A stretch of 63,155 nucleotides of DNA, counting the filler, from Sluysia triapertura (lineage: Eukaryota), in assembly GCA_046118255.1 (NCBI GenBank). It is 5 parts of 5 records of this genome, joined end to end, with 100 filler letters (N's around TTAATTAATTAA, not from the genome) between each part and the next. Parts side by side here need not be neighbours in the genome. Positions count along the whole stretch, not along the records: positions 51,139 to 63,155 come from JBJNIA010147276.1; 4 more parts are not named here. The stretch is one strand, 5' to 3'. Positions 1 to 63,155 of the stretch are shown here, piece by piece; position 1 is the stretch's first letter; each line of letters opens with the position of its first letter. The translations under genes and the position numbers were made by a program. The notes beneath the pieces are model-generated. The model was not told the DNA's origin. It saw only the letters and a program-made list of their open reading frames with translations, and did not search any database.

Positions 1-2950
1 CTTTGCTTGGATAAGATCAATAGAAATTTACTTTTATTCTTTGTCAGTCTCAATAGATATGCTCTTGAAATTTAAAACAATATATATATATATATAATAG
101 TTTCAGAACACTAAACTCCAGGATTTTAAAAAATTTACAAAGTAAATTAAGACGTGTTAATTTTTTAATAATCTAACATTTATTCCTTAAAGCTTCAATT
201 ATTGCATTAATCCAATTCAAATAGAATATAATTTAAACTTTTATAAGCAGTTTTATACAAATATATAAGGATTATTACTTTTGCAAAAAATAAAACATCT
301 TTCTTGTATAAATAAGTATAATTTTAATTTGCATAAGATAAATTGGATTAATTAAAATTCTAATAATTTCCTAATAAAACGACTACTACCTTTGCTCTAA
401 ATGAGTCATTAGGGGATTTAAAATGCCCCAATTAAATGAACCTTTTAGGAATTGTTGTAGAAAAAGCATTAAAAATAAACATTAATTATACACTGATACA
501 ATTTCATAAATCACAAAAAATATTTATTTTATTTAGTAGCACAAATTTTTTTGAATTTACAACAATATTTTCATCACAATTAATATTTTTACATCCATTA
601 CAAATAAATTTTACCACAACCATTTGTAAGGTTCGCAAATGTTGTAGCAACACTGTAAAATGAATCTTGAATTATATGATTGTAAACTAAGAAGTTAAAC
701 AAAATATCAAAAATAGTTGTTTTATATTAGAAATTATAAATGCACGCTTAAATGACTCAATTATTATAGAACAGAGGTAGTGATTAACACTGTTTAATGA
801 CAATATTTGAAAATCAAGTGAAACGTTTTTAAGCAATAAAATAACAAAAATTAAAAATATATTTAATTTTGTAATATATATATTTAAAAATATATTTATT
901 ATTTCAATAAATATTTAAAGAAGTATAGTGGTTTTAAAACTGAAAATAATTATTGCAATTGCAATAAATGTTTTAGAACCCTTTTACGATATTTAACTGT
1001 TTTTCTTTAAAAATACCTAAACTGATTAATATTATTGTTGTTGAAATTATCATAAATAATTTCAATTCAGAATTTTCGTCATTGCAAATAAATTAATTAA
1101 ATACGTTAAAACATATTATGACCAATAAAAGTAAATATACTTAAATATAGATCAGTAATAGTAAACCATTAACAAAACAAAAACGTAAGATGTTTCTTTG
1201 AAATGCTAAAAAAATAAAGGAATTGTCTTATCAATAACAATCAATAAATTTTATAACTATATTAGTCCATTGAGAATTTGAAGAGCAATGAAAAATTCCA
1301 GAGTTAAATTAAAAACAATACAAATACACACAAACTTCATATTATGGTTTTGTTTCTAAAAATAGTAACCTAAACAGTCAAACGTTGATCTGGTTGTATT
1401 TATCTAGTGAGTCCAAGATTATGATTATGTATTAATAAGACTTGTTTCTAGATATCTTTTTTTTACTTCAAAATTCTAGTAAAAAAATAATTAAAAAAGA
1501 AGACTCTGTCGTCGTTTGAAGTTCAATTTAACATCATAAAGTGAGGTTTAATTTAACTAACTGTACTGGTAAAATGTTGAATTATGTTTTGACTAGATAA
1601 ATCATTCAGTCATCTTTAAAACCAATTAATGTTAACATATATTAAAAAAGATTATTTACATAATTAAAATATTAATAAATTACGTATTACGAATATTTCT
1701 TAGCTTAACATTTATTGTTAACGAAAGATATCTTGATTTTCTCGTTTTCAAGATGAGTGGTAGAAGAAAATTATGATTATAAATGATAAAGTAAAAAGTA
1801 TTCAATTAATTAACTAGTAGTCATACATAAAGTAAAGATGTAAAGGAAATGTTAGCATAATTTCAATATTAATCAATAAGGAACAAGGAAAATAATTTAA
1901 GTATTGCAAATTTGCTCCCTTTAGCTTTGTTTACTATGATTTGTATCAAACACATCATGTTTGAAAATTAGAAATACTAAAACTTCAAAGTTTATCAACA
2001 AATATTAGAAATGTTATTCAACATTAGATCATCGAAATAATTCGATTAGAGAAGCCCATTTAATTTTGCAAAATTTTTTAAAAACAATATGACAAGATAT
2101 GAGTGTATTTGTCTAGTCAAATATGTTAACAGAATTATGTATTAATTCAATTTTCAATGACTCTAATTCTTCAACAAGACTTTGAAAAAAAATTAGTGAT
2201 TTTAAAAAATTCTAGTTTAAAAATACGTTTTTGACAGTGATTTTCAACTTAGTAAAATTGACAATGTCATTTATATATATAAATCAAAATATACAATGAA
2301 AAGTTTTCATAAATAAAACCAGATAAATTTAGAGATAATTAATATAATTTATCAATTTATTAATACATTAATATTAAAATAATAAATTTATAAATATAAT
2401 TTATAATTTCAAAAAAATGTGAAAATATATAATTACATTTTTTAATTAATTTTAGAAGCCTAAATTTTTTTAACCTAATTACATGTAATAACTTATTAAT
2501 TGATGTAGAAAATATAATTTTACTAGTTAGTGTGTAGATAAATTATTTTAAAAATTAATAATTTCATATTATACTTTTAACAAATGAAAGTTTATAACTA
2601 CTTCTGTAACGTTTGGTTGTAGATTTCTTAAAAATAAATGTGACAATTTGAAATTTTTAAATAAAATCCTTTTTCATTAAAATAAAAATTTAAGTATTGT
2701 ATGATGTTGAGTTTACTAAACTTTTAAACCAAATGAAAATTTTTTCTTTAATTTAATACGAAAAACAGTTTTCTATGACAATAATTCTACATAATGAAAT
2801 TATAAATGGAATAATTTGTTGTCATTGAAGTTATTAATAATTAAAAATCTATTTACATAAATAATTTTACTTTACGATAAAAAAATTCATTATGAATTTA
2901 ATAAAATTTTATGACGCTTATTTGTGTGTGCAAAACATTAAAATTACTAA

Positions 2951-5167
2951 TTAAACATCCGTTTCCACTGCATCGGTAGCAGTAGTGAAATGGGCAGTTG
3001 TGTGCTTGTGATAAAATTTGGTCGATTTTGGTAAAAAATTTGCATCAGTACTAGTAGATATATCAGTTACTATTGGAGTATATATATTATAAGTATAGGA
3101 TGGTTGTTGAGTACATCTATTATACGTAATTATATTTGAATTCCGAATTGATGATGAATGAACGAAATAATGATTTGGTATTCGTTCCGATAATGATTTT
3201 TGATGTCTTAACAATTCCGATGAATCATCATTATTATTATTATTATTATTATCAGTATTATTATCAGTATTTTTATTATTATCATCAAATAGATCATTGG
3301 AAAGATTCGGTGATGCTAAATACTGTAAATTATCTGTATAATTTGATTTATTTATTGAGGTAGATGACTGAAAAATTGGACTTAGGTTAAAGTCTGAGCT
3401 GTCACCTTTGTCGAGTAAATCTGTTTCATGATATAACACTCCAACTAATGATGATGATGATTGATACTGTCTTTCGTCATATTCTGATGAATTACATGAT
3501 CTCCTTCTTACTGAATTATTGTTTTTTTGACGTTTATTTGAATCAGTATTACCTTGTACAAAGTTGTCGTCATCAAATGTATTTGAATCGCCTTCTTTTT
3601 CTTTTAATAATAGAGAAAATGGTTTATCATTTCTGAAATTATTGTCACTGCTTAATGAAGATGTTGAAGAGATAGCACCAATATGAACATAAGTTTGTTT
3701 ATCTTCACTTTCAGTTTCACGATGATAAAAATAATTAAAATTCGACACAATCACTGGTACTGGTAAAGCAATTGTTAATACACCGGCAATTGCACATAAA
3801 CTGCCAACCAATTTACCCCATACTGTTACCGGTAACATGTCACCATAACCAACAGTTGTCATGGTTACAACAGCCCACCAAAATGCATCTGGTATACTCT
3901 CAAAATATGTTTTATCAGCATCGGCTTCTGCAAAATAAACTGCACTACTAAACAAAATCACACTAATTAATAAAAAGAAAACTAGTAATCCCAATTCGCG
4001 AACACTAGCTTTGAGCGTTTGTCCTAATATTTGTAGGCCTTTGGAATGACGTGAAAGTTTAAATATTCGAAATACACGAACTAAACGTATTACTCGAAGT
4101 ATAGCAAGAGACATAGCTTGATTTTGACCTTTATTATCTTCGGCAATTACAGTACTAAGAGTAATAAAATAAGGAATAATGGCTACAATATCTATCAAAT
4201 TCATAATAGTTTTGAAAAATACTAATTTTTCTGGAGAGGATGCGAAACGGACTAGTAGTTCAAATGTAAACCAAATTATACATATAGTTTCGATTATAAA
4301 AAATGGTTCATCAAATTGTGGTATATCATCTTCTTCGATTTGAAATGATGAATGATTTGAATCAGGTGAAGTGGTATTAACAACACGATAATGTTTAAAA
4401 TGTGGCAAAGTTTCAATACAAAACACAACAATAGACAAAATAATAACGAATACTGAACAAACAGCTACACACCGTGCAGCCATAGAACTTTCCGGATATT
4501 CAAATAATAACCAAACTTTTCTTTGGAAAGGATTTTCTGGTAAAACTTTAACTTCTTCTTTAATAAATCCTTCATCTTCTCGATATTTTTCAATAGCTTC
4601 TTCACCTAATTCATAAAATTTAATTTCTTCACAAAAAACATCAATTGGCACATTAACAGGGCGCCTTAAGCGACCACCACTTTGATAATAATATAAAATT
4701 GCATCAAAACTAGGACGATTGCGATCGAAAAAGTATTCATTACGCAATGCATCATAATAATTGTTAAGTTTTTGAGAATTGCCCAATAATGTATTTGGAA
4801 ATTGAGCTAATGTTTTAAGTTGAGTTTCAAATTTTAAACCACTCACATTAATTGTTATTCGTTCTAATTCAACATCAATAACGTCAGCAACTTTTTCAAA
4901 CGGAGTATTATCATCTTCATTTGTATATCGCGAGGATTGTTGATTAAAATTTTGTTGTTGAGACTGCTGATGTGGTGGTCTAAATGGATAATTTAATTTT
5001 TTAAATTTATTATTAGTAGCAGGGCCACATTTAATATGTTTTTGGGGAACATAATTGTCACCATAATTATTATGTTTTGAATTATCAATAAATTTCAAAT
5101 CATTGGCACCTGAAACTGGAGTAGGTAAACAATTACGTTCGACAGATGCAGCTAATGCAAAATCCAT
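2951..5167 (-). CDS. Sh: Shaker-type (Kv1) voltage-gated potassium channel alpha subunit, intronless, 738 aa from first ATG
   Basis: T1 domain ([19 protein letters not shown]...[27 protein letters not shown]), S4 [25 protein letters not shown], filter [10 protein letters not shown]6 [17 protein letters not shown] and C-terminal PDZ ligand ETDV. The ORF track starts at TTG 5182; the first in-frame ATG is at 5167 (MDFALAAS). Confidence 0.97.
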
Positions 5168-6070
5168 TATTAAAAAAATCAATAATAAAATTATAATTGC
5201 ATAGTTAAAATGTTACAAAGAACTATACAATCACAGTGTAGTTTAAAACTCATTATAAAAATAAAATAATTATGAAAATTCTTATTAATAGAAGCTAACT
5301 ACGCTTTGTGATAATTTTACAACTTTCATAGTTATTTGAGTGATTCATTTGATTTATGTTTCAATAATTAAAAAATATATTTTCATAATATCCACTGAAT
5401 AAACATAAATTCTTTGTTATAAATTCTCAGTTGCACGATCAATTAGCAAAAATACAATACTAAAAATCCAGGGATGACACAGCACGCAAAATATTAATGC
5501 TCGTATTTAACATAACAAATAGAAAAAGAACGTAGGTTAACAGTAAAAAAACTATAGAATTTAACCAATTACTGAAGATGAAGCTTTAATCACAAAGTTT
5601 ACCACAAAATTGTTGAAATAGCTTTCCTACAGGAATTAAGGTTTTTACTTTACTTGTTTTTCGCTTATATAGTAGCTAGATAAATAAAAGTTGGAGATTA
5701 AAAATTGAAGAGTAGAATAATTACTTTATGTAATTTTAATAATTAAATTTCGACGATAATTTCCGTCGACTTCCAATTTATCATCTCCCAGCAATTACTC
5801 AAAAATAATAGGATTTATGACGAACAATCCTTTTATTTTATTAGCATAAAATCAAAATTTAACATGATTATTGTTTAAATAATATATCAACTAAATTAAA
5901 CAAAATAAATTAAATTCTTTTTCCACAAGAATGTTTAATACAATACGTTGTGCATTGGTAGTGCGTTACACATCGATTTTAATAACCTGTCCGAATTGGT
6001 ATATATATTTAGATTTACATTATAGGAAATTAATTAAAATAAATAATTTTACGGTATCTGCATTGACGGG

Positions 6071-7410
6071 TTTTATTGAATATCTGATCTACAATTCAGA
6101 ACAAAAACAACTTAATATGAAAGTTTATTATAATAATTTTATGAAATCCACTAATTCAACATTATAATTTAGTTCATGTGTTACTTTCTCATGTACAAAC
6201 ATCTTTTATAAAATCATTAAATCAAAACAAATTTTAATTAAATTAATTAATAAGCATATTTTTATATTTACAAACATATCTAATTTAACCGATATTATTT
6301 TGTCATTTTTTTAATACTTATATTCTTATACTACAAGCTTTATGACTCAAGTCTTACATTTGACTAAACCCAACATTACCATTATTCGAAGAAATTTATT
6401 CGGCAAATTATAAAAATTAAAAATAACTTTTAAGTCGAGTTTAAATAAAAAATAATTATCATAATTCGTCTCTGAAAGTGCAATAAATTTCAAATAATAA
6501 TGTCAATCAAAAGTGAACATTCAAATTAGAAGGTATACAAATTAGAACACAACACAATTTCTAAATATGAATATAATTTTTAATATCTATGGGATCACTG
6601 GTAATTAAGTTCGTCATCTTATTTTTTACGAAATTGTACAATTATTTAATGCTTATTTTAATTATTAATGATTTAACCCTAGAATGTCATTTATACATTA
6701 ACCGCATTTTATTAATTTCAGGGAGATTACCTAATTGTCCAAAATTGATTTACCATTAGAAACTTGTTATGGATGATAATCTTTACTCTTCATTTTCTCT
6801 TAGTATAACTATTTGAATGTTTGTTTGATACTTCACTTTTCTGTATGTTAAAAGCATTTGTAGGGAATTTTTTTTAATGGACTACTACTTTTCTGTAGTT
6901 TCCTCCTACAGTTAGCTTTAATGTATGGTCAATTTTATATATATCTTTGTGATTTATGATCAATGTCTAATACATAATAGTTAATTGAATTCTATATAAT
7001 TTTGACTAATTTATCCGCCTTGTGATAATATTCATTTGTACGTTTGTATTATTGCACATAAAATGTTTAGATAAAAAAGATCTGACAATTACAATTACAA
7101 AATAGTGTTTCATGATTCACCATTATTTTTCTCTATCCTGTTTAATCTTGTTTTACTTAAATTACTTATATTAAAGTAACAATCGTTAGTATAAATTCGC
7201 ATAAATTCACATGAATTTATCTTCCGTTTTTAGAATTTAATTAATTTTCAATTACTCAGGGCTATCCTAATTTATGCCATAATTGAGAGTGCAAACAACT
7301 AAATTTTCTACAATGCTATCAATCTTTTATTAAATATCTTTGATCTTTTTTCAATTCATAACATAAACAAGTTAATATGAAAGTTTATTATCGAAATTTT
7401 ATGAAATCCA
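6071..7410. repeat. Pair of ~80 bp imperfect direct repeats (6071-6150 and 7325-7410)
   Basis: AACAAcTTAATATGAAAGTTTATTATaatAATTTTATGAAATCCA vs AACAAgTTAATATGAAAGTTTATTATcgaAATTTTATGAAATCCA, with weaker similarity upstream. Confidence 0.8.
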
Positions 7411-10400
7411 ATAATAATAGAAAGATTTTATAATTAAAACCTTTTTTGGGCATTTAATTTTAATATATGTATTATATTTAAGAAGGATTTTAACCTTCAG
7501 TAAATCGGGGATTAAAAAGAATGTTACAAATTTTAAGTTACCTGTATTTTAGGATTAACATTCAATTTTAACAATTATTTATAAATATTTTTTCCAAAAA
7601 ATATAATAGTGGCAAATAAATTATTTTCCGTGAATTATTAAATACTATTAAATTGCTAAAATTTCGAATAATAAATTGTGAAATCAAAAATTTGTGTTAT
7701 TAGTATGTAATTGTAAATATTTCTAAAGTCAGTATATATACTAGTCACCAACTAATCAAAATCAATGGGAATTCTCGAAAATGACAGAATTTTCGATTTA
7801 TTTTTTAAAACATATTATTTTCTTTTTAGAAATTGAGCTTCTTTTATTTTTTTATAGAATATCATTTTCGTTTTTAGAAAATAGCTTTCTTTCGTGAAAT
7901 TATCATTATTTTAGTGGTTGTGATGACATCCTAACAGTAAAATCATATCATATGTTAGCTTGATTACTCATATCATTTTAAAGGAAGAAGTGTTTATGAA
8001 AAAGTCAAAAATAATATAAAATTAATTAATCACATCAATCATTATTAGAAAATTAAGAACTTCGCATGGCTTGTTAGATTTGATTATGTTGGTTAGGCAA
8101 GGCCAATGTAAACTTGGGCAGGTAATTGATGTATACTCATTTTAGAAGAAAATAATTCGTAAAGTCAATTTATTTTATTTAACGAAATTGAGCGGAAAGT
8201 TTCACGTTAAATTCGATTTATAAAGGAAATACGGTTAGTTATTTCTGTTTAAACTTGGTTATATTTATTTTAATTTTTAGAGACACTAAAGTTTTGGTTG
8301 CAATTTTTGTACATTAGTACTCTATAAAGTTAATTGGCAATTAGCCTTTATTTGATTTATAATTTCAACCTTTATTTTTGTTGATGTTCTATCTATACTC
8401 AAGCAAAATAAATCAATTAATGACTTCAGCTTAAAACGTAAAGTAAGTGTGTATGTGGCTACACAAATAAAAACTCATTTGACAATAAAAACAAAAGATT
8501 TTAATTTTAATTTAAATATAATTTTAGATTATAAATATTACTCTCATTAAATCGGGTTTCGAAAATATAGATGAAAGTAGATTTTAATGTTTCTTTATGA
8601 AATCACAACTTAACAAAATAAACTTACCAAAGTAAAATAAAAGTGGATAATCGTTAAAATTATTCCAAATCCAAAATTTTAATCCACAACTATCGTCGCG
8701 CAAAATCTTTATTAAAATTTTTGTATAAAATTTATTATATCAAAATTATCTTGTGATTGTTATCTTCTGAAAAGTGTTATTATTACAATTTATTATTAAT
8801 TATTTTGATTTTTTTATTTTACATTATTATTACCAATTAGAATGAATCGTGATGGTAATCGCATTCATTAATAGACACTAAAAACTGCTAAATACTCATT
8901 TTCAAAATTTTTCTATGTAAGTGGCACACAAACCTCCAAATTCTTCATGAATAAACTTGTATTATTATGTACATATGTAATTTCATGTGTAATTTATGTA
9001 AAATTTTATGTAATTTATTGATGCATTTCAATATCTTAGCGTAATTTAGTAGTATTTTAATATTTTAATTTCTAGAGTAGTTGTTAAAGGAATTATTATT
9101 ATTATTATTATTGTATTAATTAATTGTTAAATTTATTATTAAGTTATTAAATGTACTTATTCCTAAAAGTATTATTATTATTGTAATTATTATTATTATT
9201 ATCTGATGCACAAAATATTATTACTATTCATTACAAAAGCTAAAGTCCAACAATTCATACGTAGTACTTAGTAAAGGTCAAATGACCTTAAAATTTGAAA
9301 GAATATAAATAACTGAAGCTGTTCAGTTATTAAACTCAAGTAAATCATCACAAGCATATAAGTGATAAATCAGTCATAATTATTTACAATTTTGAATAAT
9401 TCGAAGTGAAGAAAGATATCACATTTATTATATAAAGATTGACAATTTTTGAATAATTTTAATCATCAATTTGATATACGAATTTATAAACATAACGATT
9501 TGTTGTGAATCTTTTTGAAGAGATCGTTTTTGAACAACTGTGAAAATTATAAAGCCACAAATACAATGATTTGCCAAACGATTCGATTTTGAAAAGTTTT
9601 TAGAAAATCTTTAAAGGAACACATAATCAACCGTTAGTTTATAAAATTGAATAAGTCAAAATTTAAAGAAAATAAAATAAACTTAAAAACTTTAAATAAC
9701 AGTAAAATTTCGTTACTGAATTAAAGTTTTTTAAATAACAATAAATTACATATATTAATTTGTTAAAAAACAAATCAATATTCAAAATTTTTATTCTCGT
9801 TAGCGATTATTGCCTATGTTTCATTGATTTAATAACTTTCTTGTTATTTATACTATTTTAACTTATCGTCGAAATTTTATACAGCATTGTAACATTTTAT
9901 ATTCATATTGTGTCCTATTAATATTGATAAAATTTTTGGTTGTTTGTTATCTGTAAATTGTTGTTAAAGAATTTGTTTCTCTTAATAATAAATAAACAGC
10001 CTAATAAAGAACATACAAACAAGCTTAATATATATTTAATCAATATCCCATTTTGGAAGATAACTGTTGAATACTATCACATCAATTAATTCTTTGGTAG
10101 GCGCGCCCAATCTAATTTATATAGTTTATTTATAATTTATATAATTTATTTATATAAAAATAAAATCTGAAAATTATAAATATAAGTAGTTAAAATAATA
10201 ATCCTCAATTTTATTTAATAGATCTTTTTAAGATCCTATATAAACTAATGGAAATTTAATCTCGCTAATATTAGCGGACATATAATTGCAAACATTATCT
10301 TTTGACCTCCATTATTTCTATCTTCTTCAACGCTGACATCTATGCATCGGCCCTTATATGTGTAAGCACTGTGTCTTTATCAAATTATTACAATTACATT

Positions 10401-12519
10401 GTATTACATTACACTACATCATAAAAATAATCTTTCATAACGATCGCTTCGGTTAAGTTTTTATTTTTTTATTTTACTTATTAAAATTGACGACGATGAT
10501 GATGATGATCTTTTTGGTTTTTTATTTTGCGTAGTTTAATGGAGACTCAGTTTATTTTAGCGCTTGAAAAACAACTACGAGAGCAAATATGACAGTATAT
10601 ATATAATATGTATTATTGGTGTATTATATAATATATGTATGAATTGAAGAATTGAGGAGATTGTATATAATGTAATTATATATAAATTTATGTCTAGTAA
10701 TGTATGAAGAATTTTTGGCAGTCCTGACTACTACATGTTTTGTTTCTTGTTACTTTTTTTTGTTTTGTGACTTGTATGAGTTAAATTTGTTTTATATTTT
10801 TAAATAAACAATTTAATTATTTTTCTTATTGACTAAAATTTACAATTAAATTAAATTCCAAATGATTTCTATTTACTTAAAATAAAACAATTATTTTATT
10901 TTTGCCAATTAATTCAATTAAAATTTAAATAAAATAAACTTCCCATTAATTGTAAATAATCAATTAATTGCTTTCTGATTAAAATAATAATTATTATTGT
11001 TGTTAGGTTTTAAAACCCTTTAAAATTTTAAAAAATAGAAAAAGTTAATTTTCGAAAAGAAAATAACATTCAAAAAATTTTTTTAGAATATTCTAGAAGT
11101 TCCATTGATTCTAACTAACTGATAGAAATAGTTGCATTATAATCATAAAAAATAATAATAATTTAGTAAATCAACACAATTGTGAATGACGTAATTTTGA
11201 GTTTACAACTAAGCGATACAATTTAATTCTACAAACAATTAACATTTTTTGGTCACGAATTTACGATTTTGGAAAATGTTTTTGTTTTAGCTTTGAATGA
11301 AATTAGTAAGTTTGACTTTTGTTAAGGTGATTTTACTGGTAAGAGCAAAATCTTAAAATTTGACAAAATATTTTTAAACACATTTTTATTTTTTAAAATC
11401 GTTTATCATAAAGAATTAAAGGCCCAAAAATTATAAATTACTATTTTATACTTTTGATTTCTGATTATTCATGTTATTAATTTTCTTTGTGGAGTATTAA
11501 TTTTATTTTATAATAAACATTAACGTTGTTATAGTTCAAATTTGTTAATAAAAGATTAGTATCTTCTATTAACGCATGAAAACGAGAGTAATTAGGTAAA
11601 CACAAGGAAATTGAAGTAATTAAAAACAGACGCCAAAAAGTGAGAGAATTATTTTCTATATTAATAGAAGGCTAAATTATTAGTTAAAAAGTTGCACTTT
11701 ACGTCAGAAGTCGTATACTGTAGCCTGACCCTGCTAAAAATTTATTTTGCCTTAGGTTAAAATAAACTACAGCATTATTATTATCAGCAATATAATACTT
11801 TCAACATCACATAAGCAGTTGCTCTCATCGCACATAAGTACATAGAGTGATCTCCATAAGTTCTTATAGTTTAGTTTGTATTTCATTAAAATCATATGGA
11901 TGACCTTAATTGCGTAAGACTTGTCTCACAAGCGAACTCACTGATATAACATTTATTTTATGATTGTATCTTAACGCATATTTAACAAACTGCATCATAA
12001 GCAATTTAAAATATAATAATTTCTAAATCAAAAAAAGAGAAGAATAATTAGAATAATAATCATAATAGCATAATAATAACAATAATTTTGAAATGAAAAT
12101 ACAAATTGTTTCTTTTCTATAAGCAGTATATATAGTTTACAAAATCCATAATTTTTTTTCAGACAATTTCTTAGGCGTCAATTTTTAACAATACAAATTT
12201 TATTCTGTTGATTAGTAAATTTATGATTTATAGATTTTTGAGTTTCTTAAAGTAACAGTAAATTTCCTACTTAAAATCTCATTTAATATTTTGTTAATCT
12301 CAATTTAATGAAGGTAGATTTAAAATATTAAAATTAAAGTCAATATACTTTACAGGAGTAGCAATCCTGTATGTACAACCCTTTATTAACCATTATGAAG
12401 TCCTATATTAACTTTATAGAAAATTTTTTAGAACCCATATGTCAAGAAAGGTTCGAAAGTTTATTACATAAAAGACTTATAACATTATTTCTATGTTTAC
12501 AACAAAATTCAAGAGATAC

Positions 12520-12700
12520 CTTCATCTCTCCGGGTCAAGAAATGAACAATTAATCAATTAATATTGTAAGATGTAATAATGCCATAACTCAACAGGAAAT
12601 TTGTTTCAAACTTCAAGAGGTACAGCATACTACAATTTCAAGGTCTGCAGCTTCAAAGCTATTTAGTGTCCAAAGAACGAAATACTATCGAGCAAATTTA
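12520..12700 (+). mobile_element. Decayed Tc1/IS630-superfamily transposase fragment (second HTH region)
   Basis: Frameshifted translation ISPGQEMN/INIVRCNNAITQQEICFKLQEVQHTTISRSAASKL/PKERNTIEQI fits the LSxEQE...ITxxEI...ISxSxxSxxL...PxERN pattern. Confidence 0.5.
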
Positions 12701-13087
12701 TGTACCTACATTGTATAATTTTTAGTTATAAATATTAATGCAGGACTGCTCATGTTAATCATATTAAGTGAAGTGATTGTCTTATACTTTTACGTTTTAA
12801 ATAAATTCTTATTTGATTATAATATAAACTGTATTCACATTGATTCGTTTTCGAATTAAAATATTAATTTGTTTTATTGAGGATTTCAGTTATAGTAAAA
12901 TAAGAATATGTTTAAGATTTAAATAAATAAATATCAACTCATTTAGAATAAAAAAAATACAATACATAGTTGATATTTCGAAATAACTCAAGTACAATAC
13001 AAATTTTTCATCGGCCTTTACAGTCAACAACTACAAATACGCCTATTTTACGTTTTAAACCGTAGATCGTAGCCGAATCTATTAATT

Positions 13088-13156
13088 CAGGGGTCTTCAA
13101 CCTGGGTTCCGCGGAACCCTAGGGTTCCCTGGAACGTTGACAGGGGTTCCGCAACT
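13088..13156 (+). mobile_element. hAT (Charlie/Buster-like) transposon terminus truncated by contig end
   Basis: Begins CAGGGGTCTTCAAC, followed by GC-rich GGGTTCC/GGAACCC subterminal palindromes, in otherwise very AT-rich DNA. Confidence 0.75.
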
Positions 13157-13256
13157 NNNNNNNNNNNNNNNNNNNNNNNNNNNNNNNNNNNNNNNNNNNN
13201 TTAATTAATTAANNNNNNNNNNNNNNNNNNNNNNNNNNNNNNNNNNNNNNNNNNNN
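13157..13256. other. Artificial contig-joining spacer
   Basis: 44 N + TTAATTAATTAA (stops in all six frames) + 44 N = 100 nt. Confidence 0.97.
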
Positions 13257-13268
13257 TTGGTATTATGA

Positions 13269-13323
<55 letters not shown>
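13269..13323. repeat. (AAT)n microsatellite
   Basis: Perfect AAT run. Confidence 0.95.
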
Positions 13324-14269
13324 GTTTTATATTATTTATTAATTAATATAATTAATTTAAATCAATTATCTTTCCTATAAATACGTTAAACAAATATGTC
13401 GTGTTAATGATTTATTTTCATTGTCAAGAGGTTTCTGCATCTGTTTTGTAAATTATAATATTTACAAGATGGAAGTGAATAACTGATATTTCAAAAAATG
13501 ACAAAATAATAAAGACACCAAGTTGTATTTTACATAATAATGTAAACACTAAATAACACTTATAAAAGTGATGCAAATATAAAGTTTATTTCAAATTATC
13601 TTTCGCATTTATTCTGTGCGAAGATTATATTTGATAAAAATTTTAATTAAGCGAATATTTATTTAAATTATTTGTGACTTAATTATTAAACAGTGGAATT
13701 GTAACTAGGTAAATTTTAAATGCTTAGTTATTTGTATGCCAACTGAATTATCTTCACCAAATTTATTTCAAATGTACTAATGAATTGTCTTTCTAAACAT
13801 TTCGCTTATATACTTCGTTAATCTATTTATTACGTCTTTTAAATAATTTAAAATATTTCTTTAATAACTTTAATAATTGAAAAAAAATCAAAATAAGATT
13901 TAACTTCAGTTACATTTTCTGTATCATAATCAATGTAATTTATTAATTAACAAAATAAAAGTTAAATATCCCAAATAACCGTTAAAGAACAATCAAGTTT
14001 AGAGATCATTATTAACGTAAAATTACACAAATAAATAATCAAAGATCCAATAAACCAAAACTATAATTGTTGTGGTATGTTAATGATGTTTAATGTTTTT
14101 AGATTATAGTTGTTTTTAAAAATTTAATTTAATTTATTTTTAACTTTATAAATTATAAGATTAGCTTTTATTAAAATTCTTCGTTCAAAATTTTTAAATT
14201 TAAATTACTTATTATATTTTCTGTAGGAAAAGATAGAAAATAACAACATAAAACTTTATTTATGAAAAA

Positions 14270-16130
14270 TTTTAATTTTGATACTTCACTCCTACGTATG
14301 ATATTTCTTCTTGACGTTTCACCTACTTGATGTTGTAGTCCATTAAAATATTGCGAGATGAAGTGATAGAGACAACTGTAATACTCTTTAGTCACTCTAT
14401 AATTCTTTGTGAGTGTCTATTGTAAGTTGCTTCATCTTCATTGCTGATCGTTATTTCATGAACAGAATGAGCGTATCGACAAAACATTCCATATCTTAAG
14501 CAAACACCTTTGTTGTTAGTAGAAGTTGGGTGCAGGGCAGCTATACGAGCAATTTTTAGTTACTGAACATGTAATACTCATGTTCATTATCTTTAAGTCT
14601 AGAGTCATCACGTTTATCATCATTAAGTGAACAAAAATTATCATTACTATTGTTGTACATTTCATCAGCCTTGGATTTATTTTACTTTTATAAATATCGT
14701 TATTATCATTAAGAAAATTAAATACAATTAATTTATCATCATAAAATTCATGAAGACAAATATTATTTTTATAAAAAGTAAAAAAATCAACTTCGTACTG
14801 TTTGAGCTTATGGATGTTATCTTCGTAGCAGTAAAAGGAATCATCATGTTTTTTATTGTTGTTAAATTGATCATCGATATCTTCCTTCTTCTTAGTTTGT
14901 GTAACATCATCTCCAACACTGTTATCTACGTTATCATCAGAGTTATCATTGTTAGCTTCATAATATTCGACTTTGGCATTATTGACTTGGCCACTGTCAT
15001 CTTCGAGATTCTTATTTTGATAATCGTCGTCTCTACTATTGCTAATCACGTTGTGCTGATCTTCAAAATTATATATTTGAAAGTTTTCGAAGTTATTGTC
15101 ATTATTTTTCTTCTGATCATCTTTAACATCAATAAGTAAAACATTGTCTTCTTTATTGTTGTCAAGTTATATTTATCTGTAGCATTACATAATTAATAGT
15201 TGTTATATTTAACATCAATAACTTTATTTTGATCGTCTTTGGCATTTATAACTGGAACGTTATCAATCAGGTTGTACTTATCCTTACAATTACACATTGG
15301 ATAGCTGTCATATTTAATATTTCAACTTTATTCTGATCATCTTGAGTAATTACGACTGGAACTTTATCACCTTTACTGTTATCAATCAGATTATACTTAT
15401 CTTTACAATTACATGTTGGATAATTGTCATATTTAACGTAATGAACTTCATTCTGATTATTATGAGCAATTATAACTGGAACATTATAATCTTTACTGTT
15501 ATCAATCAGGTTATACTTATCTTTACAATTACATGTTGGGTAGTTGTCATATTTAACATCATCAACTTTATTCTGATCATCTTGAGTAATTACGCCTGGA
15601 ACTTTATCATCTTTACTATTGTCAACCATATTGTTTTTAAAAATTTTGTAATTTTCTAAGTTTTTAAATTGTTATGAAATTGAGTTTTCCAACAAGAATA
15701 AAATTGCTGCCAAATTGTTATAAAACTGAGTTACCTCACCAGAATATAATATAACATTTATGTCATATCATTAATGAAAATGACTGTACAAAATTTTAAT
15801 TATGATGAAAAACTTTGTGTTAAAGCAACTACTGATTGGTCATCCAACCAGAAACATACAAAAGTAATATAGAGATTTATTCTGGTTGGGTGGCCAATAA
15901 ATGAATATAAATTATAATGATGTACGATTCTAACCATCATCAACATTGAGGCATGTATGTATGATGGCAGTGACCAAGTTAATAAATTAATTTTTTCGCC
16001 ATTAATAAAATAAATGAAAATAAAAATAATATTATTATTATTACTGAACACAAAAAATTCTTCATCTTTATTAAACACAATCTTCCTATATTTCTCTTTA
16101 CCTTCTGAACATATTAAAATCTTAAAACTT
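14270..16130 (-). pseudogene. Decayed member of the single-CCCH (Unkempt-type finger) family, with internal 40-aa tandem repeats
   Basis: N-terminal NLLTWSLPSYIHASML...YNLYSFIGHP (ORF 15800-16078) matches IILSRYLPNSIDTKKL...HNLCLYIGIP of ORF 51255-52181. The finger remnant HPTSTNNKGVCLRYGMFCRYAHSVHEI (14467-14532) is followed by YNRHSQRIIE*LKSI. Several frameshifts and stops. Confidence 0.7.
15130..15629 (-). repeat. Coding tandem repeat, 120 bp (40 aa) unit, about 4 copies
   Basis: Unit DNSKDDKVPGVITQDDQNKVDDVKYDNYPTCNCKDKYNLI repeats with 120-bp period; later copies are frameshifted or deleted. Confidence 0.9.
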
Positions 16131-16168
16131 TAAGTACAATGTAAAAATGAAATATAAAATGTTTTAAG

Positions 16169-16692
16169 TGAACATAGGTTGTACTCTGGCTTTTAATATG
16201 TTCGAAAGGTGATTATACGATGTTGAACTGTGATTTGTTTTCTTGATATGTTTATGTAGCTATATGCTTAAGTGTTATTGGAAATCAAATGATGCAGATC
16301 ATGAATTTAGAATATTTTGATTGCTTTGAAGATGTTTGTTGGTTAATATCGAATGTGATTGTGATTGAATTGTTGAGAATTGGAGAATAAAATATTTTGA
16401 ATGAATTTTTACTGTCACCGTAGTTTATATGTTATAAGGTTGTAGATTATGGAAGTAACGTTATGTTGATTAAAACTTATGTAAAAGGATGTTTTTAGTT
16501 GATGTAAAAGAGACGAATATGAGAATGTTAAAATGTTTAAGAGTATTGTTTTATGTACAATGTGTTGATTTAATTTAATGTTGTTTTCTGTATTTTTGAA
16601 TGTGATTTGTAGATTTTCAGAATGATTATTAAGTTGGTGAAAGTTTATGTAATTTTTATAAAACTCATTAGGGAAATAGGTTGGCCACCACA
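16169..16692 (-). mobile_element. Solo-LTR-like repeat (TGTGGTGGCCAAC...TGTTCA)
   Basis: Its TGTGGT(G/A)G 5' end is shared with ends at 26285(+), 27233(-) and 27893(-). Strong C/A strand skew. The 3' boundary and TSD are uncertain. Confidence 0.45.
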
Positions 16693-17151
16693 GTAATATC
16701 ACCTAAAATTAAGTCAATGTAATTAATTTAAAACGAAATACTAATTAAAATTTATCCTATACTAATATTAACTCAAATCTAATGCATCGCTTTCCGCCTA
16801 AAGACGTCAGACAAAGTATAATTCGACAAAATATAAACCGAAATCAAATTTATTCCAGTAATCTATAATTAACAAATAATACACAGAGTTTCTATGGATT
16901 CGCAAAACCATAAGTTATCTTTAAAACTTTTAGATTAAGTTAAATAATAATACTTGCATTATCTCCGTTAATTTAAATCGAAAAATTCATTTTCTATGAA
17001 TGATATTTTGAACCTTTCATTCCGTATATATATATATATTCGAAAAAATATCACCTCAATCTAAAGTTATTCTATAAAAGTATTTTAATTAACTTAATTA
17101 GTAAATGTACTTTTATCATTTGTGTACCTTAAATCTCATTAATTTTTTTAC

Positions 17152-17152
<1 letters not shown>

Positions 17153-17230
<78 letters not shown>
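17153..17230. repeat. (ATT)n microsatellite
   Basis: Perfect ATT run. Confidence 0.95.
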
Positions 17231-19759
17231 TTATTCTCATTACTATTAGTTCCATTAATATTAACAATAATTCTAAAATGAACTGCGCCTATTTCTCAAA
17301 AATAAACCAAAATACACGGTCATTTATTTCAACGTAAAATAAAAGTAAATAGTACATCTATATATTTTGAATAACGCAAAAGTAGCTGTCTCTGTTTATT
17401 GGTCAAATATCTGCATACCTCCTCATATGGAGCTAAAAGTTTATTACTCTTTCACTGTGCAGTGTTTCACCTGTTACACTAAACTTTATTATAAATTAAC
17501 TTTTAATAAAATTAACCTGCTACTACAACATGTTAAACTAAATCCTCAAATTTTACTGTAACCTTAGTTCCAATGCCAACAAACATGATAATGAAATTCT
17601 CATTTTAATTTTCGAACATTAAATTGTAATACTTTCTTTTCTACTAAAAATGCTTTATGGAGTAATAGAAACTCAATTTTCTAATACAATCTATTTTAAT
17701 ATACTTGTTATTTGTACTAGATTTGTATTATTTATTAGTTCATATAATTTTTACATGGCATATCTCATCGACGTTCCAACACTTTTTTGACGTAGTATAA
17801 CCTCTAAAACTTTAATTTAATTATACAAATGCTAATATAATTATATTTATCACTAACTGGTAAATATGAAGTTTTAAAATCTGCGTATGTTATTATAAAT
17901 CATACTATTCGTTTTATAATAATTTTTATTATTATCATTATTATTTTCTGTAATAATTATTATTAATTATTAATTCTTTTAATAATATTTATTAATTTCA
18001 TAATTTCCATATTTTCAGTATTAATTTAATTTCTAAATTAATTTTATAATTAAATTAATTTTATTATTTAATGTCACCTGCAAATTCTTGTAATTGGGCA
18101 ACAAAACCCGAATAGATTTTAACTAAATCTTTTACGAATTCTAACTCGTAACAATCCTAACATATTATTAATATGGCCATATTGAAATGACTACTTTATG
18201 CTTGTACTATGGTTCAGTTTCACTATAATAAATATCTAGTAATATATTTTCCATTATTCATACTTTATGGTCCAATCATATTCTTCATGTTTTAATTATT
18301 GTTTCACTATTATGATTTTAAACCTAATTAATGTTATTATTTTAAATACCAATTAAAATACTACCAAAATAACTAGTAAAACCAATTGCTGAATATAACG
18401 AAAAATCTAAAATAGATAAAAATAAATAAGTGAAACCTCTTTTTGCTTAATGTATAATTAATTATTTTAGTTGGGTTTCTTATTAAATGAAACCTCTTAA
18501 AATTTTACAATTGTAATTAATTAATGAGGGTTAAAACTAAAAATTTATTCAATAAAGACACAAAAGTAAAAATTTCAATACTTTAGTTTATAATTTATAA
18601 TCAATTAGATTTACTAAAAAGTTATCCAACAAAAATTTACGTCAATTTGTGAGATTATTATTTTTTGTCTAATAGTCTTTATCTAATAAAATTTTTCTAA
18701 CTATTTTTATATGTTACCGTATTAAAAGGCAATGAAACAGATTTTAGGCTGCATTAAAGTTTATTTTAGAGAGCTATAAGAACTATTGCTAAAGGAACTA
18801 TAAAGAAACAAACTAATGATGATTTTAATTAGAATTTTTATTGAAAGTACTCTTGCAACGATAGCCAATATATTAAATTTCTAATTTGAAAGTTAATCGA
18901 TCCGGATTGTAAATTCGAACAACAAAATATAATTACATTTGTTGAAAGTTGTAGATAGTGGTGTAGACTATTACACCACTTGTAAATCAAATATTGTTGA
19001 CAACTACAGCACAAAATTTCGTTATGTAACTTGATAAAATTGTACTTGGATTTATACTAGGATTTTTGACCTTGAAATTTAAGTCAATGTTAGATGGTTT
19101 AAACAATAATTATTTAAAACAATTATGTTATAATATCTAAGCAATTATAATATTTATAATATTTTCAGAGTTAAAAGAATAAAATATTATAAATTAAAAC
19201 AAATAAAATGTTATAATTAAAATACGAAATATTGTTGAAATTAATATTAATAATGCTATCGTCGCAATAACCTTAAATTCACAATCTCACTCTAAACGAC
19301 GAAGATTCCGCAGGTTCTTTTAAATTCGTTTACTAGTAGTTTAGTGGAGGACACACACTTTGAGAGATCTTATCGGTTTATTGCAGTGTACTAAGTTTCG
19401 GTTAGAATGAAATTATTATCACCTTAAATCTGGATTTCGTTTAAAATAAATTGGAAATTATTTTTTCGTCTGGTTTTCAATTTTTTGTTTATATAAATCA
19501 ATATTTTATTTTGGGATATTTTGAATGTAATTTCTTTTTTTCAAACAGAGGACGTAATTGTATTTTTCCCAGCAAACTTCAAACTAAAGTCGCATAATCG
19601 TTAAATTTTTGAAAGCTGATACAGTAAGTCTTGTTTGTTAAAAATTTTGTTTGATTATTTGCAATAGTTTTTGTTTGGTGTCCTATCAAAAATGTAAAAC
19701 CGAAAACAGTATATTCAGCATATTTTATTCTTTTATTTCGAAAATGTAAAAATGCAGTG

Positions 19760-20553
19760 GTGTTTGGACCGATTGGCAATGCCAAAATTTCATTCCTGAA
19801 ATTTCGATATTAAAGATACACCATGTTCTAGAAGGCCCGCTCAAGCCGATGAAGACAAAATAAAAGCATTGATATATGAAATCCCAAATAACAACTCATG
19901 AGATTGCTGAGAGGTTAAATTTGTTGAATTCGACCGTTCATGATCACATGAAACGTTTTGGCTTAATTTAAAATCGTGATGTTTGGGTTCCATGGGTTTT
20001 TGCAGAAAGAAATTTGCTTCGTCTCATTAATGACTGTGATTTGCTTCTGAAAAGTCAAGAAAATGATCCATTTTTGAATTGAATCATTACTAGCGACGAG
20101 AAATGGGTTGTTTAAAAAAATGTTAAGCGCAAGACATGAAACCACTTCGAAGGCCACTATTATACTATCTTTTTGGTGGGATTTCAAGGAGACTGGTTTT
20201 TTGAGCTTCTACCGGACAATACCACAACTAATTCTGAAGTGTACTGTGATCAACTGGACAAATTGAATGATTTACTCAAACAGAAAATATAGTTCGAGAC
20301 CTCCCACACAAGTTTGGTAACTCGCCAAAAACACTTGTTCCGATGTCTGAAAAATCTTTTAGACGTGAAAACCTTCACTTCAAATCAGATCGTCAAATAT
20401 CAATTAGACCACTTTTTTGCCAGAAATATTATGAGCATGGAATCAATCTCTTGCCGAAAGATGGCAAAAGGTAATGGACCAAAATGGAGAATATATAATT
20501 TAATAAAATGTTAATACTCTAAAAATCGTGTTTCATTTTCCGAATAACCCAAT
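19760..20553 (+). mobile_element. Decayed, 5'-truncated mariner transposon
   Basis: Frameshifted motifs NFDIKDTPCSRRPAQADEDKIKALI, HEIAERLNLLNSTVHDHMKRFG, DVWVP, PFLN*IITSDEKWV, LSFWWDFK, NSEVYCDQLDKL, HLFRCLKNLL and RWQKVMDQNGEYII*. Ends in a mariner-like AACCCAAT. Confidence 0.92.
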
Positions 20554-23500
20554 GTTATTTCTAAGCACTAATGTATTAATAAACCAATGTAAAAGAAATG
20601 TAAAATGTTCTCTACATGCTGCTGAGTTCTTCCTTGTTGAAATCTATTATTATAAGTACTTTCGATCCTAATCATACATTAAATAACTTATAATTTTTTA
20701 ATCTAACATATATTTTTATAAACTAACGGGTAAAAATATATGAAAAATTTTCTAATCAATACCGAATTTACTTTAATTACATCGTTTTCTTTTATACCTT
20801 GTCTTCACAAATTTATGAGAATAAAAGAATAAAGGAATATAACAAAATATGCTTTTATAAAATAAAACTATATGAAATGAAATATTATCACTATTATTTA
20901 AACAAAAACAAAAATTAATAAATCTATTTAAAGAAAATTAGCTATAAATAGAAAATAAAGAAATTAAAAATCAATTGATCTCTTACAAATGGAATTTGAT
21001 TTAATGCTTGATTTAAAAACTGTATTTTTGTAAAAAAAAGTAATTTTTAATTTATATTTTGATAATAAAAATATAATTCTGTAATAAAATTGGAATAAAT
21101 ATCATTTACTCTTCAAAAATAGTAAATAAAGTGTTAATTTTTATTGTCTGATAAAACATCTAGCTCAAAGCACTATTTTATCAGATTGGTATAATCTGGA
21201 AGTATAAATCCGATACTGGCTGAAAAAAAATAATAAAATAAATTACCTGGATTATAACACGTTTTGCCTAAATGTAAAATAATTAATATTAATTAGGTAA
21301 ATGTACTAACTTTGAATTTATATTTTTATCAATATCTAAATGTAAAATTAATTATGTGAAATTAGACAAATTTACTAACCTGGAATTTATATTTTATCTA
21401 AAATAAGTTAATTATGTAAACTTACTGATAACTAAGGACTTGAAATTGTATACGAACACAAAAATTTGTACTTTTAAGACAAATAACGAGAAAATGATAA
21501 ATCTAACACGAAGCTATCCAAAGTATTTGTACGGCAAGAATTAGAGTAATTTAGGCGATTATCAAGGAAGGAAAGACTGATATTATATAAAAAAGACAAG
21601 CGAATTATTCGTGGTTATTTTTGGTCGCAATTCCTTTCTACAATGAGCATCCATTTTTTCCAGTGTCGGTCTGTCAACAAGAGAAATTAATCATTTACTT
21701 CTTAAAGAAACCTGATTGATCTGAAACTCGTTTGTGTAGAAGTCATCAATATGTTAATTGTGTTAAGGCTATTTTTCTGTTAATACAAAAATAAATTACA
21801 CTTAATTTCATTAAATTAGCGTCTGCTTTTCTGCTAGATTTAGTATATTCATTAAAATATATAATAATAATATTTATATTTGTTATTCTGATTGTGTAAA
21901 CTAACTCTTGTATATCGTTTTTTCATTTGATATAATAAACTTTATTTTGTCTATCTTAGCTGTTTTGTAAAAGTAATTTGTCGAAGCTAATTTATATTTA
22001 AGTAAAGGTTATAAAGTAATTACAATCCAGGTTATAACAGTTTAATTGGAGTTAGGTTAAGATAAATCATTTTTGGTAAATATTTGCAAATTTGAGTAAA
22101 GATATTAAAGAATTATCAATAGTAATTAAAGTTACTGTCATTTTTTTTGTACCATTTAATAATAAGTTTTGCAAGGTTTCTAACGAAAATTGGTTGAAGA
22201 CTTGAAGTAGTACAATAACTTAAATTTTCAACGTTGAGTGAGCTTTTAATACTTGTGTAACAAATTTAGCAAACATTAAATTAACTTCTACCATTTTAAT
22301 TTCTTTTGAATCACCAATATCGACATAAGATTGTATTAAAGTGGTTTGGGACGAAAGATTAATGACCATAAAATTAAGTTAAAATTTGAAAGTTTAAAAG
22401 ATTAATTATTAAATAAATTTAATGCTTGCACTGACTTTTTTATAGTCGATTTTAACAAGTTTGCTTTTGCAGTCAGAATAAAACATGTTATTAACAATCA
22501 CAACTGTCGATCATTCATATTTTGCACTCATAATTATAATACTCATTATACCTGTACATCAAATAACGAAATACGATTTACATTATCGATTAAAAATAAT
22601 TTAAATTTAATTGCAGACTCTTTTGCTTCGTTGTTGTCACTCATAATCCTTCTTTTATATCATTTAATCCATGTCTATTTATAAGTTCTTCCATAAGAAT
22701 TTTGTATGGGTATCATCTTCTAATTCAGCACATAAAATCAGTCCTCACGTCCACCAAATCAAATAATTGAATAATCAATGGTCATTTGTTTGGTAAAGCT
22801 CACCCGAATGCTATTTAGCATCGTTAAAACCAACATATAGAAGTCAATGTTCTGTTGATATGGTATTCGAAAAATACCATAAGTAAATGTGGATCATTTA
22901 TTGATTGTGGTGATGATAAAAGAAGAATATTAATAGTAATATCAATGGTAACAAAAAACCAATATTAATTAACTTTACTTAAATAAAATCTCAAATGTTT
23001 TCAATATTCACTATTTCAAGTACAACTTATTGAAAATTTTCTTATTTTAATGATGATATTTATGCAACCCAAAAATTATGTTCTTAATTTAAATTAATAA
23101 CAATAAGTCAATAACATAATAATTGCAAAATCAAATACAAGTCGTTATTGTAAGTTTCTGCTTGAACAATAATGCAAGTACACTAAAAGAAAAATAACTA
23201 AATTTCAAAGTTAACAATAAATTTTATAACAATATTAAGACCACTAATATCTATCCAAAGAACCAGAGGTGACGCAACAAACAAAAAATTAAAATACCAA
23301 TATCTGAAGAAACTGAAAATCATAATAATAATATTTATATCTTATCAAAAAAACTCTATTCTAACTTAATAGCCGCAAAAACTGTAAAATAATTTGGGAC
23401 GAGTCTTCTTAAATTCAATTAAAATCAATTTAACAGTAGCCTAATTGAAGAATAATAATTAAATACTTTAAAATTCTTCAAAATAACTTGGACGTGGAGT

Positions 23501-24997
23501 CTCCCAAAAAATCAAATTAAAACTTTCCCTTAAAAAATTATTCAATAATATTAATGATAAAAGAATAATAATAAAAAATTTAACATAATGCGGATCTTCC
23601 TTTCAATACTGTTTGATACGATTGTGTTTTAAATTTTTAAGTATTCACTTTTATACCTCTGTATAATCCAATCACTCTCAAACTAATAATCGGAAATTAC
23701 TCTCACAAATAATGAAATGATTAAAGATTAAACCGACTAAAACGACTTTGACATTTTCATAGTACGACTTGTCAAGCGAAACATAAAAATTAGACTAAAA
23801 TCAACTCTTGATCTACTTGTTCTATTCTTACATTAAAATAGCAATTATTATTATTATTGACATACTTAATAATGAATTTAATGAATAACAATAATAATGA
23901 ATTTAACTTTAGTTTGTGCAGTTTAATTAATTTTCAATTCCTCACACTCAATTTTCTAATGGAAAATGTTTAAGGTTATCATTCCAAAACAAACCATTTC
24001 ACAAACATTTCAACATCATTTTCGGATTCTCCTATTTCATAGCAAACCATTTCATATTCAATTAATTATATTTCATCATTATAAATATGAAAGTTTCAGC
24101 ATTTTTAATTAGAAATTAATTAAAATTCGACTTTGCTCAATATGGAGATTTTCCTCGCATGAACTCGGTCAAACCTTATCATCGGAAGATCTATTTAAAA
24201 CACATGCATACATAGTTATAATTTAATAGAGCATTCCTCATTCAAAAAAACAATCTTTCTTAATTAAGTTAGTTAAGTTAATTAAGATTTTAATTAATTA
24301 CTTATTTTAACTCATTTAACTCAATTTTATTATGGTTATAAAGTTGTTAAATACTTTATAACGTACTCAGGAGGCTCAAGATGTTTTCACCTTAATCACT
24401 CTGATTCTTTTTTCTACTTTTTTATTTAATTATTAATGTATCACATTTATCTTTAATATTATTCATCATAATTTTAATTACTGAACATTTTAAAGGTTAC
24501 TCGAAGGTCTCAAAAGTCTTCATAAGGGTCTTGATACTCTACAAATGTCTTTTGTGTTCTTCGGTTTCAAAAGTATTATAAACATTTTACTATTCACAAT
24601 TCTTGCTCTAGGAATATTTAATTATGTTTATATTATCATATTTCAGTTATTTTATATCACTTTTCTTATATGTTTTAAATTTTTTTACCTTTTAATCTAT
24701 TTTCTATACCCTAACTAGACAATCCCAAAATACTGATATAATTTCTTGTTGAATTGATGGCATCAATTTGATCACGTGACCTTAGAGTTTCATATAAATC
24801 AAAATTGCAGCTTCGAACATTATTTTGTAGAAATGAATTTAAACTTGTGTTTTATGGTTTAAATCCGAAATGAATTGATTGGTTGTATCTTTGTATTCTA
24901 GTTCTTTAGTCCGGTTATGTTGCTTATTACTATTAAACAAATCGTATTTTGTATAACGTATCGAAAGAAATAATTGAGGGTCAATCCGAATGGATAA

Positions 24998-25097
24998 NNN
25001 NNNNNNNNNNNNNNNNNNNNNNNNNNNNNNNNNNNNNNNNNTTAATTAATTAANNNNNNNNNNNNNNNNNNNNNNNNNNNNNNNNNNNNNNNNNNNN
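24998..25097. other. Artificial contig-joining spacer
   Basis: 44 N + TTAATTAATTAA + 44 N. Confidence 0.97.
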
Positions 25098-25115
25098 GTT
25101 GGATAAAAATAGATT

Positions 25116-25504
25116 ACACAACTCCCTTAATGAGATGTTGTATGAAAAATGTTATTTTAGGATTTTACACAACCATTCTTAGATTAAGGTGTTGTTAAGC
25201 GAAAATAATTTTAATATTTTATTTGGTTCTTCAAATTACTTTATCACAATTAACTTATTTAGATTCTTGAAAAACAAAAAACTGTCTAACTCTCTAAAAA
25301 TTTTATTCTAAACCAAAAATACTAAATTCTTACAAGCGTACATGTATAGTAAAAATATGCAAGTTAATAATTCAAAGCGGTGGTTGATTATATAATTTGA
25401 ATTTAAAATTAAAAATTACTCAACACTTTTTAGATTAAGGTGTTGATAGAAAATGGTTACTTTAATTTAAGTGTGATTTTAAATATCCCTAATAAGGTGA
25501 TATT
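25116..25504. repeat. Four related imperfect hairpin units
   Basis: ACACAACTCCCTTAATGAGATGTTGT (25116), ACACAACCATTCTTAGATTAAGGTGTTGT (25167), TCAACACTTTTTAGATTAAGGTGTTGA (25420), AATATCCCTAATAAGGTGATATT (25482). Confidence 0.65.
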
Positions 25505-25830
25505 AAGAACCTTATATACAAAAAAATTACTTTGAGTTGTTCATCAACATGGAAAAGATTTATCTGGATCCAAACAATATAAATTCTTCTTAACACTGCT
25601 AAATTAGTGATGTCTCGCTTCTGTCTATTTTTAAAATTTTATTCTTCTATTTATACTAATTTACTCTTCTTAATAATTAATATTTTTCTTAAAAATAATT
25701 TTTCTAAATAATTCTAATTTTTCTAAAAATAATTAAATAATTAAAAATTTACCTAAATATTCTAAAAATAAATCCAGCTAATTTGAAAAAACAAATTTTC
25801 TTTATTAAATTTAACTTCTTTGTTTTTTGA

Positions 25831-25987
25831 NNNNNNNNNNNNNNNNNNNNNNNNNNNNNNNNNNNNNNNNNNNNNNNNNNNNNNNNNNNNNNNNNNNNNN
25901 NNNNNNNNNNNNNNNNNNNNNNNNNNNNNNNNNNNNNNNNNNNNNNNNNNNNNNNNNNNNNNNNNNNNNNNNNNNNNNNNNNNNNNN
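25831..25987. other. Scaffold gap (157 N)
   Basis: Run of N without spacer motif. Confidence 0.98.
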
Positions 25988-26185
25988 TATACACAAAACA
26001 CATAAAAACAAAAATATTTTTACATTAAAAAATACTTTTACAGATCGAATTACATAAAATACATTGTTCATAAATCCTACTCTAAAGAGGATATTTTCGA
26101 TTTTATTACGAAGATATAAATTAATGGATACGTCAAGTAAAAAATACTAGTATAGTTAACTAACCTCATGTAGTTATTTTCTAAG

Positions 26186-26240
26186 AAATCCAACGGCTAG
26201 CCCTAATCGGTAAGACTAGTAATGTTGGTGATCTCACATT
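26186..26240 (-). repeat. Dispersed repeat end (TGTGAG...CCAAC hairpin), copy 1; copy 2 at 55136-55189
   Basis: AAATCCAACGGCTAGCCCTAATCGGTAAGACTAGTAATGTTGGTGATCTCACATT vs AAATCCAACGGCTGGCCCTCGCTTGTAAGTCCAGT-ATGTTGGTGAACTCACATT. Confidence 0.85.
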
Positions 26241-26284
26241 CATATACTTTTATTCGTGAGTAAATAAGTTTTTCACTACACAAA

Positions 26285-27233
26285 TGTGGTAGCCAACATT
26301 CTTACACAAAATTTTAATACATCACACGACACTAAAAAATCACATTTTTACGATACCTAAAGCACTCATTATATCAAAAATTTGCATTTGAAATTTAAAA
26401 ATAACAATAACAATTTCTTTTAACACCTTTAACTTTGTTAATACTCTAGCACGATACTCCGTCATAATTTTTTATCTTTTATTTTTATCTTTTCTTCTCT
26501 TTCTTTTCTAACAGTGAACGAGAAGATCGTCGTTCACTAGCCATGTTTTTACTTGCTCAAATAATTGTGATTATCAATCAAGTTCACGTGATTCAGCCAT
26601 TATCGAATATTTCATTAACCCGTGATTTATTATGTCTTTTCTCAGATTCCAAAACTTCTTTAATATCAAGTGATTCAGAACATCTTAGTTAACCAATAAT
26701 CATGATCAGAATAATTTTACTCAAATTCAAGGTAATAAAATTCAAGACAAATGTTTATACTTTTACAAAAAAATCATTAAATGTTGAAATTTTGATCATG
26801 GATAGTCGAATTTTTATAGAGCAATCAATGAATAAATTACTTGATATAAACGAATTTCCGAAATGTCTTTCAAATACAGGAATTGAGAAAGCTCGTTATG
26901 CAGTATGCAACTACTCAAAACAATCGCGTCAGTTGATCAGAGGATTCTTATTAGTAATGCCTTCTAATTCTTTCAACGTTTCAAATGATTTGCTAATCAT
27001 TTGATCCAGATATTAAAATAATTGTGCTTAAAGTCATTGGCTTTAATCTCTGTGTTACGAAGGGTTTGTTGATGGAAAATATTGTTTGATATAATAATAT
27101 AAAAGAAATATGAAAGAGAGTTGTAAAGGAGAATTAATGAAGTTAGAGGTATTGATGTAATAAATGTTTTAAGTGTTGTAGAAGAATAAACTTTAGTGTA
27201 TTAAAATTTTGTGTGAAGAAGTTTGCCACCACA
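26285..27233. mobile_element. ~950 bp segment bounded by ~38 bp inverted TGTGG ends
   Basis: Left end TGTGGTAGCCAACATTCTT-ACACAAAATTTTAATACA; reverse complement of right end TGTGGTGGCAAAC-TTCTTCACACAAAATTTTAATACA. Confidence 0.6.
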
Positions 27234-27376
27234 AACTACATTATACTTATTCAATCATTATTATTTTAATTATTGTTAGTAATATTATGATAATATTATT
27301 TTATTATTATTATTTCTGTTTATTATTATAACAATAATTATTCTATTTATCACAATTTTAATTTCTTTCTACTTAA

Positions 27377-27434
27377 CACCTTCGCTGTCAACTGTGTTAT
27401 TTCGTAGGTAGAAGTTCGCTCGGCAACGAACGTG
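27377..27434. mobile_element. 58-bp piggyBac-type miniature element
   Basis: TTAA|CACCTTCGCTGTC...GGCAACGAACGTG|CTAA; termini match 10/13 as inverted repeats. Confidence 0.5.
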
Positions 27435-30199
27435 CTAAGTTTAATTACTCAGTATTTTCGTGCATAAATTTGTAGGATTTTTAAAAAAATTAACGAATAC
27501 AAACTTTATTGAAATTATTGGCAACAATATCTTTTGATGTTCTATTCATGAGTAATTCTCTATATAAAGATAATTCTAATGTCGCTAGGAACTGCAGCAA
27601 ATTAACGACACATAGCTGAACATAAATATTCTTGAATATAAATATAAAATTCAATAATTTAATTAAATAAAATCAAAATAAAATTTAAACAAATTTTTAA
27701 AATTTTATAAATTCAATACCTTATAAGTTAAAGTTTAAAAATATTATTAAGTTAAAGAGATAATTTAGAGTTGTTGAGTAATGAAGATAAGGAATGTAAT
27801 GAAGTTATGTAATGGTGTTTGGAGTACATTATGATATTTGTTTAAGATGTATTTTTGTGTGTGTGTGATGTTATAAATGGCTGAACCACCACAATAGGTT
27901 TCTTAATTCACTCATGAAGATACTTTTATTTTGAACTTAATATTAGTTATACTTACGTAAAGCTACTTTTACCACGTAATCTCAATCAAGTAAGTATTGT
28001 TTCATCACTTCTTAAAAATGCCAATAATTGTTTAAATTTTACTGTATAATAAATTTTCTATAATCTATTTTTCTCTATAGTTAGTCCATAATTAAATATA
28101 TACATGTAATCTTATTCTATATATTTTTCTAATTAAGTAGCAAACTTCTTCCAAAAAGTAGTTTATTTCATTTTATATTATAAATACTGCTATGTAATTC
28201 ATTTACATCCGCTTTGTTAGATATATTAATTTTAAAATATAAATGTTAGCTCTTGTTCTTCATTTTACTTTAAAAACATTACATATTTTTCCATTATTTT
28301 AATTTTCTTTTCGTCTTTTGAAATATTTCTTTCCAATTTCTAGATTTTTAAGTTTTTCTTGCGAGGATTAGAGTTCTTTGCATACTTTATTTAAATTAAG
28401 AGATTTTGCTTTTTTGTATTATTTATTATAGCAATGTTTTTACGAAAACTATTATTAAGCTGTTCATTAACTTTTACGTTTAATTTATATCTTACTTTAC
28501 TAACAGAAATGCAAATGGAAAAGTACCAGGCACAACTAGCGGTTGAAAACCACAGGTGCTAGGAACCTTTTCTATTAATTGTATAAGAATTTTTTAGTTA
28601 TTTCATTTGATTTGTAAAAAGCGTACATATCCAAATTTTAAAACTTAATCATAATTTATAATTTAAGTGACAATAATAATAATTTTGAACCTCATCGTTT
28701 TGTGTCTTAATATTACTTTTATACACCGAATTTGTGTAATTGATTATTTCCATAGATTCAGATAAAAAATAATATTCACTCTCCTTTATCAAGTATTGAT
28801 TTAAATTTGTCATTTCTACTGCACCATATATTATTGTAGTTGTGTAGAATAATTTCTAAATTAAATTTATTACAATAAAATCTAAATAATTTTAATTTTA
28901 TTTATTACTAAATTATTATCAAGAAAATAACCAATTTTAAAAATGATTTGATCACTGAATTTTCTGCAATTAAAATGATTTGATTCAAATGCTCCAAAAT
29001 GAAGTTAACGTTATCTGGTGATTGATGAATAATCTTGAAAGTTATTTGGAACTCAAATAAATTAAGACAATAACTTATGTTTCTGAAGTAATTCTCGTTA
29101 GCTGCTAAATTTAATTATACGAGTTTACAATAAGAAGATGGTTATGTATTTCTAATAATTGAATGTAAGTTTATATATTGTCATACAAATTTATACAAAA
29201 ATCCATGAATTTTCAAGTTTGGAAAAAAATGTAAATTAGTATTATAATTTATTTTAAATACTTTCAATAATTCATATTTCATAAAAATAGTGAAAACGTA
29301 TTATAAAATTCGACAACTAATTCATAATAAAATCGCAGATTTTCAAACAAACTTACCCAAAAATCAATCTACTTCTTCATCTAATTCTGCACAATAATTA
29401 ATAACATTTTCTTGAAATTTTAAGCACACACATCAAGCATCTTCCACAAAATTTTTACAAATTAAAATTAAATCTAATTAAAAGTAATTAAATAATTACA
29501 TTTTACAATTTAGAATCTTTCTTGTTTTAAGATTGGTTTGTCACATTTCAAAAAATTTAAATTGTGAAACAAAGATTTTTAAATGTGGAAGTTAAACTGT
29601 ATCAAATTATTGGAGTACATATAAATTTGATGTTGAAAAATTCATTAATGTAAAACCTGTTAAAGTTTTATTGTGATAATGAAACTAGTAATCCTAGAAG
29701 CAAAAAAGAAATTTCGTAATTGTGATTATTATGACAAAATTACAATAAAGGGTAATAATTTGAAATTTCAATCTTTGAATTTGTTCTATTTAACTGATAT
29801 TGATATTTTAACGTATTAATATTGAAATAGTATTTATTACATTTATTTGGTGGAAGTTTATTGAAATAAAAATCATTCATTTTTTAAAGCAAAGTTATCA
29901 AAGTAAAAACTACTAATATTGACTACTAATGTACATTTATTGAAGTTTCTTTTAAGATTCAAGGTAACTTTAGGAAAAATTGAATAACAAAAGTAATATA
30001 AAAAATTTATTCAAACTATGCTTTAAACGAATTATAATTAAAAAGCTGAATGTCACTAGTTTATTACACATAAAATGTTGAGACATCACTGAACATATTG
30101 TAGGCAAGACTTTAAAGCAAGAATAGAAATCAACTAAAAAGAAATGAGAATAAAAATTAAAATACCGTACTTGAAACAAACAAAATAACTCTTCGTTTA

Positions 30200-30660
30200 T
30201 GGAATTGAACCACGATGAATTGATGATGAATCAAATCGTTTCAAACTAAGAATTAAACATCCACTGTGTTGGTTATATCAATTTGATATGAGCAGATTAT
30301 ATTTATAAAAATCGACATAATATATTGGATAACATTCATATTTTGTTAATGAATGCATTGTTACATAAACATCATGATTTAAAGGTTGTTGAAAAGCGGG
30401 TGATAAAATCGTATTATCAATTACAACAATAATATTCTTATTAAAACTTTTACTAATTTTAACATGTTTTGTTACGTAAGCTACACGATTTAAATCTAAT
30501 TGACAAATTTGCCATAAAAATGTATTATCAGTTACAACAATTATATTCTTATCGAGACATTTATTAGTTTTAACGTCTTTTACAATATCAATTGTTTTTA
30601 TCGTTAGATCAGTGGTTGAAGTTAAGCATTTCTTTAATAATGCATTTCTTTCAGCGCCAT
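30200..30660 (-). pseudogene. Cystathionine gamma-lyase/gamma-synthase family (Cys/Met metabolism PLP enzyme) gene fragment with a 111-bp tandem duplication
   Basis: Frame TSTTDLTIKTIDI...NIIVVTDNTFL...NIIVVIDNTILSPAFQQPLNHDVYVTMHSLTKY matches the family motifs ETPxNPxLxxxDI, VVDNTFxSPxxQxPL and HSxTKY (PLP lysine). The GHSD motif is lost; RFDSSSIHRG follows in another frame. Confidence 0.8.
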
Positions 30661-31874
30661 TTGTAATTTGTATACGAATTTTCTTTATACAGATCGGTTT
30701 GGACTACGAACAAATTTCTGATCGAAGGATTTTTATGTTCCATGAAAGGGTAACTTATTTTATTGTTAAGATGATTTTGATTTTATAAGTCAAGATCCTA
30801 AAATGCATTAAAAATCAATTTTTAGCTTTAATATAATAAGGACCCCGATATTGAGGGAAAATTTTCTACTCAAATTTTAAAAGTAATTAGATCGATTATC
30901 CTAATAGGATTTAGATCATAAAATAATAATTACGTTTTATTTTGTTGTTTTTTATTCTATTATACGCATACGTTTAGTTTAATTCAAAAGTTAATTGAGT
31001 TTTTCTTTATTGTGCTATTTAAAATTATGACCATCGTAACAAAGTTTATTAGGAATGTGTTAGACGTAATATTTTAAGTGATTATAGTAAAATTCTCAAC
31101 TTATTAGTTGCAGAAACGCCAACTGCTACTTGTAAGACGTTTACTGTAAACGGACTCTGCTCAATTTTTATTTTACCGTAGGTTTTATTAAGAAAACCAC
31201 ATAACTGTTTAATTTTAAATAAGACTCTTTATAAATGTGTAATAATTTTAGCTAAATTTTTAAATAAAAAGATAAGTTTTATTTCAATCAAACTTAATTG
31301 TATAATTATTCACAACCCTATTCTCAATTTTAATAGTAACATACTAAAAAAGACTAATAAATACAACTAAGATAATTAAAATTTATTTCTTAAGATAATT
31401 CTTAATCAATTTTCATCAATGATTTTAAATAGATTTTGTAATTAGATTAAGCAGGTTCAAATAAAAAATTACGTTGAATAAAAAATTTATCCCTTACTTA
31501 AGTAAGGTAAAAACTTACGAATCGTAGAAAAATTCTCGATAAGTATATTGAAAATATATCTTGGTCAAATCACTTGAACTACTGGATTTTAAATGAAAAT
31601 TATATTTTTTAAGTTATTTCTAATAGAATATTTACTGTTTGGTTGTCCAACTCATTCCATCTGATTTTATTACAAAGTCAGTCTATAACAAAACTTAACC
31701 CGCAAAAGAAATAAGAAAATTATCAATTTAAATCACATAATTCTTAAGCATTTTGCATCTTTTCTCACGTCCAATATCTTAAAATCTTTTAATGTTTTTT
31801 AAATACAGTAACAATGATAATGAAATTTCCAAACCTTTTATTTTTGAACAAATTGTAACTGATAATTCTTTTTT

Positions 31875-32620
31875 ATGGATATTAAAAGGATACCAATATC
31901 ATCAATTATCAGCTTAACTGACTTTCTGAACAAATCTGTACATAGGCGCCAAAATCATGACGATGAAAGAAATGCTAGTTCAACTAATGTAAACAATCCG
32001 AAATTATTAGAACAAAGTAAAACTCGTCAACATTCAGTTAATGTTGAAAGGAAACATAATTCTAAATATGATCACCATTCCTATATAAGTATTCATCGAA
32101 AATTAATTCTAATAAAGAACGTGAATGTAAAACTAAACCACATCAAGATGAAGTATTGAAATCACATGGTAAAATTTATAAATAAGTATTTCATGAGATT
32201 ATTGAAATTATTGCATTATAATTTGGATTTAAATGAATCACAGTGACATTATCACATCCGAAAAAAGTGTTAGTAAACGTTCGTATTATATTTTGACATT
32301 TACAGATGTCGTTTATAATGCTATAAAAGATGTTCTACATTTTTGGTTCCACATTGAATTACGAAATAATAATGTTTCGGTGACATGAGGTAGCTTCAAC
32401 GTAAAATTGCTGGTCAACAATGTGTTAAAATGACTTTATTTAAATTTATTTAAATCTTGTATTAATGAGTTAAAAATAGGCTGTTTGTAAAAGTCAAAAA
32501 ACGGAAGAACTGTCCATTCACAAGTTTTAAAATATTTGGCAGTATTTATTAATGTGCTCTTCTGTGAAAAATATCAAAAATGAAATCGAAAATATAAACA
32601 ATCAGCTGCAGAAATTTCGA
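31875..32620 (+). pseudogene. Probable heavily decayed member of the single-CCCH family
   Basis: SLTDFLNK..NHDDERNASS resembles TLNELLCR..NFNDDEKPSS of ORF 51255. KYD motif present. Frameshifted finger LNLFKSCINELKI/VCK/KNCPF/VHSQVLKYL (32458-32540), then NIKNEIENINNQL. Confidence 0.5.
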
Positions 32621-35600
32621 AAGATCAAAACGAAAAATACATGGGTTCGATGCAGAAATAGCAGAAGATAATATAACAAGTATAAACAAAGTCTGATTCT
32701 CACAAGGCTAATCAAAATTTACTTTACAATGCATAAATTGTGTACCAGAACTTAGTTTTAGCTCAAATTATGAAAGAATATTAGAAAAATAAAAATTTTC
32801 ATGTTCGGATTATAATATACCAATTAATCCATTTAAAGTCAAGAGTCATATTTATATAAAAGTTAAATCAATTTGCAATTTAAAGTCTACCATTTTTTTA
32901 AAAGGATATATGAATACATGTTAATAATTTGTATACAGAAAATCACTTGTATACAGAAACAAAATATTCATTAACAGAACTAATATTAAAAATAAAATCC
33001 AAAAATATAAAAACAAGTTTCAGTATCATTATCTTTTATCAAGAGCAATTTTATAAAGTTATTCTGATTCATTGGAGAAAAATTCTATGTTAAATTCTAT
33101 CAAAATTATGCCATCTTTGTCTTTTCATAAAATATATGATAATGTGGTATTTAATAATTCCATGACATCGCTCTATCCAAATTAAATATTATTCCAAACA
33201 CTATCAAAACAATAAAATTTATAACAAAAACTTTATCCACAATAAATTAGTGTCAGGAGTTGGATTAATATTTTGTAATATATTTTATTATTACAAACGC
33301 GGCGTAATGTTTGTACGCGGCCATATTTGTTTGAGTTTGGTTAAAGCTGATGTAGACATAAGGTTTTTATCTTAGAGTGTAAAAATAAAATAAGTATTAT
33401 TGAGGAACTAAGATAAAACATTTGGACGAATTGTGTTAATGGAATAAGTGTACATAATTTTTAAATCAAAATAAAATAAAGATAAGAAAGAGCCCTTTAT
33501 TAAAATTTAAAAGTACATTTATTAATTAATCTAATTAAAATTGTTTAATTTAATAATTTGGTCAAAAAGTGTCTGCGCATGATAAAATAACATTTGAATT
33601 ATTGTGTAATACGAATTTTATTACTATTCCTAATCTTTAAATATTACGAAACACGTCGACGCAAAAATTAGTCATTTTAATTAATTTTTATAATCTAAAA
33701 TTAAATTTATACATAAGTATAATTACAGTATGTATTAAAAAGATGCTCACGAAGGTACCAATTCATACATTTTATTAAACTCGACGAGCGATATACGGTT
33801 GACGCATGATGTATTGCATAAAAATCTTCCTATAGAAAAGAAATTTGGTATTTGATTAGTTTTGTTTATTTTAAGTTGACATATTATGTTAATAACAAAA
33901 TATTAGTGTTGATACTAAATTTTGATTGAGCTATGTTGAAAAGATAAGGCAATTGTTCATTACAAATCCCATTGCCTTTGGGTAGTTGCAGGAAATAATT
34001 TAGTCATTAAAATTGGTCCGCTTACGACCGACTAAAAGAAATGAATAATTATATAAAGTAATTATTCCAATTTTCTAATTTTTAATCTCTTGAGCAATTA
34101 CGAAACCACTACATAAACGATCGCATTTTTGTAAAAAAATTAGAACAAGAGATAAACATTAAAAGATAAACATTTGCGATAAACTTTGTGATTGATGATT
34201 TATATTTAGTTATTGACTAAACTTTTCAAGCAATATTTTTATTGTTACGGTTAGTGATTTGCGGTTTTGTTATTTTATTAATGTTATTTTTATTGAATAA
34301 TTATATATAGTGATTAATAATTTTGAATTTACACATTATTTTTAAATAATATTTGATAATTTGTTATTTCTATAATATTTAAAATATATTTTTGGAATAT
34401 ATTTTGTTAAAATATATTTTAGGCAAAATTGGATATTATTATGCGAATATATGTAAATATTATTTTTTATATAAATCAATGTAAATATTAAAAGCTAAAT
34501 TTAAAATTAAACAAGATTTTATTGAAATAAAATATTTGATTTAATTTTATAAAAAATATTTAATATTCAAAATCAAAAATTCGACATTATGTGTTAAATG
34601 AATCAATTTAATAAAAGCAGTAAAAATTTTAGATATAAAACATTCGTTTAATCAACACAATGTTGATTAAATTTGTTTAAATTTCTGCAGTTATCCGGAT
34701 AGCAGATATCATCCAAATTATGTCCATGCATAGGTAAAGTTTTTTTGAATAAGTTTGTTAATTCTAATCATAATTGACAAGGTATTTAAAATCTTACTCA
34801 ACTTTTAAATTTTTTATCCTAGACCGTAACAGGCTAGGTTAATTTTTAACCAAAATAAAAATTGTGTATCTAAGACTTAATCTTAAGGTACTAAAATTTT
34901 ATTCATATTTTTTATTACTTGTATTTTCTGCAATTTGGTTGTTCAGCAAATTTTGATAATATACTTTAGTGAATTTAAGTTGTGAGTTAATTGATAGAAT
35001 TAATTAATATATCTACAGATATATCAGGCCGTAACTGGCTGATTTAACATTTAAAATTCTGAGACATTGTCATACTGTAACAGGCCGACTTCATTTGTGA
35101 TTTAATTCATTTATATAATTCATTATGCATAATTTAGTGATTTCATTTGCTGTTGAGAAAGTTCATATAATTTAACTATTTTATTGTATCCAGTTGTTTT
35201 GAATTTGTACGAACTCTTTCAAGTACCTCAAAAGTTCCTTTAGATTCTTCATAAGAGAACTTTGTTACTACGTAAAATTAAAATCCTAATGGGAACTTCG
35301 TCCAGATTTAAATCGTGTCTAATTAGGCGAACTAACCACGAAGCATAAGTTAAGTCAAAACACTTGCAATATCGAGATTACGTATAAATTTAATCATTGA
35401 TTAACGATGAATATTTTGAACATAAGTATGTTTCCTGTTTGTTATGTGGTTCAATGTTTTAGTGTTTCTTTTGCTTTAGGTTTACTAAATTTTTATGAAA
35501 ATTGACGAATTTTAACATAAAATATTGTGATTGTTTTATAATTAAATACTTAAAATTATAATTAAAATATTTAATAATGATAATGAAATTATAATAAAAG

Positions 35601-36358
35601 AATTGTGCGAATAAATAGTGGATAAATCTGACTCCCATTAATTTTAGTGAAAGTGACGCGTTTATACAGTTATAAAATAGCGTGACACCAATTTATTGTA
35701 GATAATGGTCTTGCTATAGATTTTATGGTTTTCTATTTGATTATGGAATTATATTTGATTTATGTCAAATATTAATGGACCGACTGAATGTCATGGAATT
35801 ATTCAAGTCCAACTCTTGCATTAGAGACGAGTTAAAATTACTATAGATTGTTTATATTAAGGTTTTAAATTCATTAAACAAACTATTAAGAAAGTTTGAA
35901 AGTAAGAGTTATTAACCTTTAGTAAAGAATAAATTTAAAGGCAATAAGTTTAATTTAAACTTAGAGTAAACTTAGAAGTGGTTTTGCATTTTTTTGTAAT
36001 AGAACTTAATCCATACACGTTTAATTATTACAATTATACAATTATTAATAAAATAATAATAGAATAATAATAATGAAATTAAAAATAAGTTTAAATATGC
36101 GTATTTACGCACATTTACGATATGTAAAGTGTGTAAATGCGCATTCAAAAAATTAAAGTACACATTAAGTCACGAATAATGAAGAATTACCATTATAAAA
36201 AGATTTTAGCAATTTGATTTAGTAAGGCGCACATATTTTAACGTAAGATACTTAGTACAAATTGAATAGACATTTTTCTATATAAGGAAGTTACAGCAAA
36301 ATTTGAAGCGATTATAATTACTAATTGGTTTCTGTCCACAACGATTCATATCATTTAA

Positions 36359-37991
36359 CCAGTTAACTGTGGCGCTCTGTTTTAAATTTGCGATTCTCTG
36401 TGTATCGCGAAAATCGATCGCTGACAATTAAAGTCGTCAAACACAGAGTAAGTGTCGCTGTTAAATATTACATCAAAAATATAGGTTTATTTTATAAAAT
36501 TGCCAATTTTATTATTAATATTTATTTATTAATTTAATATACATTACATAATTAACGAAAACGGAATAATACATATAAAGTTAAAATTTTAAATTCCTGT
36601 TGTGGAGTGGTATTCATCGAAACATGGTATTACACACATTGGGACTCTGCAAATAAAACAGGCGTACGCGATTCCTTCCTGGTTTCGAAGTTCCAGGTAT
36701 ATAATCCGGAAAATGATTCCCAACTAATTAGTTACATGATGTGTGTGTTGCTGAATTGTTTGTGTCGATTTTTTCGTTGCATTGGATGCAACGCAACAGT
36801 ATCTTCAATAAATTCCATCAAAAAGTTGATTCGACATAATGATCCATTATTTTTTTATAATATAAATACATTCAAAGAAATAATATCTAACAAATGAAGA
36901 AATATTTTGTATAGTACTTCGAGTCTTTTTATTGCTGAGGAATATACTATGATAATATCATGGCTCAAATACACCCCATTTTTATTGTAGTCAATCACTA
37001 CTTCTGGTTTTCTCCATTTCCATCATGTTACGAGATAAAACTTTCATTTTCAGAATTTTTTTTAAACCTAACAATGTATGCGTTTTTATTACATCTAAAG
37101 GAATGCCAGTCCTACTTTTGCAAATACTTTCTACCTCGTCATCTTGTGCTCGCACAATTTTTCTATCAATGGAATGCTAGTAAAGCCTATATCTAAAAGA
37201 TCGCTACATAAGTGAAGCACAATACGTGCAGAAATTTGAAATTCTAAATAACACTGGTCATAATCAGTATCTTTATCAGTATATAAGCAAAAATGCAATA
37301 CGTATACTGATTGACAAAAAGTTTTATACTGCACCGACTTATTTTTGATTGGATATATTTTCCAAGATAATCGTCCTTTTCATATTAGCAGTGACTCATC
37401 TATACAAATATAAAGTTGCGGATAAGAAGAACTTTTATCCTAATCTTCTGTCTTTTTGTTGTCTCAGAATCATTGTATTCTATATACTGGGATCGGTTTG
37501 AATGCTTCTTCGGTAATGTTTTCAGAAGGCGCTGTAGAAATTACTCATTTTGAGAGTAAAAAGAACTAAAAATAAAAAAATAGTAATTTACAAATTTTTC
37601 TGGACAATTTTATGCACTTGAAATTCTTACGTTGCACAGTATTCACTTGATAAAAACCACTGACAATTTATAAGATATCCACTGATACACACTTTTTGGT
37701 TCACACTGTGCTCACTTGATAAGAACTGCTGACGCAAACAACCGGTGATATAAACAAATTCGTCATACGCATGAATTTATCTCAAAATTTTCATATTTTT
37801 AATTTTTTTTTGTTTCGTTCCAGCCTGGCCTCTAAACAACTTGAAATTTGAGAATATATTTCGTTTTTCACAAAAATTACAATTTAAATAGCCAATTGTC
37901 ACTATTTTTACGCATTACGAGTGTATTCCTCATGACACAAAATCCTGGCACTTCTCTTTCATGAGTATATTCATCATACTCAGTTAAGTAG
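36359..37991 (-). mobile_element. Internally deleted piggyBac (PGBD4-like) element with both ends and TTAA TSDs
   Basis: TTAA|CCAGTTAACTG...CAGTTAAGTAG|TTAA. Minus-strand remnants ICIDESLLI*KGRLSWK/YIQSKISRCSIKLF and a frameshifted Cys-rich C-terminus GNHFPDYIP/TRKES/YACFICRVPMCVIPCFDEYH. Confidence 0.92.
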
Positions 37992-38059
37992 TTAATAAAT
38001 TCAACAATTTACAATTAAATCGATTGAAGAGTTCAATACTACTTTCTCTGATTTATCAT

Positions 38060-38159
38060 NNNNNNNNNNNNNNNNNNNNNNNNNNNNNNNNNNNNNNNNN
38101 NNNTTAATTAATTAANNNNNNNNNNNNNNNNNNNNNNNNNNNNNNNNNNNNNNNNNNNN
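38060..38159. other. Artificial contig-joining spacer
   Basis: 44 N + TTAATTAATTAA + 44 N. Confidence 0.97.
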
Positions 38160-40972
38160 TATATATTCACATTCATATTATTATCATTGTTACAATCCTA
38201 TTAAAATTGTAAAAAACACTGTAAAATAACAGTATGTAAAAATATACAATATTATAAAATATTGCAATGTTTTAAATAAAGCATTTTATAAAACAATAAA
38301 AATATTTATCTTATGATATGAGATCATTAAAATGTCCATCATGAAACTTATGAAACATTTAAAAAACTCAAAAACATCTTATGAACGTCTGAACAAATGT
38401 GAAGGAAGACTGTAATATATCACATTTAATTGGCTTGTGAATAATATAAAAGATTAAACGTAGGCACCAGAAAACATTAAAAAATGCACTGAAAATGAAT
38501 ACTAGCAGACACAAAGGTGAATATAATTATAGTACATAATACATAGCATATAGCGAGAATATATCGCCAAAACAGCACTAACTAACATATAAGCAGCAAC
38601 TGTCTGTGTAGCTGTAGTATAAGATATTAAAGAATTAAATTGATCAGAGTAAAATATTATAAAGGGAAAATTAAGAATTTACTGTATATAAAAATTGAAA
38701 AAATAATATAAAAGCCTAAAAATTTTAGTATATTTTAAAAGTGCATTGATGAAAATGAGTCCAGTATATTAATAACAAAATTGGGTGCGAAAAATTTTCA
38801 ATCATTGAATAATTACGCGTAATTTCCTTTAAAATTTTATTCACATATTTGTATAAATTGTGGTATCATTGTATTATAACATAACTTCATTAGTTAGGAT
38901 CAGAAACAAGTTAAAGGAATTCACTTCAAAGATAGAAAGACACTAACTACAAATCGATTAATTGAAAAAAAATAATTTGAATTCAACAAATTAATAAAAA
39001 TTAAAACTAAACGGTAAAAGTATTTTGAGTCAAAACTTACTGTTTAGTATTAAATGAAGTATTTAATAAAGTCTATAAGATAATTTGACAGAATTTATGT
39101 AGGTTTAAAATAAATGGTAATTCGAGTTATATAACGAAAATTATTACTTTTATGTAATAAGCGATTTGGTATTCCGATAAAATTCAACAGTACATGAAAT
39201 TCAAAAAGTTCATAATGAATCGTGTCCACATAGATCAACAATTTGTGCTTGATAAATGCATTTAAGAGTTGTCAGTCAAGTGTATCGAATAGATGAAAAA
39301 TCAGTTATAACCTCAATTACAAATTAAAAATAATAAGGTAAAAGAAATAGGTGTCACATAAAAATTAAAAAAATCAAAAATCATTCAGTTTCGTGAATAA
39401 TATTCTTAAAAAATCTAGTTCCATACAATGTTTGTGCTACGTTCTGCAAATCTGTATGAATTTATTCTGTAATTTAAATGTGAAAGAAAATTGCAGCAAC
39501 TTTTATAGATGATGAATTTTCATTATATTTATACAGAAAATCCAAGGTTATGTAAGAAATGAACGTTGCGTGAAGCACTTTAATGCCAAGATTAATCCAT
39601 GATAAAGTTATATTTTGGAATTGCGTTGGGTTCAGTAGAAAATGAAATATTACTCAGTTATGCTATTAACTGAAAGTAGGAAATGCACAATGTATGCAGG
39701 TATTACAACATTTTGGTAACCCATTAAGTTCCTAAATAATCTTGTGTCCGATACCAAGCTTAATGCAGCCCTAAAGATCAAAAACGTTGTTGCAAAAAAT
39801 AATATTTGTAACAGAATTAAATGTTCAAAATTTAAGAAAATCGTCTAGTTGTATTTAACTTAAAGATTCTTTTACATAGTTGAATAAAATGTTAGTAGGC
39901 AAAGATATGTTCATAAAAGAATCCCAAGATGCTTAAATGAAAATATAACTCGAAAATAAAACCCATTGCAATAAATCACTTAGAATTTTATGTTGATATC
40001 GATTAAAATAAAAATGAAAAATTTAATCAAAATTCAGTACATTTAAGTATTATTGTGTATTTTTGAATACTAAAATCTCCAAAGATTTAAAATTACTTTT
40101 TTGTATGTTATACAAAATATATAAAAAAATTGTAATTATTATCACATTATATATGACTCAATTAATATTGTTTACTAGAGATACATACATAAAACACGAT
40201 AAAATCGCGGTATTTAATTAATATTCTTTCATTTTATAATACTGATACCTGAATCAGTATTAATAATTGATATTCAAAATGGCAAATTTTGTCATTTAGT
40301 GGTCTCTCAAGGAAGCTCTAACATTAACAAATCAATAATTTAATATCATAAAATTGAATTGAGTCAATTAAAATCGTGAAGTTATTTTCAAAATATTATA
40401 GTGAATGATATATGTTACGCGCTTTTGAATACTTAATTTGCACTAAATATGAGCGCAATATAAAAAATATATTATTATTATTATTATGTCATCAAAAATG
40501 AAGCATTTATTCATACCGAATACTAGTCTTAAACTTTGTAGTTTTTTTAGTTTCGCAGATATCTTTGGTGTCTTTAATGTAATTTTAGTAAATAAAATAG
40601 CAGCCAACAAAACCATAGCTTATTGTGTGTGAACATAAGTGTAAATGATACCTTTTATCAAATAAATAATTTTATTGACCAAGCTTTAGCTTAAAGGCAA
40701 GAATTATGTATGTTTATAAAAGTTGTATTGAAGACTCAATAATGAAAATGTTGAAGGTTTGATCCACTCTTTACTGTAACTAGTTTTTTAAGTATTATAT
40801 ATTTGCTTGTTGAAAATTCCAAAAGTGAGCTTCGAATTTTTTAACATTATTTTGAAATTACCTGTCATTTGTGTACAACTTTTAATTTTTGCGGACATCA
40901 CAAATAATTTTTATGGTTTCCAATTAAAGTGCATATTATATGCAAATGAGAATGTTATTTCACAAAAACCAT

Positions 40973-41481
40973 TTAAAATTCATAATGAACATAACTAACA
41001 TAAACATCTCTATGATCAAGCATAACAATCTTTCTTTTACTATGATCATAATAAACACGATCCATGCAAAAACTGTTGTCAACAATACGATGTGGCGACA
41101 ATTTACGATAAATTCCACTTTCTGGATTGCTATAATCAATGGAAGCGAACCAAATATCGTGTTGATCAGTTGAATTAACTTTTCGGATAGTCTATATTGT
41201 AGATAAATTTAAAGTACATTTAAAAAACTAACTTCTGAAAACAAGCGTTGATTTTTTTTGGTACCATCATTTGTTTCTTCGACATATTCTATCAAATATC
41301 CCAATACTAGTCGACTTTCTACTAAGCAACGAGATAAATCAATTAAAAATGATTTCGATTTTTGATCAGATCTGTTGGTACTCAAGTATGATTCAATGTC
41401 ATTTACTAATTCAATATTCAAGTAGCGACATGGTTCTTCGAAATATTCCAAAACAATTTCATTATTATTCACAAAATTAGC
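40973..41481 (-). CDS. Last two exons of an unknown protein gene (exons 41481-41233 and 41191-40973; 41-nt intron)
   Basis: Acceptor aatag|GCT at 41481, donor GAA|gttagt at 41232 and acceptor tatag|ACT at 41191, all phase 0. The spliced frame is open for 155 aa, ending ...FCMDRVYYDHSKRKIVMLDHRDVYVSYVHYEF*. The upstream exon was not identified. Confidence 0.7.
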
Positions 41482-42788
41482 CTATTACAATTTATCATAA
41501 AATAGTAATTATAAAAAATATCTAAAACTTTAATATTTTATGATATAGTAAATAAAACTTAATTTCTTAAGGGTCATAAATAAGTCAAAAATTACAAAAA
41601 AATAAAACCAAAGTTCTAAAAATCCAATATTTATTTAAATTCCTTAAATTCTTTAAAATCATGAATTTATAATGATTATTTTCGAAGATATGTAGAATAT
41701 TGTCTTGTTGAAAAAGTTACTCTTAAAATATTACATAGCCAAATTCAATAAAAATGGAAAATATAACTTAATAAATTGTTTTATTGTTTATAAATATATT
41801 ATTTTGTCACAAGAAAAAATTAGAACACATTTTAACAGAAAACACATTACTAAAATAGTAAGCACAAGTGCGAAAAATTCCGAGAATTTCTAGAAAGTTC
41901 CAACTAGGAATATTTGTTCTATTGTACATATCTTACACTTATGTAATATAAAATTCACACTGTAATTGTGATGAACCGACATCATAGAGGATATTAAATA
42001 ATTTATTTGAAAATTTAAATCTTTTTTGTTTTTAAAATTTACAATAAATAAATACGTGAAAGATCTAAAAACCAATGTAATTTTTTCTTTTATTATTGCT
42101 ATAATGGTCATTGTGACCATTTTATTTATTATTTATGCTATTTCTAGGGTCATTATTAAATTGATTTATTTTTACTTATTTTTATTATTATTAATCAGTT
42201 GAGAGAAATTTTTGCTAAATTTAGATTTGTAAATAAATCTTAATTTGCATTTTACTGGAAATTATCTTCAATACTTATTTTTGATTGCACCTTCTTTAAG
42301 TAAACTGGAACAATTGTTAAAATGCAATCTGTTGTGAGAATTATTTTTTGATTATAAGATAGACATAAATACGTTATTATGATTCCATAAAAATTTTAAG
42401 CACAGAAAAGATATTGTTTCTGAAATCCAGTAAAGTCTTGTTCATAATTTAGTTAATATATTTCCATTATCTAATGATGATCTGTCTCATTCATAATGCA
42501 GAAGAGACATGTTTGGGGTAAATTTTAGTCAAACCTGTTGATTGGATTCAAGATGTACGTTTTATCTTGACAATTCAAACTTTTCAACCATTTGAAAAAT
42601 ACTGCATTAACAGTTTTAAAAATGTTACTGTTCAGCCAAATTTAACAAAATCATATAAAGAAATTGCACAAATTCTATTCAAAATTTATTATTTAAATTA
42701 ATAGATGTTAACTCTAAGCAAAAAAAATACTGTTTTAGCTCACTGATCACAAGTGCTTCCAATTAATAAATTTCCTATCTAATTACAT

Positions 42789-42890
42789 TGTAGAAAAATC
42801 ACATAAAATTCATCACACTTCATTACATAAAAATATCACTTACTTACACAGATCATTAAACAAACTACTAGACTCATTCAAGATACAAAA
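42789..42890 (+). repeat. ~100 bp dispersed repeat starting TGTAG (LTR-5'-end-like); inverted copy at 59911-60012
   Basis: TGTAGAAAAATCACATAAAATTCATCACACTTCATTACATAAAAA...ACACAGATCATTAAACAAACTACTAGACTCATTCAA matches the reverse complement of 59911-60012. Confidence 0.9.
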
Positions 42891-43177
42891 TTGAATCTTT
42901 AAATTATTGTATTTTATGAATTTTTTGTTTAATAGTGGAAATCAATCTCTTAAAAATGCTATTTTATGTTTTCTACATTTAATTAGGTAAATAAGAATTT
43001 CAATGATTGTTGTACGGTTAACATAAATGAATTTTAAAAAATACAAAATAAAAATTATTACCAATAAAAAAATCAATCAAATAAGAAAAATAGAATGGAG
43101 GAAAGAAACAAATTAATGTCAGCAATATCTAAATTCAAAGAAAAAATATCAGAACAAGATTTTCGTTCAACTTTTCG

Positions 43178-43443
43178 TTTTAACTACTTAAGCATTATTA
43201 TTATCCCATTGGGTTTGTGCAATATATTTTGTTTATATATTCAGTTTACATAGTTATTATATAATTGCGTATAATTATAATATAATTGCATATTGTTAAT
43301 TTTTGCACGTCTTAAGCCTGGTTTGTTAAAGGTTTCGAAATTAAAGTTAAATTGTTTTATTTTAGTTAATTTTTTAATACAAACTTAAAAATAAATAAAA
43401 GTAATAATAACTTATTAAAATTAAAGCTCAAAAAGCCCTCCAC
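43178..43443 (+). pseudogene. Internally deleted paralogue of the tetraspanin-like sequence at 57857-58596
   Basis: LTT*ALLLSHWVCAIYFVYIFSLHSY matches LTTYALLLSKRVCAMCFVYIFGLHNC. 43294-43443 matches the reverse complement of 57897-58041. The middle is missing. Confidence 0.8.
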
Positions 43444-44169
43444 GTACGTAATGAACGAAGTTTATTAATTTAAACATTTTATTAGCTACATTTTCACTGC
43501 AAGTAATTATGTAAAAAGTTCATTTACATCATTGATTCATGTTAAAATTAGTCGATTTAAATTTAAAAATATTTCATAGTTTTAAAGTAAGATTTAATTT
43601 TAAAAATTTAGATTATTTAAATGTCTCTGCTAAAAGTAACGTTTATTTATTGTTGAAACAATAATCAGTGAAGATGCGGAACAAGTATGCCTTTATTATT
43701 CTTATTATTTACTTATAATGGTAATTTATTTTGTTAAATATTTTGAAAATTACTCTCATTTTGAATGAGAGTAAAGCTTGCAAGCGCAATACTATTTAGT
43801 CATTTTAAAATCTAATCGTAATGTTAAGGATTCCTGTAACATAAGTGACTTAAAAGATTCATTATCACACAATTTGTACGTTGAATATATGGACATGGTT
43901 GTTAACATTATTTTAAAAGTTGAAATAATATCAGGAAACCCGTTTAAAAAAAGTTTAATTTATTAATTTGTCAACAAGGGTCTTTACAAAATGTTAAAAG
44001 TGATCAATTTTCTTTTCTTGGACCGCAGGTAAACTATTTCATCTATCCACACTTCATCTTACATCGTAGAGTCCACTCACAGTTACATATATGTAACACA
44101 AAAACATAAAACCTATATATTATTTTATATTGCGTTAATATCTATTATAAAATAATTACGTAGAAGCAC

Positions 44170-47100
44170 TTAAAATAAATCGTTATATTTCCGAAATAGA
44201 AATATCTGCCTTTTAAATAATTTTCCAGCGATATAATATTCTCTAGTTGCTGGTTGGATACTATTGAAACATAAACAGTATGTGATTAAATGATTTCTGA
44301 CAATTTTATCAAAAATTTCAAAACTAACCACATATACAGACAAATAATACTTAGATTTTTCATTTAATTCAAACCAATTTGGTGTTAAATGAAGGACAAA
44401 CGATCCCACTGGAGGCCCTAATAAATCACGTAAAATCAAATCACCTTGTTCCACTTCATCAAAATTTGGCAAATCGCGAATATCTGATATCATAAAGGAA
44501 GAAACAACCCCACTATGTATCGAAATACCGACTACCGACTTTTCATCTATAACATTAATTACTTTAATTAGTTCAAGTCCAACATTAGAACCATTTGAAA
44601 TATTACTTTTACACCTAAATTAATAACACAACTTTTAAATATAACCTATCTTAAAACAAAAACTAGCAATTATTTTTTTCATTTTTGAATAATCATATTT
44701 TTTGCGTTTAAGTGTAAGTCCATGTTTATTTTTTTGAATTATCCAATATGACAAAATATTTATTAATAGTACCTATGCTACACAATATAAAATATATTTT
44801 GTAATAAAAAGCAATTAGTTTATGATCTAACCTAATTTAACAGTCGTAGGTCTAAATTGTACTGTTACTCATTTATATAAAGTTGTTTAACATTTACTTT
44901 TAACTAAATTTTGTTATTATTCTTATTATCACCTAATAAGCGGATGCGCAAAGACAATTCACAACAAAGGTGTGATTACAGATACAATCAAATAAATGGA
45001 TACCTTGAACCAAATTAAATACTTGAAACTAAATCGATACTTTGGAAAATGTGTTGATAAAACTCGTCTATTTATACTTGATTTCTTCCATGACATTTTT
45101 CAATTTTTGTAATACAGTAATATATAGTGTAATTACTTTTTAAATATTATTTCATTTACACTATAGTTTGTTATTATTTTATAGTATATATGTTATTATT
45201 TTGATCTCTTAATTTCAATTACTATTATTTTATTCACTTGTTTATTATTATGTTATTACTTTTTGACTTAATTTTTAATTTGTATAATATTTTTCTATAT
45301 AATTTTTTAATAATATTTTATACAGATTTTAATAGATAATTTTATAAGTAAACTTTAATATTAACAAACAATAATTTAACGACTAAACTTTAATATTACA
45401 AAGTAATCTTTACACCATTACTATCACTATNNNNNNNNNNNNNNNNNNNNNNNNNNNNNNNNNNNNNNNNNNNNNNNNNNNNNNNNNNNNNNNNNNNNNN
45501 NNNNNNNNNNNNNNNNNNNNNNNNNNNNNNNNNNNNNNNNNNNNNNNNNNNNNNNNNNNNNNNNNNNNNNNNNNNTATAGACACTACGATGCACTTAAAT
45601 TATCTTCATCTTCGTCTAAGCGTACTTTTATTTTCTTCTTTATCATAATCATTTCAATAGTCAATAAAAGTAGATGAATTAAATGCAATGCGTGCTTCAC
45701 ACTCGTTTCATTAGTTTCAAAATTTGACATCACGTAAAAGTAATGATAATAATAATAATAAATTAAAAGAAAAATCAGCGTAAATGTAAAAAAAGTTTAT
45801 AATTATGAATGTGAATGATGTATAAATGTAATAATGAATAATTCTTATTGTTCGTACTATATGGATATTTGAATGCATTCCTTCGAGTTCTGAAGTTGTA
45901 TTTTGAAGCAAGTTATATTTCATTTATTTGAAAAATTATGCTTCACCTACTTTGGAATATCTATAGCTTAAAAGTGCAACTAAGAACACTCTATTTAGGA
46001 CAATTAAATATTAAATATTTGAGAAAATAAGCTCTTGAGTCCAATAAAATCTAAAAATGCCTATTCTCCCTATTATGATTATTCCGATTTGTTACCGGTC
46101 ACTGTTAAAGAAACGTGATCACAGACAAGTCATAATTTCTGAATGCGTAAGGATATCAGGATCTAAAGCATTTAAATAGACAAGCAAGTGTTGGAGTTAA
46201 TTTATGCTATCACTGTATGTCAAAAGTATTAAGTCAAATGTGAAAATTTCCAGTTTTTTAACTCTGTAGAAAGATGACAAAATTTTACAAAATCCAATAA
46301 CAAAAATGAAATTCCACTATTTATATTAGAAATTAGGTCAAGCTTCATATACTCATATTTCAGACCTTCTCCAAATGACAACATTCTGGATATTATGTAT
46401 AGTATGTATCATTTACTAACACTAACTCTTTTATAATATATCCAAAAAATTTAGAAAACATACACTATATCTGTTTATTATTATTTTAGAAGTTAAAAAA
46501 ATATTTTTTAAAATGTTGATTGCCACGAACATTAGTGATAACGAATTTAAATTATATAAAAACTAACCTTAGATAATACTGATTTGGGTAAACATAATTA
46601 GATTTTATCAAAACTTTTGTAGTAAGTTTGTTTAATATTAATCGACTTTTCATAAATGCTAATGAATCGGTTTTTACAACAAATGCAACACCATTTTTGA
46701 TATTTAACAAACGCACACTTTCACCTTTAAATTCATATATATTTTTATCTGAAAGTGGTATATTATAATGCGAATCATCATTTGACCCATTTAAGTCAGA
46801 TACTTCAGTGTCGTTTTGAATCCGTGGCACTAATGATATTTTAATTTTTGATTGCGAATTCGAGGGTGATTCCTGAAAACTAGTTTTACTTAATCTTGGT
46901 GGTAAATTCGTTTGTGACCGTTCAGCAAATACTGGTTTAACTTTACTTAATCCCAATAATCGTGGTGAAACTGATTTTTTATTATTTATTGACTTATTAG
47001 GGGACAATTTGGAATTTAAATGAACTTCTTCAGTAAAAGTATAAGTGAAATTTTTTGGTACAGATATATTATCTTTCAAATTTTCGGGTTTTTTTGTTTT

Positions 47101-49143
47101 ACTTTGTTTTGGTAAATTTAAAACAGGTTCATCGTCAGAACTTAATAAAATAACTTCTGGTACATTAACTTGATCCTCACTCTCTGATGATGAATAAGCT
47201 ACAATTGTTTTAGGAATCTCAGTTGGTTTATTATGTTCTTTATTAGATGAATCTAGTGCTACATCATTATAATTATTTAGAGGTCTGATAGTGTCTTTAT
47301 CATTAGTATCTACAATTTTTGCTATGCATGAATAAACTCTTTGAAAATTTCTTTTCAAACACATTTTTTCAACATCTGTTAACACCATTTGTAATTTAAC
47401 TGTGGATTTTAAACGAGCTTTTTTAATATTCTCAATGATTTGAGATAAATTTTTAATTTGAAAATACTGAACTTTTGCGGGAAGATTTTTTGCAACAATT
47501 GTTAAATTGGATATTACTGCTACTTCTGAATCTATAATTTGATTATAATGCAACTTTAACTTAGAACAGGTTGTTCCCATAGTATACATATCAGGTATTT
47601 CAATCCCTTGATCTATCAAATAGAATGAAACTTTATGCAAAAGAAATCCATAATTTCTAGATTCTTTCGGACTTGCAATTTCACAATTCAATATTACAGC
47701 ACGTTCAATCAACGCCAAATTGTATTTTTGAATACATTTGCGCGGAAAACGTACTAAACAACAAGTAGCAGGAATCCATGACCAAAATATTTGACCTTCT
47801 AACAATTCCTTAACGAAATCTTTTGTATTGACAGTTTTCCAATGGAGTTTTTCATCAAATTTAGTTAATTTAACGCTTGACAGTCCAGTCACACGTGTTG
47901 ATAAATCTACACTTTCTACAGTATATTTAGCATCTTTTTCAAATTCTATTTCAGGTAAATTTAATTTTGTATGTATTGATGGCACTAGATTTAACCAAAT
48001 ATGTATACTATCCTCAGATCTTAACAAACTTCTATACATATCCAATGTTTCCGATGCATCGATAGATGACAATACCATATCACGAAATAACAAAGGATCA
48101 ATACTCAAACCAGTTAATTTGCGAAAATAATAAAAAACTTCTGAAATTATATTATACTTTTGATCAGTAAATTCAAGGTTTTTAAATTCTAACAATATAC
48201 TAATGATTGTTGCAGTTAAGTGTTTAGGTGAAAAAGAATGTTTTGTTAATGGATAGTACTCATAATTTAATGACTCAGTTTGTATACTTGAGTTTATAAA
48301 TTTTGATTGCTCTATATTCTTATCACTGTCGTTTTCATCACTTAGCACTTCTACTTCTGAATGTGACTTACATTCCTCAGTTATAACAACCGTATCCGTA
48401 CTTTGTTTCTTCAAAGGAATCATTTTTTCTAAGCCTTCAGATACATTATCGATGTCTTCATAATCTTCACTTTCGCTATCCGTAGATTTATCTAATGGTA
48501 TGGGATAGTTTACATTACTTGTTTCAAACCCATAAACACTATGATTAAAACTGTCATAATTTGATGCACCGAATTGCTTATTAAATTTATACACAGATTG
48601 CGAATGACCAAAGCCAGAGTGATTATTCAATCGAACATGTGACCGATGGTATGGAAACTTCGGCTTCTCAAAAATGTACGGATTAGTCTAATATAAATTT
48701 AAAACATCCAACAAATATTACCTTCAAATTAAATTTTTTAAAAACTTTCTTCTAAATCAATTTAATATCAATACACTAAAAACTAACTTTTGCGGATGTA
48801 TTTCTAATCATATTATATAGAGCCTTCGTGGTTTCTGATTCATTGCGATTTATTTTATTGTAAACCTTCAAGCCACTTGGAGACGGAGATATATTAAACA
48901 TATTACTTAATGAATAGACAAATGATTCAACTGTATCATAACCTAATTCAACAACTGGAATTTTTTCCCCTGTTAACTGTTCATAGTCCTCAGCTACATT
49001 TTTCAATAAAACACCATACTTCCTAGACCCGATAATGCCTTTTAAATTAGAAATAACAGAGTCGTGCAACGTCTAAATTATATAATATATGTAATAAGAT
49101 AACAAATAGATAAATATCTCAATACTATTTCACTTACCGCCAT
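44170..49143 (-). CDS. LOTUS (OST-HTH) + Tudor-like protein, TDRD5/TDRD7/Tejas-Tapas-like; predicted 951 aa; exons 49143-49138, 49072-48788, 48687-46568, 44614-44170
   Basis: All three GT-AG introns (65, 100, 1953 nt) preserve frame: ATGGCG|gtaagt, tttag|ACG; AAA|gttagt, ttag|ACT; CTAAG|gttagt, tttag|G. N-terminal LOTUS VISNLKGIIGSRKYGVLLKNVAEDYEQLTGEKIPVVELGYDTVESFVYSL; second LOTUS-like IISILL...EVFYYFRKLTGLSIDP; Tudor-like CCLVRF...RAVIL...VSFYLIDQG and IKVINVIDEKSVVGISIHSG...SDIRDLP. Confidence 0.82.
45431..45575. other. Scaffold gap (145 N) inside predicted intron 3
   Basis: Run of N without spacer motif. Confidence 0.98.
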
Positions 49144-50611
49144 GATATTGAATATTAAAACTAGAAAAGATGTAATTATTAAATAAACAAAATAATAAAA
49201 TCAAATGAAACAATAAATTTTAAAAACATTACCATAAAGATATACTCAGAAAAGGCTTTATACATTTGATAAAACAATTAAACTCTTGTTTATTAAGAAA
49301 GTAAATTAAATCTTTTCACACTACTTTATCTCTGCGAATATAACAAATTATAATTAATATTTTAAATTAATAAAAATGAGTGATTTTAGTTTAAAATGTT
49401 TTTTGAAGCATTAACTTATTTGTACTTCACCCTCTAAGGAAGTATTTATTATTTTTATTTAAAAATTAAACATAATTGTTTAACTGTTCATAAACTAGTG
49501 TCATATATCTTAGTTTATAATATAAATACAATAATGACGATATAACTGTTATTTAATATATGTTTTATTATTTAATCACGAACAATAAATATTCTGACAA
49601 TGAAAATTGAAAATGTTAAGTGAATTTAAATAATTCTGAGTTTTAATTAAATAAAAGTTACTTTAAACAGAAAAGTTAATATTTACGTTAAATTTAAAAA
49701 ATCAATTTAATTTAAAATAATAAAATTTTATGAATATTGAATTTAATATTGGCAATAGTAAGATTAATAATGTCAAAATAAAGTTAGGTCTCATAGACTA
49801 AATCAAACATTAAAAAATAAATAGTACGAGTAGCAGTCAAATACATATCCAGAAAGATATTTTTAAAGATTTAATTCAAGATAAAATGATAATAAAAATT
49901 TAAAGAAACATGTTTAAGGAACATCTATCGAATGTAATCAAAGTTTCCTAAAAGTACAATTTAAACATCATTAAAGACAGTTGAAATTCAGTGTTATATA
50001 AGGTGCTATTAGTAAATTTGGAAAGAGCTAATATTTTGAATTTGATTATCATGTCTACATTTATCCTTAAATCATTTTGATTTCATGATTTGGACATGGC
50101 CTTAAAAATCTACCTACAAATTAGACTTAATGCTTATTAACTAAGGGTTTACGGTTTACGCTTCTCGAATGACGTACATATATGATTTTAATTGCACAAA
50201 AATTTCAAAGATTTCTCAAATTTTGCAGATCTGAGGGTGTGTTACACTGTGATGAATGTTATACTATTATGCTCTTATTTTTTAAGCTCTTTATGCTTAT
50301 TAATCTCATTAACTATTTACACTTGAAATTTTTACTCGAGAAATTTAATAATTTCATTATTTAAATCAATTATTCTTATTCTTTCAATGTTGCTAAAAAA
50401 ATAATTGCTAATCCATTACTAAAGTTAAATAATATGAAATATTAGCAATGTTTATTATAATACAATGCAAAAATTCATTATTAACAAAACAACGACACAC
50501 TGTGATAATTTTACAATAAGTTATGCCAATAAGGTTTGAATCTTATTGCCTAATTATTATAATTTAATAAGGATTTTATAACTAGCATAAGCTGGCATGC
50601 AATATTAAGTA

Positions 50612-50674
50612 CAGTAAAGTTCCTATTAACCGCCAAAAACGGGCGGAAGAAAAATTTGGCGGTTGACAGAAACT
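50612..50674 (+). mobile_element. pogo/Tigger-like transposon terminus with internal palindrome
   Basis: TA|CAGTAAAGTTCCTATTAACCGCCAAA...TTTGGCGGTTGACAGAAACT; the arms match 17/20. Confidence 0.55.
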
Positions 50675-50736
50675 TAAGAGTACAATAACGATATTTACAA
50701 CACACATTTATTTATTAATAATCGAATTATCTAAAG

Positions 50737-51038
50737 CAGCCATGTCCAACGTGCGGCCCGATAAGAAAAAAAGGAAATCACATAAATTAATATTTAAATT
50801 TTAATAATCGATAATACAAATAATTTTTATTGCGCAATCGAATGACATTTTATAAAACTGCTATACCTTAATATATAAAAATGGAATCTTATGTGTATAT
50901 GGGTGTATACACAAAGAAGAAAGCAGGATAGCGTGAGAGCGTACGCGCGAGTTTGCATGCATAGAATAAAGGTCAGACGCGTGATTATGATCATTTTCTT
51001 TCCCGCTGTCGTTTAGTTTAGTCTTGTTTAAGCCACTG
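50737..51038. mobile_element. hAT-like transposon remnants at contig end
   Basis: CAGCCATGTCCAACGTGCGGCCCG at 50737 is hAT-terminus-like; GC-rich interior; GTTTAAGCCACTG at the contig end. Confidence 0.55.
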
Positions 51039-51138
51039 NNNNNNNNNNNNNNNNNNNNNNNNNNNNNNNNNNNNNNNNNNNNTTAATTAATTAANNNNNN
51101 NNNNNNNNNNNNNNNNNNNNNNNNNNNNNNNNNNNNNN
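51039..51138. other. Artificial contig-joining spacer
   Basis: 44 N + TTAATTAATTAA + 44 N. Confidence 0.97.
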
Positions 51139-51254
51139 TGTACTAAACGTTCGTCTCACAACACCGAGATGAATAAACATCTCTTACATTTAATCATTTT
51201 ATGGCCCTCCATAGAGAGGTACTCAATCCATACGTCTATAATAAATAACTGAAA

Positions 51255-52181
51255 TTGATTCACAATTTTTACGCAATTTTAAAACTAATATTACTCAATT
51301 ATTTTGGCTTAATTATTTATCATATTATAATAGATAGAACTCTTCGATTAAAATTAAATTCTGATGTCAAACAAAATGTTATCGAAATTAAGAGTAATTC
51401 TACGTTAAATGAATTGCTTTGTCGCTTAAGAAATAATTTTAATGATGATGAAAAACCAAGCTCAATTATTTTAAGTAGATATCTACCGAATTCAATTGAC
51501 ACTAAAAAGTTAAGCCTTGCTCTTGCTAAAAGCCAATTAATGAATGATGTTTGTATTTTGATCAAATTTAAAGAAGAATGTTACTTATTGATATTTGTAA
51601 AGCATGAAGTTCTTTTTCATAATCTATGTCTGTATATAGGTATTCCTTGTTGCCCTAATGAAGGCCATGTAAATAAATATGATTCTACAGCAGATAGATA
51701 TACAACAGCGAACATAGATGTATCAGTTCCTGATTCTTATAATGCCAACTTACTTGATAGTAAAATTTCAGCAGATTATTCAACACGTATTTATCATTCT
51801 ACATTTAACTACTACTCTTTTAACGCAAACAATGGTATTCTTCCAACAACCATATCAATAATTGGTATTTCTTCAAACCAACGAAAGTATAATGTTTTTC
51901 GAACATCACAATGTCCATTCCAATTGAATGAATTTGGTCAGTGCTGCAGATTTGGACAATCTTGTCAATTTTATCATAATATCCAAGAAATACGTTATAT
52001 TGATGCTAATCACAACGTCATTAATGATCACTTAGAACGTATCAATAATTTAGTAATGACCATTCAAGCTGGTAAAGTCAATGATGAGTTGACATTTAAC
52101 AAAAATCATGTCAATACTCAATCTATCAGCTCCATAGAGGATTTTGATTCAAAAGAATTTACAGTGGCAGAAAGTTATTAA
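51255..52181 (+). CDS. Uncharacterised protein with one C-terminal CCCH zinc finger (C-x9-C-x6-C-x3-H, Unkempt-type); open copy of a multicopy family
   Basis: 308-codon open frame with YNVFRTSQCPFQLNEFGQCCRFGQSCQFYHNIQEIR (finger 51912-51977) and AATAAA ~80 nt after the stop. True start is uncertain: TTG in the track, first ATG at 51540, close to the contig edge. Confidence 0.75.
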   Translation: MIHNFYAILKLILLNYFGLIIYHIIIDRTLRLKLNSDVKQNVIEIKSNSTLNELLCRLRNNFNDDEKPSSIILSRYLPNSIDTKKLSLALAKSQLMNDVCILIKFKEECYLLIFVKHEVLFHNLCLYIGIPCCPNEGHVNKYDSTADRYTTANIDVSVPDSYNANLLDSKISADYSTRIYHSTFNYYSFNANNGILPTTISIIGISSNQRKYNVFRTSQCPFQLNEFGQCCRFGQSCQFYHNIQEIRYIDANHNVINDHLERINNLVMTIQAGKVNDELTFNKNHVNTQSISSIEDFDSKEFTVAESY

Positions 52182-54535
52182 GTGTCCTTATGCGAACAGT
52201 TTATTCAACATCATAAATGACTCTATAACTTTTAATTTTAGCATGATCTTTATTTTCAAAATAAATAAATGTATTTCAATGTTTGACTTATCGGCCATTT
52301 CATTAATATAGTTAAACATACGTAACGAAATTAAATTAAATTTATTTAAAATTTTGAATTATGATAATAAAGTCTTTAAATTAATTGTAATCAATTTTAA
52401 CGCGCTACTTCATATTAAAGATATAGATAAACCATTTCATCATACCATAACTCCAAATTTGGAACTTCGTATAACATATATATCTGAATTTAAATAATTT
52501 AGTAAAATATTCTTTTACGATCTTAACTTCGAACACAAATATTTTTATAATATTGATGTTAAACTACATACGAAAACGGTTTGATTTTTTTGTTATAAAT
52601 CCAAGATGATTCAGTTTAAATAATTGGTGTTTAGTTTTGTAATTGGGTTTCTAATAACACATTGCAGTTCAAATAAAAAACTAATCCAATTAAAACAGTG
52701 TTTTGCACAAAACTTTCACGATTACCCTTCTTTAATCATTAAATTTTTTATCACCTGTAGCTACTTATTTGTTTTACTCAGAGTTTTCAACAATTTATGA
52801 TCTGTATTAAGAGTAACATTTAAATTGTGATATATCGATCTTGAAAAAGTGTCTGTATTTGTGTTTGGAAAATAGTATTTATAAATTCATCACTTTTATT
52901 TAAATCAATATTCGAGCTGCTCTAGGAAAAATCTCCAAGCCTAAAAAAGTGATTATATTATCGTCTTTCATAATTTATACATTGCTTGATTATTGTATGA
53001 TTATCTGTAATTTGTTAGAAGTTCAGTTGTTTAATGTATTTAATTTAAAATATAAGTAGATTAATGTTTAGTTTTAAAAAGAGACAAAACTGCAATTATA
53101 CTCCAATAAATACAATAATAAAAGCAATATTCCTTATTTTATTTTTAGTATTAATATTAATATTTACTTATTAATATTAATATTACTTAATATTCTTATT
53201 GTTTCATTACCTCATGAATAAACTAAAATATAAATTCTTAATTAATAATAATTAGTTGTACAATGTTAATGGTAATCAATGAATTTATGAATTTATTATA
53301 TCTCAAAGCAAAAAAGAATTTTTGATTAGTGAACGCTCATTTTTCACCAGTTTTGAATTACTTAATAATTTATTAAATAATCCGAACACAAAAATCAGTT
53401 GTTACAGCAGTTACACAGCAGTGTTCTACAAATTTTAAAGGATAATCGTCATAATTTACATATCAAAGACATCCATCTGTATGTATATTTATATTTATTA
53501 TTTTAATCTTATTTGTATTGTTAAGTAATGAAAAAACATTTCCAACTTTGGTTATTTGTTCATATTAAAATTGTCATTTTATGTTAAATTAAGAGTTAAA
53601 TGTATTGTAAAAATTCTTAATATTGTTATGATTATATGACTAATAGATTACATTCTGAATAATAGATTATATGACTAATAAATGTTACGATTAATAAATT
53701 TTATGATTAATAAATTTTTATAAACACGATTATGATTAATACAACTTTATATGTGTAATTACGAAATAAGATTAATGCGTTACAACATAAATATTAATAT
53801 ATGTTTATATTCTAAATCAATATTCATATTCTAAAAAATTTTTTTGAATTTAACTGGAAATTATATATTAAATGTAAGATTTTTATTTTAATTATTTTAA
53901 TGCTAATTAAATTTATTTTATGCAATACAAAGCAAAAAATACATACAATCGATCAACATATATATAAAACTTTAGCAAACTTGATTTTAAATAATGATTT
54001 TAATGAACTACTATGAAAAAGTAGCTGTTTTATGTCAAATGTATTTTGTTTATATTTTAGAAAAGCAGTTATAAATACTGCTGTAAACTTAAATATAAAA
54101 AACTAACGATACAAATTGGATAAAACTGATGGTAAAAGATTTTTGTTGGATAATATCTTCGGAAGAACTCCTTCAAATACGAGATGATTTAAAATGCAAA
54201 AGTGTTGTGTGTGTTAAATGACTAACTAAACTACTTATATTGATATGTTAAATGACTAATCAACGGAAATTTGATTCATATTATAATATTGATTTTATTA
54301 TTGTTTTAATGTATATATATTGATTAATTATTATTTTATTATTATAATTGATTTATTGGAAAATTATAATTTTAAAAGTTTAAAAGTATGTTATTATTTT
54401 ATTTTTATTTTTTATTACCTTTAATTATTTTAATAACTTTTAATTTTCTTAATAACTTTTAATATTAACGTGACTATTTTAAAAACATTTATTTTTAAAT
54501 AAAAAAACATTTTAAAAATATTTTTAAAGTATTTT

Positions 54536-55464
54536 GTTTTAATCTGATCTTTCAAGGTCAGATTAAAACCACTATAAAAACAATCTAATGTTCATAATTT
54601 TCACAATTTTTTAAAGTAAAAGATTTTATAATTTGTTGTTTAGTGAAGCTGCTAAATTCAAAGGATCAGTCACGCTAGATTAATTAATTTTAAGATAAGA
54701 TATTATTATAATATCATTTGAAATATTTCCACTTAAACTTATTTAATAAATCTGGACCATATAAAGGTCTGTTGTGAAATTATTTTTATAAATTTTTAAA
54801 CTTTATAACTAGTTCTATCTAGTTCTTGTAAAATTTCTATTTCTTTTTAACCTATTGTATATTATTGTTAGTTAATAAATTATTTATTGTCCATATTGTT
54901 TTTTGTAATTTTAATATAAAATCAGTAAAAATATGAAGAAGCTTTCATACACTAGAATTTAATTCTAGTAGGTAAAATCTTTTTAACTGATCCCATATAA
55001 CGGGATTTACGCAAAATCATTTTAAATATCTACATTTAATATTTAAATTAAATTAATTCAAATTCTTATTAAACTCCAGATTTAAGGTACTAGGTAAGAT
55101 CAACACTTTAATAGTTAAATATCTATTTTCGATTTAAATCCAACGGCTGGCCCTCGCTTGTAAGTCCAGTATGTTGGTGAACTCACATTAAAATTTAAAC
55201 TCTTTATTCTATACACTTTTTCATATGGCATTCTCACAAAAGGATTTTCACTAAGGAAAATATATTAATGATTGCTTAAGTTTACAAATGCTCTAAAGTT
55301 AAGGTCTGTTGGTATTTAGTTGTTTTTCAAATTTATAAGGGCAATTCACAGTAATCAAGATCTGGAGGTATTTTAGTTACAGCACTGAAAACCCTTTGTA
55401 ATTTTAATTATAACAGTGAAATTCGTTTATAAATTATTTTACTGAAATCCTATTAAAAGGATTT
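54536..55464. repeat. Cluster of short inverted repeats
   Basis: GTTTTAATCTGA..TCAGATTAAAAC (54536-54569), GACC-ATATAAA-GGTC (54755), ACTAGAATT-T-AATTCTAGT (54951), ATCCC-ATATAAC-GGGAT (54990), AAATCCT-ATTAAA-AGGATTT (55445). Confidence 0.7.
55136..55189 (-). repeat. Dispersed repeat end (TGTGAG...CCAAC hairpin), copy 2
   Basis: Homologous to 26186-26240. Confidence 0.85.
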
Positions 55465-56268
55465 GTGTTTGAGATAGATGATTTTACTTTGTCAAAATTA
55501 TACTTTAACTGAAACTTTACTTATAATGATAAATTTACGAATTTAAAACTATGAAAATTAATATCTATTCAATAATAATAAAGACTTTCTTCTTAAACGT
55601 ATATTTATTAAATAAATTACAACAGAAATAGAATCGATAATAAATTTATAAATTTTTCATTAATTAACTATTAGTTAATTAATTTTTAGGCAAATCAGTT
55701 TAAAAACGGATTTTGTGTGAAACTGGTAAACGTTTCAAAGTATTTTACTAAATGTATTTTAAGTATATTTTACGAAGATACTGTTTTAGTACCGAACCTT
55801 AAAATTATATAAACTAACGTTACAAAAGAATTTATTAAAAGCCAAGATTGACTAAAGTTAATCTGAAGTAATATACAACGGGGTTCAAGTGTATCCCGAA
55901 CACTTGTTAAAAACTTGTGAAATCTAAATTTTGTATTTGTCTATTGTGTAAAAATTGTTTGTGTGATAATGTAAAAATTTAAGGCTTTTTATACTTATTT
56001 TAGGTCGACCTTGGCTTTCAAATATTAAATTTAAGCAATTTAAATATTAAATAAATATTAAATTAAATATTTGAATTGAATAATGCTTACCTTTACAAAT
56101 TAAATTAATTAAATTCCAAAATTGTTAACTTCGAAAATTAAAATAAAATAAAAACCAATACTAAAAATCAACAATACTAATTGTAATCAATTAATATTCA
56201 CATAAATGTATGTTTATACAATGTTCAATTAATATGCATAAATTATGTCACTATGTCACAATGTTACT

Positions 56269-57140
56269 TTACAATTGTAATGAATCAACTAAGTTGCACA
56301 TACGATCTATTTCACCATTAAAATTGGTAATGTGATGCAAATAATCACTAAGCTCTCATACATTATGGGCATATGGACAATGTTGGCCATATTTGAGACA
56401 TAACCCTGATTCTGATATATCATACATACATTTTGCTGCTTTATAATAGTTAAAGTCATGAGCATCTTTAAAATACTTTGTTGTCATCATGTTAGATTAA
56501 AATTCATTACAGTGAACTATAGGTTCTATTTCTTTAAAACGTTATTCACGTTTGACGTAACTCTTGAACAATCCTTTATAAATACTTTCTTTATCATCAC
56601 ATTTTTTAATATTAAATATATGCATTAAATCAGAAAAGTAGTGATGTTCGTTGTACAAATAAGACTTGATTTTATACGATATTTTGTTATCTGCCAAATT
56701 GATCATATTGTCTTCGTAATGATTATAATCGTTAATCTTTACAAACGAAGTTAGTGTAATTTCATAAAATATGGTCTAAACGGGTTAATTACTAGATTTT
56801 CTTCATTTCTCAGAGAAACCATATTATAAATTGTGCCAGTCAATTCGTGCGCATCAAATAACTGAAACAATGAAGACAATGAATACTTAGATGTTGAAAT
56901 AGATTATATCAGATTTAATAATATCATAGTAGTTGATTTGTATTTTCTGGAGAGATTTTTTTCTGATATATTTGTCTTGATTAACAAATCAATAAGTTTA
57001 TTTATAGCAGTATCATTAGGATATTTAGAGCAGGAATCGAATTTTTGTAAATTTCGAATTTCATTTAAATCATTTGAATTTAATGATTCATTTCTGGTTC
57101 TTTTATCTACTTGACATTTACTTAGATATTTATTAATTCA
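56269..57140 (-). pseudogene. Decayed member of the single-CCCH (Unkempt-type finger) family
   Basis: Intact finger YYKAAKCMYDISESGLCLKYGQHCPYAH (Cys 56430 to His 56365), then NV*ELS...FNGEIDRMCNLVDSLQL*. Upstream NLADNKIS and SISTSKYSL match NLLDSKIS and SIDTKKLSL of ORF 51255. Contains stops and frameshifts. Confidence 0.8.
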
Positions 57141-57856
57141 AGGAATTTTCTTTTAAATAAATTTTCATAAAAATTTTTGTCTGTGCTCAAGCAACAAGAT
57201 TTTTAATTTATGTTTTCAGTTTTGTTTAATAATTGAGGTATAGACACTAACTAAAACAATCTATTGATATTCGATGTTAAGAATTTTTCCTTTTTTAATT
57301 AACTAACAACTTGTATATTATTTGTTGATTTTTTAATGAATCAAATTGCTTGTTTTTATTTATAGGTAAACACAATTATGTACAACGCAACAAGTAATCA
57401 CAACTTTTTCTTTATAATTTCAGTTAGTCAACTGTCACTCGTTTACAGAAATTGGAACACAGATGATGGAAAACTGTCAAGGATGACAGTTGCTGAGAGC
57501 GGAATTCGAAATAATTAATAGTGGTGATACTAATAATTTTGTAGTAATGATAATAATAATAAGTAAAATAGAATAAATAATAATAATACGATAAAATGAA
57601 AAATAGCAATAAAATAAAATTAATAATAAAAGTAATAAAAATGAATAAAATACATAAAAATTCTTCTTAATAACTTTCTTTTTCTTTAATATATAAAATA
57701 TGAAAATAATACATAAAATACATAAATTCTTCTTTAACCCTTTAACCGCCGGTAAGCGCATTTTTGCGAACACATTTATTTGAGAGATTGTATGAAATAC
57801 ATGTGAGAAAAGCCATTAAAGAACTGGTGCCACTTGCGTTAGTGTTAATTTCAAAA

Positions 57857-58596
57857 TTAATTAAAAATGTATAATTTTTCATGAATTTTCAATTGTGTGG
57901 AGGGATTTTTGAACTTTGATTTTAATAAATTATGATTACTTTTATTTATTTTGGAGTTTAAAAATTTAACTAAATTAAAACATTTTAACTTTAATTTAGA
58001 AACCCTTAACAAACCAGGCTTAAGGCCTGCAAAAATTAACATTTTTAAAACAAAAACAAAGTTCAACATTTTATTAATGCAACATGTTTTAGCAACACAA
58101 CAATTATTTATAAAAACATTAAATTCAATGAATTCAAATAAATCTACACCTGTCACTTTGTAGTACAAATATTCTGCTAATTTTGGAAATAAATCTTTTA
58201 CATAAGTATGATAATTATCATTAATGTTTATGGTGTATATTTTTATTTGTGCAGCAGTAACAAATAGGCATAATGTAAAAATGATTGTAACAATTAAATT
58301 TCTACTAATAAATGCAACGAAACCAAACAATAAATTTAACGCTATACTAATTGTTAATATTAATGAATTATAATATTGTCGTTGATAATAAAATACATCG
58401 ACTTTAAAATCCTTTGTAGCACTGATAAGTTATATCCTGTTGATATAATTTCAAGCTGTAACATTTTTAAAAAACGCTTATACGCAATTTTACCAAACGA
58501 AAACGTATAACAATTATGTAATCCGAATATATAAACAAAACACATTGCGCAAACCCGTTTGGATAATAATAATGCATAAGTAGTCAAAAATTCCAT
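57857..58596 (-). pseudogene. Frameshifted membrane-protein gene, tetraspanin-like
   Basis: Two ORFs join by a frameshift near 58430. Hydrophobic N-terminus, then SLILTISIALNLLFGFVAFISRNLIVTIIFTLCLFVTAAQI (TM2-short loop-TM3 pattern) and a loop containing CCVAKTCC. The canonical CCG is not retained. Confidence 0.4.
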
Positions 58597-58899
58597 TTCT
58601 CCATTTTGCAGTTTTCAATCACAAAAATGTTTGCTTTTGATGAGCCTATTTTCACACCTTACATAAGACATACAAAAGTAAGACCATAATTATTGATTTT
58701 TTTTAAATTTAGTAATATTTATTTTAGTGAGTACCATAAATAAATTACATTACAATCATTTAATATTAATCAAAATTAAACAATAAAAATAAAATTCATT
58801 AAAAATTAATAAAAATTAATTAATAAAATTCAATAAAAATTATAATTATGATTTCCATTAAAAATTCGGTAAATAATTACCAGAATAAAATTTATTTAA

Positions 58900-59525
58900 T
58901 TATTTGGAATAATCTTGTACAATCGGTAATGGTACATTTGCATCTTTGGCGTATTCATTAAATGTTCTGTCTGATGAAAACTTACAGATGAAGCAACAAT
59001 ATAAATCATCATTTTTGCTCATGTCTCGATTTTTATAGGTATTATTAACCATTTCTTGAGTTCGTAAATAATCTCCAAAATCAGCACAAATCATAAAACG
59101 ATCATGATAATATATTGAATTATATATATATCAGCGAATAAACCAGGATTTTCAGGATTTGTTCTAATATTGTCATTAATTCTGGACAGTTATGTATCAA
59201 TGATTTCGCATCATACCCTTTTCTTCCAAGTTCTGTAACATCTCTTTCAAGCATTCCAAATATAAACATATTCTCTCTACCTCATTCTTCACACATTTCC
59301 ATATTTGCTCCATTCATAGTTCCTATTGTCAAAGCACCATCTAACATAAATTTCATATTTCCAGTTCCTGACGCTTCAGTACCAGCTGTTGATATTTGTT
59401 GCTATAGTTCACTAGCTGGAAATATCTTTTCTGCTGATGATACTCGATAATTTTCCAAGAAAAAATAATTGAATTGTCACTCCTTGAAGCCGATGAAGTA
59501 ACAATTTAATGAGTTTCTTGCATAT
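58900..59525 (-). pseudogene. Glycogen phosphorylase C-terminal fragment, decayed
   Basis: [66 protein letters not shown] contains the PLP-lysine motif [10 protein letters not shown]; also DRFMICADFGDYL and KFSSDRTFNEYAKD. Stops and frameshifts; no introns seen. Confidence 0.95.
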
Positions 59526-59910
59526 TTTAGGTGAGAATTACAGAATCCATCCAGGTCCACAACATGCTGATTTCTTTAATCGACATTAATATCAATTGTT
59601 TATTTAAACAGCTTCAAACATGTATAAAAATAATTTATTGATTAATACATAAATATATGTATACATAAACTGGAAGAAAAAAAGAATAAAGAGAAAGGTT
59701 AATAATAAGGATAAAAAATAATAATGATAAAAACAACGTAATTATTACATAATTTAGAATAATGATGCTGATGATGTTAATATGAAATTTATTATAAAAG
59801 TTATTATTTGATAGTCATATTATACAACAATAATGACAATAATTATTATATATTTTAATACGATTGGGGTTATAATAACAATAACTGTGATAAATATGTA
59901 CAATGGTTAT

Positions 59911-60012
59911 GTTTGTTTTTTGAATGAGTTTAGTAGTTTGTTTAATGATCTGTGTATATGTGAAATGTTTTTATGTGATGAAGTGTGATGAATTTTATGA
60001 GATTTCCCTACA
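59911..60012 (-). repeat. Second copy of the TGTAG-initiated ~100 bp repeat
   Basis: Reverse complement matches 42789-42890. Confidence 0.9.
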
Positions 60013-60929
60013 CTGTCATAAATATTTTCACAGTTATAACTATCGTAAATTTCAAAATGATTTAATGATTTTACTCACGTAGCCTGTAGTCCATAACAAA
60101 TTCTTTAATCAATGACTTTTTATAACTATAAATGAGAAAAGATTTCGTGAAATATTTGTCACTATAAGTAAAAATTAAAGAAAATAAACGGTTCAAAAAA
60201 AGGATTTTTTTGATCAGAATTATTTAGTAATGAAGATTAATACAGTTTTACTTCATTTTACTTAATCATAATTTGTAATTTGTAATGCTTAATTTGTAAT
60301 TATTGGAATTAAAGCATAAATATAAGTAAACATAGAATTTAAAATATAAGTACAACATAGAATTTAAATTAAAAATTAATTTTTAAACAAACTAAATAAT
60401 GCATAAGTAAAATATTAGATGTAAATATTAAAAATAAGAAATACAATATATCAAATAATGATTTAGTGTATGTATGTTTCATTTTTTTCGTACTGCTTTA
60501 TTTTTTATTATTATTTTTCTTTGTTATTTGTTTCTTCATTACCAAAAATAAAAAACATAAATTTGAGTACAGGTATATTATGAATATGTGATAAATAATA
60601 ATATACAAATATTATAAATAATAATAATAGCAATAATAATGATGATGTTAAATAAGTAATGTTATTTAAATTACTTAATATTTACTGCTATTATTATTAA
60701 TATTAATGTGCTAATGACTGAATCCAAAGGTTACATTTTTATTTAAACCAACATTAATTAAGTGAAAAATTAATGTTTGAGTATTATATTAAATTCAGAT
60801 TTGGTGTTAATTTGGAAAAGGATATTTTAGTTTTTGATTTATATAATTTTTGAATTTGTACGGGTCTATTTTGATAATCAGTTAATCACAAAAGCGAGTA
60901 GTGTATCACTACAACATCTGCTAGGATTT

Positions 60930-61080
60930 GCTATCACTTAATCTGCCAACGAATAATTTTTCTAGCATTTCCATAATTAATATCTAACATCTCTGAAGTA
61001 GTTAAGTTGTCTGTGAAAGCAAGTCTAATAAGGTTTTTTCTTTTAGCATTTGATATGTTTCTGCAAATGTCTCTGACTGT
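60930..61080 (-). mobile_element. Tc1/IS630-like transposase N-terminal HTH fragment
   Basis: RNISNAKRKNLIRLAFTDNLTTSEMLDINYGNARKII resembles ISxxxRxxII...LxINYxTVRxII. Confidence 0.4.
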
Positions 61081-61284
61081 TTAAAATATAAATAGTATTA
61101 CTTGTGAGAATTGAAAAATAAAAAACATACTATTTGTTGTAAACAGCTCTAATGTTATAATAAAATTTATAAACACACAATGTATTAAATTATAAATGAT
61201 GTTTAATTCAAATATAATGGATACTTTGGAATTTAAAGTTACTATTGATATTATTAATATATTACATAATAAAATTATTAAATG

Positions 61285-61711
61285 TAAGGTGACCAGACGT
61301 CCCGCTTTTGGCGGAACAGTCCCGATTTTTCACAATTTTTCCCGTGTCCCGCGAAGTTTTTCAAAAGTCTTGACTTTTAGAATTAAGTTCAATTTTATAT
61401 TTATGAAAATCATTGTTTTGCGCTCTAAGAAACCTACGGGCAACGACGACTAACATATTGCTTTTGCTACCAAGTTACATTGTATTTGTCTTTCAGATGA
61501 TACACTTCGTGTTCGTACTGCGTGCTAGCAAGCTAATTAAACAAATAAATATTACAAATCTACTACTTATCATAGAAAATTAAGTTAAGTCTTATGTTAA
61601 AAATAAAAAAATATTACGATATTATTTTTATTCTGCATGAAAATTTTTGTTGATACTTCACTCTCCTTCAGAGTTGCCCCGCTTTGCCCATCTAAAAATC
61701 TGGTCAGCTTA
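61285..61711. mobile_element. Complete non-autonomous hAT element (MITE), 427 bp
   Basis: TIRs TAAGGTGACCAGA / TCTGGTCAGCTTA (12/13 match), perfect 8-bp TSD ATTAAATG (61277-61284 and 61712-61719), and subterminal GTCCCG repeats. Confidence 0.93.
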
Positions 61712-63084
61712 ATTAAATGATATTATTAATAATATTATCAAATGATGTCAATTGTAAATAAGGAAATATTAATATTATCATTATCGTAAAGCAGCTTATG
61801 ATTGATTTTATAAGACTTCATGGAGGATTCATCGAAAATTCAATGCCATGTTGTAGTTCTTTCTTGATTGGAATTTTTATATAAGAAAATCAACAAAATG
61901 TTCGAAAGTGATCGTCAATTTTATTATAGAAACTTCAGTTCGTCTTTTCATTAAACTTGACCCTCTTTGGATGATTTTTTTTGCTCGGTACATAAATAGT
62001 TTCATAAATAGTAACTTTTTCACTTATCTCACTTTTCCATCATTTATAATCTTTTTAATATATTATTTTTCTTTATATCATTTAATTTATCATATTTTAC
62101 AAACAATTTTCAATATAATAATAATTTAGATTTTGTTCTTGTAATTACTTAATCTATGTAAGCTTGTGCTTTATGATGTTTATGATAAATTTAAATTATT
62201 TTCCAATTAAAATCATATTTGAAGTGGTCTTTCAATAATATCTTTTATGTAACAAAATGCGTAAGTGCTAAAGAAATGTTTTTTATTAGAATTTTCAAAA
62301 AATTAGATATTGTAAAATGTATATTTAATTAAGTTTTCGTACTTCACATTACAAAGTTTTAATTTTAAAGCTAAATAAATTTTCTACTCATTTTTTTGAC
62401 TGCAATTTTTAATATTAAAAAATATTTAATAAATTTTCATTAATAAAGTATCATTATTTTATATAATATTAAATCGTCTTTGAAAAATTGCTTGGAAAAC
62501 ATTTTGATCAAACTATAAAGTTTATTATTAAAAAGAAGAAACAATTTTAAATGTGGAAATTTTAATTCAATAAACAGAAATTATGAAAAAAAAACTATTT
62601 TAAACCTCCTAAACTACTCACAATTGCATCAACACTTTGTTCTCAAAGCAGCGGAAGTTCATTGTTAAAAGTCTGAAGTTTAAATAAAATTTAACATCTT
62701 ATTTTTGTTTATAACATATAAAATTAGTGAATTCTTTAATTATGTTAGCTTTTCATTTTGCTATTTTTCCTAATTTTTAATAGCGCATACAAAGATTGTC
62801 TGTGGGGGAGAATTAAAATTTCTTAAAACTGTTATCCTACAATAATTTCATTTTTATACTTTGGTAAATATCATTGTAATTGATTTAGATATATCAATTA
62901 AACCTTAACAATTTTCTCTATATTTCGTTCAAATTTTAACTTTAAACGTCTAAATTTTTATTTTAGAAAAAAGCAAATTCTTTAAATTTTATTTACTGAT
63001 TATTAAAACAAATATTGAAAGCATTTATTCATAAAAATAATCAAGCTGAATGATAAAACAAAAAATAAAGTAATAAAACCAAAT

Positions 63085-63086
<2 letters not shown>

Positions 63087-63155
<69 letters not shown>
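63087..63155. repeat. (AAT)n microsatellite
   Basis: Perfect AAT run to the window end. Confidence 0.95.

What the first reader, a model, noticed from the sequence alone, without database searches (positions are those of the whole stretch)
51255..52181. Apparently undescribed high-copy family: unknown N-terminal region plus one Unkempt-type CCCH finger
Seen: the fingers CPFQLNEFGQCCRFGQSCQFYH (51912), CMYDISESGLCLKYGQHCPYAH (56430) and (H)PTSTNNKGVCLRYGMFCRYAH (14532) share C-x9-C-x6-C-x3-H spacing. Copies also share upstream motifs (L..LP..I, NL...IG.P, NL.D.KIS) and a post-finger helix (N.HLERINNLV / N.EIDRMCNLV / N.HSQRII). At least 4 and perhaps 6 copies occur in 63 kb over three unlinked contigs; they lack apparent introns, are very divergent and are mostly dead. 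Established: this spacing and the YYK..C lead-in match, from memory, finger 3 of the RNA-binding protein Unkempt, which normally has six fingers; CCCH fingers bind RNA. Inference: a large birth-and-death expansion, either a selfish element carrying an RNA-binding protein or a lineage-specific RNA-regulatory or defence family.
Basis: partly seen in the sequence, partly recalled or inferred. Interest (0 to 1): 0.85.

Follow-up and report, generated by a model that had tools for sequence, protein, structure and literature searches.

The report
Orphan single CCCH-finger gene and dead paralogue
A very AT-rich, probably animal, DNA piece carries one intact reading frame and one recently broken relative, each encoding a protein with a single Unkempt-type RNA-binding zinc finger behind a long region that matches nothing known; this is a modest lineage-specific gene pair, and the claimed high copy number could not be tested.

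Summary
They are the only CCCH patterns in all six frames of the piece, against 0.045 expected by chance.

- **ORF1 (51249-52181, +):** 310 codons are open, against at most 154 in simulations, and it shows coding-type GC periodicity.
- **Copy 2 (56269-57137, -):** about 289 codons with the same layout, broken by four internal stops and at least one frameshift. It still has far fewer stops than neutral DNA here (P about 1e-4), so it died recently.
- **Unkempt link:** copy 2's finger passes Pfam's UNK-like CCCH model (45 bits, cut-off 31.1). Its best solved-structure match is finger 3 of mouse Unkempt, with the same C-x9-C-x6-C-x3-H spacing. ORF1's finger is weaker (24 bits) and its spacing is ambiguous.
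- **Other shared motifs:** the upstream motifs are not significant (z -0.17). The post-finger helix is marginal (43 of 2000 shuffles).
- **Relatives:** nothing in 1.84 billion representative proteins, Pfam, PDB or the ESM Atlas matches the N-terminal 200 residues.
- **Mobility:** no transposon marks were found.

Only two copies could be checked, so "high-copy" is untested. Most likely this is a fast-evolving host gene family that gains and loses copies.

The parts
51249..52181 (+). ORF1: 310-codon open frame (ORF listing gives 51255-52181, 308 aa from a TTG) ending in TAA. There is no in-frame ATG before 51540 (codon 96), so the start codon probably lies in an upstream exon or has been lost. 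An in-frame TAA sits at 51252, and the piece's edge is only 110 nt further upstream.
   Evidence: Its length compares with at most 134-154 codons in 300 Markov simulations, and GC at codon positions 1/2/3 is 36/29/20%. The atlas recognition score is 3056, which is protein-like.
51339..51599 (+). Predicted alpha/beta N-terminal region of ORF1 (strand-strand-helix-strand-helix-strand-strand). The model is low-confidence and the fold is unidentified.
   Evidence: Single-sequence AlphaFold2 gave pLDDT 53 and pTM 0.42. Foldseek against PDB found nothing at E<=0.001, the atlas gave TM<0.5, and VIA-align's best Z was 4.5.
51912..51977 (+). CCCH zinc finger of ORF1 (residues 220-241). All four ligands are present, and aromatic residues sit at TIS11-like positions.
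   Evidence: PF25427 E 3.7e-5, 24 bits, below the 31.1 cut-off. PDB hits are TIS11-type fingers at E 0.009-0.07. Pattern scan.
52011..52070 (+). Predicted post-finger helix of ORF1, weakly similar to the stretch after copy 2's finger (shared motif R-x-x-NLV-x-x-x-Q).
   Evidence: Helix in the AF2 model. Shuffle test z 2.5, 43 of 2000. Included in the tblastn HSP.
56269..57137 (-). Copy 2: a recently decayed paralogue of about 289 codons with the same layout as ORF1. In-frame stops lie at 56904-56906, 56542-56544 and 56497-56499 (all TAA) and at 56356-56358 (TGA, inside the conserved post-finger stretch). A frameshift lies between about 56754 and 56775. The terminal TAA is at 56269-56271.
   Evidence: Stops are far rarer than in neutral DNA here (0.09 per codon): P 8e-5 for the first 128 codons and 1e-4 for the last 168.
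56365..56430 (-). CCCH finger of copy 2, C-x9-C-x6-C-x3-H with a YYK lead-in; Unkempt finger-3 type.
   Evidence: PF25427 E 1e-11, 45 bits, above the 31.1 cut-off. 5ELH finger 3 scores 22.4 bits, against 9.5 for finger 2; 5ELK (fingers 4-6) reaches only E 6.6.

Best explanation
ORF1 and copy 2 are two old, highly diverged members of a lineage-specific host gene family. They lie tail to tail, about 4 kb apart, in a gene-poor, pseudogene-rich, roughly 23% GC region of what is probably an animal genome.

Each encodes, or encoded, a protein of about 290-310 residues. The layout is an N-terminal region of about 200 residues with no known relatives, then one Unkempt finger-3-type CCCH zinc finger, then a short helix. 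ORF1 is still open and was under purifying selection until very recently or still is. Copy 2 was a working gene that died recently.

Inferred mechanism: the finger binds a few bases of single-stranded, probably U/A-rich, RNA. The N-terminal domain or the helix would supply self-association or an effector contact, because a lone CCCH finger binds weakly. The finger itself was probably inherited from an unkempt-like ancestor by partial duplication.

Shown: the frames, the fingers, the domain-level homology and the decay state. Inferred: RNA binding, function, family size and origin.
For: - ORF length and codon-position GC periodicity.
- Only two CCCH patterns in the piece, against 0.045 expected.
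- The finger-plus-tail regions align between the copies.
- Both copies have the same overall length and finger position, and copy 2 is strongly depleted in stops relative to neutral DNA.
- Pfam UNK-like CCCH hits and the Unkempt finger-3 match in 5ELH.
- CCCH clusters of Unkempt specify RNA motifs: UAG plus a U/A-rich trimer (PMC11009413).
- No LTR or TIR, no transposon domains, and no DNA similarity between the copies or their flanks.
- No viral relatives.
Against: - N-terminal similarity between the two copies is not significant, so homology is demonstrated only for about 66 residues.
- ORF1's finger is below Pfam's curated cut-off.
- No orthologue or other family member was found in any database, so selection and family size are untested.
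Confidence: 0.55

Rival explanations
1. The whole family is dead. ORF1 is itself a very young pseudogene that lost its start codon, or a stranded exon, and has simply not yet acquired stops. The locus would be a graveyard of retrocopies of one expressed parent gene located elsewhere.
For: - There is no ATG before codon 96, and an in-frame TAA lies at 51252.
- The neighbours are dead genes: copy 2, and an intronless, 5'-truncated glycogen phosphorylase pseudogene.
- Both copies appear intronless.
Against: - 310 open codons at a neutral stop frequency of 0.09 per codon is very unlikely unless inactivation was extremely recent.
- The two copies are too diverged (no DNA similarity) yet too stop-poor to be neutral retrocopies of one parent. 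Each must have evolved as a coding sequence for most of its history.
Confidence: 0.17
2. The two loci are independent partial duplicates of the unkempt gene's finger-3 exon embedded in unrelated sequence. They would not be a family with a shared N-terminal domain.
For: - Only the finger and, marginally, the helix align.
- Copy 2's finger is strikingly close to Unkempt finger 3.
Against: - Both frames have the same length and the same finger position near the C-terminus.
- There is a collinear, though non-significant, NL.D.KIS match upstream.
- The two share a post-finger motif that is not seen in the Unkempt alignment.
- No trace of Unkempt's other fingers or RING was found.
Confidence: 0.13
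3. The protein is carried by a selfish element, as a transposon accessory or Gag-like RNA-binding protein or as an endogenised viral gene, which would explain many scattered dead copies.
For:
- The piece holds a MITE-like element and a retro-pseudogene, so mobile activity exists in this genome.
Against: - No LTRs, TIRs or target-site duplications surround either copy.
- No RT, integrase, transposase or Gag domains occur in any frame of 45 codons or more in 52138-54102 or 55118-57888; the one such frame overlapping 54496-54535 was deliberately left unscanned.
- The flanks share no DNA similarity.
- No relatives were found in 2.9 million viral contigs.
- Retroelement nucleic-acid-binding proteins use CCHC knuckles, not CCCH fingers (my own knowledge).
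Confidence: 0.1

Closest known systems
Unkempt (UNK/UNKL), zinc finger 3 (PDB 5ELH; Pfam PF25427 zf-CCCH_UNK)
   Same: Same unusual 22-residue C-x9-C-x6-C-x3-H span. Copy 2 also has the YYK lead-in and the G-x-C-x-K-x-G-x-H-C-x-x-A-H pattern. Presumably the same zinc-dependent single-stranded RNA contact.
   Different: Unkempt has six fingers in two compact clusters plus a C-terminal RING. These proteins have one finger, no RING, and an unrelated N-terminal region of about 200 residues. ORF1's own finger is below the Pfam cut-off.
TIS11/ZFP36 (tristetraprolin, TIS11d) tandem CCCH fingers
   Same: ORF1's finger aligns best to these among solved structures (E 0.009-0.07). It keeps the aromatic positions: a lead-in F/Y, C-x-F, K/R-F/Y-G and C-x-F-x-H.
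   Different: TIS11 proteins have two C-x8-C-x5-C-x3-H fingers 18 residues apart. Here there is one finger with a longer span. All eight hits of the exhaustive search were multi-finger proteins of this kind, matched through the finger only.
Regnase-1/ZC3H12-type layout (a globular domain followed by a single CCCH finger)
   Same: The general plan: one N-terminal globular domain, then one CCCH finger, then a C-terminal tail. This suggests how a lone finger can work as a targeting add-on to another domain (my own knowledge).
   Different: No NYN/PIN RNase domain was detected at E<=10 in Pfam, and no structural match was found. The resemblance is of architecture only.

Membership tests
Unkempt orthologue (UNK/UNKL) | Six CCCH fingers in two clusters of three | tested here: not met
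   There is one CCCH pattern per copy, two in the whole piece, and one PF25427 stretch per protein.
Unkempt orthologue (UNK/UNKL) | C-terminal RING finger | tested here: not met
   No RING family appears among the Pfam hits at E<=10 for ORF1. ORF1 ends 67 residues after the finger.
Pfam PF25427 zf-CCCH_UNK (domain level) | Score at or above the gathering cut-off of 31.1 bits | tested here: met
   The copy 2 finger piece scores 45.0 bits, E 1e-11. Its best PDB match is Unkempt finger 3.
Pfam PF25427 zf-CCCH_UNK (domain level) | The same cut-off applied to ORF1's finger | tested here: inconclusive
   24.0 bits, E 3.7e-5, below the cut-off. The spacing is ambiguous because of a CC pair, and 5ELH is not among ORF1's PDB hits.
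TIS11/ZFP36 family | Tandem pair of C-x8-C-x5-C-x3-H fingers with a (R/K)YKTELC lead-in | tested here: not met
   There is a single finger with a 22-residue span. The alignments to 1RGO and 1M9O cover one finger only.
Retroelement Gag/ORF1 or other transposon protein | CCHC knuckle or known Gag/ORF1 domain, an adjacent RT, integrase or transposase, and terminal repeats | tested here: not met
   Pfam finds none in ORF1, in the copy 2 pieces, or in the flanking frames of 45 codons or more that were scanned (52138-54102 and 55118-57888; the frame overlapping 54496-54535 was skipped). No LTR or TIR was found.
Regnase/ZC3H12 | NYN/PIN RNase domain directly before the single CCCH finger | tested here: not met
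   There is no such Pfam hit at E<=10 and no structural match for the N-terminal model. The model is of low confidence.
The proposed new family itself | A conserved N-terminal region shared by the copies | tested here: inconclusive
   The shuffle test gives z -0.17. There is one collinear weak hit at E 0.32. Length and finger position are shared.
The proposed new family itself | Many copies genome-wide | not testable with these tools
   The source genome is in none of the searchable collections. Only this 12-kb piece may be read.

The most novel reading that the evidence does not exclude
A large, fast-evolving family of single-finger RNA-binding proteins that gains and loses copies. It would be built from an Unkempt finger-3 module fused to a new N-terminal fold, and would act in an RNA-level conflict such as transposon or virus RNA recognition or germline mRNA control. 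This would be an RNA-side analogue of the KRAB zinc-finger arms race.
Probability: 0.12. Interest if true: 0.65.

Novelty: new variant of a known kind. Interest (0 to 1): 0.3.

Why it matters
If the family is large and alive, it would be a fresh example of a single RNA-binding module taken from a conserved developmental regulator (Unkempt) and then diversifying quickly in one lineage. It would also supply an N-terminal domain with no known relatives. As it stands, the evidence shows one open and one dead copy of an orphan CCCH gene. That is useful for annotating this genome but not surprising in itself.

Tried and rejected
- **Homologue searches.** The word-indexed search of 5.8 billion proteins was blank for ORF1 and for a profile of ORF1 plus the copy 2 pieces. 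Exhaustive phmmer against 1.84 billion representatives gave only generic multi-finger CCCH proteins. The ESM Atlas search by features was blank.
- **Contig collections.** IMG/VR and JGI metagenome scans were blank.
- Local scripts on the whole piece did include them: the ORF, stop and pattern statistics and the tblastn against the piece itself.
- **Structure.** Single-sequence AlphaFold2 gave pLDDT 32 for the whole protein and 53 for the N-terminal 116 residues. Foldseek against PDB, the atlas and VIA-align wide gave nothing trustworthy. A ubiquitin-like reading of the strand/helix order was considered and dropped for lack of any match.
- **Alternative genetic code.** Rejected. The in-frame TAG and TGA codons of the phosphorylase pseudogene fall at unrelated residues.
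- **Short first exon.** A first exon starting at the ATG at 51201 with a donor at 51219 was considered. It is out of frame with both candidate acceptors (51333 and 51337), so it was not adopted.
- **Other blanks.** Rfam and tRNA scans were blank. Literature searches for this spacing, or for a described family of this kind, found nothing relevant.

Full report
**Scope.** Only places 51139-63155 were read. The piece has about 23% GC (19-29% in 1-kb windows) and contains no N.

**The observation.**
- The ORF listing gives one long frame, 51255-52181 (+), of 308 aa. Measured stop to stop, 310 codons are open.
- A scan of all six frames for C-x6-11-C-x4-7-C-x3-H finds exactly two hits: 51912-51977 (+) inside that frame, and 56365-56430 (-). 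Shuffled sequence gives 0.045.
- ORF1 is not a chance frame. In 300 second-order Markov simulations of 12 kb the longest frame was 134 codons, or 154 with ORF1's own composition. GC at codon positions 1/2/3 is 36/29/20%, against 21% in the flank.
- The atlas 'recognition' value of 3056 is in the range of real proteins.

**Copy 2.**
- On the minus strand, 57137 to 56269 can be read as about 289 codons.
- They are interrupted by TAA at 56904-56906, 56542-56544 and 56497-56499, by TGA at 56356-56358, and by a frameshift near 56754-56775.
- Outside the three coding-like regions, a stop occurs every 11 codons here. Seeing at most 1 stop in the first 128 codons has P about 8e-5. Seeing at most 3 in the last 168 has P about 1e-4.
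- Copy 2 is therefore a recently inactivated coding sequence, not random DNA. Its length and finger position (finger at about codon 237 of 289, against 220 of 308 in ORF1) mirror ORF1.
- The TGA falls inside the stretch that aligns with ORF1, so it is a genuine nonsense change.

**How alike are the two copies?**
- tblastn aligns only the finger and the 30 residues after it: 29% identity over 66 residues, E 2.5e-7 in this small search space. The finger alone gives 31%, E 3e-8.
- The N-terminal parts do not score above shuffles (z -0.17).
- The post-finger helix is marginal (z 2.5; 43 of 2000 shuffles reach it).
- One hint remains. The best hit of copy 2's middle piece anywhere in the piece, though not significant (E 0.32), lands collinearly on ORF1's NL.D.KIS stretch.
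- There is no DNA-level similarity between the copies or their flanks.
- Homology is thus shown for the C-terminal third. For the rest, only the shared architecture suggests it.

**The finger.**
- Copy 2's finger scores 45 bits (E 1e-11) on Pfam PF25427, 'UNK-like CCCH zinc finger', above the 31.1-bit cut-off.
- Against solved structures its best match is mouse Unkempt fingers 1-3 (5ELH). The alignment falls on finger 3, with identical C-x9-C-x6-C-x3-H spacing and the YYK lead-in. Finger 2 scores much lower, and fingers 4-6 (5ELK) reach only E 6.6.
- ORF1's finger is more derived. It scores 24 bits on PF25427, below the cut-off. Its best solved-structure matches are TIS11-type fingers. Its CC pair allows either x9/x6 or x10/x5 spacing.
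- Unkempt's CCCH clusters specify its RNA motif, UAG plus a U/A-rich trimer (PMC11009413). RNA binding by these single fingers is an inference from that.

**What it is not.**
- *Canonical Unkempt:* one finger and no RING.
- *A TIS11 protein:* no tandem pair of fingers.
- *A recognisable mobile element:* no LTR or TIR around either copy. No transposon or viral domain appears in the copy 2 pieces or in the flanking frames of 45 codons or more that were scanned, 52138-54102 and 55118-57888. No relative was found in IMG/VR.

**Relatives.**
- The word-indexed search, the exhaustive phmmer over 1.84 billion representatives and a profile including the copy 2 pieces found no protein resembling the N-terminal 200 residues.
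- The eight phmmer hits are 392-847-aa multi-finger proteins matched through the finger only.
- The source genome is not in the gene-position collection. Only one coded DNA run holds the stretch, and no RNA run does. Copy number, expression and orthology could therefore not be examined.

**Structure.**
- Without an alignment, AlphaFold2 gives pLDDT 32 for the whole protein and 53 for residues 27-142.
- The N-terminal model has a strand-strand-helix-strand-helix-strand-strand order.
- No fold search gave a credible match. The N-terminal fold is unknown, but it has not been shown to be new.

**Gene model.**
- ORF1 has no in-frame ATG before 51540.
- The sequence just upstream of 51333-51337 looks like an intron 3' end: a CTAAT, a T-rich tract and an AG.
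- Copy 2 also lacks a 5' ATG.
- A short upstream exon, possibly beyond the piece's left edge, is the simplest reading. This is inference only.

**Context.** The neighbours are an intronless, 5'-truncated, frameshifted glycogen phosphorylase pseudogene of animal type, a MITE-like element, and long stretches with no recognisable content. This is a gene-poor region in which dead genes persist.

**Verdict.**
- The pair is real: one open and one recently dead member of an orphan single-CCCH gene family. The finger descends from the Unkempt finger-3 type.
- It is most likely a fast-evolving host family (0.55).
- 'High-copy', 'selfish' and 'defence' remain untested.
- Interest is moderate to low until a genome-wide count and expression data exist.

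Noticed in passing
window 58903-59600 (-): Intronless, 5'-truncated glycogen phosphorylase pseudogene covering roughly the last 235 residues. It has in-frame TAG and TGA stops and at least two frameshifts. Its closest solved relatives are vertebrate muscle and liver enzymes, which suggests the host is an animal and that retrocopies decay here.
   Followed up: partly
window 61285-61711: MITE-like element of about 427 bp with a 13-nt terminal inverted repeat (TAAGGTGACCAGA / TCTGGTCAGCTTA). Its interior is more GC-rich than the flanks. The 85-aa ATG ORF at 61196-61453 runs through it and has no Pfam hit.
   Followed up: partly
window 57860-58614 (-): A 190-codon open frame with an 84-codon frame upstream of it; the two overlap across 58363-58429 in different reading frames. 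It is hydrophobic and longer than any simulated ORF, but has no Pfam, homologue or atlas match and a low atlas recognition score (1404). It may be another decayed orphan gene.
   Followed up: partly
window 63085-63155: An (AAT)n microsatellite runs to the right edge of the piece. AT-rich low-complexity tracts are frequent throughout (for example 57535-57660 and 60588-60651).
   Followed up: no
Nothing further was done with them, and they were kept out of all later database searches.
   Followed up: no
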